Source: Candidatus Omnitrophota bacterium | GTDB lineage: Bacteria > Omnitrophota > Gorgyraeia > Zapsychrales > Fredricksoniimonadaceae | Length of the DNA: 64,000 nt | Direction: 5' to 3' | NCBI GenBank assembly: GCA_030650275.1 | Contig: JAUSEK010000023.1 | Span: 199,729-263,728, forward strand | Part shown: in pieces, positions 1 through 64,000 of the stretch | How positions within the stretch are numbered: the stretch's first letter is position 1 | Layout of the letters: each line of letters starts with the position of its first letter | Notes under the pieces: generated by a model | The model's database searches: none | Told to the model about the DNA's origin: nothing | Seen by the model: the letters and a program-made list of their open reading frames with translations, nothing else | Position numbers and translations under genes: made by a program

Positions 1-1632
1 GGGGGAGCGATCAATTTTGTGACCAAGGAACCCTATGCCGCGGGACCCTTTGCCTTAGTGACGGAAAACGCTGGTGGAAGTCACGGCCTCTACTCTCATT
101 ATACCGGTATCAGCGGTACGCTGGATCATGCCGGTTATTATGCCTATGTCCACCACCGCCAGTCCCAGGGTTTTCGTGATCATAACAGCCAATCGGAAGT
201 TTATTATGGCGGTTCAAAAGTGCAATGGAATGGCCCATCGGATGCCCGTTGGGGTCTGGATTTCGATATTTACAATGAAAAACACGGGGAACCCGGCGGG
301 CTTACCCGTGCGGATTTTGACGGCGATCCCCATAAAACCACCCGGCTCAATGATCATTTTGAATTAAATCGTTATGCCGGGGCATTGAATTTTGAGAAAG
401 ATCTGGATGAAGCCAAATCTTTGTACTGGAAAACGTTCGGCGGATATTATCAGCGGTTGAGCTGGCGCCAGCGCGGCGGCGGTTTTGGAACATTGCCCAG
501 CGGCGCGGCGTCTTGGACCAATGACATCCAGGACCAGGAATTTTATAGCGCGGGAACGGAAGGCCGGTTTAAAGAAACTTATGATGCGTTCGGTTTTAAC
601 GACCATGTGTTGACAGGGGGGATATTGTATTACCACTCTACGTCACCGCGCAGCGACAAGCGCGGAACATCGGCCGATGCGGATGACGGTGACCTTCGTC
701 AAAAAAGCCGCCGGACCATGAATACGGTGTCCGTTTTTGCTGAAAATCTGTTTCGTCTGGGGCGTTTGATGGTCACCCCGGGCGTACGTTTGGAGAATAT
801 TTGGCAGGGGATCAAGGAGAAAGAAAATCTGGATAAAACAACGGTCCCTTTAGCGGATGATCGCCAATATGATTTTGTTCCGCTGTTTGGTTTGGGAATG
901 GAGTATGAGATCACTCCCAAGGCGCAGGTTTATACCAATATTTCTCAAAGCTACCGGCCCAAGACGTTCGCGCAGGCCGTCCCCACCGGCAGCGGCCAAA
1001 CCGTCAACGGTGATCTGGAGGAAGGCAATGGGTGGGAAGTGGATTTCGGCGTGCGCGGCCGTCCGGTGGATTTCTACAATTGGGACATCAATTATTTCTT
1101 TATGCGTTTTGATGATCAGATCGGCACGTCCGGTACGACGGTGGACAATGTCGGCGACGCGGCCCATCAAGGTGTGGAGCTGGCCAATCAATTGGACCTG
1201 ATCGGCGTTTTTGATGCCCTCAATGACACGTCGCATGGCAAGAACTTGGGACAATTGGATCTTTTCGCGAATATCATGGTGCTGGATGCCCGTTTTATTG
1301 AGGGACCCAATAAAGGTAAAACGCCCCAGTATGCGCCGGATTTTATTTTTAAGACCGGGTTGGAGTACCATAAGGACAGGATGAAGCTGCGCTTGAGCGG
1401 AACGTTCGTCGACGATCATTTCGGCAACGACACCAACACAACGCAGTTTCTGGTGCCTTCCTATAAGGTCTGGGACCTGACGACGGATGTGAAGGTTTAT
1501 AAGGACATGGTGAGTATTTTTGGAGGCATCAATAATCTCTTTGATGAACATTATTATGCCCGCGTGAATGCCGGCGGCATTGATCCTGCGGACGGGCGTA
1601 ATTACTACGGAGGGTTAAAGTTTATATGGTAA
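1..1632 (+). CDS. TonB-dependent outer-membrane receptor, C-terminal beta-barrel part; 5' end lies outside the window
   Basis: Open frame runs from position 1. Translation has beta-barrel-like alternating strands and the C-terminal aromatic end ...NYYGGLKFIW typical of TBDRs. Followed directly by exbB/exbD/tonB. Confidence 0.7.
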   Translation, partial: GGAINFVTKEPYAAGPFALVTENAGGSHGLYSHYTGISGTLDHAGYYAYVHHRQSQGFRDHNSQSEVYYGGSKVQWNGPSDARWGLDFDIYNEKHGEPGGLTRADFDGDPHKTTRLNDHFELNRYAGALNFEKDLDEAKSLYWKTFGGYYQRLSWRQRGGGFGTLPSGAASWTNDIQDQEFYSAGTEGRFKETYDAFGFNDHVLTGGILYYHSTSPRSDKRGTSADADDGDLRQKSRRTMNTVSVFAENLFRLGRLMVTPGVRLENIWQGIKEKENLDKTTVPLADDRQYDFVPLFGLGMEYEITPKAQVYTNISQSYRPKTFAQAVPTGSGQTVNGDLEEGNGWEVDFGVRGRPVDFYNWDINYFFMRFDDQIGTSGTTVDNVGDAAHQGVELANQLDLIGVFDALNDTSHGKNLGQLDLFANIMVLDARFIEGPNKGKTPQYAPDFIFKTGLEYHKDRMKLRLSGTFVDDHFGNDTNTTQFLVPSYKVWDLTTDVKVYKDMVSIFGGINNLFDEHYYARVNAGGIDPADGRNYYGGLKFIW

Positions 1633-2234
1633 CCATATTCCAAAAGGGCGGACCGGTCATGTGGCCGCTGCTTATTACCTCCATCGTGGCATTGACTGTT
1701 GTGATCGAACGCTTTATTTTTATTCTCCGCGAACGCCGCCGCCGGAGCCACGGCGCCGTTGAACAGATCCTGGCCAACGTCGAGCGCGGGAATGTGGACG
1801 CGGCGGTCAAATGCGGCCAGCAGACGCAGGATTTTGTGGCAAGGACGCTGGTCTATAGCCTGGTGCACCGCCAGCAGTCATTTTCCAACGCGCTTTTGCT
1901 GGCGGCCAACCAGGAACTCAAACGGTTCAGTCAGGGGCTTTCGACGCTGGACACCATCATCACGCTGGCCCCGCTGCTGGGCCTTTTGGGCACGGTCACC
2001 GGCATGATCCGCGCGTTCGGTCTTTTAGGGACCAAGGAGCTTGAGGCCCCGACGGTGATCACCGGCGGGATCTCAGAGGCGCTCATCGCCACGGCCTTTG
2101 GTCTTTTCATCGCCATCATCGCGCTGATCCCGTTCAATTATTTGAACAGCCAGCTGGAAGACGCCCGGCATGAGATCGAGGATGCGGCCACCTATCTTGA
2201 GCTTTTGATCGTCAAACTGGCAAACAGGCCATGA
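1626..2234 (+). CDS. exbB: MotA/TolQ/ExbB proton-channel protein
   Basis: N-terminal 'KGGPVMWPLLITSIVALTVVIERFI' and three TM segments match the ExbB/TolQ family. Start overlaps the receptor stop. Confidence 0.8.
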   Translation: MVTIFQKGGPVMWPLLITSIVALTVVIERFIFILRERRRRSHGAVEQILANVERGNVDAAVKCGQQTQDFVARTLVYSLVHRQQSFSNALLLAANQELKRFSQGLSTLDTIITLAPLLGLLGTVTGMIRAFGLLGTKELEAPTVITGGISEALIATAFGLFIAIIALIPFNYLNSQLEDARHEIEDAATYLELLIVKLANRP

Positions 2235-2659
2235 GAATACCTTTACCGGTTGCCAAGAAACGCCCCAGGATCGAGATCATCCCTTTGATCGACATTATTT
2301 TTTTCCTGCTGGCGACCTTTGTCATGGTTTCTTTGTCCATGGTCCGTAATCAGGGCATTTCCGTCCATTTGCCGGCGGCGGCAACGTCAACGGCACAGGA
2401 ACCCAAGGCGCCCGCCGTTACCCTCACTGTCACCGATCAGGGGGATGTCTACCTGGACAAGGAAAGCGTGACCTTTGAGGCCATGTCGGCGCGCCTGAAA
2501 CAAATGAAGGCGCAAGATCCGGACATTAAGGTGTTCATTAACGGCGATGAAAAAGCGTATTTCGGAAAGGCCATCGCCGTTCTCGATGAAGTCAGACGGT
2601 TGGGGATCGCCAAAGTTTCGATCCGGACAAAGGCGGCGGCGTCATCCCGCGGGATTTGA
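2231..2659 (+). CDS. exbD: ExbD/TolR biopolymer transport protein
   Basis: ~140 aa with a single N-terminal TM ('IPLIDIIFFLLATFV') and a periplasmic domain. ATGA overlap with exbB. Confidence 0.8.
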   Translation: MRIPLPVAKKRPRIEIIPLIDIIFFLLATFVMVSLSMVRNQGISVHLPAAATSTAQEPKAPAVTLTVTDQGDVYLDKESVTFEAMSARLKQMKAQDPDIKVFINGDEKAYFGKAIAVLDEVRRLGIAKVSIRTKAAASSRGI

Positions 2660-3225
2660 TCATGAACGTTGCGTCCGAGCGTATAAGATTGAAAGATACG
2701 ACTTGCCCGCTCATTCGTCTGGATACGGCCAGGAAGCGGGACAGACCGTTAAGTTTTTCCCTTTCCTTGCTGCTGCATATCCTCATCTTTTTTCTTGTCG
2801 GCATATCTTTGATCAAACCCGCGCAGTTCGGGGTGGACGAAGGTATGGGTAGTGTTGAGATCGACCTTGTGCCCGCTTTGGAAGAGATCGCCCCGCAGGA
2901 AAGCGTTGTGCCGCCGATGATCGTCCAATCCACAGGCGGCGCCATCACCGAGACCAAACCCGATTATCTCAAAAACCCGGCACCTGTATATCCCGAGTCC
3001 GCGCGCCGTCGGGGACAGGAAGGGTTGGTGCTCTTGAGCGTCGCGGTGGATAAAAACGGCCTTCCTCAGGCCGTGGAGATCAAGAAAAGCAGCAGTTTTA
3101 CCTTGCTGGATAATGCGGCTGTCAAGAGCATCCGTGCCTGGAAGTTCCAGCCCGGGCGCATCGGTTCCCTGCCGGTGGATTCCAACGTCGAGATCCGTGT
3201 CCGCTTTCAATTAACATCGCCGTGA
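2656..3225 (+). CDS. tonB: TonB energy transducer (C-terminal TonB domain)
   Basis: C-terminal 'YPESARRRGQEGLVLLSVAVDKNGLPQAVEIKKSSSFTLLDNAAVKSIRAWKFQP' matches the TonB C-terminal domain. Overlapping start with exbD. Confidence 0.7.
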   Translation: MIMNVASERIRLKDTTCPLIRLDTARKRDRPLSFSLSLLLHILIFFLVGISLIKPAQFGVDEGMGSVEIDLVPALEEIAPQESVVPPMIVQSTGGAITETKPDYLKNPAPVYPESARRRGQEGLVLLSVAVDKNGLPQAVEIKKSSSFTLLDNAAVKSIRAWKFQPGRIGSLPVDSNVEIRVRFQLTSP

Positions 3226-3233
3226 GTTATGAA

Positions 3234-4649
3234 TTATTTCTTCGGACGGTAGATATGCGTGGAAGAACCGAAGAAGGATTCGGCGGCTTCCATGATGGTT
3301 TCAGAGAGCGTTGGATGCGGATGGATGGACAGTTTCAGGTCTTTGACCACAGACCCCATTTCAACGGCAACAACCCCTTCAGCGATCATTTCCCCGGCAC
3401 CAACCCCGACAATACCGATCCCCAGAACACGTTCGGTCTTGGGATCAACGAGGATCTTGGTCAGCCCGTCCTGACGGCCAAGGGTCAAAGCACGGCCTGA
3501 CGCGCCCCAGGGGAATTTGACGACGCGGATTTCCTGACCTGTTTTTTGCGCATCTGTTTCGGTCAGGCCGCACCAGGCAATTTCCGGGTCGGTGAAAACG
3601 ACCGCGGGGATGGCGCGCGGCTCAAAGGCGACTTTATGCCCGGCAATGGCTTCGGCCGCCACGAGACCTTCATGGGTGGCCTTGTGGGCGAGCATGGGGT
3701 CACCGGCAACGTCGCCGATGGCGTAAATGTTCGGATCATTGGTCCGGCGCTGGTCATTGACCTCAACGAAACCGCGCGCGTTGACCTTGACCTTGGTGTT
3801 CTCCAAGCCCAGGCCTTCCGAATTGGGTTTGCGGCCGACGGATACCAGCACTTGATCGTAATCTTCCTTGAATTCCTTGCCGTCCTTGTCCGCGAAAGTG
3901 ACGGTGATCCCGTCCTTGTTTTCTTCCATCTTGACGACCTTGGTTTCCAGCATGATCCTGGCGAACAGGCCCTTGACGCGTTTGTAAAGCACATCCGCCA
4001 GATCGCGGTCAGCGCCCGGTAAAAGTCCGGGCATCATTTCCACGACGGAAATTTTGGCGCCCAGTTCATGATACACGGTGCCCAATTCCATGCCGATATA
4101 TCCGCCGCCCACGACCAAAAGACGGCCGGGCACGGCGTCCATGTCCAAAGCAGATGTCGAGTCCCAAATGTGTCGAGATTTAGGTAAGTTAGGCATGGCT
4201 GACGGCCGCGAACCCGTGGCCAGAATGGCTTTCTCAAATGACAGATCTTCAACGATGCCGTCAGATTTTTTGATCTTCAATGCGGAGGAATTGACGAACA
4301 CGGCTTCACCCTGAATGTATCTGATCTTGCGCTGTTTGGTCAAGGCGCCCAAACCGCCGGTGAGTTTGGCGACAACGCTTTTTTTCCAGTCGCGCAGTTT
4401 GTTGATATCAATTTTGGGCGCGCCGTAGGCGATTCCGAAATCAGCGGCGTGCCTGGCCTCGGAGATCACCTTGGCCGCGTGCAGATAGGTTTTGGAGGGG
4501 ATACAGCCGCGGTATAAACACACGCCGCCGGGGTTTGCCTCTTTGTCCACCAAAGCGACGCTTAATCCTAAGTCCGCGGCCTTAAACGCGGCCGCATAAC
4601 CGCCGGGACCGGCGCCGATCACGACCAGTTGGACGGGGGACAAAGACAT
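3234..4649 (-). CDS. lpdA: dihydrolipoyl dehydrogenase (E3)
   Basis: FAD motif 'VVIGAGPGGY', redox-active 'GGVCLYRGCIPSK', 471 aa. Sits directly downstream of E2. Confidence 0.9.
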   Translation of the reverse strand: MSLSPVQLVVIGAGPGGYAAAFKAADLGLSVALVDKEANPGGVCLYRGCIPSKTYLHAAKVISEARHAADFGIAYGAPKIDINKLRDWKKSVVAKLTGGLGALTKQRKIRYIQGEAVFVNSSALKIKKSDGIVEDLSFEKAILATGSRPSAMPNLPKSRHIWDSTSALDMDAVPGRLLVVGGGYIGMELGTVYHELGAKISVVEMMPGLLPGADRDLADVLYKRVKGLFARIMLETKVVKMEENKDGITVTFADKDGKEFKEDYDQVLVSVGRKPNSEGLGLENTKVKVNARGFVEVNDQRRTNDPNIYAIGDVAGDPMLAHKATHEGLVAAEAIAGHKVAFEPRAIPAVVFTDPEIAWCGLTETDAQKTGQEIRVVKFPWGASGRALTLGRQDGLTKILVDPKTERVLGIGIVGVGAGEMIAEGVVAVEMGSVVKDLKLSIHPHPTLSETIMEAAESFFGSSTHIYRPKK

Positions 4650-5915
4650 TTAGATGGCTCCGGGATTTTGCAGGGCTTCGGCAATAAAGCGGATGAAGCG
4701 CGCGCCGTCCGCGCCGTCAATGACACGGTGGTCGTAGGACAGGGACAAGGGAAGCATGAGCCGCGCGACGAATTGATCTTCCGCATATACCTGCTCCATG
4801 ACCCCGCGGGAAACGCCGAGGATGGCGACCTCCGGCCAATTAACAATGGGGGCAAAGAACGTTCCGCCGATACCGCCTAAGTTTGAAATGCTGAAACATC
4901 CGCCCTGCATTTCTTCAATAGTGGTCTTGCGCGCGCGGGCGCGCTCGGCAAGGACTGTCAGTTCGTCGGAGATCTGCAAAACGGTTTTCTGGTCCGCGTT
5001 CTTGATGACCGGCACCAGAAGCCCGCGGTCGGTGTCCACCGCAACGCCGATATTGCAATAGTCCTTATACACGATCTCATGGGCGGCCATGTCAATGGAA
5101 GCGTTGAACTGCGGGAAACGTTTTAAAGCCGCGGCCGTGACCTTGACCAAGAACGGCGTGACGGACAATTTTTTTCCTTCGCCGGCCAAATCTTTGCGCA
5201 GTTGTTCCAGTTCCGTGATGTCCGCTTTGTCAAATTGGGTGACATGGGGGATGGCTTGCCACGCGTGCGAAAGGTGTTCCGCTGTCTTGCGGCGCACATT
5301 GTTCATGGCTTCGCGTTTGACGTTGCCCCATTTGCTGAAATTCGGCAGGGAGGGCTGGGCCGTAGGGCCTGCTGCGCCGCCTGTAATGATGCGCTTGGCG
5401 TAGGCCTTGACGTCGTCGGTGGAAATGCGGCCGCCGGAGCCCGTGCCGGGCACCTGGGCGATATCAATGCCGATCTCACGCGCGAACAAACGCACGGACG
5501 GCGCGGCATGAACGTCCTTGCGCACAGGCATATAAAAAGGCGTTTGCGGCGCTGACGTCGCAACCGGAGCCGCTGTCGGTGTCTGGCTCTCTATTTTGTC
5601 ACCCCCGAATGTTTTTATCGGGGGTCCATCTTTTTGGATTCCCGCTTTCGCGGGAATGACAGGAGAGGTTAAAAGTTCGTCTTGTTGAATTCTGAACACC
5701 GGCTGCCCAACCTTGACCGTGGCCCCGGCCTTGACCAAAATTTCTTTAATGACGCCGTTGTGCTGGGAAGGGACTTCCAAAACCGCCTTGTCCGTTTCCA
5801 GTTCAAGGATGTTCTGGCCTTTTTTAAGCGCGTCGCCGGCCTTGACTAAGACCTTAGTCACGGTGCCTGCGGCGATATTCTCTCCCAGTTCGGGTAAAAA
5901 TATGTCGAGCAGCAT
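4650..5915 (-). CDS. aceF: dihydrolipoamide acetyltransferase (E2) of the pyruvate dehydrogenase complex
   Basis: N-terminal lipoyl domain ('LETDKAVLEVPS'), E3-binding domain ('PSVRLFAREIGIDIAQV') and catalytic 'DHRVIDGA'. The linker carries an in-frame repeat element (see findings). Confidence 0.85.
   Translation of the reverse strand: MLLDIFLPELGENIAAGTVTKVLVKAGDALKKGQNILELETDKAVLEVPSQHNGVIKEILVKAGATVKVGQPVFRIQQDELLTSPVIPAKAGIQKDGPPIKTFGGDKIESQTPTAAPVATSAPQTPFYMPVRKDVHAAPSVRLFAREIGIDIAQVPGTGSGGRISTDDVKAYAKRIITGGAAGPTAQPSLPNFSKWGNVKREAMNNVRRKTAEHLSHAWQAIPHVTQFDKADITELEQLRKDLAGEGKKLSVTPFLVKVTAAALKRFPQFNASIDMAAHEIVYKDYCNIGVAVDTDRGLLVPVIKNADQKTVLQISDELTVLAERARARKTTIEEMQGGCFSISNLGGIGGTFFAPIVNWPEVAILGVSRGVMEQVYAEDQFVARLMLPLSLSYDHRVIDGADGARFIRFIAEALQNPGAI
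5595..5660. repeat. two-hairpin palindromic repeat element, copy inside aceF
   Basis: TTGTCACCCCCGAATGTTTTTATCGGGGGTCCA...GGATTCCCGCTTTCGCGGGAATGACA. Near-identical copies lie at 21321-21402 and 33893-33972. Confidence 0.8.
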
Positions 5916-5924
5916 AGCGTTCCC

Positions 5925-8597
5925 TTATGAAACCATGGGATTTAATTTTTTTGGGTCAATGGGCAGTTCTTTTTGCGCACGGGCCAGCACGTCCGCGCCG
6001 ATCTTTTTTTCATTGTGCAGGGTCACCAGGGCGGCCCAGACAATGTGTTTGGCGTCCACTTCAAAGAAATCACGCAGGGCTTCGCGGCTTTCGCTGCGGC
6101 CGAACCCGTCGGTGCCAAGCGCCGTGAACGGGCCGGGGACCCATTGCCGGATGCTGTCCGGCAGGGTTTTCATGTAATCGGACGCGGCGATGAAAACGCC
6201 CTGCTCGCCTTTTAAGATTTGGGTGATGTACGGCACTTTTTTGGCGCGCGGATCCAAAAGGTTCGCGCGCTCCACGTTGAGCGCTTCGCGGCGCAGTTCA
6301 TTGTAACTGGTGATGCTCCACACGTCGGCGGCCACATGATACTTTTCTTCCAGGACCTTTTGCGCTTCCAGGACCTGGTTCATGATGGCCCCGCTGCCGA
6401 ACAGATGCGCGCGCAAGGGGAATTTCTTTGACGTTTTGCTGTAGCGGTAAAGCCCTTTGATGATGCCGTCCTTGACGCCCTCGGGCATGGCCGGCATGGG
6501 GTAATTTTCATTGCCGACGCTCAAATAATAAAAGACACTGTCCTGTTTTTCGTACATCCGGTAAATGCCGTTGCGGATGATGACCGCGATCTCGTAGGCA
6601 AACGCCGGGTCATAGGAGACAAGGTTGGGCACCGTTGAGGTCAGCAGGTGCGTGTGGCCGTCCTGGTGCTGGAGGCCTTCGCCGTTAAGCGTGGTGCGTC
6701 CTGATGTTGCTCCGACGAGAAATCCTTTGCAGCGCAGGTCCCCGGACGCCCAGACCAGGTCCCCGACGCGCTGGGGGCCGAACATGGAATAATAGGTGTA
6801 GAAAGGGATGGTGTTGATGTTGTGCGTGGCATAGGCCGTGCCCGCGGCGATAAATGACGATATGGAACCGGCCTCGTTGATGCCCTCTTCAAGGATCTGC
6901 CCGTCCTTGGCTTCTTTGTAATAGATCAAACTGTCGGAGTCCACCGGTTCATACAATTGGCCGACGTGGGAATAAATGCCGACCTGGCGGAACAGGCCTT
7001 CCATCCCGAATGTGCGCGCCTCGTCGGGAATGATGGGAACAATGAACTTACCGATCTTTTCGTCGCGCAATAATTTGGAGAGCACGCGCACATACGCCAT
7101 CGTGGTGGAGACCGCGCGGCCTTCGGTGCCTTTGTAAAATTCTTCGAACAGTTCTTCGGCCGGGGTTTGCAAAGGCGCGCTGTCGGTGCGCCGCGATGGC
7201 AGATAACCGCCCAGTTTCTTGCGGCATTCGCGCAGGTATTGCATTTCCGGGGAATTTTCTTCCGGTTTATAGAACGGCGCTTTGGCGATATCTTTGTCGG
7301 CAATAGGGATATTGAACCGCGAGCGGAATTCTTTCAACTCTTCTTCGTTGAGTTTTTTCTGCTGATGGGTGATGTTCTTGCCTTCGCCGCTTTCGCCCAG
7401 ACCGTAGCCCTTGATGGTCTTGGCGAGGATGACGGTCGGCGCGCCTTTGTATTCGACGGCGGCTTTGTAGGCGGCATACACTTTTTCCGGGTCATGCCCG
7501 CCGCGGCGCATCTTGCGGATGTCTTCGTCGGAGAGATTTTTGGCCATGTCCAGCAGGCGCGGGTCTTTGCCGAAGAAATGTTCGCGCACGTAGGCGCCGG
7601 AGGAAACGGTGTATTTTTGATACTCGCCGTCCACTGCCTCGCCCATGCGCCGGGCCAAAAGGCCTTCGCTGTCTTTTTCCAATAAAGGGTCCCAGTCATC
7701 ACCCCAAATGACCTTGATGACGTTCCAGCCCGCGCCCCTGAACAACGCTTCCAGTTCTTGGATGATCTTGCCGTTGCCGCGCACCGGGCCGTCTAAGCGC
7801 TGGAGATTGCAGTTGATGACGAAGATGAGATTGTCCAGTTTTTCGCGGGAGGCCATGGTCAAGGCGCCCAGCGATTCCGGTTCGTCGCTTTCGCCGTCGC
7901 CCATGAACACCCAGACCTTATGACCGTCCTTGGGTTTAAGCCCGCGGTCTTCCAGATAGCGGTTGAACCGCGCCTGGTAAATGCCCATGATGGGGGCCAG
8001 CCCCATGGACACCGTCGGGAATTCCCAAAAATCAGGCATCAGCCACGGGTGAGGATACGACGAAAGGCCGCCGCCGGGCTGCAATTCACGACGGAAATTG
8101 ACCATATTTTGTTCGGTGAGACGGCCTTCCACAAAAGCGCGGGCATAAATACCCGGGGAGGCATGGCCCTGAAAATAGACCTGGTCCCCGATGCCGTCGG
8201 GACCCTTGGCTTTGAAAAAGTGGTTGAACCCGATCTCGTAAAGGGTGGCGGAAGAGGCGTAGGTGGAAATGTGACCGCCGATGCCGTCGGCAACTTTATT
8301 GGCGCGCACCACCATGGCCATGGCGTTCCAGCGGATGATGCTTTTGATCCTGCGCTCCAATTCCCGGTTCCCGGGGAACTGGGGCTGTTTTTCTTTGGTA
8401 ATGGTGTTGATGTAGGGGGTGTTGAGGGTAAAAGGGAGGGTGACCCCGCTTTCCTGGGCCCGGATCTGCAATTGCTGTAGAAGGTATTGGACCCGCTCGG
8501 GGCTGCCGTTGTTCAGCACATAGTCCAGGGACGCCAGCCATTCCTTAAGTTCAATATCATCCATGACCGGAACGCTCTTTTTTACGTGATCGCTCAT
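5925..8597 (-). CDS. aceE: pyruvate dehydrogenase E1 component, homodimeric AceE type
   Basis: 890 aa. N-terminus '[21 protein letters not shown]...' and overall length match AceE. First gene of the aceE-aceF-lpdA operon. Confidence 0.9.
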
Positions 8598-8619
8598 AAA
8601 AACCTCTTATTGTTATATA

Positions 8620-8704
8620 TGGTGCCGGAGGAGAGATTTGAACTCTCAAGGCTTTCGCCATACGCTTCTGAGGCGTACGCGTATACCAATTCCGCCACCC
8701 CGGC
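8620..8704 (-). tRNA. tRNA-Leu (anticodon CAG), long variable arm
   Basis: Reverse complement folds as a cloverleaf: acceptor GCCGGGG/CTCCGGC, anticodon loop CTCAGAA, long variable arm, T-loop GTTCAAATC, encoded CCA. Confidence 0.8.
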
Positions 8705-8892
8705 AAAATGACTTCCCAATGAAGATTTAAGAGTATAAACCGTCCAGAATTGTATGTCAAGGCAGAGCTTCCACAAATCAACAAGAACAACTTCAGCAAA
8801 GCTCAACGCAGTGCAAACTTCCTTAGACCAATCAGAACAACCATAACAAAGTTTGCCAATACATACGTTTATTTGTGTTATAATTTTTCCCT

Positions 8893-9849
8893 ATGTTGAC
8901 CTTAAGTTTCCAAACCGCGGCCGGGGCTGTCCTGCAGGTCTTCCTGATGGGGCTGGTCGGGTATGTCCTGACTAAAAGGGGGGTTTTAGACCAAAACGGC
9001 TTGAAATTGCTCTCCCGCCTGAACATTCAGGTCTTTTTCCCCTTATTTGTCTTTTACCAGTTCATCAGCCATTTTGACTTCAAAGCCATCCCTTTCTGGT
9101 GGGTCTTTCCGCTGATCAGTTTTGGCATCACCCTGACAGGTTTGGGTGTGGCGTCCTTGCTTTTGGCCTTTCGTAAGTCACCTGTTAAGAACGAGTTTAA
9201 GGCGGTGATCGCCCTGCATAATGCCGGACATATTCCTTTATTATTGGCCGCGACCCTGCCCTTGGGCAGTCAATCCCCGGTTTTGTATATCTATATCATC
9301 CTGTCGCTCATCGGGTTTGACCTGTCCCTATGGTCGTTGGGCGTATGGCTGTTGACGCGCAAAGCCGGTTCGGGCGTTGATTTTAGAAATCTGGTCAATC
9401 CGCCTCTGACAGCCATGGCTTTTGGTCTGGTTTTAGTGTTTTTGGGATGGAATACAGCCATTCCTGAATTGATCACCAAACCGGTCCATATCCTGGGGGA
9501 TTGCGCTTTGCCTTTGATCATGGTCACGATCGGCGGGAATCTGGCCATGACACGTTTGAACAGGGACAATGCTTTTGACCTGACGCGGGTGTGCGCGGCA
9601 AAACTGATCATCATGCCGGCGCTGGCTTTGCTTGCTGTGTCGGTGTTAAGGCCGGACCCGCTCATCGGGCTTTTGATCATCATTCAGTCCGCGGTGCCGT
9701 CGGCCATGACGCTGTCCATCATCGGCCGGCATTATGACATCAAGAACCAGGATTTCGTCAACCAGGCGATCTTTTTCACCCATTTGGCCTGCATCATCAC
9801 CTTACCGGTCGCGCTGGCCTTGTATGGGGGGCTGCTTTATGGCCATTAA
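8893..9849 (+). CDS. AEC (auxin efflux carrier)-family membrane transporter
   Basis: ~10 TM helices. N-terminal 'LQVFLMGLVGYVL' and the two-repeat topology match AEC/malate permease-like proteins. Confidence 0.55.
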   Translation: MLTLSFQTAAGAVLQVFLMGLVGYVLTKRGVLDQNGLKLLSRLNIQVFFPLFVFYQFISHFDFKAIPFWWVFPLISFGITLTGLGVASLLLAFRKSPVKNEFKAVIALHNAGHIPLLLAATLPLGSQSPVLYIYIILSLIGFDLSLWSLGVWLLTRKAGSGVDFRNLVNPPLTAMAFGLVLVFLGWNTAIPELITKPVHILGDCALPLIMVTIGGNLAMTRLNRDNAFDLTRVCAAKLIIMPALALLAVSVLRPDPLIGLLIIIQSAVPSAMTLSIIGRHYDIKNQDFVNQAIFFTHLACIITLPVALALYGGLLYGH

Positions 9850-10297
9850 AGTCATCGTCACCAATAAAAAAGCGTATCATAATTTCCATCTGCTGGACAA
9901 GTGGGAATGCGGCATCGCGCTCGTCGGGCCGGAGGTGAAGTCCTTAAGGGCCGGCCACGCCAGTTTCACCGACGCTTTCGCCAACACGGACAAGGGCGAA
10001 CTGTTCTTGCACAACCTGCACATCAACCCGTATCAGCAGGCCAGTTTCATGAATCCGGAAGTGGACCGGCCGCGCAAATTGCTTTTGCACAAGAAAGAGG
10101 TGGAACGCATCACCGGGCTTTTGTCGCGCACAGGCCTGACGCTGGTGCCGACGAAGATCTATTTCAACAGCCGGGGTTTGGTGAAGGTGGAGATCGCCTC
10201 GGGGCAGGGCAAAAAATTGTACGACAAGCGTGAAGACATCAAAAAACGCGAGACCAAACGCGACATGGACCGCGCGATCAAGGGGTATAAACGATAA
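9839..10297 (+). CDS. smpB: SsrA-binding protein SmpB
   Basis: 'MAIKVIVTNKKAYHNFHLLDKWECGIALVGPEVKSLRAG...' is a canonical SmpB. Start chosen at the internal ATG 9839; the longer ORF overlaps the upstream transporter. Confidence 0.9.
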   Translation: MAIKVIVTNKKAYHNFHLLDKWECGIALVGPEVKSLRAGHASFTDAFANTDKGELFLHNLHINPYQQASFMNPEVDRPRKLLLHKKEVERITGLLSRTGLTLVPTKIYFNSRGLVKVEIASGQGKKLYDKREDIKKRETKRDMDRAIKGYKR

Positions 10298-10300
10298 AGA

Positions 10301-10708
10301 TGGTGGAGGTGCCGGGGATCGAACCCGGGTCCTTGAGTTTCAAAGCATAAGCGTCTACGATGCGTAGTTTGTCTTTTAAGTCTCATCCCTCATGCCCCGG
10401 CAAACAGGCTCATTTTGGGACCAGCCCTCAAGGTCTCGCTCCATGAATGAAGGCGGGCTCATGGAGCCAGTCTGCTCATGACCTTTTGTCCTGCCCGCAG
10501 ACACGGCAGGCAAAAGGGCTAAGCTACGAGAGCTTAGACAGCAACGGCTTCAGCCGGAGCTTCGCTTTTGGCGAATTCCGACATGACGCCGTTATACGTT
10601 AACGTTGAGTTAGCGTTTAATTGTGCCTGGATTTTTGTCGAGGCCTACCAGACTTCCCCGGCACGCAACCTATGCCCGAACAACACAAGTCGAGACCAAG
10701 TCACCCCC
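10301..10708 (-). ncRNA. ssrA: tmRNA (ssrA)
   Basis: On the minus strand the 5' end reads GGGGGUGACUUGGUCUCGAC... and the 3' end ...GGGUUCGAUCCCCGGCACCUCCACCA, a tRNA-Ala-like acceptor with T-arm and CCA. A candidate tag frame ends ...GCC GUU GCU GUC UAA. Confidence 0.8.
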
Positions 10709-10806
10709 ATATCTGAAAGAGCGGAAAATACGGTATTAGTATAACGGAAATACCCTGTTCTGGCAAATTTAAGTGGGTTGACGGCGTTGGAGCTATGGTA
10801 TAATAT

Positions 10807-11307
10807 TTGAATTCTAAAAGACAGGGGTGGAATATTTATCTGGGACTGTTATTGATCTTGTTATTCTTGCCGGGCAAGATTTGCGCGGATGGGGCCAATG
10901 AATTGGGCGATCGTGCCATCGCGGCCACCATTAAAACCTTGGCCAAGGCCTTTGTTCAGACGGTGGATCTGGAGAAATTCAAGGCCAAACATATCAGGTC
11001 CTTATCAAAAATGAGTGAAGAAAAATTTCAAAAGCGATATATTGAGATTTACGATGTTGTTAAGGATATTCCTCCTGAATTGCGCATCAAATACGGCGTC
11101 ACGGAACACCTGGACAGGACGCAAGCCATCCGAGGTATCGGGGATTTGGATAAAACGGATCTGGCAGAGATCATTGACGGGATACCGGACCAGGTTGTGA
11201 TTAAATATGTGAAAATTTATATAAAAAAGAACGTTGATCAGGCCAAAGATCAAATATTCTTACAGCAGATCGATTCTTTATGGAAGAAAATAACCCAGAA
11301 GGCGTAA
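10807..11307 (+). CDS. hypothetical secreted protein (TTG start, signal peptide)
   Basis: Signal-peptide-like N-terminus 'WNIYLGLLLILLFLPGKICADG'. Lower-GC coding region. No recognisable domain. Confidence 0.35.
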   Translation: MNSKRQGWNIYLGLLLILLFLPGKICADGANELGDRAIAATIKTLAKAFVQTVDLEKFKAKHIRSLSKMSEEKFQKRYIEIYDVVKDIPPELRIKYGVTEHLDRTQAIRGIGDLDKTDLAEIIDGIPDQVVIKYVKIYIKKNVDQAKDQIFLQQIDSLWKKITQKA

Positions 11308-11517
11308 GATCAGCGGCCTTTATAAAGGTTGCCTTTTTTATGATCTTGTGCTAAAAGAAAGACATAGTTTCGGCAGTATTTTACCTTCAGTTCCCCGCTG
11401 AAGATATCAACCGTTCCCCAGTATTTGATACAATTTTATGGTGTCCGGCCTGGCCTTGTATGGCTAGGGCCTTGACATGTATACTTCAATGAAGTATACT
11501 TTAAGCAGGGGGTCGTT

Positions 11518-11832
11518 GTGGAGTTCATTGAAACGCCGTTCTTTCTAAAAGCATCAAAATGGTTGTTGGATGACGATGAGTTAAGGCGGCTGCAGGTAAC
11601 GTTGTTGCTTTATCCGGCGATGGGTGTTGTGATACCGGGTTCGGGGGGTCTGAGAAAGTTAAGATGGGTTTCATCGGGCAAGGGCAAGAAAGGCGGGCTA
11701 AGGGTCATTTATTATTGGGTAACGGCAGATGATCAGATCTATTTATTATCCGTATACAAAAAATCTTCTCAAGAAGATCTGTCTTCGGACGACATAAAAT
11801 ATTTAAGGTCAGTCATAGAGGAGGAAATATGA
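11518..11832 (+). CDS. RelE/HigB-family type II toxin
   Basis: 'GGLRKLRWVSSGKGKKGGLRVIYYWVTADDQIYLLSVYKKSSQEDLS' matches the RelE/HigB-like (DUF1044-type) toxin signature. GTG start with an upstream GGGGG Shine-Dalgarno. Confidence 0.65.
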   Translation: MEFIETPFFLKASKWLLDDDELRRLQVTLLLYPAMGVVIPGSGGLRKLRWVSSGKGKKGGLRVIYYWVTADDQIYLLSVYKKSSQEDLSSDDIKYLRSVIEEEI

Positions 11833-12119
11833 ACCGGCGTGATTTTAATAATTTGGTCCAGAGCATCAAAGAAATGAAACAAATCAGGGCGGGCAAGCTT
11901 AAGCCCGCCAGGGTCACGAAATTTGACCCCATTTCTATTAAATCCATCCGCCATAAACTTCACCAATCACAGACAGCGTTTGCTTTCATGATCGGGGTCA
12001 GCCCATCAACCTTGCGTAATTGGGAGCAGGGGGCCAGACAACCGGAGGGGCCGGCGCAGGCCTTGCTTAAAGTGGCCCAAAAGGATCCGCAGGCTGTGTA
12101 TAAGGCATTGCATGGATAG
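11829..12119 (+). CDS. XRE-family helix-turn-helix antitoxin, HigA-like
   Basis: HTH 'LHQSQTAFAFMIGVSPSTLRNWEQGARQPEGPAQALLKV'. ATGA overlap with the upstream toxin gene. Confidence 0.65.
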   Translation: MNRRDFNNLVQSIKEMKQIRAGKLKPARVTKFDPISIKSIRHKLHQSQTAFAFMIGVSPSTLRNWEQGARQPEGPAQALLKVAQKDPQAVYKALHG

Positions 12120-12235
12120 TCGGTATTGAGGTTCTGATTGAGAAACATCAGGCAATCTTGATAAAGGTTGCCTTTTTTGCTGTTCGGTGATAAAAAAGGT
12201 ATTCAGAAACACTTTCAAAAAGGGGCGGGAAACCG

Positions 12236-12934
12236 ATGAGAAATGTTAGAAAACCGCTGATCATTGCCGTCATTGTCCTCTTTGTTTTGGCGATCGCAAA
12301 AGACCAGATCATCAAGGCCGCGGTGACCATCGGCGTCTCAAAGGCGGTGGGCGCGCCTGTGCATATTGACGGCATGTCGGTTGGTATCTTCCGTCAGTCC
12401 GTGCGCATCAGGGGATTTAAGATGTATAATCCTTCCGGCTTTCCGCGCGGGCCCATGGTTGACATTCCCGTGATCAGCGTTGAATATGATCTCGCCGCGA
12501 TCCTCAGGGGCGATCTGCACCTGCCTTTGCTCGTCCTTGACCTTAAGGAAATGATCCTTGTCAAAAACAAGGAAGGCCGGCTGAACGTCGATGCCTTGAA
12601 GGTCGTGCAGAACAAGGGCACAAAACCGTCCAAGGCCATGGCGCTGCGCATTGATACGGCCGTGCTTGATCTCGGGCAGGTCATGGTCAAGGATTACACC
12701 GGAGGTGAGCGGCCCGGCGTCCAGACCTATAACATCGGCGTGCATCATAAAACCTACAGGAACATCAAAAGCGTCGAACAGCTCATTGTTCTCGTCATGA
12801 TCGAGGCCATGAAGCCGACGGCCATCAAAAGCGCGGGCATTTACAGCGCCGCGGGCGTTCTGGGCGTTGCTTTTTTGCCTGTCGTGGCGGCCGGCGTCGT
12901 CTTTGACAAGGTGTATCAGCGGATCCACAAATGA
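12236..12934 (+). CDS. hypothetical membrane-anchored protein, AsmA-like N-terminal region
   Basis: N-terminal TM anchor followed by a beta-rich region resembling AsmA/DUF748 N-termini. Weak call. Confidence 0.35.
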   Translation: MRNVRKPLIIAVIVLFVLAIAKDQIIKAAVTIGVSKAVGAPVHIDGMSVGIFRQSVRIRGFKMYNPSGFPRGPMVDIPVISVEYDLAAILRGDLHLPLLVLDLKEMILVKNKEGRLNVDALKVVQNKGTKPSKAMALRIDTAVLDLGQVMVKDYTGGERPGVQTYNIGVHHKTYRNIKSVEQLIVLVMIEAMKPTAIKSAGIYSAAGVLGVAFLPVVAAGVVFDKVYQRIHK

Positions 12935-12979
12935 AGGATTTGTTCTTTCCGGTCATGGTTGTTGTGTTAGAATTTTGAT

Positions 12980-13426
12980 ATGTACGACGTGGATTTTGTC
13001 CAGGTATTGCAGGCCTCCATCGCCCCTTGCGTCATGATCTCGGGGGTGGGTTTATTGCTGCTTTCTTTTTCCAACCGGTTGTCCCGGCCTTTGGACCGGA
13101 TCCGCCAATTGAAGAAAGAATATGAGAAAGTGCCCGATGGGCAGAAGGCCGTTCTTCTTGAACAAATTGAGATCTTTTACCGCCGCTGCAAGATCCTGCG
13201 CAATGCGGTGGGGGCTTTGACGGTGAGTTTATTTTTTATTTCGGTCGTTATCCTCATTCTTTTTATTTCTTTGACCGTTCAAACATATTTCTTCAGGCCG
13301 CTCATGAGAGTGTCATTCGTTCTAAGCATTCTGGCGATGATCACCGGGGTCGTGTTTTTCTTCTGGGATGTTCTGGTGACTTTAAAATCCATCCGGCTGG
13401 AAATAAGGCAGTTTAAAAGACAATAG
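12980..13426 (+). CDS. hypothetical integral membrane protein
   Basis: Two hydrophobic segments and a charged middle. No motif recognised. Confidence 0.4.
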   Translation: MYDVDFVQVLQASIAPCVMISGVGLLLLSFSNRLSRPLDRIRQLKKEYEKVPDGQKAVLLEQIEIFYRRCKILRNAVGALTVSLFFISVVILILFISLTVQTYFFRPLMRVSFVLSILAMITGVVFFFWDVLVTLKSIRLEIRQFKRQ

Positions 13427-13474
13427 ATCCCCGGCCCTTCCTCCAATGACCCGCAAATTCATAAAAGATGAACC

Positions 13475-14287
13475 ATGGTTTTGATCAGTTTGATTTTGCC
13501 GTTCTTCCTGTTCATCTCGGTGTTCTTTTCTGCTCCCGCGCTGGCGGGCGATTGGAACGTCCATTTCCTCAACGTCGGTTATGGTGATGCCATCATCATT
13601 GAACGTCCCGATGGTCATGTGACCCTGATTGATGCCGGAAGCCGTCCGGCCGCAGAGAACATAAAAGAGTTCTTAAAAAACAAAGGCATTGCCGGCATAG
13701 ATGCGGTTGTGCTGACCCATCCCCATGAGAATCATTGCGGGGGTTTGGAAGGGCTGGCACCGATCATCAAGGCCAATGAACTATTTTTTAACGGTGATAC
13801 CGGCGGGGATGAGATATGCGCCGGTATTCTGGAAACATTGCGGCGGGCAGGCAGGACGATCAAAATAGTGAAGGCGGGGGATGTGGTGTATGAGGGGCGG
13901 GACCATCTTTTAAAAGTATTGCATCCGTCCGTCCTGGGGCCGGGGACCAATGACAATTCCCTAGTCGTGTGGCTTAAGGCAGAAGGAAAAGGTTTTTTAT
14001 TTACGGCAGACATCGGTATGCTTGGGCAAGCGGCGTTGGTGCGGGAATTTCCCTTTGTATCGCAGGCCAATGCCGTGCAAGTACCGCACCATGGGGACGC
14101 GGTGATCCCCTCATGGAAAGCCGATTTCCCGCGGGCTGTTTTTATCATGTCGACCGGAAAAAATCCTTACGGCCTGCCCTCGAAAGAAACGCTGAATGCT
14201 TTGGCGGGAAAATTGTACCGCACGGACCAGGGCGCGATCACGCTGACAAGCAAGGGTGAGGAGATCTCCATTGTTCAGCATCCGTAA
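13475..14287 (+). CDS. MBL-fold metallo-hydrolase (ComEC-C/Rec2-like lactamase_B domain), secreted
   Basis: Signal peptide, 'HFLNVGYGDAIII' and 'VVLTHPHENHCGGL' metallo-beta-lactamase motifs. Confidence 0.7.
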   Translation: MVLISLILPFFLFISVFFSAPALAGDWNVHFLNVGYGDAIIIERPDGHVTLIDAGSRPAAENIKEFLKNKGIAGIDAVVLTHPHENHCGGLEGLAPIIKANELFFNGDTGGDEICAGILETLRRAGRTIKIVKAGDVVYEGRDHLLKVLHPSVLGPGTNDNSLVVWLKAEGKGFLFTADIGMLGQAALVREFPFVSQANAVQVPHHGDAVIPSWKADFPRAVFIMSTGKNPYGLPSKETLNALAGKLYRTDQGAITLTSKGEEISIVQHP

Positions 14288-14798
14288 TATTTCTTCCAGA
14301 CACAGGGCATGGGCGTTGGCTTTGGCCTGGGTGGCGGCCATTTATTTGACCTCAGGACAGGTCCGCAGCGTCAATGATTGGCTAAGGCAATGGCCGGCAT
14401 ATCCTGTTTTGATCGCCATCCTGTGTTTGTTATTCCTCACGGTGTTTATAACAGCCGGCCTGAAAAAGCGGGCATTGGACCGCAAACAATGGTTTTTGAT
14501 CGGACTGATCGCCGCGCTCTACACCGCAACTGTTTTTTATCTTCAAATTCCTGCCGAACGGGCGCATTTGGTGCAGTATGGTATTTGTGCCCTTCTTTTT
14601 TACCGGGCCTTAAGACACCATATGGGTGCGGGGCGCGCCGTTTTTCCCGCCTGGGTTCTGACCGTTTTGTCCGGGTTTCTGGATGAGGTCATTCAAGGGC
14701 ACACTCCCGGCCGTTATTTTGGCTGGGGGGATGTCATTCTTAATGCCTGGTCCGGGGCCATGGCTTTGGGCCTTAATTTTATTTTTATCCTGCATTAA
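14256..14798 (+). CDS. VanZ-like / hypothetical membrane protein
   Basis: Four predicted TM helices, ~150-180 aa. Topology is consistent with the VanZ family. True start is uncertain. Confidence 0.35.
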   Translation: MRRSPLFSIRNISSRHRAWALALAWVAAIYLTSGQVRSVNDWLRQWPAYPVLIAILCLLFLTVFITAGLKKRALDRKQWFLIGLIAALYTATVFYLQIPAERAHLVQYGICALLFYRALRHHMGAGRAVFPAWVLTVLSGFLDEVIQGHTPGRYFGWGDVILNAWSGAMALGLNFIFILH

Positions 14799-14816
14799 TT
14801 TGTTATAATCCTGCCT

Positions 14817-16442
14817 ATGGCTTTGATCAGTCTGCAGGAGATCAGCGTTGCGTTCGGCGGGCCTTTGTTGTTTGACGGGTTAAGCCTGCAATTGGAAACC
14901 AAAGAGAGGGTCGTTCTCCTGGGGCGCAACGGCGTCGGGAAAACAACGCTCATGAAGGTCATCGCCGGACAAATGGGCGTTGATACCGGCGAGGTTGTGC
15001 GCCAGCAGGGCATTGAAGTGACGCATTTGCCGCAGGAAGTCCCGTTGGCCCTTGAGGGCAATGTTTTTGATATTGTGGCGCAGGGTTTGGGCAAGCGCGG
15101 GGAGTTGCTGCAGGAATATCATCATGTCAGCCATCGCCTGCATACGGAGCATACCAAGGCATTGATGCGCCGGCTTGATCATCTGCAGGAGCAATTGGAC
15201 CATACGCAAAGCTGGGACATCAGCGGTCAGGTGGAGCTGGTGATCGCCAAAATGGGCCTGGACCCCGAAGCCCAATTCCAGCAGCTTTCCGGCGGGCAGA
15301 AACGCAAAACTTTATTGGCCAAGGCGCTGGTCATCAACCCCGACATCCTTTTACTGGACGAGCCCACCAATCATCTGGACATCCAGGCCATTGACTGGCT
15401 TGAAGCATTCCTGAAAGATCATGCCGGCACCCTGATGTTCGTGACCCACGACCGCATGTTCATGCGTCATATGGCGACAAGGATCGTGGAACTTGACCGC
15501 GGGAAAATTTTCAGCTGGAGCTGTGATTACGCGACATTTTTAGAGCGCAAGCAAATGGCATTGGAGAATGAGGAGGCCCGCTGGGAGAATTTTGACAAGA
15601 AATTGGCGGAAGAGGAAGTTTGGATCCGCAAAGGCGTCAAGGCCCGCCGGACACGCAATGAAGGCCGGGTCAAGGCGCTGGAACGTCTGCGCGACGCGAA
15701 AAAAGCCCAGCGGCATGTGATCGGCCAGGTCAGCATGCAGGCACAGGAGGCCGGGCGTTCCGGCCATCTGGTGGCCAAGGTCTCCAATCTGGGCTTTAGT
15801 TACGGCGAGCATTGCCTGGTGAAGGATTTTTCCACGAATATCATGCGCGGGGACAAGATCGGCATCATCGGCCCCAACGGGTCGGGGAAAACAACGCTGG
15901 TCCGCCTGATATTAGGCAAGATGACGCCCCAAAAAGGCAAGGTGCGCTTGGGGACCAAACTGGAGATCGCGTATTTTGACCAGTTACGTGAAGACCTCGA
16001 CGAAGAAAAAAGTGTCATGGACAATGTCACCCGGGGCAGCGACACGGTGACCATCAACGGCAAGCCGCGGCATATCATCGGGTATCTGCAGGAATTTCTT
16101 TTCACCCCGGACCGCGCCCGGACCCCGGTCAGGGTGCTTTCCGGCGGTGAGCGCAACCGTTTATTGCTGGCCCGCCTCTTCACCAAACCCTCCAATGTGC
16201 TGGTCATGGATGAGCCGACCAATGACCTGGATGTGGAGACGCTGGAATTGCTGGAAGAATTGCTTTTGGATTATTCAGGCACGCTTTTATTGGTCAGCCA
16301 CGACAGGACCTTTTTGAACAATGTCGTCACCAGCACCATTGTTCTGGAAGGCGGCGGCGTCATCAATGAATATGCCGGCGGGTATGATGATTGGCGCAGT
16401 CAATATTTGGAAGAAAAATCACCCCCTTTTCTTTTTGGGTGA
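14817..16442 (+). CDS. ABC-F family ATPase (two ABC domains, no TMD)
   Basis: Two Walker A motifs ('GRNGVGKTT', 'GPNGSGKTT') and two signature motifs ('LSGGQKRK', 'LSGGERNR'). 541 aa, as in EttA/YbiT-type ABC-F proteins. Confidence 0.85.
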   Translation: MALISLQEISVAFGGPLLFDGLSLQLETKERVVLLGRNGVGKTTLMKVIAGQMGVDTGEVVRQQGIEVTHLPQEVPLALEGNVFDIVAQGLGKRGELLQEYHHVSHRLHTEHTKALMRRLDHLQEQLDHTQSWDISGQVELVIAKMGLDPEAQFQQLSGGQKRKTLLAKALVINPDILLLDEPTNHLDIQAIDWLEAFLKDHAGTLMFVTHDRMFMRHMATRIVELDRGKIFSWSCDYATFLERKQMALENEEARWENFDKKLAEEEVWIRKGVKARRTRNEGRVKALERLRDAKKAQRHVIGQVSMQAQEAGRSGHLVAKVSNLGFSYGEHCLVKDFSTNIMRGDKIGIIGPNGSGKTTLVRLILGKMTPQKGKVRLGTKLEIAYFDQLREDLDEEKSVMDNVTRGSDTVTINGKPRHIIGYLQEFLFTPDRARTPVRVLSGGERNRLLLARLFTKPSNVLVMDEPTNDLDVETLELLEELLLDYSGTLLLVSHDRTFLNNVVTSTIVLEGGGVINEYAGGYDDWRSQYLEEKSPPFLFG

Positions 16443-16484
16443 TAAAATAATTTTGTATTTAACCCTGAACTCAAGGAGATGCGT

Positions 16485-16697
16485 ATGCTTAAACAAGCGT
16501 GTATCGGTTGCAAGATCGTAGGCGCATTGGCCATCATCGGGGCATTGAATTGGGGGGCGATCGGGATCCTGCAGGTGAATTTTGTGGAACAGATCCTGGG
16601 GGACGGCCTGGCCCGGGTGGCGTATATTTTAGTCGGGATCTCCGGTCTTATGCTTTTGGCAAGTTATTTTATCGTTTGCCCGATGTGTAAGAAATAA
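16485..16697 (+). CDS. DUF378-family small membrane protein
   Basis: 'IVGALAIIGALNWGAIGIL' matches DUF378. AAGGAG Shine-Dalgarno 6 nt upstream of ATG 16485. Confidence 0.55.
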   Translation: MLKQACIGCKIVGALAIIGALNWGAIGILQVNFVEQILGDGLARVAYILVGISGLMLLASYFIVCPMCKK

Positions 16698-16699
16698 TT

Positions 16700-17074
16700 A
16701 TGCATAATTTTTTGAAGGCATGGGTCGTGGCTATTTTTTTGGTCCTGAACTCCGGGTGCGCGGCGATGCTCATCGGCGCCGGCGTGGCCGGGGGCCTGGT
16801 CATCAGCGAGGATTCGGCCAAATTCAGCGTGGACAAGGGTTTCAGCCATGCCTGGGCCGCCAGTCGCCAGGTGCTTTCCAAAGAAGGCAAGATGACTTCC
16901 GAAGATAGAACAGCGGGCAAGATGGAAGCCGCGGTGGGCGAGTCCAGGGTCATCGTTTTTGTCAAAGCGGCCACCCGGCGCTCCACCACGATCGAGGTCA
17001 AGGCCCGCAAGAACCTTTTGCCTCACGTGGCGCTGTCAGCCCAGATCAGCCGCAAGATCCAGGAACGTTTATGA
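16700..17074 (+). CDS. hypothetical lipoprotein
   Basis: Lipobox 'LNSGC' after a hydrophobic signal. ~120 aa. Confidence 0.45.
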   Translation: MHNFLKAWVVAIFLVLNSGCAAMLIGAGVAGGLVISEDSAKFSVDKGFSHAWAASRQVLSKEGKMTSEDRTAGKMEAAVGESRVIVFVKAATRRSTTIEVKARKNLLPHVALSAQISRKIQERL

Positions 17075-17119
17075 GGTTGTTGTGTTAGAATAATTCGGTC
17101 ATCTATAAGGAGGGTTCAC

Positions 17120-17587
17120 GTGTTCATACGGATACTATTCGGCTTTTTGTTTGTCCTCGGCGTTTCCGGCTGTGCCACCACCCAGCATAAGGCCTCGCAG
17201 CAGGACCAGATGCAGACCCGCGTTGTTGAACTGGAAAAGAAGCTCGAGGAAAAAGATGCCGAGATCGTGGACTTGCAGTACGCGGTCAAAGACCTTTCCA
17301 GCCGCGTGGATGCTTCCAAAGCCCCCGCGGCGGCCGAATCTTCCGTGCCTGCCGGCGAGTCCGCTGTTGCCGTCAAAGACGGAAACAACATCATCCGTGT
17401 TGCCGCTACCCCCGAAAAGGTGCAGGCCGCCTTGAAGGCCGCCGGGTTTTATAACGGCAGGGTTGACGGTAAAATAGGCGCGGGCACTAAGGCCGCCATC
17501 GTCCAGTTCCAGAGATCCCAAGGGCTTAATGCCGACGGAGTGGTCGGCCCAAAGACCTGGGATGTCCTGAAGACCTACCTCCAATAG
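17120..17587 (+). CDS. lipoprotein with C-terminal peptidoglycan-binding (PG_binding_1) domain
   Basis: GTG start, lipobox 'GVSGC', coiled-coil middle, and C-terminal 'KAAGFYNGRVDGKIGAGTKAAIVQFQRSQGLNADGVVGPKTW'. Confidence 0.55.
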   Translation: MFIRILFGFLFVLGVSGCATTQHKASQQDQMQTRVVELEKKLEEKDAEIVDLQYAVKDLSSRVDASKAPAAAESSVPAGESAVAVKDGNNIIRVAATPEKVQAALKAAGFYNGRVDGKIGAGTKAAIVQFQRSQGLNADGVVGPKTWDVLKTYLQ

Positions 17588-17604
17588 TCAGTCAGCGCTG
17601 TCTT

Positions 17605-18690
17605 ATGCATCCGGACCCAAAGCTCCCACGGCCAAACATCGTGCTGAACGCCGTTTCCGAAGAGCAATTGCTCAATACACGGCTCTGCGATCTGCCGGTG
17701 GCCATTGAAGGCACATGGCTTGAGGAATGCGTGCGCCAGTTGTACGCGGAACTCGATGCCAAAGGGCTTGTTTTTCATCCTGTCTGTTACCTGGCCGATG
17801 AGTGGCTGACCCCCGAAGGGGAAACGGTCATCGGCATCCCGTTCTATCTGGCCCACCCGGTGCTGGTCAAGCTCGAACATAAGATGATGCTGGAAGCCGA
17901 GGGGGAAGGCAGGGACTGGTGCATGCAGTTGTTGCGCCACGAGGCGGGCCACGCGTTCTCTTACGCCTATGATCTGCACAAACGCGGGGACTGGCAAAAG
18001 GTGTTCGGTTCCCCGCAGGAGGAATACGGCGACACCTATAAGTTCAAACCCTACAGCAAACGGTTCGTCCGGCACATTGACGGGTTTTACGCGCAGTATC
18101 ATCCCGACGAGGATTTCGTGGAAACCTTCGCGGTGTGGCTGACCCCGGATTCCAACTGGCAGGAAACGTACAAGGGCTGGAAGGCGCTGGACAAATTGCA
18201 TTTCGTTGACGGCCTGATGAACGAGATCAAAGGCAAGCCGCCCGTCTATAAGAAGATACGCAAATTATGGAACCAGAGGAAATTGACCGTCACGCTCAAG
18301 AATTATTACCGCCGCAAACGCCAGACGGAGCAGGAAGAGTCCCCGGATTTCCACGACGTTCAGCTGGAAAAGATCTTTAAACCGTTGTCTCCCGAAGAAT
18401 GGATCGCCTTTAAGAAAGACCAGCGCAGAAGTCAAACTCTTTTGACCGCCCAGGCGCTCATCCGCAGGCATGCCAAAAATATTTTGAATAGCATTGACCG
18501 GTGCACCGGAGAGCGCAAATATATCATCAGCCATTTGCTCAAGAACACCAGCCTTCGGGCCCGGCAGTTGAACATGATCGTGACAGACCCGCAAGACGTG
18601 GCCGTTGTGCGTTTGTCGGTGTACGTCACGAGCTTGGTCATGAATTATGTCCATACAGGATGGTACAGGGGGTTGAGGCGGCGCACATGA
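17605..18690 (+). CDS. putative zinc-dependent peptidase (HEAGH motif)
   Basis: 'LLRHEAGHAFSYAY' zincin-like HExxH. First gene of three tightly overlapping genes. Confidence 0.55.
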   Translation: MHPDPKLPRPNIVLNAVSEEQLLNTRLCDLPVAIEGTWLEECVRQLYAELDAKGLVFHPVCYLADEWLTPEGETVIGIPFYLAHPVLVKLEHKMMLEAEGEGRDWCMQLLRHEAGHAFSYAYDLHKRGDWQKVFGSPQEEYGDTYKFKPYSKRFVRHIDGFYAQYHPDEDFVETFAVWLTPDSNWQETYKGWKALDKLHFVDGLMNEIKGKPPVYKKIRKLWNQRKLTVTLKNYYRRKRQTEQEESPDFHDVQLEKIFKPLSPEEWIAFKKDQRRSQTLLTAQALIRRHAKNILNSIDRCTGERKYIISHLLKNTSLRARQLNMIVTDPQDVAVVRLSVYVTSLVMNYVHTGWYRGLRRRT

Positions 18691-19733
18691 AAAAGAAACT
18701 GAAGGTCCTCATGCTGTTTTACAGCCCCTACCAGAAGCCGCGCGGTTATGATTACAAAGAGGAATTCGCCGACCCCGAGAACATGTATACCGAAAAGGAC
18801 GTGCTGGAAGCACTCAAGGCCCTGGACCATGAGGTGTCTTTGCTGGGGATCTTCAATGACATCGCCCCGCTTTTTGAAGAGATCAGGGAAAACAAGCCCG
18901 ACGTCATTTTCAACATGATGGAGGTGTTCAACGACCAGGCCTATCTGGAGAAGAACATGGCCGCGCTGCTGGAGGTGACCGGCATCCCTTTCACCGGCTC
19001 CTCGTCGGGGGTCCTGTACCTGTGCAACAACAAGGCGGTGCACAAAAAGATCTTCAGCTATCATCGCATCAAGGTGCCGCGGTTCCGCGATTTCCCCAGG
19101 GGGGGACGGGTGTCCGTGCCTGCGAAGTTCCGCATGCCCGCGGTGATCAAGCCCCTGTGCGAGGAGGCCTCGCGCGGCATATCCCAGGCGTCGGTCGTGG
19201 ACGATGCCCCGGCGTTCATTGAGCGGGTCAAGTTCATCCACGAGAACATGGGTATGGATGCCATCGCCGAGGAATACATTGAGGGGCGGGAGCTGTACGT
19301 GACGGTCATCGGCCACAAACGCCTGATGGTGCTGCCGCCCAGGGAAATGGTCTTTGCCAAGGTCCCCGATGAACAGCCCCGCATCGCCACCTACAAGGCC
19401 AAATGGGATGACGATTACCGTGAGCGCTGGGGCATTGACAGCGTGCCGGCCAAAAATATCAGCGATGAGACGCTCAAGCACATTGAAGATGAATGCAAGC
19501 GCGCCTACCGGGCCATGGACGCGCGCAGTTACCTGCGCTTTGACATACGCCTGACGCCGCAGGGCGAGGTGTTCTTCATTGAACCCAACGCCAACCCCTG
19601 CATTGCCAGGATCGACGAGATGGCCATGGCCGCCCAGAAGGCGGGCATCAGTTATGAGGAGCTGATCGGGCAGGTCGTTGAGCAGGCCATTGCGCTCAAT
19701 GAACAGGCCCGTTCACGCAAGGTGAAACCATGA
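18687..19733 (+). CDS. ATP-grasp enzyme, D-Ala-D-Ala-ligase-like
   Basis: Ddl-like N-domain, central ATP-grasp 'IKPLCEEASRGISQASVV' and 'EEYIEGRELYVTVIG'. ATGA overlap with the upstream peptidase gene. Confidence 0.6.
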   Translation: MKKKLKVLMLFYSPYQKPRGYDYKEEFADPENMYTEKDVLEALKALDHEVSLLGIFNDIAPLFEEIRENKPDVIFNMMEVFNDQAYLEKNMAALLEVTGIPFTGSSSGVLYLCNNKAVHKKIFSYHRIKVPRFRDFPRGGRVSVPAKFRMPAVIKPLCEEASRGISQASVVDDAPAFIERVKFIHENMGMDAIAEEYIEGRELYVTVIGHKRLMVLPPREMVFAKVPDEQPRIATYKAKWDDDYRERWGIDSVPAKNISDETLKHIEDECKRAYRAMDARSYLRFDIRLTPQGEVFFIEPNANPCIARIDEMAMAAQKAGISYEELIGQVVEQAIALNEQARSRKVKP

Positions 19734-27404: not shown

Positions 27405-28661
27405 ATGCGTTCCCTACCATACGTTTTTTGGGTTTTGTTCCTTCCGGCGTTCGTTTCCTGCGCCACTCCCCCCAGGAACATCCAGCCGCAGATCAACAGC
27501 TTGGTCATTGCCCAGCATTTTGACAAAGCCGTTTCTTTTTTAGGGCAGAACCCTTCGGCCTACGGCTCCAATAATGAACTTTTATTCTGGCTGGACCGCG
27601 GCTTTGTTTTGCATCTGGCCGGCCGTTACGCCGAAAGTGTCAGCGCTTTTGAGTCCGCCAAACGCAAATTCAACGATCTTTACACCCGTTCGATCAGCCA
27701 GACCGCGGCCACCTATGCTGTTAACGATTATTGGCAGGAGTACAGGGGCGAGGATTACGAGTATGTGCTCGTCAATATTTTTCAGGCCCTGAACTTCGCG
27801 GCCATGGACAATGTCAGCGAAGCGCTTGTTGAGGCGCGGGACATGGACGCCCGGTCGAAATGGACCAAGACCGACGATGCCTTTGCCCGCATGCTCTTCG
27901 GTATTCTGTACCGGGCTGCGGGAACGCCGCAAGATCTCAATGACGCGTATATCGACGATGTCCGCAGCAAAGCCCAATACGGGGCGGATGTCCCCAAGAT
28001 CCTTGCGCAGAATTTGGAAGCGGCGCAAACGCCGGATGTCCAGGCCAGTGCGGAAGTTTATTTGTTCCACTATACGGGGTTTGTTCCTTTAAAGGTCGCG
28101 GATACTTTTCTCATACCTTTGGACGCGAGCCATGTCACGGCCATCAGTTTTCCCCGGTACGCCGACCGGGTCAGCGACGTGCGTTCTTCGGTATTTTCCG
28201 CCGTCGGCCCCGCCGTTGGTCCCGCCGTTGGCGGGGCTGGCAGCAGGAGCGCGCAGGAGAATACGGAACCGGTCGAGGACATCGGCGCCATTGCCAAAAA
28301 GATATTGAATGACCGCAAGGCCTTCATCCTGGCCAAGGCGGGTTTAAGGCCCATCGGAAAATATCTTCTGGAAAAGGCCGTTGAAAGCAGGGTGCGCGAC
28401 AGGAACGGCGAGACCCCGGCGGAGATCGTCAATCTTTTTGCCAACGTCTATAATTTGTATTCTGAACAGGCCGACGTGCGCGGCTGGCAGACCCTGCCGG
28501 AAAAGATCCGCGCGGCGCGCCTGCTGCTGGAGCCGGGCCGGTATGAATTTTTCGTGGAGGATCTTGACGAGAAAGGGGTGTCCCTGGGCAAAAAGCCGCT
28601 GGGTGTTTTTGACCTGCAGGCGGGCCGGAAGAAGTTTTTCATCGTCCGTTCTTACCGTTGA
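27405..28661 (+). CDS. hypothetical lipoprotein (helical/TPR-like N-terminal half)
   Basis: Lipobox 'FVSC'. Contains a short GPAV tandem repeat at ~28200-28240. Co-transcribed with the lpoB-like gene. Confidence 0.4.
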   Translation: MRSLPYVFWVLFLPAFVSCATPPRNIQPQINSLVIAQHFDKAVSFLGQNPSAYGSNNELLFWLDRGFVLHLAGRYAESVSAFESAKRKFNDLYTRSISQTAATYAVNDYWQEYRGEDYEYVLVNIFQALNFAAMDNVSEALVEARDMDARSKWTKTDDAFARMLFGILYRAAGTPQDLNDAYIDDVRSKAQYGADVPKILAQNLEAAQTPDVQASAEVYLFHYTGFVPLKVADTFLIPLDASHVTAISFPRYADRVSDVRSSVFSAVGPAVGPAVGGAGSRSAQENTEPVEDIGAIAKKILNDRKAFILAKAGLRPIGKYLLEKAVESRVRDRNGETPAEIVNLFANVYNLYSEQADVRGWQTLPEKIRAARLLLEPGRYEFFVEDLDEKGVSLGKKPLGVFDLQAGRKKFFIVRSYR

Positions 28662-28703
28662 AATCAGTTGCGGGTGGTTTTCAAATCAGATAGAATATCT
28701 AAT

Positions 28704-29063
28704 ATGGCAAACAAGAAGATCCTGGTGATCGATGACGATCCAACACTGCTCAAGATGCTCCAGCCCTTTCTGGAATCGCACGGGTTTGCCGTCACTGTTG
28801 CTGTCGATGGGGAGGAAGGCCTCGCCAAATTGAAGATCGAACATCCGGACCTGATCATTCTGGACGTGCAGATGCCCCGGATGAACGGGTACGCGTTCAT
28901 TTCTGAAATGAAGAAATTGGGAGGAGCCAAAAAGATCCCCATCATCGTCCTGACCGCCAAGGAAGGGATGGTGGAGATCTTCAAGGCCGAGGGCGTCAAA
29001 GAATACATCACCAAACCGTTCAAATCCGAGGTCCTTTTAAGCAATATCAACAAGTACGTGTGA
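28704..29063 (+). CDS. single-domain response regulator (CheY-like receiver)
   Basis: '[10 protein letters not shown]', '[14 protein letters not shown]', 'IPIIVLTAK', 'ITKPF' are canonical receiver motifs. Confidence 0.75.
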
Positions 29064-30700
29064 TCCCTCCCGTGCCCCAATACCACAACCTTTCGTTCGA
29101 TGAACTGTTCCGTCACGAGACGGATCCTGCTTTGCAGGGCTATGAGCGCGGGACCGTGACGGATTCAGGATCTGTCGCGGTGGACACGGGCAAATTCACG
29201 GGTCGTTCCCCTAAAGATAAATATATCGTCCTGGATGAAACGACCAAGGATACTGTGTGGTGGGCCACGGGTCAATCATCCGGCTCCGACAATAAGCCGC
29301 TGTCCAAAGAGGCGTGGGCGCATTTGAAAGATGTTGCGGCCAAGCAGTTGGACGGCAAGACGCTTTACACCATGGACGGTTTTTGCGGGGCCAATGCGCA
29401 GACCCGTTTGTCCGTGCGGCTGGTCACCGAGGTTGCGTGGATGGCACATTTTTTCAAGAACATGTTCATCCGCCCGACGGCGGAAGAATTAAAAACGTTC
29501 AAGCCGGACTGGACCATCCTCAACGCCTGCAAGACCACGTGCGCGGATTTCGCGAAATGGGGTTTGCGTAGCGAGGCGTTCGTGGCGTTCAACATCACCG
29601 AGCGCATGACGGTCATCGGCGGCACCTGGTACGGCGGGGAGATCAAAAAAGGCATTTTCTCCATCATGAATTATTTCCTGCCCTTAAAGGGCATCGGCGC
29701 TTTCCATTGTTCAGCCAATCAGGGTGAAGGCGGGGACACGGCGCTGTTCTTCGGCCTGTCCGGCACGGGCAAGACGACCCTGTCCACCGACCCCAAACGA
29801 GCGCTCATCGGGGACGACGAGCATGGCTGGGACAATGAAGGGGTGTTCAATTTTGAAGGCGGCTGTTATGCCAAATGCATAGGGCTCACCGCCGAGCGTG
29901 AGCCGGAAATATTCCGCGCCATACGCCGCGACGCTTTACTGGAGAACGTGGACTTAGGTCCCGGCGGCAAGGTGGATTACGCGTCCAAGAAAAAGACGGA
30001 AAACACCCGCGTGTCCTATCCGCTTAATCACATTGACAATATTGTCAAGCCCGTGTCCAGGGGCGGGCATCCATCAAAGATCATTTTTTTGGCCTGCGAT
30101 GCTTATGGGATCCTGCCGCCGGTGGCAAAACTCACCAGGGAACAGGCCATGTATCATTATCTGAGCGGTTACACAGCCAAGGTGGCCGGCACGGAACTGG
30201 GGGTCAAGGAACCGCAGGCCACGTTTTCCGCCTGTTTCGGCAAGGCATTTTTAATGGTCCACCCGACGCAATACGCGCGCATTCTGGCTGAGAAAATGGA
30301 CAAGCACGGCTCATCCGCGTATTTAGTCAATACCGGTTGGGTCGCCGGCCCCTACGGCGTGGGCTACCGTATTCCTTTAAAGGGCAATCGCTTGATCATA
30401 GACGCCATCTTCAACGGGTCTTTGGATCAGGGAGTGTTCGAGACGTTGCCGGTTTTTAATTTGAGGGTCCCCAAGGCGGTGCCTGGGGTGGACGCGAAAA
30501 TGCTGAACCCGCGCAATCTGTGGGCGGACAAAAAGGCCTATGACCTGCAGGCCGCGCGCCTGGCGCAGATGTTCATCAATAATTTTAAGCTTTTTACCGA
30601 CACGCCCGAGGGCAAGGCCTTGGTGGCGGCCGGCCCCCAACTGGAGCGGGAGATAGACCTGCCCCCTCAACCCGCCATCACTGCCGCCGGCGGTGATTAA
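29060..30700 (+). CDS. pckA: phosphoenolpyruvate carboxykinase (ATP)
   Basis: '[12 protein letters not shown]', kinase-1a '[11 protein letters not shown]', 'IGDDEHGW'. 546 aa. GTG start. Confidence 0.9.
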
Positions 30701-30839
30701 GAAAACGCTTTCCCACAAACGCCCTCAACCCCTTGTAATTCCTTATTAAATAAGGCATACTTTTAATGAACTCCCGCGTCTGGTCCCGCTGTTTCTTTAG
30801 CGGGACCGGCGGGGGTGCTTTCACCCATCAACTAAAACC

Positions 30840-33440
30840 GTGAATTTTATGCCGCGTAAGATCATCAGTGCACTCGTTATCTTTGCCTTTCTGACTACGG
30901 CAGTTCCTGTGCCCAGCCGGGCAGGGGAGGTTTTTTTGCCAGCTCCCGGTGCCAGGATGGCTGTAAGTCCCGCCTTTATGCCGCCCATGATCCTGGGTAT
31001 TACCGTGGACGCGAAAGACCCGTTAAAATTTAATTTTTTGATCGACCAGGGTGACGTAGAGACGCAGCATGCTGCGTCTCTACAAGACGAATCAATGAAA
31101 TTGATCAAATATTTTCTCGCGTCTCTCACCATTCCCGAAAAAGACCTGTGGGTCAATTTGTCGCCGTATGAAGGCCAGCGCATTATTCCGCAGGCGTTCG
31201 GCCAGACCGAAATGGGCCGCGACCTTTTGGGCCAGGACTATGTCCTTAAGCAGATCACCGCTTCCCTGATCTATCCCGAGAGCAAACTGGGCAAGAAATT
31301 CTGGGCGGATGTTTACAAGAAAGCCCACGAGCAGTACGGCACCACGAATATCCCCGTTAACACCTTTAACAAGGTGTGGATCGTGCCGGACGAGGCCGTG
31401 GTCTATGAGCGTAATGGCTCGGCGTTCGTGGTCAAAAGCCATTTGAAGGTGATGCTGGAGGAAGATTATTTGGCATTGTCTAAAAATATCTGTAGGGGCG
31501 ATGCTTGTCATCGCCCGCAAGAAGGGCGAATACAAGATTCGCCCCTACAAAGCAATGTGAATCAATTAGGTTCCCAGGTCGTCCGTGAAATAGTTTTGCC
31601 CGCCCTTGAGAAGGAAGTTAATGAGGGTAAGAATTTTGCGTTATTGCGCCAGATCAACAATGCCCTGATCCTGGCCACATGGTACAAGCGCGCTTTGAAG
31701 GAAAGTTTATTGAGTAAATTTTACGTGGACAAGGCCAAGATCAAAGGTGTTGGGTATACGGATTCTGTCATTCCCGCGAAGGCGGGAATCCAGAGCAAGG
31801 GAGACATCGAGGGAATCTACCAGCAATATCTTCAGGCCTTCAAAAAAGGCGTCTATAACTATATTAAGGAAGAGGCCGACCCCTATACCCGGCAAACCGT
31901 CCCGCGCAAATATTTTTCCGGCGGTTTTGAGGGGAAAGACTATTCGATGGTTGTAAAAACGACCCGCAATACAAGAGATGTTCCCGACACATTTCGCGAG
32001 CGGATCCAACGCGCAAGATCAAACAATGGCCTTATGGACGTGGCCATTGAAGCGCAAGATGCGGCGATGACCGGACCTTCACATGACCGGGCGATGACTG
32101 TGACTTTGTCACCAATAGCATTGAATGGCGTTCGTCAACTGAAGAAGTGGATGGAAGAGGCCGTACAACAGATCAAAGATGCGCGCACGGATTGGAAAAG
32201 CCAGACAATACAAATAAACGAATATGGACAGAGGCTTAAACAAGCTGCGAATGTTAGAGAACAATACAGTTCTTTCCTTGAGGGTGATCCTTTTTTAAGC
32301 AAGTTGAGGTGGATTTTTATGGGTGGCGGTATGCGTTTGCCTAAACAAGACCCCAATAATTCAGATGAAAAAGATAGATATATTGGTGTTTTGGGGCGCG
32401 ATCCGGCGGGGGGTCTTGTTATTGGCGTGACGGATAATTCGCAATACATGACATCTTTGGAAGTTTCGAATACCTTTGGGGCTGTTACTAGCTATGTCAG
32501 CATGATCGATGGGGATCAGGATTTCTTTTTAAGCGAGATCGACAAAGTAATTGATGACATTTTAATTCGTGGCCAAAATGTGATCGATCTGCTTGCAAAA
32601 GTTGAAAATTCCCAGCCGGGAACAGGGTTTGAAACCGTTAATGTCATAGGGATAGATAAAAATCTTAAATCCATTGTTATATCCATCGTGGATCCGCGAT
32701 TGACCGTTGTTCAGCCGGATCAGGTGGCTGCTGACCAAGCCCCTGCGGACTCCGCGATGACTGCGGAGCGGAAAGTGAAGAGTATTTTGTTTGTTGATAA
32801 TGATCCCACTACAGTGGAAACAAACAGTCGATTGTTGAGACTTGGGGGATACCGAGTGGATGGGGTTACAAGCGGTCAAAAAGCATTAAATATGTTATTG
32901 CGTAACTCGTATGACTTGGTCGTTACATCTTCGCTAAGAGGAGCAGGCGACATTGGGGTGGAGGGACTTGCAAATATACTTGCTGCAAATCAGCCAACGC
33001 CTTTTATCATTTTTTCAGGAGATATTATGGGTGATATAATTCCTGACAGCGTCAAACGTGCGGCGCTAGAAGTTCTTCCCAGAGAGCCGACTTCAGAGAA
33101 TCTTCTTCGAGCTTTACGAAAAATTAATGGAGAACCAGAACCTGCCAATGTTTTAGAAAAAGGACCAACGCAAAGCCCTCCTAAAGGAAAACTATTAAGG
33201 CCTAAGTTTGGGAAAGATTCGGCCATGAACGCTGCGGCAAAAGATGTCGGCGGTATTGACTTGAACCCGGCGAATTTGAATTTGCGCATCAGGCGCGACG
33301 GCAAGGGCGTGCCTTTGCCGACAGGCCAGCAGGACATGGGGCAGTTGAATAATATTGAAGGCCTGATGCCGGTTATCATCAAGATCGTGCCCGCGACCTA
33401 TATCCCGGCGCTTTCCGACGTCCTGGCTACGGTCAATTGA
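30840..33440 (+). CDS. giant secreted mosaic protein, paralog 2 (conserved N-terminal module, low-GC centre with receiver-like domain, conserved C-terminal tail)
   Basis: Signal peptide. N-terminal ~330 aa aligns with paralog 1 ('ESMKLIKYFL.SLTIPEKDLWVNLSPYE', 'IPVNTFNKVWIV', 'HLKVMLEEDY'). Middle 'KSILFVDNDPTT...YDLVVTSS' is receiver-like. C-terminal 'GGIDLN...IVPATYIPALSDVL'. Confidence 0.7.
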   Translation: MNFMPRKIISALVIFAFLTTAVPVPSRAGEVFLPAPGARMAVSPAFMPPMILGITVDAKDPLKFNFLIDQGDVETQHAASLQDESMKLIKYFLASLTIPEKDLWVNLSPYEGQRIIPQAFGQTEMGRDLLGQDYVLKQITASLIYPESKLGKKFWADVYKKAHEQYGTTNIPVNTFNKVWIVPDEAVVYERNGSAFVVKSHLKVMLEEDYLALSKNICRGDACHRPQEGRIQDSPLQSNVNQLGSQVVREIVLPALEKEVNEGKNFALLRQINNALILATWYKRALKESLLSKFYVDKAKIKGVGYTDSVIPAKAGIQSKGDIEGIYQQYLQAFKKGVYNYIKEEADPYTRQTVPRKYFSGGFEGKDYSMVVKTTRNTRDVPDTFRERIQRARSNNGLMDVAIEAQDAAMTGPSHDRAMTVTLSPIALNGVRQLKKWMEEAVQQIKDARTDWKSQTIQINEYGQRLKQAANVREQYSSFLEGDPFLSKLRWIFMGGGMRLPKQDPNNSDEKDRYIGVLGRDPAGGLVIGVTDNSQYMTSLEVSNTFGAVTSYVSMIDGDQDFFLSEIDKVIDDILIRGQNVIDLLAKVENSQPGTGFETVNVIGIDKNLKSIVISIVDPRLTVVQPDQVAADQAPADSAMTAERKVKSILFVDNDPTTVETNSRLLRLGGYRVDGVTSGQKALNMLLRNSYDLVVTSSLRGAGDIGVEGLANILAANQPTPFIIFSGDIMGDIIPDSVKRAALEVLPREPTSENLLRALRKINGEPEPANVLEKGPTQSPPKGKLLRPKFGKDSAMNAAAKDVGGIDLNPANLNLRIRRDGKGVPLPTGQQDMGQLNNIEGLMPVIIKIVPATYIPALSDVLATVN
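31056..31083. repeat. perfect 28-bp palindrome inside paralog 2 coding sequence
   Basis: GTAGAGACGCAGCATGCTGCGTCTCTAC. It differs from the paralog-1 copy by paired, compensatory changes. Confidence 0.9.
31492..31558. repeat. nested palindromic element inside paralog 2 coding sequence
   Basis: GTAGGGGCGA TGCTTGTCATCGCCCGCAAGAAGGGCGAATACAAGA TTCGCCCCTAC: an outer 10-bp stem plus an inner hairpin. Occupies the site where paralog 1 carries the two-hairpin element. Confidence 0.75.
31766..31792. repeat. half-copy (second hairpin) of the two-hairpin element, inverted, in frame in paralog 2
   Basis: TGTCATTCCCGCGAAGGCGGGAATCC is the reverse complement of GGATTCCCGC(T/C)TTCGCGGGAATGACA from the aceF copy. 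Encodes 'VIPAKAGIQ', the same peptide as in the aceF linker. Confidence 0.75.
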
Positions 33441-33486
33441 CATGGAGGGTTGCCGGTGTTATACTTCCATTTGAGGTAAGGAACAT

Positions 33487-33870
33487 ATGCGTAAAACGTT
33501 CAAAACAGCTTTCGTTTTGTCTCTGGCCGGGGTGTTCACCCTTGGCTCGGTGCTGTGTTGTTGCGCGCGCAATATCGCTCATGCTGATACGGTTGCCGCA
33601 GCCAAGTCCCATGCCTGCTGCGCTTCCAAGCAGACCCAGCCCCAGAAAGCGGCTGATTGCGAGCATTGTTCCGTTTCCCTGAAGTCCGCGCAGATAGCCC
33701 AATCCTTTGATCTCATCCCGTCTTTTACCATCGCGTTCAATCTTTTGCCCGCGGACATTGTATTCATTACACACACTCCAGTAGTTTATCAAACCGTCTG
33801 GGCTGACGGCCCGCCCGGTTTCTCGTCCGAAGTTCCTTTCTACATCCAGTCCCATCAGTTACGAGTATAA
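33487..33870 (+). CDS. small secreted Cys-rich protein (possible periplasmic metal-binding protein)
   Basis: Signal peptide. 'LCCCARNIAHADTVAAAKSHACCASKQTQPQKAADCEHCS' is rich in Cys and His. Immediately upstream of cusBA-like genes. Confidence 0.4.
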   Translation: MRKTFKTAFVLSLAGVFTLGSVLCCCARNIAHADTVAAAKSHACCASKQTQPQKAADCEHCSVSLKSAQIAQSFDLIPSFTIAFNLLPADIVFITHTPVVYQTVWADGPPGFSSEVPFYIQSHQLRV

Positions 33871-33892
33871 TCTTTCCTTCAAAAATATGGAT

Positions 33893-33972
33893 TGTCACCC
33901 CCGAATGTTTTTATCGGGGGTCCAGGGTTGGCTAATTCTCTGGATTCCCGACACAAGCATTCGGGAATGACA
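33893..33972. repeat. two-hairpin palindromic repeat element, intergenic copy
   Basis: TTGTCACCCCCGAATGTTTTTATCGGGGGTCCAGGG...GGATTCCCGACACAAGCATTCGGGAATGACA, between the Cys-rich ORF and cusB. Confidence 0.85.
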
Positions 33973-34001
33973 AATTTCAGATTAAAACTGGAGGAAATTT
34001 T

Positions 34002-35141
34002 ATGTCTAATACATCAAAAATCATCATCAGTATCCTGATCCTGGCCGCGGCCGGGGGTGGATGGCTTTTGCTTCAAGGGTACAAGGCGGCCCCTTCCCAA
34101 GCCGCAGCCAAAGAAATTTGGTATTGCCCCATGCACCCGCATTACACCAGCGACCGTCCGGGCGATTGCCCCATCTGCGGGATGAAACTGGTCAAGAAAG
34201 AGGGGCACCCCAACGCCCAACACGCACTGCAGGAACATATTTCAGGTCCTGAAAATCGTTTGGCCGATCATGCGCCGGTGGCGCTGGACGCGCGCCAGGA
34301 GCAGTTGACGGGGGTCAAGACGGTTGCTGTGCGCAAGCAAGCCCTGATGAGAACGATCAGGGTCCCGGGGTATGTGTCCACCAACCATGATCTGTATGCA
34401 CTGCAGAATGAATACGTGCAGGCCTATATCAACTATATTACGGTTTACCGGGATTACCGCCGTTTTGAGCATACGCGGCGCAACTGGGAAACGCACCGGG
34501 GCCTTCAGGTCAAAATACATGAAGCCGAGGACAAATTATTGCGTCTGGGGTTCAGCCGTGATCAGATCGGGAAATTAAGGAAGGTTTCCTGGAAAACATT
34601 GTGGGACCAGCCGGAATTGCTGTTGTTCAAGGACGGGGCCAGTTATTGGGTCGTGGCGCAGATCTTTGAGCCGGACCGCGGGTTCGTGGAAGCGGGGCAG
34701 GAAGTCCAGGTGGAGATCCCTGCTTACGCTGAAAAAATAACAGGCGTGATCCGGACCGTCGGCGGTATTTTTGATCCCCAGACCAGGACGGTCAATGCCA
34801 TCATAGAACTGACCGGTTATCGCGGCGAGCTGGAAGGCAACATGCTCGTTAATGTGACGATCCCCGTGGATCTCAATGAATTCCTCATCGTTCCGTCAAC
34901 GGCGGTGATGGATACGGGTTTAAGGAAGATCGTTTACGTTGAAAGCAAGCCCGGCATTTTTGAGCCGCGGGAGATCCAGACAGGGCCGTTGGGGGACAAT
35001 GGCTGGGCAGTCAAGTCCGGGTTGGCGGAAGGTGAACAGGTGGCAGCGGAGGGCAATTTCCTTCTGGATTCGGAAAGCCGCCTGCGGGCTGTCCTGTCCG
35101 ACGATACAGCCGGCCAAGGGGAGCATATCCATGGACAATAA
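34002..35141 (+). CDS. cusB: heavy-metal efflux RND periplasmic adaptor (CusB-like) with N-terminal metal-binding motif
   Basis: 'YCPMHPHYTSDRPGDCPICGMKL' metal-binding domain followed by membrane-fusion-protein beta-barrel and lipoyl-like regions. Confidence 0.75.
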   Translation: MSNTSKIIISILILAAAGGGWLLLQGYKAAPSQAAAKEIWYCPMHPHYTSDRPGDCPICGMKLVKKEGHPNAQHALQEHISGPENRLADHAPVALDARQEQLTGVKTVAVRKQALMRTIRVPGYVSTNHDLYALQNEYVQAYINYITVYRDYRRFEHTRRNWETHRGLQVKIHEAEDKLLRLGFSRDQIGKLRKVSWKTLWDQPELLLFKDGASYWVVAQIFEPDRGFVEAGQEVQVEIPAYAEKITGVIRTVGGIFDPQTRTVNAIIELTGYRGELEGNMLVNVTIPVDLNEFLIVPSTAVMDTGLRKIVYVESKPGIFEPREIQTGPLGDNGWAVKSGLAEGEQVAAEGNFLLDSESRLRAVLSDDTAGQGEHIHGQ

Positions 35142-38100
35142 CATGACATCTCCCCGGCAAGGACCGATCGGCAGGGTCATTGAGGCCTCGGCCCGCAATA
35201 AATTCCTGATCTTTTTGTTCGTGGCCGCGGCCATTGCGGCGGCGGTGTGGTCGGTCAAAAATATTCCCCTTGATGCCATTCCTGATCTGTCCGACACCCA
35301 GGTCATTGTTTATTCGCGCTGGGACCGCAGCCCGGACATTATAGAAGACCAGGTGACCTATCCCATCGTGTCCGCGCTGTTGGGAACCCCCAAGGTCAAG
35401 GCCATCCGCGGTTTTTCCGATTTCGGGTATTCGTATGTCTATGTGATCTTTAAGGACGGGACAGACCTGTATTGGGCCCGCAGCCGCGTGCAGGAATATC
35501 TCTCCAAGATCATTCCTTCCTTGCCGCAGGGCGTCAAAACCGAAATGGGTCCGGACGCGACAGGCGTGGGCTGGGTCCTGCAATACGCGCTCGTGGATAC
35601 GAGCGGCAAGCACAGTTTGCAGGAAATGCGCAGTTTCCAGGACTGGTATTTGCGTTATTATTTGCAAAGCGTGCCCGGGGTTTCGGAAGTGGCTTCCCTG
35701 GGGGGCTTTGTCAAACAGTATCAGATCACGGTTGACCCGAATAAATTGTCGTCTTACAAAATCCCCATCAGCAGGGTGATCGAAGCAGTGCGCGCCGGCA
35801 ATCAGGAAAGCGGCGGGCGTCTGGTGGAAATGACCGGCGCGGAATACATGATCCGCGGCCACGGTTACGCCAAATCCGTTGATGATCTGGGACAGATCGC
35901 CGTGGGAGTTGGCCCGAACGGCGTTCCCATTCTGGTCAAGAATATCGCCCACGTGTCTTTGGGGCCCAACATCCGCCGGGGTGTGCTGGACCTAAATGGT
36001 CAGGGGGATGTGGTCGGCGGCACCATTGTCATGCGTCATGGCGAGAACGCTTTGAAGGTCATTGAAGCGGTCAAGGCCAGAATGAAGGAGATCGCCCCGT
36101 CATTGCCCACAGGGGTGAAGATCGAGATCACCTATGACCGTTCGGACCTGATCTTGAGGGCTATCAGCCATTTGAAGCGCCAGTTGACGGAGGAAATGAT
36201 CATCGTCAGTTTGGTCATTCTGGTGTTCTTATGGCATTTTCCGTCGGCGTTCATCCCCATCGTCACCATCCCCATCGCGGTGTTATTGTCTTTTATCCCC
36301 TTATTCATGATGAAATTGACGTCCAACATCATGTCCCTGGCCGGCATCGCCATTTCCATGGGGGTGCTGGTGGACGGGGCCATCGTGCAGATGGAGAACG
36401 TGTATAAACGTCTGGAAGAATGGCAGAGGGACGGGCGTCATGGGGACGCGGGCCCGGTCATCCTCAACGCGCTCAAAGAAGTCGCCCCGTCAGTATTTTT
36501 TTCTCTGCTGGTCATCGCGGTCTCTTTCCTGCCGATCTTTACACTGGTGGACCAGGAGGGACGTTTGTTTTCGCCTTTGGCCTGGTCCAAGACCTTTGTC
36601 ATGGCCATTGCCGCCGTGCTGGTGGTCACCTTGAACCCGGCGGCGCGCATGCTGTTCTCAACCGGGAAAGGGAACTATTATCCCGAGGAAAAACATCCGG
36701 TCAGCCGTTGGCTTTTTCGCATCTATGAGCCGGCCTGCCGTTTTGTGCTCAAGCATGCCAAGGCAACGATCATCGCGGCGGTTTTGCTGGTATTGACCAC
36801 CATCCCGGTGTTCTTGAAATTGGGCTCGGAGTTCATGCCGCCGTTGTGGGAGGGTGATGTTTTGTATATGCCCACCACCATGCCCGGCATTTCCATTGCC
36901 GAAGCGCAGGAGCTTCTGCAAAAACAGGACCGTATCCTGAAAAGTTTTCCCGAGGTGGAGAAGGTGTTCGGCAAGGCCGGACGCATGGAAAGTTCAACGG
37001 ATCCCGCGCCCTTGTCCATGGTGGAAACCGTGGTGACGCTCAAACCCGAGGGCCAATGGCGCATGGTCAAGGGGCGGCGCATCACGCATGAGCAGTTGAT
37101 CGATGAAATGGACAAGGCCCTGAAGATCCCCGGCACCGTCAATGCCTGGACCATGCCCATCAAGAACCGCATTGATATGCTTTCCACCGGCGTGCGCACG
37201 CCCGTGGGGATCAAGGTCCTGGGGTCGGACCTGGCGGTCATCGAGAAGATCGGGACGCGCCTGGAAACGATCCTCAAAGGTGTGCCGGGCACGCGCAGTG
37301 TCTTTGCCGAACGCGCCGCCGGCGGATATTTCCTGGACTTTGACCTGAAGCGCGACCAGCTGGCCCGTTATGGCCTGTCGGTCGCGGACGCGCAGGAAGC
37401 CATCACTTCGGCCATCGGCGGCGAGAATGTCACGACGACCGTTGAGGGCCGCGAACGCTACGGGGTCAATGTGCGTTATCCGCGCGAATTGCGTGATAAC
37501 GCCGAAAAACTCAAGCGCGTTCTTGTCGCCACCCCATCAGGGGCCCAGATCCTTTTGTCCCAGGTGGCGGACATCGTGACCCGTTCGGGGCCGGCCATGA
37601 TCCGCGATGAGAACGGCATGCTGGCCGGTTACGTGTACGTGGACGTGGCGGGAGTGGACATCGGCTCCTACGTCGAGCGCGCCAAAAAAGAAGTCGCCGC
37701 CCAGCTGCAATACCCGCAAGGGTATGGCCTCATTTGGAGCGGTCAGTATGAGAACATGCTGCGCGTGCGCGAACGGCTCAAGGTCGTTTTACCGTTGACA
37801 CTTTTGATCATTGCTGTTCTATTATTTATGAACACAAGGTCATGGATCAAAACAGGCATTGTGCTGTTGGCCGTTCCGTTCTCATTGATCGGCGCGGTAT
37901 GGCTGTTGTGGATCCTGGGATACAATCTGTCCATTGCCGTGTGGGTGGGCATGATCGCGCTCATGGGGCTCGATGCCGAGACCGGCGTTTTGATGTTGTT
38001 ATTCTTGGACATTGCTTATCAGGACGCGGTCAAGGCGAAACGCATGAACGATCAAAATGACCTGAAAGAAGCGATCGTGCACGGGGCCGTGCGCCGGGTA

Positions 38101-38316
38101 CGTCCCAAAATGATGACGGTCATGGCCGCGCTGTTGGGGTTATTGCCCATCATGTGGTCGCACGGCGCCGGGGCGGATGTGATGAGCCGCATCGCCGCGC
38201 CCATGATCGGAGGATTAATAACCTCATTTTTGCTGGAACTGCTGGTCTATCCGGCGATCTTTCATTTGTGGAAACAGAGAACGTTCAATCCATCAATCAT
38301 CAAGGAGGCAGTATGA
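35131..38316 (+). CDS. cusA: heavy-metal efflux RND permease (CusA/CzcA family)
   Basis: ~1060 aa, 12 TM, 'NKFLIFLFVAAAIAAAVW...IPDLSDTQVIV' HME-RND N-terminus. Internal ATG 35131 taken as start; the track ORF begins upstream. Confidence 0.85.
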   Translation: MDNNMTSPRQGPIGRVIEASARNKFLIFLFVAAAIAAAVWSVKNIPLDAIPDLSDTQVIVYSRWDRSPDIIEDQVTYPIVSALLGTPKVKAIRGFSDFGYSYVYVIFKDGTDLYWARSRVQEYLSKIIPSLPQGVKTEMGPDATGVGWVLQYALVDTSGKHSLQEMRSFQDWYLRYYLQSVPGVSEVASLGGFVKQYQITVDPNKLSSYKIPISRVIEAVRAGNQESGGRLVEMTGAEYMIRGHGYAKSVDDLGQIAVGVGPNGVPILVKNIAHVSLGPNIRRGVLDLNGQGDVVGGTIVMRHGENALKVIEAVKARMKEIAPSLPTGVKIEITYDRSDLILRAISHLKRQLTEEMIIVSLVILVFLWHFPSAFIPIVTIPIAVLLSFIPLFMMKLTSNIMSLAGIAISMGVLVDGAIVQMENVYKRLEEWQRDGRHGDAGPVILNALKEVAPSVFFSLLVIAVSFLPIFTLVDQEGRLFSPLAWSKTFVMAIAAVLVVTLNPAARMLFSTGKGNYYPEEKHPVSRWLFRIYEPACRFVLKHAKATIIAAVLLVLTTIPVFLKLGSEFMPPLWEGDVLYMPTTMPGISIAEAQELLQKQDRILKSFPEVEKVFGKAGRMESSTDPAPLSMVETVVTLKPEGQWRMVKGRRITHEQLIDEMDKALKIPGTVNAWTMPIKNRIDMLSTGVRTPVGIKVLGSDLAVIEKIGTRLETILKGVPGTRSVFAERAAGGYFLDFDLKRDQLARYGLSVADAQEAITSAIGGENVTTTVEGRERYGVNVRYPRELRDNAEKLKRVLVATPSGAQILLSQVADIVTRSGPAMIRDENGMLAGYVYVDVAGVDIGSYVERAKKEVAAQLQYPQGYGLIWSGQYENMLRVRERLKVVLPLTLLIIAVLLFMNTRSWIKTGIVLLAVPFSLIGAVWLLWILGYNLSIAVWVGMIALMGLDAETGVLMLLFLDIAYQDAVKAKRMNDQNDLKEAIVHGAVRRVRPKMMTVMAALLGLLPIMWSHGAGADVMSRIAAPMIGGLITSFLLELLVYPAIFHLWKQRTFNPSIIKEAV

Positions 38317-38648
38317 AAAAAGTATTAACAATAGGAGCGATTTTTCTAGGCGCGTCCCTGGTTTACGCCAACGCACAAATACCGGCGGATGCCAAGGCCG
38401 AACCGGCCTCTGATGCGGCTGTCATTGCCGTGCCCGTTGCCGCGCCGGTCGAGGTCGGCAATAAAATTTGCCCGGTCAGCGGTGAAAAGATCGTCAAGAG
38501 CACGGACATGGGTGAGCCCGTGCAGATAGAGCATAACGGCAAGATCTATGGTTTGTGCTGTCCGATGTGCATCAAGGATTTCAAAAAGGACCCGGACAAA
38601 TACGCGGCCATTGCTGATAAAGAGGTGAGTGAAAAAGAAGATTTTTAA
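38313..38648 (+). CDS. secreted YHS/TRASH-type metal-binding domain protein
   Basis: Signal peptide. 'KICPVSGEKIVKS...NGKIYGLCCPMCIKDFKKDPDKY' YHS-like motif. ATGA overlap with cusA. Confidence 0.6.
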   Translation: MKKVLTIGAIFLGASLVYANAQIPADAKAEPASDAAVIAVPVAAPVEVGNKICPVSGEKIVKSTDMGEPVQIEHNGKIYGLCCPMCIKDFKKDPDKYAAIADKEVSEKEDF

Positions 38649-38681
38649 CCAATGGCCGGAGAGATTTGCTAAAATGATTTT

Positions 38682-39272
38682 ATGCTCAATGATATCTTTT
38701 TAGCATCCATCCCCATATTTTTTGCCATGGATCCCGTCGGTCTTCTGCCGGTCTTTGTTGGCCTGACCGAGGGGATCTCTTCCCAGGAAAAGAAAAAGAT
38801 CATTGCCCAGTCGCTGGTCACCGCCGCTCTGGTGGCGGTCGGGTTTATTTTCTTGGGCAGGATCATTTTTCATCTGCTGGGCATCACCATGGGTGATTTC
38901 ATGGCCGCGGGAGGAGCGATCCTCTTTTGTTTATCCATGAGAGACCTCATGTCTTCGTCTGACCAGCGCCGCCGCGGCATCCAGGACCTGGGGGCAGTGC
39001 CCATCGGCACGCCTTTGATCGTCGGCCCTGCTGTTTTGACCATTGTGCTGATGCTCATGGGCCAGCGCGGCCTTGCGGCCACCCTGGCCGCGGTGTTCCT
39101 GAACCTCGCCATCGTCGGCGTTGTCTTTTTGGGCAGCAACGCCTTGATCGCCGTTCTTGGAAAAGCCGGATCGCGCGCTCTGTCCAAGGTCATGTCGCTG
39201 CTGCTGGCCGCCATCGGGGTGATGATGGTGCGCCGCGGCATCATTGAGATCATCGCTTTATCCCACCAGTAA
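38682..39272 (+). CDS. MarC-family (UPF0056) integral membrane protein
   Basis: 'IFFAMDPVGLLPVFVGLTEG' is the MarC-family N-terminal signature. Six TM helices. Confidence 0.7.
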   Translation: MLNDIFLASIPIFFAMDPVGLLPVFVGLTEGISSQEKKKIIAQSLVTAALVAVGFIFLGRIIFHLLGITMGDFMAAGGAILFCLSMRDLMSSSDQRRRGIQDLGAVPIGTPLIVGPAVLTIVLMLMGQRGLAATLAAVFLNLAIVGVVFLGSNALIAVLGKAGSRALSKVMSLLLAAIGVMMVRRGIIEIIALSHQ

Positions 39273-39275
39273 TTT

Positions 39276-40484
39276 ATGCGTCTTTATTTTCAGAAAATCC
39301 TGACCGCCGTATTTTTGACCGCGTGTTCTTTGGCCCTCGCGGCTTGCGCGGCGGGTTTTTACCTGTTGACCACCGCGTCCGGCGGTCCGGTTGCGGTCCA
39401 GTTCTTTCTCAAACAATATGTTCCAAAAGACGTCATCGTCATCATCGGAAATTATACCGGGACCATGCGTTCAGGGCTTATCCTGCAGGACATCGCGGTC
39501 ACCAACATCCCGGCGTTCCCGCCCGAGGCCTCTGTGCGCATCCAGCGGCTGGTCGCGCGTGTTCCCGCGTTCGACCCGAGGGACCTTTCCGTGGACATAT
39601 TCAACGCGCGCCTCGTCTTGCCCGGCTGTGACCCCATTGTCATTGAAGGTCAATATACAAAAGGTCAAGTCCAGGCCCGGGCCTATGCCCGCGTTCTGGA
39701 CGTGCATACCCTGGTCAGCGGCGTCATGCAGGAGCGCTTTTTGAAAAATCTCCAGGGTTTTATCACAGACGCGCAAATGACCGTTCAAGGCCCCTTGTCA
39801 GGGCTGCGCGTGACCGGCACGTTTTTCGTGGACCGCATCCGTTATCAGGACACGACCGTTTCCCAGGGGCTTGGCCGCGTGCAGGCGGTTTTGGTTTTGG
39901 GGGGCGGCAAAGCACTGCTCTCGGGCGATCTGATCATGGACAGCGGGCTTGTCAACACCCGTCACCGTGATATTGACCTGCGGCCCAGCCGCGCCTTTTT
40001 TACAGGAGGGGTCCTGGACGATCCTTCTTTGGATATTCACGGGACAACACAGATCGAGGACATTGCCATTGACTTTAGCATCAAAGGCACATTGCAAAAG
40101 CCCGAATTGAAGCTGCGTTCCGATCCGCCCATGGCCGAAGACATGCTTTGGCTGGTCCTGGCCGCGGGGAGGACCTGGACCCCGTCTTCTTTGAAGTATA
40201 ACGAACAGACCAAGGCCCTGGGCGTTCAAAAGAACGTCACGGACGAGTTCAAACTGGGCCTTAAGTTCGAGGAAACACCCGTGCGGCCGGGTCAGCCCGC
40301 CACCGAATACTCCCGGACCGTGGAAGGGGCCGTGCTCCTGACCGATCGATTTTCCATTAACATCGCCGAGAAATTACTTCCGCAAGACCGCAGCGGCATC
40401 CCCGCGCAGAGCGATCCCACCAACACCGATCCCCGCAGGCAGACCGAAAGCCAGATCTACCTCAAGTACAAGAATACGTTTTAA
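39276..40484 (+). CDS. hypothetical secreted protein (TamB/AsmA-like C-terminal region?)
   Basis: Signal/lipobox 'LALAAC'. Beta-rich. C-terminus ends ...YLKYKNTF. Weak call. Confidence 0.3.
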   Translation: MRLYFQKILTAVFLTACSLALAACAAGFYLLTTASGGPVAVQFFLKQYVPKDVIVIIGNYTGTMRSGLILQDIAVTNIPAFPPEASVRIQRLVARVPAFDPRDLSVDIFNARLVLPGCDPIVIEGQYTKGQVQARAYARVLDVHTLVSGVMQERFLKNLQGFITDAQMTVQGPLSGLRVTGTFFVDRIRYQDTTVSQGLGRVQAVLVLGGGKALLSGDLIMDSGLVNTRHRDIDLRPSRAFFTGGVLDDPSLDIHGTTQIEDIAIDFSIKGTLQKPELKLRSDPPMAEDMLWLVLAAGRTWTPSSLKYNEQTKALGVQKNVTDEFKLGLKFEETPVRPGQPATEYSRTVEGAVLLTDRFSINIAEKLLPQDRSGIPAQSDPTNTDPRRQTESQIYLKYKNTF

Positions 40485-40524
40485 TGCAAATGGGGACACG
40501 TAACAAGTACATGTCCCCATTTGC

Positions 40525-40553
40525 TTGACAAAAAAACGTTTTTTGTTTATAAT
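40525..40553 (+). promoter_or_regulatory. consensus sigma70-type promoter (TTGACA-17-TATAAT) upstream of the RHH regulator/znuABC genes
   Basis: TTGACA at 40525-40530, 17-nt spacer, TATAAT at 40548-40553. Preceded by a 13-bp-stem palindrome at 40487-40524 that likely terminates the upstream gene. Confidence 0.5.
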
Positions 40554-40593
40554 TCGGTAATACTTTGTATTACCTACGCGGAAGGAGGACTTT

Positions 40594-40851
40594 ATGGCGC
40601 AGACCAGGGATGTGGAGGTCATCACTTTTAAGGCGGACCGTGACCTGATGAAATTATTGAAAGGCATCCGCAACCGTTCGGAGTTCATCCGCACCGCGGT
40701 GCTGGAAGCGCTGGACAATGCGTGCCCGTTCTGCCGCGGCACCGGCGTTTTGACCACACACCGCAAGAAGCATTGGAAAGATCTGGCGGGGCATCATTCG
40801 GCGAAAGAATGCAGGGAATGTCATGAGGAGGTTTTGGTGTGCACGCATTAA
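40594..40851 (+). CDS. small ribbon-helix-helix-like regulator with C-terminal Cys/His cluster (putative metal-responsive repressor)
   Basis: N-terminal 'ITFKADRDLMKLLKGIRNRSEFIRTAVLEAL' is RHH-like. C-terminal CPFCRG...H...CREC..H. First gene before znuA. Confidence 0.4.
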   Translation: MAQTRDVEVITFKADRDLMKLLKGIRNRSEFIRTAVLEALDNACPFCRGTGVLTTHRKKHWKDLAGHHSAKECRECHEEVLVCTH

Positions 40852-41711
40852 GGACCATCGGTTTATGTTGTTTATTGGCTTGCCCCGCCTATGCCGGGAC
40901 CCCGTTGAAAGCCGTGGCCACGTTCAGTATTTTGGGGGACATGGTCAAAAACGTCGGCAAGGACAAGGTGGATGTGACGGTTTTAGTCGGCTCCGACGGG
41001 GATGTTCACACGTTTGAGCCGACCCCCCAGGAAGCCATTGCCCTGGTCCGGGCGCGGGTGATCTTTGAAAATGGCCTGCATTTTGAACACTGGCTGGATG
41101 ATCTTTACGCGTCCAGCGGTTCACGCGCCTCCCGGATCATTGTCACCGATGGGATTGAACCGATCGCTTTGGGAAATGATGAGGACCCGCACGTCTGGCA
41201 TGATGTGAGCAATGCCATGCTCATGACAGAGAGGATACGGGATGGGCTGATCGCGGCCGATCAGGTGAATGCCGCCTATTATAGGGAAAATGCGGAAAAA
41301 TATTTGGCCGAATTGGCAAAGATGGACCATTGGATCATCGAGACCTTAAAAGACGTTCCGGATGAACGCAGGAAATTGGTCACGTCCCATGATACCTTCG
41401 GTTATTTTGCCAAACGTTACGGGTTTGCGGTCATCGGGACAGCCGTTGGATCCGCCAGCACCGAGGCAGCAGACCCTTCAGCCGCCGAGATCGCCCAACT
41501 GATCGAAAAGATCAAGGCTGCGGGGATCAGGGTGGTTTTCGCCGAGAACACGCATAATCCTAAATTGCTGGAATCCGTGGCTGCGGAAGCCGGAGTGAAA
41601 TTAGCACCCAGGTTATACACCGATGCCTTGGGTCCCGCGGGCAGCGCAGGGGACACGTACGTTAAAATGATGCGGTCTAATGCCGGGATCTTCGCGGAGT
41701 CATTAAAATGA
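40839..41711 (+). CDS. znuA: metal ABC transporter substrate-binding protein (ZnuA/TroA family)
   Basis: Signal peptide, 'ATFSILGDMVKNVG...VHTFEPTPQ' cluster-9 SBP motifs. Confidence 0.8.
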   Translation: MHALRTIGLCCLLACPAYAGTPLKAVATFSILGDMVKNVGKDKVDVTVLVGSDGDVHTFEPTPQEAIALVRARVIFENGLHFEHWLDDLYASSGSRASRIIVTDGIEPIALGNDEDPHVWHDVSNAMLMTERIRDGLIAADQVNAAYYRENAEKYLAELAKMDHWIIETLKDVPDERRKLVTSHDTFGYFAKRYGFAVIGTAVGSASTEAADPSAAEIAQLIEKIKAAGIRVVFAENTHNPKLLESVAAEAGVKLAPRLYTDALGPAGSAGDTYVKMMRSNAGIFAESLK

Positions 41712-42424
41712 TGCTTTCTTATTGCCGGCACAGGCACAGTTCCCCGGACCCGCACGCCCCTGCTTTGGCGGTCAAAGGGCTGGACGTTGTTTATTCCGGC
41801 GGGGAAAAACCGGCGCTTAAAAATGTGACCCTGCGCGTTCCCGTCGGGGTATCCATGGCCCTGGTGGGGCCCAATGGTGCCGGCAAGTCCACGCTGTTCA
41901 AAGCCATCAGCGGGCTTTTGCCCGTGCGTTCGGGAACGGTGCGTGTCTTCGGCCATCGTCTGGGCGCGTGCCATCACCGCGTCGTCTATTTGCCCCAGCG
42001 CAGTGAGATCGACTGGCAGTTCCCGATGAGCGTGCGTGACTTAGTCGTCACCGGCCGTTACGTGTATCTGGGCTGGTTCGCGCGTCCGGGAAAAAAGGAC
42101 CTGCGCATGGCCGCCGACGCTCTGGAACAGTTGGGAGCGGCGGACTTAGGCGAAAGGCAGATCAGCAAACTTTCCGGCGGCCAGCAGCAAAGGGTCCTGA
42201 TCGCCCGGGCCCTGGCGCAAAACGCGGACCTTTTATTGCTTGACGAGCCGCTCAATGCCGTGGACGCGGAAACGAGGCACACCATCGCGCGGGTCCTGGA
42301 AGGCATCAAAGCCAAAGGGAAAACCGTCATCGTCGCCACTCATTATTATGACCAGCAGGAAGGCCGTTTTGACGGGGCCATTTATCTGAAAGATGGAGAG
42401 CAGGTTGATGCATTACCTCACTGA
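41708..42424 (+). CDS. znuC: metal ABC transporter ATP-binding protein
   Basis: Walker A 'GPNGAGKST', signature 'LSGGQQQR', Walker B 'LLLLDEP'. Confidence 0.8.
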   Translation: MMLSYCRHRHSSPDPHAPALAVKGLDVVYSGGEKPALKNVTLRVPVGVSMALVGPNGAGKSTLFKAISGLLPVRSGTVRVFGHRLGACHHRVVYLPQRSEIDWQFPMSVRDLVVTGRYVYLGWFARPGKKDLRMAADALEQLGAADLGERQISKLSGGQQQRVLIARALAQNADLLLLDEPLNAVDAETRHTIARVLEGIKAKGKTVIVATHYYDQQEGRFDGAIYLKDGEQVDALPH

Positions 42425-43220
42425 TCCATTCCAATATGTATTCATCCAGCGCGCGGTCCTCGCCGCGGTCATCGTTGGCGTCCTGTGCGCCGCCTTGGGC
42501 ACCTTCGTCGTGCTGCGGCGCATGTCGCTGGTCGGCCACGCCTTGACCCACAGCGCTTTGCCGGGCATGGTTGTGGCCTATTTGCTGGGTGTCAGTATTT
42601 TCTTTGGAGCGCTGATGGCCACCGTGCTGACGGCGTTGGGGATAGGTCTTTTGGCCAAGGATGAAGATGTCTATGAAGACACATCGGTGGGTATGATCCC
42701 CATGGTCATGTTCGCCGTCGGCATTTTGCTCATCAGTGCGACAAAATCCTATCGCGACCTGTCCGCCATGCTCTTCGGCAATATTTTAGGGGTCACGCCT
42801 GCGGACCTGGATCTTATTATTGTCATTGCCGGTGCAAGCGCGCTGGCCCTGGTCCTTTTCCACAAGGAAATGAAACTGTTGTGCGTTGACCCCAATTACG
42901 CCAAAGCCATCGGGGTGCCGTTTGACCTTTTGCGTTACGGCCTGCTTGTGTTTTTGGCCCTGACAGTCGTAGTCGGTATTCAGGCGGTGGGCACGGTCCT
43001 GACCAATGCTTTGCTGGTCATCCCGGTCGCGGCGGCGCGATTGTTAACGGACCGTTTGGGCGTGATGATGTTGATAGCCTGCGCCTTTGCCGTCATAGCC
43101 GCGCTGGCGGGCGTGTACGCGTCGTATTATTTCGGGATCGCCTCGGGCGCGGCCATTGTGCTGGCCGCCGCGTGTTGTTTTGGGCTTGCCTGGGCCATCC
43201 GCCTGCTATCCAAACGTTGA
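42393..43220 (+). CDS. znuB: metal ABC transporter permease
   Basis: 8 TM. 'FQYVFIQRAVLAAVIVGVLCAALGTFVVLRRMSLVG' matches ZnuB/MntB-type permeases. Confidence 0.8.
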   Translation: MESRLMHYLTDPFQYVFIQRAVLAAVIVGVLCAALGTFVVLRRMSLVGHALTHSALPGMVVAYLLGVSIFFGALMATVLTALGIGLLAKDEDVYEDTSVGMIPMVMFAVGILLISATKSYRDLSAMLFGNILGVTPADLDLIIVIAGASALALVLFHKEMKLLCVDPNYAKAIGVPFDLLRYGLLVFLALTVVVGIQAVGTVLTNALLVIPVAAARLLTDRLGVMMLIACAFAVIAALAGVYASYYFGIASGAAIVLAAACCFGLAWAIRLLSKR

Positions 43221-43255
43221 CAACCCCCTGACCTCGGTGTTATTGTAGTGTCCTT

Positions 43256-43633
43256 ATGGACCTGCACAATCGCTGGGGAGAACCCATGGACAAGGAACCG
43301 GGCGGGCTGATAGGCCCGGACGGCCAGCCCCTGCCATCCGCCCAGGAGCTCAAACCCTCTGAAGAAGAAGCGGCCCAGCCCCAACTGGATTTTTTCAATT
43401 ACGCGGCCTCGCTGGGCTTTCAGGCCATGATCTTCTTGGGCGAAATGCCCAACCCCGTCACCAACCAGACGGAAAAGAACCTCAAACAGGCGAAATTCCT
43501 CATTGACACGCTGGTTTTGATCCGCGAGAAGACCATCGGCAATCTCACCAAGGAAGAGGGTGAATTGCTCAACGGTTCCATTTACGAATTGCAAAAGCGT
43601 TTTGTGGAGATCGCGCAAAAGGAGAAGGCGTAA
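43256..43633 (+). CDS. DUF1844-family protein
   Basis: 'FFNYAASLGFQAMIFLGEMPNPVTNQTEKNLKQAKFLIDTLVLIREKTIGNL' resembles DUF1844. Confidence 0.5.
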   Translation: MDLHNRWGEPMDKEPGGLIGPDGQPLPSAQELKPSEEEAAQPQLDFFNYAASLGFQAMIFLGEMPNPVTNQTEKNLKQAKFLIDTLVLIREKTIGNLTKEEGELLNGSIYELQKRFVEIAQKEKA

Positions 43634-43812
43634 TGACTTGCCCTGAGCCAAGTCGAAGGGTCGACGACGCTCTGCTGGCCATTTTGGCCTGTCCCGCCTG
43701 TCAGGGGGACGTTGTCCTTAAGGACAATAAGATCGTCTGTACCCGCTGTGGGCGCCGGTACCCCATCAAGGACGGGGTCCCTGTCCTTTTGGCCGACGAG
43801 GCCGAGAAATGA
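43633..43812 (+). CDS. Trm112-like (UPF0434) small protein
   Basis: 59-aa ORF not in the track: 'LLAILACPACQGDVVLKDNKIVCTRCGRRYPIKDGVPVLL'. Overlaps the neighbours by 1 and 4 nt. Confidence 0.55.
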   Translation: MTCPEPSRRVDDALLAILACPACQGDVVLKDNKIVCTRCGRRYPIKDGVPVLLADEAEK

Positions 43813-44864
43813 CCCCGCGTTTAAAAAAGCTGATCGCTGAATTTCCCCATCATAAGAACATCGACGGGCTTCTGGTCGTCAACGACGCCAATATCCGTTA
43901 TCTGACAGATTTTCCAGCCGGCGAATCCTGGCTTTTGGTCACGCCCCAAAAAGCCGTCTATATTACAGACTTTCGTTATCTCCTGCAGGCCAGGCAGGGC
44001 CTTAAAGGGGTCATCGTCAAGCAATATACCAAGACCCCGTGCCTTGTCCTGTTCGATCTGGTCAGGGGCCTGAAGGTCAAACGGCTTGGTTTTGATGAGC
44101 GCCACACGAGCGTGGCCCAATTCAAGAAATTAAAACAATTCTGTCCGCGGCGCACCAAATTGGTGCCGGCCGGCGGCCTGGTGGAATCATTAAGGGAGAT
44201 CAAGGAAGAAGGGGAGATCGCCCGGATCCGTGCCTGTTTGAAACTGCATTTCAAGGCCCTGGATCTTTTAAAGAAAGTGGTGAAGCCCGGGGTCACGGAG
44301 CGCCATGTCCTGGCCCGGTTGGAGCGTTTCGTCAAGTCCCATAAAGCAGGGTTTGCTTTTGATCCCATTATTGCTTCCGGCCCCAATTCCTGTTATCCTC
44401 ATGCCTGTGTCACGGACCGTGTGATCCGCAACAATGAGCCGGTCCTGATCGATATAGGCATTGAGATCGGGGGTTATAAGTCTGACTTGACACGAAATTT
44501 CTTTTTGGGTAGAATTCTACCCTCTGTTCGCCAGGCCTTTGACGCCGTGAAACTTGCGCAAAGCACAGCCATCGCCATGATCAAACCCGGCGTCTCGGCG
44601 GCCCAGGTGGATGCGAAGGCACGTAACACATTGAAAAAATTCGGGTTAGCAAAATATTTCGGCCATTCCCTTGGCCATGGCGTTGGTTTGGATATTCATG
44701 AGAACCCGCGGCTGTCGTGCAAAAGCACGGGTGTTTTAGAACCGGGGATGGTCGTGACCGTGGAGCCGGCGGTTTACATCCCCAACCAGTTCGGGATCAG
44801 GGTCGAGGACATGGTTTTGGTGACATCCCAAGGATGCGAGGTATTGAGTACACCGTTAAATTAG
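43809..44864 (+). CDS. M24-family Xaa-Pro aminopeptidase/dipeptidase
   Basis: 'HSLGHGVGLDIHENP', 'VVTVEPAVY', creatinase-like N-domain. Confidence 0.8.
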   Translation: MTPRLKKLIAEFPHHKNIDGLLVVNDANIRYLTDFPAGESWLLVTPQKAVYITDFRYLLQARQGLKGVIVKQYTKTPCLVLFDLVRGLKVKRLGFDERHTSVAQFKKLKQFCPRRTKLVPAGGLVESLREIKEEGEIARIRACLKLHFKALDLLKKVVKPGVTERHVLARLERFVKSHKAGFAFDPIIASGPNSCYPHACVTDRVIRNNEPVLIDIGIEIGGYKSDLTRNFFLGRILPSVRQAFDAVKLAQSTAIAMIKPGVSAAQVDAKARNTLKKFGLAKYFGHSLGHGVGLDIHENPRLSCKSTGVLEPGMVVTVEPAVYIPNQFGIRVEDMVLVTSQGCEVLSTPLN

Positions 44865-44919
44865 TTTTAATGGCACCGGTGTACTCAAATTAACACGAAT
44901 TAATTGAACGGAGCACTGA

Positions 44920-45486
44920 GTGGCCATTACGATCAATGAAATAGAAAGCGGCATGGGCCTGATGGTGGACGGCCAGTTGTATTTTATCACCGATTTTAAT
45001 CATGTGAAACCCGGCAAAGGCAGCGCTTTTGTCCGCATCCGTTTAAAGAACATCAGGACCGACGCTGTCCTGGAGCGCACCTTCCGCACTTCGGAGAGCC
45101 TGGACAATGCGCCTCTGGAGCGCCGGCGCATGCAGTTCACCTACGTTTCCGGCGATGAATATCATTTCATGGACCAGAGCACCTACGAAGACACGATCAT
45201 CTCCAAAGGACTTTTGGGTGACGCAGTCAAATACCTCCAGGATGATGCCGTGGTGGAAGTCCTTTTGCATAAGGAACAGGTGGTCAAGGTGGAGATCCCC
45301 ACGTTCATCATCGCCACGGTCATCGAGGCCGATCCCGGCTTGAAAGGCGATTCTTCCAGGGCCGGATATAAGCCGGCCAAGATCGACACCGGCGCCTCGG
45401 TCCAGGTGCCGCTTTTCATTCAAACAGGGGAGACCATCAAGGTGGACACCCGCACCGGCATCTACGTTGAAAGGGTCAAGAAATGA
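44920..45486 (+). CDS. efp: elongation factor P
   Basis: 'GQLYFITDFNHVKPGKGSAFVRIRLKN' KOW domain and two OB domains. 188 aa. GTG start. Confidence 0.9.
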   Translation: MAITINEIESGMGLMVDGQLYFITDFNHVKPGKGSAFVRIRLKNIRTDAVLERTFRTSESLDNAPLERRRMQFTYVSGDEYHFMDQSTYEDTIISKGLLGDAVKYLQDDAVVEVLLHKEQVVKVEIPTFIIATVIEADPGLKGDSSRAGYKPAKIDTGASVQVPLFIQTGETIKVDTRTGIYVERVKK

Positions 45487-45947
45487 ATTTAAAAGACATC
45501 AAAGAGATCATCGCGCTCATGAACGAACATAATCTCAATGAGATCGAGATCGAGCGTGAGGGCCTGAAGCTGAAGCTCAAGAAAGCCGCCGACGGCCAGA
45601 TTGGCGCGTCTGCCTCGCCCCATTATGCCGTTGAATCCATTCCTTCCCCCAAGACCTCTGTTCCCTCAACCGCGGCGCCGGCCGCCGATGATGCCGCTAA
45701 AAAAGGCGCCAAGGACATCAAGTCGCCCATGGTCGGGACGTTCTACCGCGCGCCTTCGCCGGAAGCCGCGCCGTTCGTCGAAGTGGGCCAGACCGTTGAA
45801 GTCGGCCAGGTCGTCTGCGTCGTGGAAGCCATGAAACTCATGAACGAGATCAAGTCGGAAGTGCGCGGCAAGGTCGTCCAGGTCGCCGTCGAGAACGCCG
45901 AGCCGGTCGAGTTCGGGCAGACCCTGTTTGTGGTCGACCCGATATAG
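45483..45947 (+). CDS. accB: acetyl-CoA carboxylase biotin carboxyl carrier protein
   Basis: Biotinylation motif 'EAMKLMNEI', Ala/Pro-rich linker. Confidence 0.85.
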
Positions 45948-45955
45948 TTGATACC

Positions 45956-47299
45956 ATGTTCTCTAAGATCCTGATCGCTAACCGTGGTGAGATCGCCCTG
46001 CGCATCATCCGCGCCTGCAAGGAAATGGGCATACGCACCGTCGCTGTCTATTCCCAGGCGGACCAGCATTCTTTGCACGTGCGTTTCGCTGACGAGGCCG
46101 TGTGCATCGGCAAGGCCGCCAGCAAGGACAGTTATCTGAACATCCCGGCCATTGTTTCCGCCGCGGAGATCACCGACGTCGAGGCCATCCATCCCGGGTA
46201 CGGGTTTTTGTCGGAGAACGCGCATTTCGCCGAGATCTGCGAGTCCTGCCACATCAAATTCATCGGCCCCACCCCCGAGGCCATCCGCAAGATGGGCGAC
46301 AAGATCATTGCCAAGGAAACCGTCAGGAAAATAGGCGTTCCTTTGACCCCGGGCAGCAACGGGGTGATCAAGCGTCCGGAAGACGCGGTTGCCGTCGCGC
46401 AAAAGGTCAAATATCCCGTGATCATCAAGGCCGCGGCCGGCGGGGGCGGCAAAGGCATGCGCGTCTGCCACAATGACGTGACGCTCATCAATTCTTTCAA
46501 GATGGCCCAGACCGAGGCGGAAGCCAATTTCGGCCGGGGCGACGTTTATATCGAAAAATACGTCGAAAGCCCGCGCCACGTTGAATTTCAGATCCTGGCG
46601 GACCATCACGGCAATGTCATCCATTTGGGCGAGCGCGATTGCAGTGTCCAGCGCCGCCACCAGAAGCTGTTAGAGGAATCCCCCTCGCCCGGGCTTGAAA
46701 CGAATTTGCGCAAGAAAATGGGCGACGCGGCCGTCAAGGCGGCCAGGGCCGTCAATTATCAGGGCGTGGGGACCATCGAGTTCTTGCTCGACGGGCGCAG
46801 TGATTTTTATTTCATGGAAATGAACACCCGCCTGCAGGTCGAGCACCCGGTCACCGAAATGGTCACCGGCATCGACCTGGTCAAGGAACAGATCAAGGCC
46901 GCGGCGGGGTTGAAACTCAAGATCAAGCAGGAGGATGTCAGGTTCAAGGGGGCGTCCATCGAATGCCGCATCAACGCCGAGGACCCGTACAATAATTTTA
47001 TCCCTTCGCCGGGAAAGATCGCCGAGCTCAACCTTCCCGGCGGCCCCGGCGTGCGCATTGACACCCATATTTATCCCGGGTACACCATCAGCCCTTATTA
47101 TGATTCCCTGGTGGCCAAGGTGATCGTCCACGGCCGTGACCGCGACGAAGCGGTGCGCATCATGCGCCGGGCGCTGGATGAATTTTACATAGCGCCGATC
47201 AAGACCACGGTGCCGCTGCACATGGAGATCTTGCAGCACCCGGCTTTCTTGCAGGGTAAGACCACGACGCATTTTTTGGAAAAAATGTTGAACCACTGA
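45956..47299 (+). CDS. accC: acetyl-CoA carboxylase biotin carboxylase
   Basis: '[26 protein letters not shown]', ATP-grasp core. 447 aa. Confidence 0.9.
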
Positions 47300-47307
47300 A
47301 AGGAAAG

Positions 47308-48345
47308 ATGAAAAAGATCGGCATATTGACAGGCGGGGCGGATTGTCCGGGGTTGAATTCGGTGATCCGCGCGGTTGTGCGCAAAGGCATGCAGGAGGGC
47401 TATGTCGTCACCGGCATCAAGAACGGGTGGCTGGGCCTTATTGAAAATGACATGCGCGTTCTGGACGTCAAGTCCACCACCGGTATTTTGGACCGCGGGG
47501 GCACCATTTTAGGCACCAGCCGTATCAATCCTTTGGCTGATGAAGAGCAGGTCAAGAAAATAAAAGAGAATTACCAGAGGAGCGGCATGGATGCGCTCAT
47601 TGCCGTCGGCGGGGAAGAGACCCTGAAAACAGCCCTGGCCTTGTATAAACGCGGCATCATCCGTGTCGTGGGGGTCCCTAAGTCCATTGACAATGCCCTT
47701 TCCGGCACTGATTACGCGTTCGGGTTTGACACGGCGGTCAATATCGCCACCCAGTGCATTGACCGCTTGCACACGACCGCGGAATCGCATCACCGCATCA
47801 TGGTCGTTGAGGTCATGGGACTTTACACCGGCTGGATCGCGGTACAAGCCGGTATTGCCGGCGGGGCGGACATTGTCCTCATCCCGGAAATACCGGTCAA
47901 GCTGGATGAGGTGTATGAGCATTTGCGCGAGCGGCACAAACGCGGCAAACCGTTTTCCATCCTCGTGATCTCCGAAGGCACGAAGATCGAAGGGTATCTC
48001 CCTCAATCCACGGACCCCAGTGTCCCGGTGGTTGAGAAACGCCGTTTCGGCAGCGTCGGGGAATATCTGGCCAAGATCATCGAGGACAATACCGGTTATG
48101 AGACCCGTGTCAGCGTTTTGGGGTATATCCAGCGCGGCGGCACGCCGACCTCGTTTGACCGTGTTTTGGGCACGCGCCTGGGGGTCAAGGCCGTTGAACT
48201 GGTCAAGGAACAGAAATTTGGGAAAATGGCCAGTTTGCGCGACAACAAGATCCGTTTCGTGGACATTGAAGAAGCCGTGCGCGAACGCAAACAGGTGAAC
48301 ATGGACCTGGTGGACATTGCTAACATTTTTTACGCGGGACCATAA
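47308..48345 (+). CDS. pfkA: ATP-dependent 6-phosphofructokinase
   Basis: 'IGILTGGADCPGLNSVIRAVV', 'VGGEETL', 'GVPKSIDNAL'. Confidence 0.85.
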   Translation: MKKIGILTGGADCPGLNSVIRAVVRKGMQEGYVVTGIKNGWLGLIENDMRVLDVKSTTGILDRGGTILGTSRINPLADEEQVKKIKENYQRSGMDALIAVGGEETLKTALALYKRGIIRVVGVPKSIDNALSGTDYAFGFDTAVNIATQCIDRLHTTAESHHRIMVVEVMGLYTGWIAVQAGIAGGADIVLIPEIPVKLDEVYEHLRERHKRGKPFSILVISEGTKIEGYLPQSTDPSVPVVEKRRFGSVGEYLAKIIEDNTGYETRVSVLGYIQRGGTPTSFDRVLGTRLGVKAVELVKEQKFGKMASLRDNKIRFVDIEEAVRERKQVNMDLVDIANIFYAGP

Positions 48346-48346
48346 T

Positions 48347-48910
48347 ATGGAAAAAACAGTCCGGGATATTTTTGCGGAATCGATCGTTGTCAAGCAGGCC
48401 ACCCTGGCGAAAAATTGTTCCCAGATCGTCCGGGCCGCCCAAAGCGTGCTGACGGCGTTCAAAGGCGGGCATAAGGTTTTCTTTTTCGGCAACGGCGGTT
48501 CCGCGGCCGACAGCCAGCACATCGCGGCGGAATTCATCGGCCGTTTCCAGAAAGAACGCAAGTCCTGGCCGGCCATCGCGCTGACCACGGACACGTCCAT
48601 TTTGACCGCTTTGGGCAATGATTACAATTTTGACATCGTTTTTGCCCGCCAACTGGAAGGGTTGGGACAAAAAGGCGACGTGGCCTTCGCCATTTCCACG
48701 AGCGGTAATTCCAAAAATGTTTTGGCCGGGGTCAAACAGGCCAGGGCCATGGGCATGACCACCATCGGCGTCACCGGCGGGACGGGCGGCGCTTTGGCGT
48801 CCGCGTGCGATATGACCATTGTCGCGGCCTCGTCTAAAACCGCGCGCATTCAGGAAACTCATCTGTGCATTTTTCACGCGATCTGCGAAATTGTTGAGAA
48901 CGCGCTATGA
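48347..48910 (+). CDS. gmhA: D-sedoheptulose-7-phosphate isomerase (SIS domain)
   Basis: 'KVFFFGNGGSAADSQHIAAEF', 'ISTSGNSKNVL'. Confidence 0.8.
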   Translation: MEKTVRDIFAESIVVKQATLAKNCSQIVRAAQSVLTAFKGGHKVFFFGNGGSAADSQHIAAEFIGRFQKERKSWPAIALTTDTSILTALGNDYNFDIVFARQLEGLGQKGDVAFAISTSGNSKNVLAGVKQARAMGMTTIGVTGGTGGALASACDMTIVAASSKTARIQETHLCIFHAICEIVENAL

Positions 48911-49365
48911 AGATCATTGGCATTGCGGCACTTAAGAAGAAATTATCCGCTTTGCGCGAAGCGGGCCGGACCATTGCTTTTACCAACGGCTGTTTTGACC
49001 TGATGCATTTGGGCCATGTGACGTATTTGCAGAAAGCCAAAAAAGGGGATCGCGTTTTGGTGGTGGGTTTAAACAGTGATCAAAGCATCCGCCGCATCAA
49101 AGGCCCGTCCCGTCCCATCATCGGAGAAAAATCCCGCGCCGCTGTTCTGGCGGCTTTGGAAAGCGTTGATTTCGTCGTGATCTTTAATGAAGATACTCCG
49201 GAAAAGATCATCAAGGCCGTTGGGCCCGACGTCCTTGTTAAAGGCGCGGACTGGAAAGGCAAAAAGGTCGTCGGCGCGGATATTGTCAGGAAGGTGGAGC
49301 TCATTGCCTATGTCAAAGGGTTTTCCACGACGCAGATCATCAAGAAGATCAAAAAGTATGGGTAA
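48907..49365 (+). CDS. rfaE: D-glycero-beta-D-manno-heptose-1-phosphate adenylyltransferase (RfaE domain II-type cytidylyltransferase)
   Basis: 'AFTNGCFDLMHLGHVTYLQKAK' nucleotidyltransferase HxGH motif. Confidence 0.8.
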   Translation: MKIIGIAALKKKLSALREAGRTIAFTNGCFDLMHLGHVTYLQKAKKGDRVLVVGLNSDQSIRRIKGPSRPIIGEKSRAAVLAALESVDFVVIFNEDTPEKIIKAVGPDVLVKGADWKGKKVVGADIVRKVELIAYVKGFSTTQIIKKIKKYG

Positions 49366-49765
49366 TGCAGGCCTGTACCGCATTCTGGATGCCAATTTCA
49401 ACCGGGCCAAAGAGGGTTTGAGGGTTTGCGAAGACATTTGCCGTTACGGATGGGATGATAAGCCCTTAACACGCGCTTATAAGGACGCGCGTCATCAATT
49501 GACCGCGGTTTTGGAGTCCCTGGTCTTGGGAAAGGCGCTCAAAGAGCGGGACATTGCCGCTGATGTGGGCCGGCCCAGCACCGTCAGCGAGGGCAGGCGC
49601 GCTGATCTGGCCGCGGTGTTCTGGGCCAATTCCCAGCGGGTCAAGGAATCCCTGCGCGTCGTCGAGGAAGTTGTCAAATTATTAGACGCGAAAGCCGCGC
49701 AAAACACTAAGCAATTGCGGTACAAAGTGTATGCCCTTGAACAAAAAGCGGTTGGCCGGCGCTAG
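49358..49765 (+). CDS. ThiE-associated small protein (hypothetical; ThiE N-terminal-partner family)
   Basis: 'LYRILDANFNRAKEGLRVCEDICRY'. Directly upstream of, and overlapping, thiE. Confidence 0.4.
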   Translation: MGNAGLYRILDANFNRAKEGLRVCEDICRYGWDDKPLTRAYKDARHQLTAVLESLVLGKALKERDIAADVGRPSTVSEGRRADLAAVFWANSQRVKESLRVVEEVVKLLDAKAAQNTKQLRYKVYALEQKAVGRR

Positions 49766-50375
49766 ATTATATTTGATCCTGGACGCGCAGGTCATCGGGC
49801 ATGACCGTCTGCTGTCTGTTTTAAAAACCGCTGTTCGTTGCGGGGCGGGTATAGTACAATTACGGGACAAAAACGGCAGCGCTAAAGATATTTTGTCCTT
49901 TTGCCGGAAGGCGTTGAAGATCACGGCCGGCCGTGTTTTGTTCATTGTTAACGATCGTGTGGACATGGCTGTTTTAAGCGGGGCAGACGGTGTTCACCTG
50001 GGGCAGGACGATATTTCCTGCCGCCAGGCCAGGCGGATGATGGGGCCGCAAGCCCTGATCGGGGTCTCGTGCCAGACCTTTGAACATGCCCGCAAAGCCC
50101 AAAACGAGGGCGCGGATTATATCGGGTTCGGTTCGGTGTTCAAGACCAAAACAAAACCGGACCGCCGGCCAATGGACCTGAAGGTTTTGCGTCGTGTTGT
50201 TGCCGAAATGCGTATCCCGGTGTTTCCCATCGGCGGCATCAGCCGAAGCAATATCAACGTCTTGACCGCGATAGGGATCAGGCGAGCAGCTGTTTGCAGA
50301 GATATTTTATTGGCCAAAGATCCAGGCCGTGCAGTCAAAGAATTAAAGCAATATTTGAGCGAACCTTGGAGATAA
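49731..50375 (+). CDS. thiE: thiamine-phosphate synthase
   Basis: 'LYLILD', 'VQLRDKN', 'VNDRVDMAVLSGADGVHLGQDD', 'IGFGSVFKTKTK', 'PVFPIGGI'. Confidence 0.8.
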   Translation: MPLNKKRLAGARLYLILDAQVIGHDRLLSVLKTAVRCGAGIVQLRDKNGSAKDILSFCRKALKITAGRVLFIVNDRVDMAVLSGADGVHLGQDDISCRQARRMMGPQALIGVSCQTFEHARKAQNEGADYIGFGSVFKTKTKPDRRPMDLKVLRRVVAEMRIPVFPIGGISRSNINVLTAIGIRRAAVCRDILLAKDPGRAVKELKQYLSEPWR

Positions 50376-50393
50376 ATTTGCTAGGTGAGCGAC

Positions 50394-50467
50394 GCGGGGG
50401 TCATACAGTGGTAGTATATCAGCTTCCCAAGCTGATTGCGAGGGTTCGATTCCCTTCCCCCGCTCCA
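50394..50467 (+). tRNA. tRNA-Gly (anticodon CCC)
   Basis: Acceptor GCGGGGG/CCCCCGC, D-arm ATAC/GTAT, anticodon stem TCAGC/GCTGA with loop TTCCCAA, T-loop TTCGATT, encoded CCA. Confidence 0.8.
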
Positions 50468-50470
50468 TTT

Positions 50471-51118
50471 TTGATCTTTCTCCTTTCAGCTTTCTTTATT
50501 TCCGGCTGCGCGACCACCGAATATCCCGGTTTTCCCGGGGCGGGCACGGCATCCGTCAAAAAACAGGGGGCCTATCACAAGGTCGTCAAAGGCCAGACGT
50601 TATGGCGCATCGCCAGGGCCTATGGCGTTACGGTGGAAGACATCATCCACGGCAACAATATCCCCAACGCGGCCGCCATCGAGGTGGACCAGTTGATCTT
50701 TATCCCGGGGGCTAAGGGGGCCAGGGACATCCCGGAGCGCACGCCGGACGAGAATAAGGAAGAATTCGCCTGGCCTTTAAAAGGCAGGATCATCCGTTAT
50801 TTTGATCGCGGCGCGCAGAGCATCAGCCGCGGACTGGACATTGAAGCCAATGAAGGCGACCCGGTCAAGGCCTCCCGCGAGGGGAGGGTCGTGATGCTAG
50901 GCCACCTGACCGGGTACGGCCAGACCATCATGGTCGACCACGGTGACGGGTTCATTTCGGTGTATGCCCGGAACCGTAAATTTTTGGTCCGGTTGGGCGA
51001 CCACGTGTACAAGGCCGAGGCCATTGCCGAAACCGGGCGGCTGGGCCGCAGGAGTTTTTGCCATTTTGAGATACGCAAAGGCGGGGACGCCGTCAATCCG
51101 CTCTATTATTTGCCATGA
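50471..51118 (+). CDS. LysM + M23 peptidase lipoprotein (NlpD-like)
   Basis: TTG start 4 nt after the tRNA. Lipobox 'FISGC', LysM 'HKVVKGQTLWRIARAYGVTVEDI', M23 'GLDIEANEGDPVKA...GQTIMVDHGDG'. The 50294-start track ORF runs through the tRNA and is an artefact. Confidence 0.65.
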   Translation: MIFLLSAFFISGCATTEYPGFPGAGTASVKKQGAYHKVVKGQTLWRIARAYGVTVEDIIHGNNIPNAAAIEVDQLIFIPGAKGARDIPERTPDENKEEFAWPLKGRIIRYFDRGAQSISRGLDIEANEGDPVKASREGRVVMLGHLTGYGQTIMVDHGDGFISVYARNRKFLVRLGDHVYKAEAIAETGRLGRRSFCHFEIRKGGDAVNPLYYLP

Positions 51119-52755
51119 ACTTTATTGATACAGACCGTCATTTTTTCGCCCGCCGTGACATCCTCGACGTTTTGCATAAACGCGTCCTGGGCCTCAAGGA
51201 GGGCTACCGCCAGAATGTCGCCCTTTTGGGCAGCCGCACCGTCGGAAAAACATCCATCCTCCAGAGGTTCATGGCCGACCATGACGATCCTTCGGTGATC
51301 GTTGTTTATCTGGACCTCGAGGGCCGCGACTTCACGTATTTCACCACCCAGTTCGTCAAAACCATTCTGTACCAATTCCTCAAGAGCCAGAACCAGCCGG
51401 CGCACGAGGACCTGAAGCTTTTGTGCGCCGCCTGCCGGGACACCCTTAAGGGGACCACGGTTTTGGTGGAAGCCATCAACGCGCTGGTCAAAGAGGGCAA
51501 ATACCCTGAAGGCTACGCGCGGCTTTTATCTTTGCCGGAGACCTTTTGCGCGGAGTCCGGCAAGTCGCTGGTCCTCATCTTTGATGAGTTCCAGGACATG
51601 GCGGATTTCCCGGTGCCCGGCGTGTTCCAGGAACTGGGCAAGCGGATCATGACGCAGAAAAATTGCCTGTACATCGTGGCCAGTTCTTACGCCGAGAAAG
51701 CGCGCACCATCCTGTCCGAAAAATTGTCCTTGCTGTTCGGCAATTTTGAGACCATCCCCGTCAGTCCCTTTGATCTCGGCTCCAGCCTGGGGCTGATCGA
51801 CCGGCATTTGTCCGGCGTGAAGATGGGACTGTATCTGAAGAATTTCCTGGCCGATTTCACCGGCGGGCGCCCGCTGTACATCAACATCCTTTGCCAGGAG
51901 CTGATCGCCTTAAGCGGCATTTACCGTCAGCAGGAGATCTACGCGCCCCTGCTGCTGCAGGCGGTGGAGAACCTGGTTTTCAATCCGTGGGGGGTCTTGA
52001 GCCGGCATTTTGAACTGCAGGTGCAGGGACTTTACCGTGGGGCCAAGAGCGGGGGAAATTTGTCGTCGGTGCTGATCGCCGTTGCCCAGGGGCATCACAA
52101 GATCAGCGACTTGAACCGGCATCTGGCCGTGAAGCCGTCCCAGCTGGCACCCCGTGTGGCCGTCTTGCTTGAAGCCGACATCGTTGAGAAAAACGGCAAT
52201 TATTACCACGTCAAAGACAAACTTTTTAAATACTGGATCAAATACGTCTACGATCGCCGCTTGAAGGCCATTGACATGGAGCCGGGCCGTGGGCGCAAGA
52301 TATTCAAGGAAGAGATCAACAGGGCGGTCAATGATTTCCAGATGACTGCGCGCAAAGATCTCTCCAGCCGGGTGGTGGACCTTTTGCACAAATTTGACGA
52401 CGAGGCCTTTGAACTCAACGGCCGGCGCTACAAACTGTCCCTGTTTCGGGACATCAAGCCCGTGAAATTGCGTTTGAGTGCGGGTAATTTTTTTGACGCG
52501 CTGGTGGCCGGCACCCATGAGGGGCAGTGGCTGGTGGTGCTCAAAAAAGACCCTTTGCATGAGAATGACGTCAACGGCATCATGGAAGAGATGAAAAAAA
52601 TGTCCCCCCGGCCCCAGCGCTGTGTGGTCGTGGCCTTGAGCGGCCTGGACGACAATGCCAAACTGCGCGCCCTGCAGGAGAAATTCTGGGTGTGGAATGA
52701 GCCGGAGGTCAATGCCCTTATGCACCTTTACGACGAGCCGTGTATCGTGCGATGA
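51115..52755 (+). CDS. AAA-family ATPase (archaeal-ATPase/PF01637-like P-loop NTPase)
   Basis: Walker A 'GSRTVGKTS', Walker B 'LVLIFDEFQ'. 546 aa. Confidence 0.55.
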   Translation: MNFIDTDRHFFARRDILDVLHKRVLGLKEGYRQNVALLGSRTVGKTSILQRFMADHDDPSVIVVYLDLEGRDFTYFTTQFVKTILYQFLKSQNQPAHEDLKLLCAACRDTLKGTTVLVEAINALVKEGKYPEGYARLLSLPETFCAESGKSLVLIFDEFQDMADFPVPGVFQELGKRIMTQKNCLYIVASSYAEKARTILSEKLSLLFGNFETIPVSPFDLGSSLGLIDRHLSGVKMGLYLKNFLADFTGGRPLYINILCQELIALSGIYRQQEIYAPLLLQAVENLVFNPWGVLSRHFELQVQGLYRGAKSGGNLSSVLIAVAQGHHKISDLNRHLAVKPSQLAPRVAVLLEADIVEKNGNYYHVKDKLFKYWIKYVYDRRLKAIDMEPGRGRKIFKEEINRAVNDFQMTARKDLSSRVVDLLHKFDDEAFELNGRRYKLSLFRDIKPVKLRLSAGNFFDALVAGTHEGQWLVVLKKDPLHENDVNGIMEEMKKMSPRPQRCVVVALSGLDDNAKLRALQEKFWVWNEPEVNALMHLYDEPCIVR

Positions 52756-53228
52756 ATATAGCCGTAGTTTCCGACACCCATTCTTTGCCTCTTCCTCAAA
52801 AATTGCTCAATGACCTTAAGGATTTTGCCCTGATCATCCATGCCGGCGACATTTGTGATGCCGGGACCCTGGATGTTTTACGGACGCTGGCCCCCGTCAA
52901 GGCCGTGCAGGGCAATATGGACGATCCGGATCTTAGAAAAAAATTGCCTTTGAGAGAGTTATTGGTCATTGATGGTGTTAAAGTGGGGGTCGCTCACGGC
53001 CATGGCCCGACCCGTGACGCTTTGAGCAATGCGCTCACACAATTCAAGGACGAGGCCTGCGATGTCATCATCTTCGGCCATTCGCATCAGCCGCTCAAAC
53101 AAATGGCCGGCAGGACATTGATGTTCAATCCGGGAAGCCCCAACGACACCGTGCGCGCCCCCTATTGTTCTTACGGGGTTTTGAAGATCAGCAGCGGCAA
53201 GGTGAAGGCGGATATCGTTAAAATATGA
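52740..53228 (+). CDS. YfcE/MJ0936-family metallophosphoesterase
   Basis: 'IAVVSDTHS', 'HAGDI', 'GNMD', 'GHSHQP'. Confidence 0.75.
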   Translation: MYRAMNIAVVSDTHSLPLPQKLLNDLKDFALIIHAGDICDAGTLDVLRTLAPVKAVQGNMDDPDLRKKLPLRELLVIDGVKVGVAHGHGPTRDALSNALTQFKDEACDVIIFGHSHQPLKQMAGRTLMFNPGSPNDTVRAPYCSYGVLKISSGKVKADIVKI

Positions 53229-53716
53229 ATAAATTGTGGGCCCCGTGGCGGGCCAAATACATCGCGCGCATCCGTAAAAAACAGAAAGGGTGCCTTTTTT
53301 GCCGCATCCTCACCGAGCGCAAAGACAAGCGCAATTGCATTTTTATCCGCCGGCCGCACGCGTTCGCGGTCCTGAACATTTATCCGTACAGCAACGGCCA
53401 TTGCCTGGTCCTGTCCAATCGCCACGTCAACGACATTGACAAATTGAAAAGGGAAGAACTGGCGGACATGATGGACCTGCTCATGGAAACCAAACGGCTT
53501 TTGACCCGCGTCCTGAAACCGGACGGGTTTAACATCGGACTTAATCTCGGCCGATCGGCCGGCGCCGGCATTCCCGGGCACGTGCACGTGCACATCGTGC
53601 CGCGCTGGAAAGGCGACCATAACTTTATGCCGGTGACAGGCGGGGCCAGGGTCCTTTCCCAATCACTGGACGTCATCTACAAGTTGTTAGCCCATGCGCA
53701 CACGAAAAGACATTGA
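53225..53716 (+). CDS. HIT-family (histidine triad) protein
   Basis: 'GHVHVHIVPRW' HIT motif. Confidence 0.8.
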   Translation: MNKLWAPWRAKYIARIRKKQKGCLFCRILTERKDKRNCIFIRRPHAFAVLNIYPYSNGHCLVLSNRHVNDIDKLKREELADMMDLLMETKRLLTRVLKPDGFNIGLNLGRSAGAGIPGHVHVHIVPRWKGDHNFMPVTGGARVLSQSLDVIYKLLAHAHTKRH

Positions 53717-54872
53717 AGAACTTGAAGCCAAGATCCTGGCCCCTTATGCGATGAAGGCCAGGGACTCTGCCGGGCGCGAGTACGACGAGCCCGCGCACGC
53801 GGGGCGCACGTGTTATCAGCGCGACCGCGACCGCATCGTGCACAGCGAGGCCTTCCGCAAACTGGAGTATAAAACGCAGGTCTTTGTCATTTTTGAGGGC
53901 GACTATTACCGCACCCGCCTGACCCACACCATTGAGGTCGCGCAATTGGCCAGGACGATCGGGCGCAATTTGCGCCTCAACGAAGACCTCATTGAAGCCA
54001 TCGCGCTGGCGCATGACCTGGGCCACCCGCCGTTCGGCCACGCCGGGGAAGAGGCCCTGGATATGATCGTGCGCCGGGCCGGCATCAAAGGGTTCAATCA
54101 CAATGTCCGTTCTTTTGAGATCGTCACCAAATGGGAGAAGAAATATCCCAAATTCGACGGCCTGAATTTGACCCGCGAGGTTTTGGTCGGCATCCTCAAG
54201 CATCAGACCTTGTATGACACGCCCGGCGGGGCGCAGTTCAAGAAATTCAAGGAAGGCCCCACGCTGGAAGCGCAGATCGTGGACATCGCCGATTCGCTGG
54301 CGTATCTCAACCACGACATTGACGACGGGCTGACGTCGGGCTGCATCAGCGAGGGGGACCTGATGGAGAGCCCCCTGTGGCAGAAAGCCGTCCGGAACAT
54401 CGGCCCCGCCGACGCCGGGGTCAACACGCGCCGGGAGATGTTCAAGTACCAGGTCGTCAAAGAACTCATCGACATGCAGGTCAAGGACCTTTTGGCGGCC
54501 ACCGACGGGCGCCTGAAAGCGCGAATGGGATTCGCCTCGTCGGCCGACGTCAAGAAAAGCAAAGAGGCCGTCGTCGGGTTCAGCGTCCCCATGCGCCGCC
54601 AGCGGGACCATTTGCAGGGACTTCTCAACGAACGGCTTTACCACCATTACCGCGTCGAGCGCATGACGGCCAAGGCCCGGCGCATCATCCACGACCTTTT
54701 TGAAGTGTACCTGAAGAACCCCAAACAATTGCCCTATACGGTCTATCTGAGGGACGTCCAATTCACCAAGGCGCAAAAATACGCGATCATCTGCAATCAC
54801 ATTGCCGCCATGACCGACCGTTTCGCGCTCGACGAACACAAACGGCTTTTTGACCCTTACCAGAAAGTATGA
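53694..54872 (+). CDS. dGTP triphosphohydrolase-like HD-domain protein
   Basis: 'YRTRLTHTIEVAQLARTIG', 'ALAHDLGHPPFGHAGE'. Confidence 0.8.
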   Translation: MRTRKDIEELEAKILAPYAMKARDSAGREYDEPAHAGRTCYQRDRDRIVHSEAFRKLEYKTQVFVIFEGDYYRTRLTHTIEVAQLARTIGRNLRLNEDLIEAIALAHDLGHPPFGHAGEEALDMIVRRAGIKGFNHNVRSFEIVTKWEKKYPKFDGLNLTREVLVGILKHQTLYDTPGGAQFKKFKEGPTLEAQIVDIADSLAYLNHDIDDGLTSGCISEGDLMESPLWQKAVRNIGPADAGVNTRREMFKYQVVKELIDMQVKDLLAATDGRLKARMGFASSADVKKSKEAVVGFSVPMRRQRDHLQGLLNERLYHHYRVERMTAKARRIIHDLFEVYLKNPKQLPYTVYLRDVQFTKAQKYAIICNHIAAMTDRFALDEHKRLFDPYQKV

Positions 54873-55966
54873 GCAAACAACAGAACATATCTTCCTCCAA
54901 ACGTTACCGGCTCATCCTGTCGGCGGTGCACATGGTGTACCGCCTGGTCAACTCCACCTATACCGTCAAGGAATTGACGCTGCGCCTGACGCGTTTGCTC
55001 TGCCAGTTCATCCGCGCCTCTTCGGCCAGCGTCTATATCCTGGACGCGAACAAGAAGAGCATCCTATGCGAGGCCAGTTACGACAATCAGATCAATATCT
55101 GGCGTGAGGGCCCCGGGGACCTTAAGGCCGTTAGCCGCGAGGTCATCGGCGTCACCCGCGGGGACACCGTGTTTGCGGCCGCGTGCATCGGTCTGCCTTT
55201 GGTCGCCGACGATTATTTAGGCGCCATTTTCGTGCGCCGTTCGGCGGGGGACAGGCCCTTTGACGCGTTCGACCGGGAAATGCTGTCGGTGTTCGCCGAG
55301 CAGGCGGTGACCGCGGTCAAGAACCTCCAGTTCAATGAAGAGTATGAGCAGGTCATTCTCGGCAGCATCAAGTCCATCGGTCATTTTCTTAAAAAGAAAG
55401 GCGGATGGGGGATGACGCACACCGCCGCGTACACGCGCATCGTCCAGATGCTCGGCCGCCAGTTGAAGGTCAGCCGGGAAGGGATGAGGTCCCTGGAATA
55501 CGCCTCGCTGCTGCACGATATCGGCGTCATTGACATCCCTTTTTCCATCCTCGCCAAACGCGGGTCGCTCACATCCCGGGAATTCAAGATCATCCGCCGC
55601 CATACGGCCCACAGCGTCGCGCTGATCAAACCCGTCGCGTTCCTGAAGCCCGTCCTTCCCGTCATCCTCTACCATCATGAGAAATACGACGGCACCGGTT
55701 ATCCGTCGGGGTTAAAGAAAGAGCAGATCCCCCTGGGGGCCCGCATCATCGCCGTGGCCGATGCTTTTGAGGCCATGGTGCAGGAAAGGCCTTACCGCGC
55801 GCCTGTCGGTGTTGATGCCGCCATCGGCGAGATCGAACGCAACAGCGGCACACAGTTCGATCCCGTGGTCGTTGAGGCGTTCCTGGCGCTTGCCCGTCAA
55901 AAAAATTTCAGAAAATTCTTGAGTTTGTTCAGGCGCCAGGCCTATAATGCGGTTCATGAATATTAA
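54869..55966 (+). CDS. GAF + HD-GYP domain protein (c-di-GMP phosphodiesterase-type)
   Basis: 'LLHDIGVIDIP', 'HHEKYDGTGYPSGL' HD-GYP motifs. N-terminal GAF-like region. Confidence 0.75.
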   Translation: MSKQQNISSSKRYRLILSAVHMVYRLVNSTYTVKELTLRLTRLLCQFIRASSASVYILDANKKSILCEASYDNQINIWREGPGDLKAVSREVIGVTRGDTVFAAACIGLPLVADDYLGAIFVRRSAGDRPFDAFDREMLSVFAEQAVTAVKNLQFNEEYEQVILGSIKSIGHFLKKKGGWGMTHTAAYTRIVQMLGRQLKVSREGMRSLEYASLLHDIGVIDIPFSILAKRGSLTSREFKIIRRHTAHSVALIKPVAFLKPVLPVILYHHEKYDGTGYPSGLKKEQIPLGARIIAVADAFEAMVQERPYRAPVGVDAAIGEIERNSGTQFDPVVVEAFLALARQKNFRKFLSLFRRQAYNAVHEY

Positions 55967-56552
55967 CTATAAGCAGCCGCAGTTCGAGCTTTTTCCGCCC
56001 AACAGTTCCACGCTCGCGGATGTAAATAAGCCCAGGTTCCTCTTGGCCAACTTGACCCTGTCGCTGGAATCGCTTGTCATTTTGTCCATTTTGGGTATAA
56101 TGGTGGCGCTTTTTTCGTTTTGCCTGGGGATCGAGCGGGGCAAGCGCCTGGTGGCCCAGGCCATGGACGAACGGGTATCTGCCGCGTGGAATATCACGGT
56201 CAAAAAACCGCTGCCCAGGACCTTTATTCCCGTAACGGCCGCGCCACCGGTCAGGCCCGCGGCCGTCAGATCGGCCCCGCTGCAGGCAGGCCTGCCCGCC
56301 GAAGCCAAAGGCGGAAGCACTTTGGCGAAGGCGGGCACACGGTTCACCGTGCAGGTGTCTTCTTATAAAAATCAAGGGTTTGCCCGGACAGAGGCCCTGG
56401 CCCTGCAGGCAAAAGGATACAAGGCGTTTTTGATCAAAACAGGCGATTTTATCCTGGTGTGCGTCGGGCAATTTTCCAGTAACGAGGCCGCCGGCGCGGC
56501 GCTTAAGAAATTACCGCCGCATTATCGTCCCGGTTTAGTGAGGAGATTTTGA
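55947..56552 (+). CDS. SPOR-domain membrane protein (FtsN/DedD-like)
   Basis: N-terminal TM, C-terminal 'FTVQVSSYKNQGFARTEALALQAKGYKAFLIKTGDFILVCVGQF'. Confidence 0.55.
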   Translation: MRFMNINYKQPQFELFPPNSSTLADVNKPRFLLANLTLSLESLVILSILGIMVALFSFCLGIERGKRLVAQAMDERVSAAWNITVKKPLPRTFIPVTAAPPVRPAAVRSAPLQAGLPAEAKGGSTLAKAGTRFTVQVSSYKNQGFARTEALALQAKGYKAFLIKTGDFILVCVGQFSSNEAAGAALKKLPPHYRPGLVRRF

Positions 56553-56553
56553 C

Positions 56554-56898
56554 ATGTCATTGCATCCGTCGTTAAAGATCGATAAGGCCGGCGTCCAGCA
56601 GCGCACGGTCCAGACCCGCATCGAGCGCATCAAAGAACTCATGAAAAAAGGTCTCTGGAAAGAAGAGACCTCGGTCACGGGTTTGCCCAAGACCAGGATC
56701 GTCCGCATCAAGGCCAAGAAGAAGGTCAAGGCCGAAGGCCCCGCCGATGGCGGGGCAACAGGTCCCGCCGCTGATGGCGGGGCAGCCCCGGCGGCAGCCG
56801 GCGCGGCCAAGCCAGCGGCCTCCGCCTCCGGCGGAAAAGCAGCCCCGGCGGCCAAGCCAGCGGCCGGTGCGGCCAAAGCGGCCAAGCCCTCAAAATGA
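56554..56898 (+). CDS. small basic Ala/Lys/Pro-rich protein (histone-H1-like tail)
   Basis: C-terminal half is AKPAA/GGAA low-complexity repeats. Conserved-looking N-terminal 40 aa. Confidence 0.4.
   Translation: MSLHPSLKIDKAGVQQRTVQTRIERIKELMKKGLWKEETSVTGLPKTRIVRIKAKKKVKAEGPADGGATGPAADGGAAPAAAGAAKPAASASGGKAAPAAKPAAGAAKAAKPSK

Positions 56899-64000: not shown

Follow-up and report, generated by a model that had tools for sequence, protein, structure and literature searches.

The aceF gene in this 64,000-nucleotide stretch of Omnitrophota DNA (the window) contains, between the codons for the lipoyl and E3-binding domains of the pyruvate dehydrogenase E2 subunit, a 65-nt hairpin-repeat doublet that lies in frame with the gene. 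We consider it quite likely that this segment is a copy of a non-autonomous hairpin-repeat doublet of the NTS/SRM type, carried in the E2 linker as a tolerated, translated passenger.

The aceF gene and its repeat element

The aceF gene (4650..5915, minus strand) is an open reading frame of 421 aa with one lipoyl domain that encodes E2 of the pyruvate dehydrogenase complex. It lies between aceE (5925..8597) and lpd (3234..4649) in an intact aceE-aceF-lpd operon, and Pfam places a Biotin_lipoyl domain at residues 6-76, an E3_binding domain at residues 135-170 and a 2-oxoacid_dh domain at residues 198-419; the lipoyl, E3-binding and catalytic acyltransferase domains and the operon context of a pyruvate dehydrogenase E2 are thus all present. 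An NCBI protein from a Candidatus Omnitrophota MAG matches it with 100% identity. The reading frame is unbroken over its 421 codons, and the gene is under purifying selection, with dN/dS values of 0.12-0.17 in comparisons with five alleles (0.17 at dS 0.26 against the allele L002, discussed below).

The linker-coding region (5514..5681, minus strand; residues 79-134) lies between the Pfam lipoyl and E3-binding domains, and the repeat occupies residues 85-107 of it, in agreement with an earlier sequence-only reading that had placed a repeat element in this linker. AlphaFold2 models the flanking lipoyl and E3-binding domains and gives the linker a pLDDT of about 30 (<50 for residues 80-133) with no secondary structure. 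The stretch is hypervariable in the orthologue alignment, and linker length ranges from 39 to 192 aa (median 53, and 59 in the window AceF), which bears out the proposal that the site tolerates length variation; the lipoyl-to-E3-binding linker is, as modelled, disordered and appears permissive of length change.

The element had originally been described as one hairpin at 5595-5660. The site is right, but the element itself runs from 5597 to 5661 and is a doublet of two different, inverted hairpin modules. It extends from the third base of codon 85 to the first base of codon 107, each of which receives one base from it, and it encodes all of V86-D106 (VIPAKAGIQKDGPPIKTFGGD, 21 aa); S84, I108 and E109, which the earlier reading had counted in the peptide, belong to the flank. 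The L module (5597..5628, plus strand) is a long-loop hairpin, TGTCA CCCCCGA ATGTTTTTA TCGGGGG TCCA, and encodes GPPIKTFGGD on the gene strand. As read from the sequence, a 6-nt spacer, TCTTTT (5629..5634), separates it from the R module (5634..5661, minus strand), an NTS/dRS3-type hairpin (TGTCATTCCCGCGAAAGCGGGAATCCAA) with the layout TGGA-TTCCCGC-TTTC-GCGGGAA-TGACA (5635-5661) that encodes VIPAKAGIQ on the gene strand; spacers in other copies of the doublet are 16-17 nt long, versus 6 nt in aceF. The doublet has terminal inverted repeats (TGTCA..TGACA), and as single-stranded DNA its two strands fold with z-scores of -6.0 and -4.6. Stop codons are absent from three of its six frames, one of which aceF uses. 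The predicted tryptic peptide IQQDELLTSPVIPAK spans the end of the lipoyl domain and the element, and it is followed in order by AGIQK, DGPPIK and TFGGDK. We also considered the element as an intrinsic terminator, which was rejected since the sense strand lacks a T-run, and as an intein- or intron-like insert, which was rejected since such features are absent and the frame is kept.

Other copies of the doublet

Four loci in the window carry the element, three of them inside genes, and all seven modules at these loci have the form (T)GTCA-stem-loop-stem-TCCA. A full 81-nt doublet (21322..21402) lies in frame in the open reading frame 20658..25322 (1554 aa) and encodes SPPKSSIGGPEHGTSSGFPTKTFGND, and a full 80-nt doublet (33893..33972) is intergenic, upstream of the open reading frame 34002..35141. 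The 33 nt around the aceF L module (5596-5628) are matched at 100% identity by 33892-33924 and at 88% by 21321-21353 (family D7), and a 26-mer within this module has an exact second copy at 33896-33921, where the expected number of such matches is 0.00. A solo R-type module (31766..31793, plus strand) lies in frame in the open reading frame 30840..33440, the product of which is an 866-aa protein with a response-regulator domain. The R module of aceF is 96% complementary to 31765-31792 over 28 nt (repeat I4), and the 20-mer ATTCCCGCGAAAGCGGGAAT (5638-5657) recurs at 31770-31789 with one mismatch (shuffle expectation 0.02). The earlier observation that VIPAKAGIQ recurs at 31766-31792, encoded by the same hairpin in the same frame, is therefore correct, and with it the claim that one DNA element contributes the same peptide to unrelated proteins. 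When the intergenic copy is folded (33880-33985), its two arms are 79% complementary over 34 nt and form a single hairpin. No target-site duplication is visible at the three full doublets in the window.

The same doublet architecture is present in at least 120 genome stretches from many phyla; among the matches listed, the labels include Binatia, Deltaproteobacteria, Omnitrophota, Verrucomicrobiia, Planctomycetales, Bacteroidota, Elusimicrobia, Bryobacteraceae, Sphingomonadales, Iodobacter, Janthinobacterium and Synechococcus. The doublet family is usually extragenic: 8 of 112 copies (7%) lie inside long open frames, versus 66% of control positions. A protein-database search with a 42-aa concatenation of two element frames gave only three weak, short matches. 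We found no paper on the peptide VIPAKAGIQ, and the literature on Omnitrophota and palindromes yielded only mentions of CRISPR.

These copies bear directly on whether the aceF segment could instead be linker sequence of ancestral origin that resembles the repeat by coincidence or from which the repeat family derives. Element-less orthologues do have linkers of similar length, and the sequence-only reading had named an equivalent-length segment in such orthologues as the observation that would count against an insertion. Segments of that length exist, but most orthologous linkers, although equal in length to that of the window and Ala/Pro-rich, are unrelated to it in sequence, and the DNA in aceF is a repeat copy: stretches of 33 nt (100% identity) and 28 nt (96%) recur in unrelated contexts with chance expectations of 0.00-0.02, and the same doublet is found in many phyla, mostly outside genes. 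An ancestral origin of the segment is therefore scarcely credible.

Relationship to NTS/SRM and other palindromic repeats

The R module resembles the NTS (Neisseria transformation sequence), a 28-nt motif (CGTCATTCCCGCGMAVGCGGGAATCYRG) that its authors searched for with no more than one mismatch, and the broader Ssn-related motif (SRM), which has the pattern HGTCWYN(0-2)YYVSBRHN(0-5)WNVSBRGN(0-2)RNCYNB (PMC11893778). These repeats cluster around and flank genes and are cut by Ssn nucleases, single-domain GIY-YIG enzymes (cd10448) that act on single-stranded DNA; a GTC 5′ of the palindrome and a C immediately 3′ of it are critical for both cleavage and binding by SsnA (PMC11893778). The aceF R module differs from the NTS at two positions, the first and last bases, and so falls outside the one-mismatch definition, and it departs from the SRM pattern at its last base only. 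The copy at 31766-31793 has a single mismatch and would qualify as an NTS, and it also fits the SRM pattern, which matches simulated sequence 0.36 times per window. Neither the L module nor the long-loop R modules fit the SRM pattern, their loops being too long (11 nt in the loop region of the L module), but the GTC on the 5′ side and the C on the 3′ side of the hairpin are kept in the window modules. With these features and a family that likewise spans phyla, the aceF element appears, by its sequence, to belong to the NTS/SRM family. It differs from the published repeats in several respects, since three of the four window loci lie inside protein-coding genes and in frame with them, and since here we have a two-module doublet, an Omnitrophota host and no ssn gene in the 64-kb window. 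The text of PMC11893778 makes no mention of intragenic or translated NTS/SRM copies.

A neisserial repeat of this family, dRS3, a 20-bp sequence of the form ATTCCC(N8)GGGAAT (PMC3898611), is matched exactly by the 20-mer at 5638-5657. The intergenic dRS3 arrays that bracket RS elements of 30-160 bp have no counterpart in the window, where the copies are single doublets or solo modules.

Elsewhere, such modules flank Ssn-like genes. In environmental contigs (L092/L329), the 27-mer of aceF is present without a mismatch as the flank of a Pfam GIY-YIG gene, and all 17 GIY-YIG genes retrieved are flanked by such modules, usually with a plus-strand module upstream and a minus-strand module downstream; this is a convergent orientation, as in the doublet. 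Neither a regular-expression search nor tblastn found an ssn or GIY-YIG gene in the 64-kb window, the doublet loci or the aceF loci, the matches all being in IMG/VR loci, and since the window and the doublet loci have none, what ties the long-loop L module to Ssn is resemblance only.

REP, BIME and REPIN sequences are imperfect palindromes of 20-40 nt that are present in high copy number, normally extragenic and often arranged as inverted pairs that fold as one long hairpin; REPINs begin with 5′ GT(A/G)G and are associated with RAYT, a single-copy gene for a Y1 (HUH) transposase flanked by the repeats. The doublet family is similar in copy number and in its usually extragenic position, in that the two inverted modules form a long hairpin (in the intergenic copy) and in that an enzyme gene is flanked by the repeats, but its 5′ tetranucleotide is GTCA and the associated gene encodes a GIY-YIG nuclease. 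A weak motif test for RAYT (HUH plus Y..NP), applied to the window and to 2.3 Mb of loci that bear the element, identified no such open reading frame.

Among bacterial MITEs, ERIC, Correia and QMITE elements are known to form in-frame fusions (PMC10969869). Like MITEs, the doublet is small, has terminal inverted repeats, is non-autonomous and is sometimes intragenic with open frames, and its ends are oriented as in the NTS-ssn-NTS unit, much as the ends of a MITE correspond to those of its parent IS. It is unlike them in that no target-site duplication can be discerned at the three full copies and in that the putative parent encodes a nuclease that is not known to transpose.

The closest parallel in behavior is with the Rickettsia palindromic elements (RPEs), which lie in frame in unrelated functional genes, as well as between genes, and contribute a conserved peptide where the protein structure permits it (PMC10969869). 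The aceF element likewise lies in frame in a functional gene and adds a peptide, and a tolerated, translated passenger, as with RPEs, is the best reading. The likeness is one of description; the window elements measure 65-81 nt versus about 100-150 bp for RPEs (about 150 bp as first reported; PMC10969869), and, unlike RPEs, the doublet family is usually extragenic, as seen in the 7% of copies that lie in long open frames.

Alleles, linker turnover and possible roles of the element

The closest allele that carries the element, P0002/L002, encodes an AceF with 90% aa identity, and its element differs from that of the window at 2 of 65 nt, both outside the stems. Its R module ends in CAG and would qualify as an NTS (no more than one mismatch). 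L002 is an independent assembly from another project (ENA), with the insertion at the same codon and with diverged flanks. An assembly or binning artefact might be suspected, since repeats are often misassembled and the DNA comes from a metagenome-assembled genome, as might a decaying aceF pseudogene in which translation does not pass through the element; the L002 assembly, the intact 421-codon frame, dN/dS of 0.17 and the intact operon argue against such an explanation, and we regard it as very improbable.

The closest element-less allele, L001/P0005, has the window's linker type minus 57+6 nt and retains the first 10 nt of the element (TGTCATTCCC). Its linker is 39 aa long versus 59 in the window AceF, and the prediction of about 25 extra residues thus holds in this comparison but not against most orthologues, the linkers of which equal that of the window AceF in length. 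We found no clean empty site, since even this allele keeps 10 nt of the element, and neither the course of the insertion nor a target-site duplication can be traced. Alleles also appear mosaic: L003 differs from L002 once in the first 150 nt and about nine times beyond nt 402, and between nt 181 and 402 it has an unrelated Ala/Pro linker in place of that of L002. The sequences compared are metagenomic contigs, so that chimeric assembly could in principle account for mosaic alleles.

Other E2 linkers have acquired similar DNA. L246, L247 and L248 carry doublets of the same family in their E2 linkers, in either orientation and, for L247, in both linkers, and P0070 and P0116 contain matching peptides. 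Across 75 aceF genes that form an unbiased set, six perfect hairpins with a stem of at least 10 bp fall in 23.7 kb of linker versus one in 89.3 kb of domain sequence (p = 5e-4). Judged from these sequences, the E2 linkers of relatives have been struck independently by the same and by other hairpin repeats.

The history that we favor for the passenger is as follows. Modules of the form GTCA-stem-loop-stem-TCC, arranged as an inverted pair, make up a short hairpin-forming doublet, which may be a miniature NTS-ssn-NTS unit without its gene, moved or copied with the aid of an Ssn-type or other hairpin-specific enzyme. Such a doublet would have settled where aceF codes for the linker, in an ancestor shared by this strain and those most closely related to it. 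From its anatomy, it introduced no in-frame stop, its net length change preserved the frame and the linker that received it was probably disordered and tolerant, and so the gene would stay functional and the ribosome would read through the element. Read-through would yield the 21 residues in a linker of ordinary total length; the E2 protein is thus predicted to contain the element peptide, with the element itself a probable neutral passenger. Linker cassettes bearing the element would then have been exchanged among strains by homologous recombination.

One observation fits this history less well. Between the window and L002, the element (2/65 differences) is less diverged than the remaining linker (16/109, p = 0.002) and is also more conserved than third codon positions (p = 0.001), and a purely neutral passenger would not be expected to show such conservation. 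The element might therefore be kept in aceF for a function at the level of DNA or RNA, with the peptide as a by-product: it might be an Ssn target that modulates recombination or transformation at the pdh locus, or an mRNA structure that pauses ribosomes between domains or sets mRNA stability. The low divergence relative to about 15% in the neighboring linker and third positions, with both changes outside the stems, speaks for such a role, as do the recombination cassette (nt 181-402) that brackets the linker and divides otherwise near-identical alleles, the published role of NTS/SsnA in modulating the integration of transforming DNA (PMC11893778) and the fact that in relatives this 27-mer also lies between aceE and aceF and between aceF and lpd. 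But the conservation comes from one sequence pair and could equally reflect gene conversion with other copies in the genome or recent cassette transfer, many close relatives have no linker element at all, and SsnA is reported to be inactive on RNA and double-stranded DNA (PMC11893778). Nor does the element carry a recognizable signal: Rfam at gathering thresholds found one tmRNA and two tRNAs in the whole window and no match at the element, and a promoter and terminator scan of 5300-6000 gave no signal there that exceeded shuffles. We therefore think a retained DNA- or RNA-level function rather unlikely, and prefer the tolerated translated passenger.

A wider proposition, which we put forward tentatively and hold to be doubtful, is that in Omnitrophota and their neighbors the linkers of E2 and other multi-domain proteins are repeatedly rebuilt from Ssn-target repeats, that the miniature doublet has spread to at least ten phyla and that in-frame copies are maintained at the DNA level, because a hairpin recognized by a nuclease within a core gene shapes recombination there through cassette exchange of linker alleles. 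If this were true, a system of single-stranded DNA nuclease and repeats would be an active source of linker sequence and of allele mosaicism.

For the passenger itself, the aceF copy suggests that NTS/SRM hairpins, described in 2025 as lying around and flanking genes, can also lie in frame within genes, where they are predicted to be translated, and that the conversion of repeat DNA into protein sequence familiar from Rickettsia extends to Omnitrophota, a different phylum. The lipoyl-to-E3-binding linker of E2 appears to be a repeated, independent target of several hairpin-repeat families and may serve as a natural experiment on linker tolerance. In proteins predicted from MAGs, VIPAKAGIQ, GPPIKTFGGD and SPPNVFIGGP would be markers of repeat-derived segments, which can mislead alignments, domain calls and calls of gene fusion or splitting. 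We note that an ABC transporter of another Omnitrophota MAG carries the same doublet between its ATPase and membrane domains.

The aceF doublet and its relatives in the window

The operon aceE-aceF-lpd lies on the minus strand, with aceE at 5925..8597, aceF (421 aa) at 4650..5915 and lpd at 3234..4649. The AceF protein has a 100% identical counterpart in a Candidatus Omnitrophota MAG and comprises lipoyl (residues 6-76), E3-binding (135-170) and catalytic (198-419) domains. In an AlphaFold2 model (shallow input alignment, mean pLDDT 55) the lipoyl and E3-binding domains are modelled and residues 80-133 between them have pLDDT ~30 and no secondary structure. Within the DNA coding for this linker lies a 65-nt doublet of two inverted hairpin modules (5597-5661), the left or L module TGTCA-CCCCCGA-loop-TCGGGGG-TCCA (5597-5628) and the right or R module TGGA-TTCCCGC-TTTC-GCGGGAA-TGACA (5635-5661), with a 6 nt spacer; it is folded much more stably than shuffled sequence, at z = -6.0 and -4.6 for the two strands. 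The doublet spans codon 85 third base to codon 107 first base, so V86-D106 (VIPAKAGIQKDGPPIKTFGGD) are coded entirely by the element. Three of its six frames are free of stops, and aceF reads one of these. The sequence-only reading had placed a repeat in this linker, correctly so; its coordinates were off by no more than two bases and its peptide by three flanking residues.

The 33 nt at 5596-5628, which include the L module, are 100% identical to intergenic 33892-33924 and 88% identical to 21321-21353, and the R module is 96% complementary to 31765-31792; the chance expectation of these module matches is 0.00-0.02. The aceF segment, judged by its sequence, is evidently a repeat copy and not old linker. 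In a strict scan the window shows seven modules, spread over four loci: the doublet of aceF, a doublet of 81 nt (21322-21402) in frame in ORF 20658..25322 (1554 aa) that encodes SPPKSSIGGPEHGTSSGFPTKTFGND, an 80-nt intergenic doublet (33893-33972) and a solo R module (31766-31793) in frame in ORF 30840..33440. The last encodes VIPAKAGIQ, which bears out the earlier claim that one hairpin delivers the same peptide to an unrelated protein. A loose module-like match at 30043-30073 (TGTCAAGCCCG..CGGGCATCCA), within a PEP carboxykinase ORF, is probably due to chance.

With three of four loci intragenic the window is unusual, and it was itself picked for oddities. A long open frame spans only 8 of 112 doublets, versus 367 of 560 random control positions, among the GTDB matches listed, and all eight strict modules around relatives' aceF genes (302 kb) are extragenic; thus the repeat family is normally kept out of genes. 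Several of these eight sit in aceE-aceF or aceF-lpd spacers, and in this clade such modules are frequent in the pdh operon, outside its genes. We also note the exact or near-exact 27-mer TGTCATTCCCGCGAAAGCGGGAATCCA in such spacers of relatives, at the aceF loci L269, L279, L290 and L292. The doublet pattern matches at least 120 stretches in GTDB species genomes, and the generic module pattern has at least 182 matches in IMG/VR. The doublet matches listed carry the labels Binatia (many copies per genome), Deltaproteobacteria, Omnitrophota, Verrucomicrobiia, Planctomycetales, Bacteroidota, Elusimicrobia, Bryobacteraceae, Sphingomonadales, Iodobacter (an isolate), Janthinobacterium and Synechococcus.

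Element presence among aceF alleles

Presence of the element is polymorphic among close aceF alleles. By alignment it lies at the identical codon in P0002, the AceF of locus L002 from an independent ENA assembly (90% identity). The relative P0005 (locus L001) has the window's linker type minus 57+6 nt and keeps the element's opening 10 nt (TGTCATTCCC, read as SPVIP|MESP), which suggests that part of the element was lost in frame and that this is not an empty site. Four others (P0003, P0004, P0008 and P0009; 79-82% identity by BLASTP) have Ala/Pro-rich linkers unrelated to the window's. The E2 linkers of 118 relatives have a median length of 53 aa (range 39-192), versus 59 in the window and 39 in P0005, so that even with the element the linker is of ordinary length. 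Orthologues with a segment of the same length had been proposed as the mark of ancestral linker; similar lengths are indeed present, but this is not diagnostic.

Apart from nt 181-402, the aceF genes of L002 and L003 hardly differ: at a single position in the first 150 nt, and at ~9 beyond nt 402. Across nt 181-402 the two are unrelated, and L002 there resembles the window. The two contigs come from different projects, and the ~220-nt cassette covers the lipoyl-domain end plus the linker, element-bearing in L002 and of the Ala/Pro version in L003. Unless one contig is an assembly chimera, the element-bearing linker appears to behave as a cassette exchanged by recombination.

Between the window and L002, the element shows 2 changes in 65 nt, neither of them in a stem, versus 16 of 109 positions in the rest of the linker (p = 0.002) and 15.5% of third codon positions (p = 0.001). 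So good a conservation of the hairpin inside aceF, seen in a single pair, may reflect constraint at the DNA level, gene conversion or a cassette transferred recently. For aceF without its linker the same pair gives dN/dS 0.17 at dS 0.26, and since both genes bear the element, purifying selection on aceF was kept up with the element present.

E2 linkers and other inter-domain junctions

Same-family doublets also occur in the E2 linker of L246, oriented as in the window, and in both E2 linkers of L247, in the opposite orientation. The L248 (P0092) linker has a degenerate doublet with a second small hairpin (TCCCGCCAAGGCGGGA) nested in the R-module loop, a repeat within a repeat, and the linker peptides of P0070 and P0116 match the element's. 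Many further E2 linkers have peptides typical of other hairpin-repeat families. In 75 aceF genes from metagenomes, an unbiased set, perfect hairpins are denser in linker than in domain DNA, at 0.55 versus 0.25 per kb for stems of at least 8 bp (p = 0.03), 0.34 versus 0.06 for at least 9 bp (p = 0.002) and 0.25 versus 0.01 for at least 10 bp (p = 5e-4). Orthologous E2 linkers have thus, on these comparisons, evidently been hit independently by hairpin repeats. Peptides or DNA hairpins of other families are found in the linkers of P0104, P0095, P0011, P0038/40/42/111, L276, L291 and L299/L300 (examples of such linker peptides are VIARNEETKQS...SARNDT, PTRGHDFSRVP and EESK..DSS), and 13-15 bp stems in relatives' linkers encode GPAPMVPSGQA and VGAGRDLPLP.

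The common theme of repeat-bearing genes is survival at disordered inter-domain junctions. In L149 3646-5313 (Candidatus Omnitrophota MAG, JABDCU010000016.1) the same hybrid doublet as in aceF, with a long-loop L and a short NTS-type R module, lies between the ATPase (ABC_tran) and membrane (ABC2_membrane) domains of a single 555-aa ABC transporter ORF; two genes may have fused here via a once-intergenic element.

In the window, a different, GTAG-type palindromic element of 59 nt (31491-31549; TGTAGGGGCGA...TCGCCCCTACA; folding z = -7.5) is in frame in ORF 30840..33440, at the alignment position of the 21322-21402 doublet in the paralogous ORF 20658..25322; one site in these paralogues (45% aa identity) has apparently been struck by two repeat families. 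Both also have, at equivalent positions (20880-20907 and 31056-31083), 28-nt perfect palindromes GTAGAGACG..CGTCTCTAC, which encode VETRHASSL and VETQHAASL and whose inner stems show a compensatory difference (GAGG/CCTC vs GCAG/CTGC); the third paralogue, which is truncated (60467..60838), reads SLPLVGRAREG at that position instead. The window also contains an inverted repeat at 40479-40531 (24-nt arms, 83% complementary) and, by Rfam, a tmRNA gene (10301-10708, minus) and tRNA genes at 8623-8704 (minus) and 50394-50464 (plus).

Family identity and a possible route into aceF

Full-text search with element substrings led to a study (Nat Commun 2025; PMC11893778) of the Neisseria transformation sequence NTS, CGTCATTCCCGCGMAVGCGGGAATCYRG, which contains the 20-bp dRS3 repeat, of pattern ATTCCC(N8)GGGAAT (PMC11893778; PMC3898611). 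That study defines the degenerate Ssn-related motif, SRM, and reports that NTS hairpins flank ssnA, that the 94-aa GIY-YIG protein SsnA binds and cuts the hairpin solely as ssDNA and modulates transformation, and that its homologues number thousands across phyla (PMC11893778). The solo module at 31766-31793 is an NTS with 1 mismatch and satisfies the SRM pattern, and the aceF R module is an NTS with 2 mismatches and an exact dRS3 fit. The long-loop modules lie outside the published SRM pattern, though they too carry the GTCA...TCC flanks.

In environmental contigs L092/L329 a Pfam GIY-YIG gene is flanked by the 27-mer of aceF in exact form, and all 17 GIY-YIG genes retrieved (L329-L345, IMG/VR contigs) have modules within 300 nt on both sides, the usual arrangement being one '+' module on the upstream side and one '-' module on the downstream side. 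The modules bracketing these small, Ssn-like genes are (C/T)GTCA-hairpin-TCCA, with compensatory co-variation of the stems from locus to locus (TTCCCGC, TCCCCGC, TGCCCGC, TTGCCCGG, CCCCGGGC). These loci are an independent instance of the published NTS-ssnA-NTS architecture. Because its two modules converge in the same way, the doublet can be read as a putative gene-less miniature of the NTS-ssn-NTS unit. Screens of the 64-kb window found no GIY-YIG gene (regex and tblastn) and, by a weak motif test, no RAYT-like (REP-associated transposase) gene.

The aceF element is well supported as an observation: an NTS/SRM-type doublet copy lies in frame in aceF, which is under purifying selection, and falls in the part coding for its disordered linker. 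Linkers of 2-oxoacid dehydrogenase E2 proteins tolerate sequence and length change, and for this reason stop-free, frame-preserving copies would survive in them; insertions elsewhere in genes, or in stop-containing frames, would be purged. The AceF protein would include the 21 element-encoded residues, homologous recombination of the linker cassette could spread the element within the population, and Ssn, by association alone, is a candidate partner for doublet copying. Our literature search found no paper on such hairpin repeats in Omnitrophota. NTS/SRM copies that are intragenic or translated go unmentioned in the text of the Ssn paper (PMC11893778), whereas the aceF copy is intragenic. In its effect the aceF element resembles the palindromic elements of Rickettsia, repeats that lie in frame within functional genes (PMC10969869); in sequence, its R module is of the NTS/dRS3/SRM kind.

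Follow-up and report, generated by a model that had tools for sequence, protein, structure and literature searches.

A probable REP doublet of REPIN anatomy inserted in frame at a hotspot loop of an Omnitrophota protein family

Two paralogous genes in the window, the whole 64-kb stretch of Omnitrophota DNA analysed here, carry different palindromic segments at the same variable loop of their common N-terminal domain. What are these segments, and why do they recur at one site? Three members of the family lie in the window:

30840-33440, plus strand: paralog 2, the host gene of the element discussed here (866 aa)
20658-25322, plus strand: paralog 1 (1554 aa), with the same N-terminal domain, an enolase-like region and then a histidine phosphatase domain
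60467-60838, plus strand: a truncated third family copy (123 aa)

The paralog 2 protein comprises the family N-terminal domain of ~400 aa, a weak match to a response-regulator receiver and a C-terminal GGIDLN motif, and its closest family match has an identity of 62%; a search for an identical protein returned no record. The N-terminal domain has no Pfam model, and a Foldseek search of its fold against the PDB returned no match with E < 0.5. The Omnitrophota family is multi-copy, with four copies on one 12.5-kb locus (L001) in addition to the three in the window.

The palindromic element of paralog 2 is 57 bp long (31492-31548), is in frame and lies directly 3′ of the HLKVMLEEDYLALSKN coding stretch. 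A GTAG-tagged hairpin, a 7-nt spacer and a hairpin followed by CTAC succeed one another as follows:

31492-31516, plus strand: left REP unit, with the GTAG tag at 31492-31495, an 8-bp stem GGGCGATG/CATCGCCC (31496-31503 and 31509-31516) and the loop CTTGT (31504-31508)
31517-31523, no strand assigned: 7-nt spacer GCAAGAA between the REP units
31524-31548, minus strand: inverted right REP unit, reading GTAGGGGCGAATCTTGTATTCGCCC on the minus strand, with the plus-strand CTAC tag at 31545-31548

The initial annotation correctly recorded a palindrome here and its continuous reading frame, but the end that it gave, 31558, overshoots the true end at 31548 by 10 nt. Two 26-nt arms (31491-31516 and 31524-31549), separated by 7 nt, are 85% complementary to each other. 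Each arm alone also forms a perfect 8-bp hairpin with a 5-nt loop, GGGCGATG-CTTGT-CATCGCCC on the left and GGGCGAAT-ACAAG-ATTCGCCC on the right, and the two arms differ as TG/CA versus AT/AT. As DNA, the element folds with -24 kcal/mol against a shuffle mean of -7.8 (z = -8.1), and as RNA with -42.5 kcal/mol (z = -8.5); none of 200 dinucleotide shuffles folded as well. One long DNA hairpin (-22.2 kcal/mol) compares with -18.8 kcal/mol for two separate hairpins. The 10-mer GTAGGGGCGA occurs in the window about as often as expected (4 matches with at most one mismatch, 3.5 expected), so the significance of the element rests on its palindrome structure and on matches elsewhere rather than on in-window copy number; this type of GTAG doublet has a single copy in the 64 kb. 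An Rfam gathering scan of the whole window yielded a tmRNA and two tRNAs only, with no known RNA family on the element. No direct repeat that could represent a target-site duplication, a criterion for MITEs, is present at its flanks (AATATCT before and AAAGCAA after), nor at those of the L001 element (AATGAAT and GGAATGA).

The element translates as ICRGDACHRPQEGRIQDSPLQ and encodes residues 218-236, some 19 added residues, with CRGDACHRPQEGRIQDSPL as the repeat-encoded peptide. Residues 218-237 form a coil with a pLDDT of ~50 in the AlphaFold2 model of paralog 2, and the doublet lengthens this predicted coil, which links two helices of the N-terminal domain, by ~19 residues.

Head-to-head dimers, heterodimers and intragenic copies of GTAG-tagged REPs have been described by Di Nocera, De Gregorio and Rocco (2013, BMC Genomics; PMC3733652). 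Both units of the paralog 2 element share with those REPs an unpaired GTAG tag beside a stem-loop whose stem falls within 6-13 bp; their inverted arrangement with the tags outside corresponds to the head-to-head (HH) dimer, and the different, complementary stem residues of the arms to the heterodimer (PMC3733652). With its 5-nt CTTGT loop, the unit is placed by tag and anatomy rather than within one of the 24 numbered families of that survey, and the host phylum lies outside the phyla surveyed (PMC3733652). The element also resembles REPIN-RAYT systems, in that its two inverted REPs are closely spaced, can pair into a single long hairpin and recur together as a doublet at several places (Bertels and Rainey 2011, PMC3116915; PMC3337134). 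REPs are by definition extragenic, and the paralog 2 copy, which is intragenic and in frame, departs from the predominantly extragenic location of the class. Intragenic members are nevertheless accepted in the literature, where REP dimers or grouped inserts encode 20-30 aa in frame (PMC3733652).

The matches elsewhere are widely dispersed. The unit GTAG-GGGCGNNN-CTTGT-NNNCGCCC, with the pattern GTAGGGGCGNNNCTTGTNNNCGCCC, is present in no fewer than 120 GTDB genome stretches, from Acidobacteriota, Chloroflexota, Desulfobacterota, Gammaproteobacteria, Bacteroidota, Firmicutes, Parcubacteria and Omnitrophota, and the pattern matched 93 stretches of viral contigs. Among the 146 unit matches listed, the NNN triplets of the stem are perfectly complementary in 117 (chance expectation, 1/64) with sixteen different complementary pairs, and 58 have an inverted partner with the tags outside. 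Such variation by complementary stem changes is likewise seen among the sub-families of Di Nocera et al. (PMC3733652). An identical copy of the left-unit 25-mer is found in a deltaproteobacterial MAG (L058), and the right-unit 25-mer is identical at many other loci (L043, L115, L232, L269, L277 and others). The complete doublet has a close relative in a Geobacter MAG (L003), where it is extragenic, 52/57 identical (91%) and has the same 7-nt spacer, beginning on the stop codon of an ORF (2508-2960). Further relatives are found in L240 (88%) and in L252 (84%), the latter with two copies that show the 7-nt spacing and immediately follow an ORF end. The L252 doublets are extragenic, as is the unit of L069. 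REPINs, by comparison, are described as populations specific to one lineage, extragenic in location and passed on vertically, each genome having a single cognate RAYT, whereas the GTAG-CTTGT type spans many phyla and viral contigs and the paralog 2 copy sits within coding sequence (PMC3116915; PMC3337134).

A Y1 transposase gene (IS200-like, RAYT-type) among units of this pattern is found in one genome of another phylum. ORF 3952-4728 of locus L011 matches the Y1_Tnp family (PF01797, E = 3.6e-8), and GTAG units lie on both sides of it, upstream at 3922-3946, over the annotated 5′ end at 4013-4037 and downstream at 4923-4947. A RAYT-type gene with GTAG-CTTGT units at its flanks is seen only in this other phylum, in the arrangement known from REPIN-RAYT systems, a Y1 HUH transposase gene bracketed by REPs (PMC3116915; PMC3337134). 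Homologues of the L011 transposase are present in L062, L101 and L096. A tblastn search with the same query identified no RAYT homologue in the window and none in 767 kb of Omnitrophota loci, where a truncated Y1_Tnp in L152 is the sole trace; inspection by eye of the ORFs between the two L252 doublets revealed no transposase-like one.

Taken as a whole, the element is very probably a 57-bp REP doublet with REPIN anatomy, an in-frame loop insertion of probable mobile origin that probably has no function for the host protein. In the segment 31492-31548, two GTAG-tagged REP units are joined head to head into a heterodimer, tags outward. As a putative non-autonomous mobile element, it would probably move as single-stranded hairpin DNA, using a RAYT supplied in trans. 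It may persist because the loop tolerates extra residues, no stop codon lies in frame and the reading frame is kept. Its recurrence at the same loops would arise either from an integration preference or from an exchange of loops among paralogs.

The window contains further palindromes, several of them at aligned positions of the paralogs:

21322-21402, plus strand: TGTC-tagged doublet with the tags outside, in loop B of paralog 1
5597-5661, plus strand: second copy of the TGTC-tagged doublet, within a mechanically listed candidate ORF on the minus strand (4650-5915)
33893-33972, plus strand: third copy of the TGTC-tagged doublet, between the mechanically listed ORFs 33487-33870 and 34002-35141
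31056-31083, no strand assigned: perfect 28-bp GTAG...CTAC palindrome GTAGAGACGCAGCATGCTGCGTCTCTAC in loop A of paralog 2, encoding the peptide VETQHAASL
20880-20907, no strand assigned: perfect 28-bp GTAG...CTAC palindrome GTAGAGACGAGGCATGCCTCGTCTCTAC at the aligned loop-A site of paralog 1
31766-31789, plus strand: single TGTC-tagged REP, TGTC-ATTCCCGC-GAAG-GCGGGAAT, in loop C of paralog 2, encoding the peptide VIPAKAGI
27391-27417, no strand assigned: extragenic GTAG-tagged palindrome GTAGGAACGCATCGATGCGTTCCCTAC
60690-60710: loop-A hairpin of the truncated third copy, CCCTCCCC-CTTGT-GGGGAGGG, which differs from the other loop-A elements

The TAG of the extragenic palindrome (27391-27394) is the stop codon of an LpoB-like ORF (26546-27394), a use of the tag that is also described for the REPs of Di Nocera et al. 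(PMC3733652). The loop-C REP falls within a 12-residue insert relative to paralog 1. The loop-A palindromes of the two paralogs differ solely by mirrored changes in their two arms.

The loop-B doublet of paralog 1 reads TGTC-ACCCCCGA..TCGGGGGT ... ATTCCCGA..TCGGGAAT-GACA, and its site is aligned with that of the paralog 2 element. This shared position might indicate that the two inserts are diverged forms of one ancestral loop segment. However, their tags differ (GTAG versus TGTC), their stems and loops are unrelated, and the proposal is refuted by the finding that each insert is closer to independent copies elsewhere than to the other insert; we consider it extremely improbable. The two inserts had at first been described as unrelated, and they are: that of paralog 1 is TGTC-tagged with two further copies in the window, and that of paralog 2 is GTAG-tagged and agrees at 52 of 57 positions with the Geobacter MAG doublet.

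We surveyed 89 gene copies of the family for hairpins with a perfect stem of at least 8 bp. Such hairpins cluster in three loops. Variable columns hold 3.84 of them per kb, conserved columns 0.45 and the intergenic DNA of the contigs concerned 1.17. GTAG-type hairpins reach 0.91 per kb in the variable loops versus 0.027 in intergenic DNA, a ~30-fold difference in which the intergenic figure represents two cases only, and GTC-type hairpins 1.82 versus 0.23. At least three unrelated repeat types occupy the loops. Copies that carry elements are polyphyletic and do not pair up as nearest relatives; L156, the overall closest relative to the L001 copy (84% amino acid identity), has no element. Moreover, the truncated window copy (60467-60838) and its close syntenic counterpart in L124 (~88% nucleotide identity over the flank) contain different elements in loop A. 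Given the polyphyletic carriers, the differing elements of this syntenic pair and the clustering in loops, the palindromic inserts are distinct insertions at a hotspot. An insertion hotspot had been suggested by the initial annotation on the basis of the two paralogs; it is borne out across the 89 copies by these same observations and by the number of repeat types.

The same annotation had offered selection for a hairpin at this position as an alternative, and such a hairpin could act at the mRNA level, for instance by making ribosomes pause between folding units or by controlling mRNA decay. The very stable RNA hairpin predicted for the element (-42.5 kcal/mol) would suit such a role, as would stems that remain perfect despite differences from arm to arm and from member to member, and the perfect loop-A palindromes of both paralogs with their mirrored differences. 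The survey speaks otherwise: a strong hairpin is present in only 24 of 79 loop-B segments and absent from 55, and the fact that ~70% of the loops are hairpin-free argues against selection. A recurrent loop type, KHEGIQS... (at least eight copies), has no hairpin at all. In addition, the hairpins belong to unrelated dispersed repeat families that are also intergenic, and template switching in quasi-palindromes can keep stems perfect without selection. Extragenic copies, too, have perfect stems and complementary sub-family variants (PMC3733652). We therefore regard selection for a hairpin as very unlikely.

The KHEGIQS... loop was also considered as a decayed ...GCGGGAATCCAG REP tail. This was rejected, as eight such loops use varied codons (GGN ATT CAA) and not GGAATCCAG.

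We next consider why the insertions recur at these loops. The elements or their transposase may target a sequence or DNA structure at the three loops, perhaps by reusing old REP remnants, and the loops would then constitute a true integration hotspot. Consistent with this, the density in the loops exceeds that of intergenic DNA for both GTAG-type and GTC-type hairpins, and the ~30-fold excess of the former is not readily predicted by random insertion combined with mere tolerance. The intergenic GTAG count, however, is tiny (two cases), and the common ancestry of the gene copies makes the events non-independent. The six GTAG elements of loop B, from polyphyletic carriers, all begin 6-7 nt past the same Lys codon in two reading frames, which hints at site specificity or cassette exchange; against this, no common target motif is visible at the loop-B junctions, and loop B outside the element measures just ~10-17 nt, so that positions are constrained anyway. 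Three different GTAG elements of loop A share their end nucleotide before the ESMKLIKYF codons, and the syntenic pair with different elements in one loop points in the same direction. We know of no established mechanism by which REPs insert with a choice of target, which counts against targeted integration, and we hold this explanation only tentatively, as one possibility. It addresses why the insertions recur and leaves the reading of the element as a REP doublet intact.

The reading frame offers a further observation on these insertions. The elements of the window (57 bp) and of L001 (78 bp) are multiples of three in length and the loop-B doublet of L124 measures 56 bp by hand count, so that conservation of the frame is a property of the whole insertion event and not of the element alone.

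Alternatively, a few original insertions could have been copied between paralogs by recombination or gene conversion, as loop cassettes with their immediate flanks, which would explain why distantly related copies share site and frame. Many copies are present per genome, as the four on L001 and the three in the window show, and highly conserved stretches that bracket the loops could guide the exchange. The L001 flanks LALSKN.../...NDVNALGSQ are common to other carriers, and L156 has LSLAKHEGIQS.../...DANQLGSQ. Yet the six loop-B GTAG elements are all unlike in stem sequence, spacer length or frame, and several separate origins would still be needed; the copies compared also come from different metagenomes and not from one genome. 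Recombination among paralogs is thus a rather doubtful explanation of the recurrence.

With regard to known systems, different REPs near the same site in homologous genes have been reported for the recB genes of Xanthomonas (PMC3733652), a feature shared with the Omnitrophota family. Unlike the REPs of that survey, the intragenic copies described here concentrate in three loops of one paralogous family, and intragenic GTAG copies outnumber intergenic ones in the sampled contigs (PMC3733652). Among the papers searched, none connects Omnitrophota to palindromic repeats beyond mentions of CRISPR. Rickettsia palindromic elements (RPEs) are also in-frame palindromic repeats in genes left intact, and are a functional analogue only; the peptides that they add occupy surface positions of proteins. 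RPE-4 and RPE-6 have been equated with intragenic CGTC REPs, and RPE-1 is a longer palindromic insertion (Di Nocera et al., PMC3733652). The GTAG unit has no CGTC tag, unlike RPE-4 and RPE-6 (PMC3733652), and RPE sequences are probably unrelated to it. RPEs come, moreover, from another lineage and show no concentration in one gene family.

In-frame intragenic REPs have already been published from other bacteria, but their concentration in these loops is unusual. A doublet nearly identical to extragenic copies of a Geobacter MAG and of viral contigs is read as protein in an Omnitrophota gene, and the GTAG palindromes of the sampled Omnitrophota contigs reside mostly in three loops of a single paralogous family and less between genes. 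Repeat-encoded peptides such as CRGDAC...RIQDSPL, VIPAKAGIQ and VETxHAxSL in proteins of an uncultured phylum should be masked in homology searches and structure prediction, and REP-type inserts can mislead gene calling and the alignment of paralogs. A more far-reaching possibility, which we consider unlikely, is that the three loops are preferred REP integration sites whose turnover is fast enough to separate close copies and thereby diversifies the loops. This would amount to variation of exposed loops driven by mobile elements in a large family of fusion proteins with signal peptides, going beyond tolerated junk. Should the enrichment survive proper modelling, it would point to site-preferred integration or loop exchange, and the family would offer a natural system in which selfish palindromes reshape proteins.

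The palindromic insert of paralog 2, here termed the GTAG doublet, begins directly after HLKVMLEEDYLALSKN and reads ICRGDACHRPQEGRIQDSPLQ. The palindrome described in the initial annotation is present, but its end was placed at 31558, which overshoots by 10 nt; the true span is 31492–31548 (57 bp). The insert is in frame, as claimed, the alignment to paralog 1 being frame-consistent on either side.

Features of the window (tRNA and tmRNA genes from an Rfam scan)
5597–5661: TGTC-tagged doublet, inside the mechanical ORF 4650–5915 (−)
8623–8704 (−): tRNA gene
10301–10708 (−): tmRNA gene
20658–25322: paralog 1, 1554 aa
20880–20907: loop-A palindrome of paralog 1, perfect 28-bp GTAG...CTAC, GTAGAGACGAGGCATGCCTCGTCTCTAC
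21322–21402: TGTC-tagged doublet of paralog 1, 81 bp
25426–26256 (+): Bro-N domain ORF
26546–27394: LpoB-like ORF
27391–27417: GTAG-tagged palindrome GTAGGAACGCATCGATGCGTTCCCTAC at a gene junction
29060–30700: PEPCK gene
30840–33440 (+): paralog 2, 866 aa, host of the GTAG doublet
31056–31083: loop-A palindrome of paralog 2, perfect 28-bp GTAG...CTAC, GTAGAGACGCAGCATGCTGCGTCTCTAC
31491–31516: left arm of the GTAG doublet, hairpin GGGCGATG-CTTGT-CATCGCCC
31524–31549: right arm of the GTAG doublet, hairpin GGGCGAAT-ACAAG-ATTCGCCC
33893–33972: TGTC-tagged doublet, between mechanically listed ORFs
50394–50464 (+): tRNA gene
60467–60838 (+): third family copy, truncated, 123 aa

The two arms, of 26 nt each and 7 nt apart, are 85% complementary, and each by itself pairs perfectly over 8 bp around a 5-nt loop. 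DNA folding of the doublet yields −24 kcal/mol (shuffle mean −7.8, z = −8.1) and RNA folding −42.5 kcal/mol (z = −8.5), a stability matched by none of 200 dinucleotide shuffles. As DNA, the doublet can fold stably either into a single long hairpin, at −22.2 kcal/mol, or into one hairpin per arm, at −18.8 kcal/mol. Positions mismatched between the arms are still paired inside each arm (TG/CA vs AT/AT); since intra-arm pairing is kept exactly where inter-arm pairing fails, the single-unit hairpin is the conserved feature. The order of parts, GTAG tag, hairpin, short spacer, inverted hairpin and CTAC tag, is that published for head-to-head heterodimers of GTAG-tagged REPs (repetitive extragenic palindromes; PMC3733652). 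An inverted REP pair of such anatomy is also termed a REPIN (PMC3116915, PMC3337134).

A scan of one-per-species genomes with the unit pattern GTAGGGGCGNNNCTTGTNNNCGCCC returned at least 120 matching stretches, those listed including Acidobacteriota, Chloroflexota, Desulfobacterota, Gammaproteobacteria, Hymenobacter, Flavonifractor, Parcubacteria, Elusimicrobium and one Omnitrophota MAG; a further 93 stretches match in viral contigs. Among the matches listed, the variable triplets are perfectly complementary in 117 of 146 units, for which chance is 1 in 64, with sixteen different complementary pairs; 58 of these units have an inverted partner with tags outside and 22 one with tags inside. On this sequence evidence, the element appears to belong to a dispersed repeat family. 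A Geobacter MAG (L003, 2957–3013) carries a 57-bp doublet with 52/57 identity to the element and the same 7-nt spacing, beginning on an ORF's stop codon. Two IMG/VR viral contigs carry others, 88% identical in L240 (1674–1732) and 84% each in L252 (7642–7698 and 8331–8387), the latter pair directly 3′ of the ends of two successive ORFs. Because near-identical doublets occur in these three loci, the whole doublet is a recurring unit. The sharing of one REP doublet type across phyla may reflect phage carriage or convergence.

In L011, another unit-bearing locus, the ORF 3952–4728 matches PF01797 Y1_Tnp (E = 3.6e-8), and GTAG units lie upstream (3922–3946), over its annotated 5′ end (4013–4037) and downstream (4923–4947). 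Homologues of its product occur in three more REP-bearing loci; a search of the window and of 767 kb of Omnitrophota loci gave none, the only trace being a truncated Y1_Tnp in L152. This Omnitrophota contig with a family gene holds the PF01797-related ORF at 3921–4283 (−), with a GTC-tagged REP (2950–2969) some 950 nt away. The repeat family thus suggests that the element is mobilised by a RAYT (REP-associated Y1 transposase); for the host organism, such mobilisation is putative.

Both paralogs share an N-terminal domain of about 400 aa with 1539 database relatives, all named ones from Candidatus Omnitrophica/Omnitrophota. A Pfam search gave no model covering this domain, and its predicted structure had no match in the PDB. 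It is followed by an enolase-like region and a histidine phosphatase domain in paralog 1, and by a weak receiver-domain match in paralog 2; relatives carry HAD and methyltransferase domains. Family members begin with the conserved domain, which bears a hydrophobic leader, continue with an enzymatic or signalling module that varies, and close with a conserved GGIDLN... motif at the C terminus. Enzymes of glycolytic type are in this way joined to one shared scaffold domain that is itself uncharacterised. The PEPCK gene lies between the paralogs, and the Bro-N domain, characteristic of proteins from phages and viruses, is encoded immediately 3′ of paralog 1. AlphaFold2 models the three variable loops (A, B and C) of the N-terminal domain of paralog 2 as coil linking secondary-structure elements, with pLDDT of ~50–60 at loops B and C and ~79 at loop A. 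The GTAG doublet occupies loop B, and the view that it is a REP doublet inserted in frame into a surface loop that tolerates it is well supported.

The suggestion that this loop is an insertion hotspot is supported by the family alignment. From 80 metagenomic loci, the locus L001 and the window we obtained 91 motif hits, 89 of them long enough for analysis, and counted perfect hairpins with stems of at least 8 bp. These are concentrated at three sites on the reference member: loop A (residues 71–77, 25 hairpins), loop B (210–219, 32) and loop C (277–301, ~19).

Hairpin density (hairpins per kb)
Loop B: 4.17
Conserved core adjoining loop B: 0.117
Variable alignment columns, de-duplicated at 85% aa identity: 3.84
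Conserved alignment columns, same de-duplicated set: 0.45
Intergenic or short-ORF DNA, same contigs: 1.17
Other long ORFs: 0.31

Variable columns hold 0.91 GTAG-tagged hairpins per kb and intergenic DNA 0.027 (two cases only); for GTC-tagged hairpins the values are 1.82 and 0.23. The other proposal, selection for a hairpin at the loop, is unlikely, because such a structure is absent from 55 of 79 loop-B segments and the recurrent KHEGIQS... loop type (at least 8 copies) is hairpin-free. Examination of such loops ruled out that they are decayed REPs.

GTAG-type elements occupy loop B in six copies (paralog 2, L001, L124, L143, L147 and L148), all starting 6–7 nt past the same Lys codon. They vary in stem sequence and spacer length, that of L147 being a single unit, and are read in two frames, CRG... 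and VGA.... Their carriers are not mutual nearest relatives (pairwise identity 0.58–0.77, family median 0.63), and the sequence closest to the L001 copy (84% aa) carries no element, in keeping with independent gains. Turnover is also suggested at loop A: L124 is syntenic with 58325–60687 of the window (87.6% nt identity over 2.4 kb, extending into a family gene), and has a GTAG doublet where the truncated third copy has a CCCTCCCC-CTTGT-GGGGAGGG hairpin. The DNA just 3′ of this copy, to ~60900, resembles the family C-terminal motif, suggesting that the copy has lost an internal segment or is a pseudogene. The excess over intergenic density and the near-identical junctions would fit targeted integration as well as an exchange of loop cassettes among paralogs. 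Exchange is mildly favoured by the L001 loop flanks, which in sequence resemble those of other carriers and not those of its closest relative.

Paralog 1 carries, at the aligned position, its 81-bp doublet TGTC-ACCCCCGA...TCGGGGGT ... ATTCCCGA...TCGGGAAT-GACA, which shares neither tag nor stems with the GTAG doublet, in agreement with the view that the inserts are unrelated. Two more copies of this TGTC-tagged doublet, with conserved ends, lie elsewhere in the window. Given these separate copies and the differing tags and stems, simple divergence of one ancestral loop segment was rejected. The copy at 5597–5661 may be a second in-frame intragenic insertion, or its ORF may be over-extended. The loop-A palindromes of the two paralogs are also at an aligned position, and their differences are all mirrored between the arms; further variants at this site include CCATT/AATGG in four loci (L128, L158, L197 and L200). 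The pattern could stem from an old insertion whose perfect pairing was preserved by template switching, from repeated insertion, or from conversion between the paralogs. At 27391–27417, the palindrome supplies with its TAG the stop of the LpoB-like ORF, a role described for the tag of GTAG REPs (PMC3733652).

Di Nocera et al. 2013 (PMC3733652) reported intragenic GTAG and CGTC REPs, with dimer or grouped inserts encoding 20–30 residues, and several insertions inside single genes; they also found that recB genes of Xanthomonas hold differing REPs close to a common position, and linked intragenic REPs to Rickettsia RPEs. Among the papers searched, none mentions palindromic repeats in Omnitrophota other than CRISPR. 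In-frame intragenic REP dimers were thus already known. What the Omnitrophota case adds is a new host phylum, a GTAG doublet near-identical to extragenic ones from other phyla and from viral contigs, and a crowding of palindromes into three loops of a single large family of paralogs.
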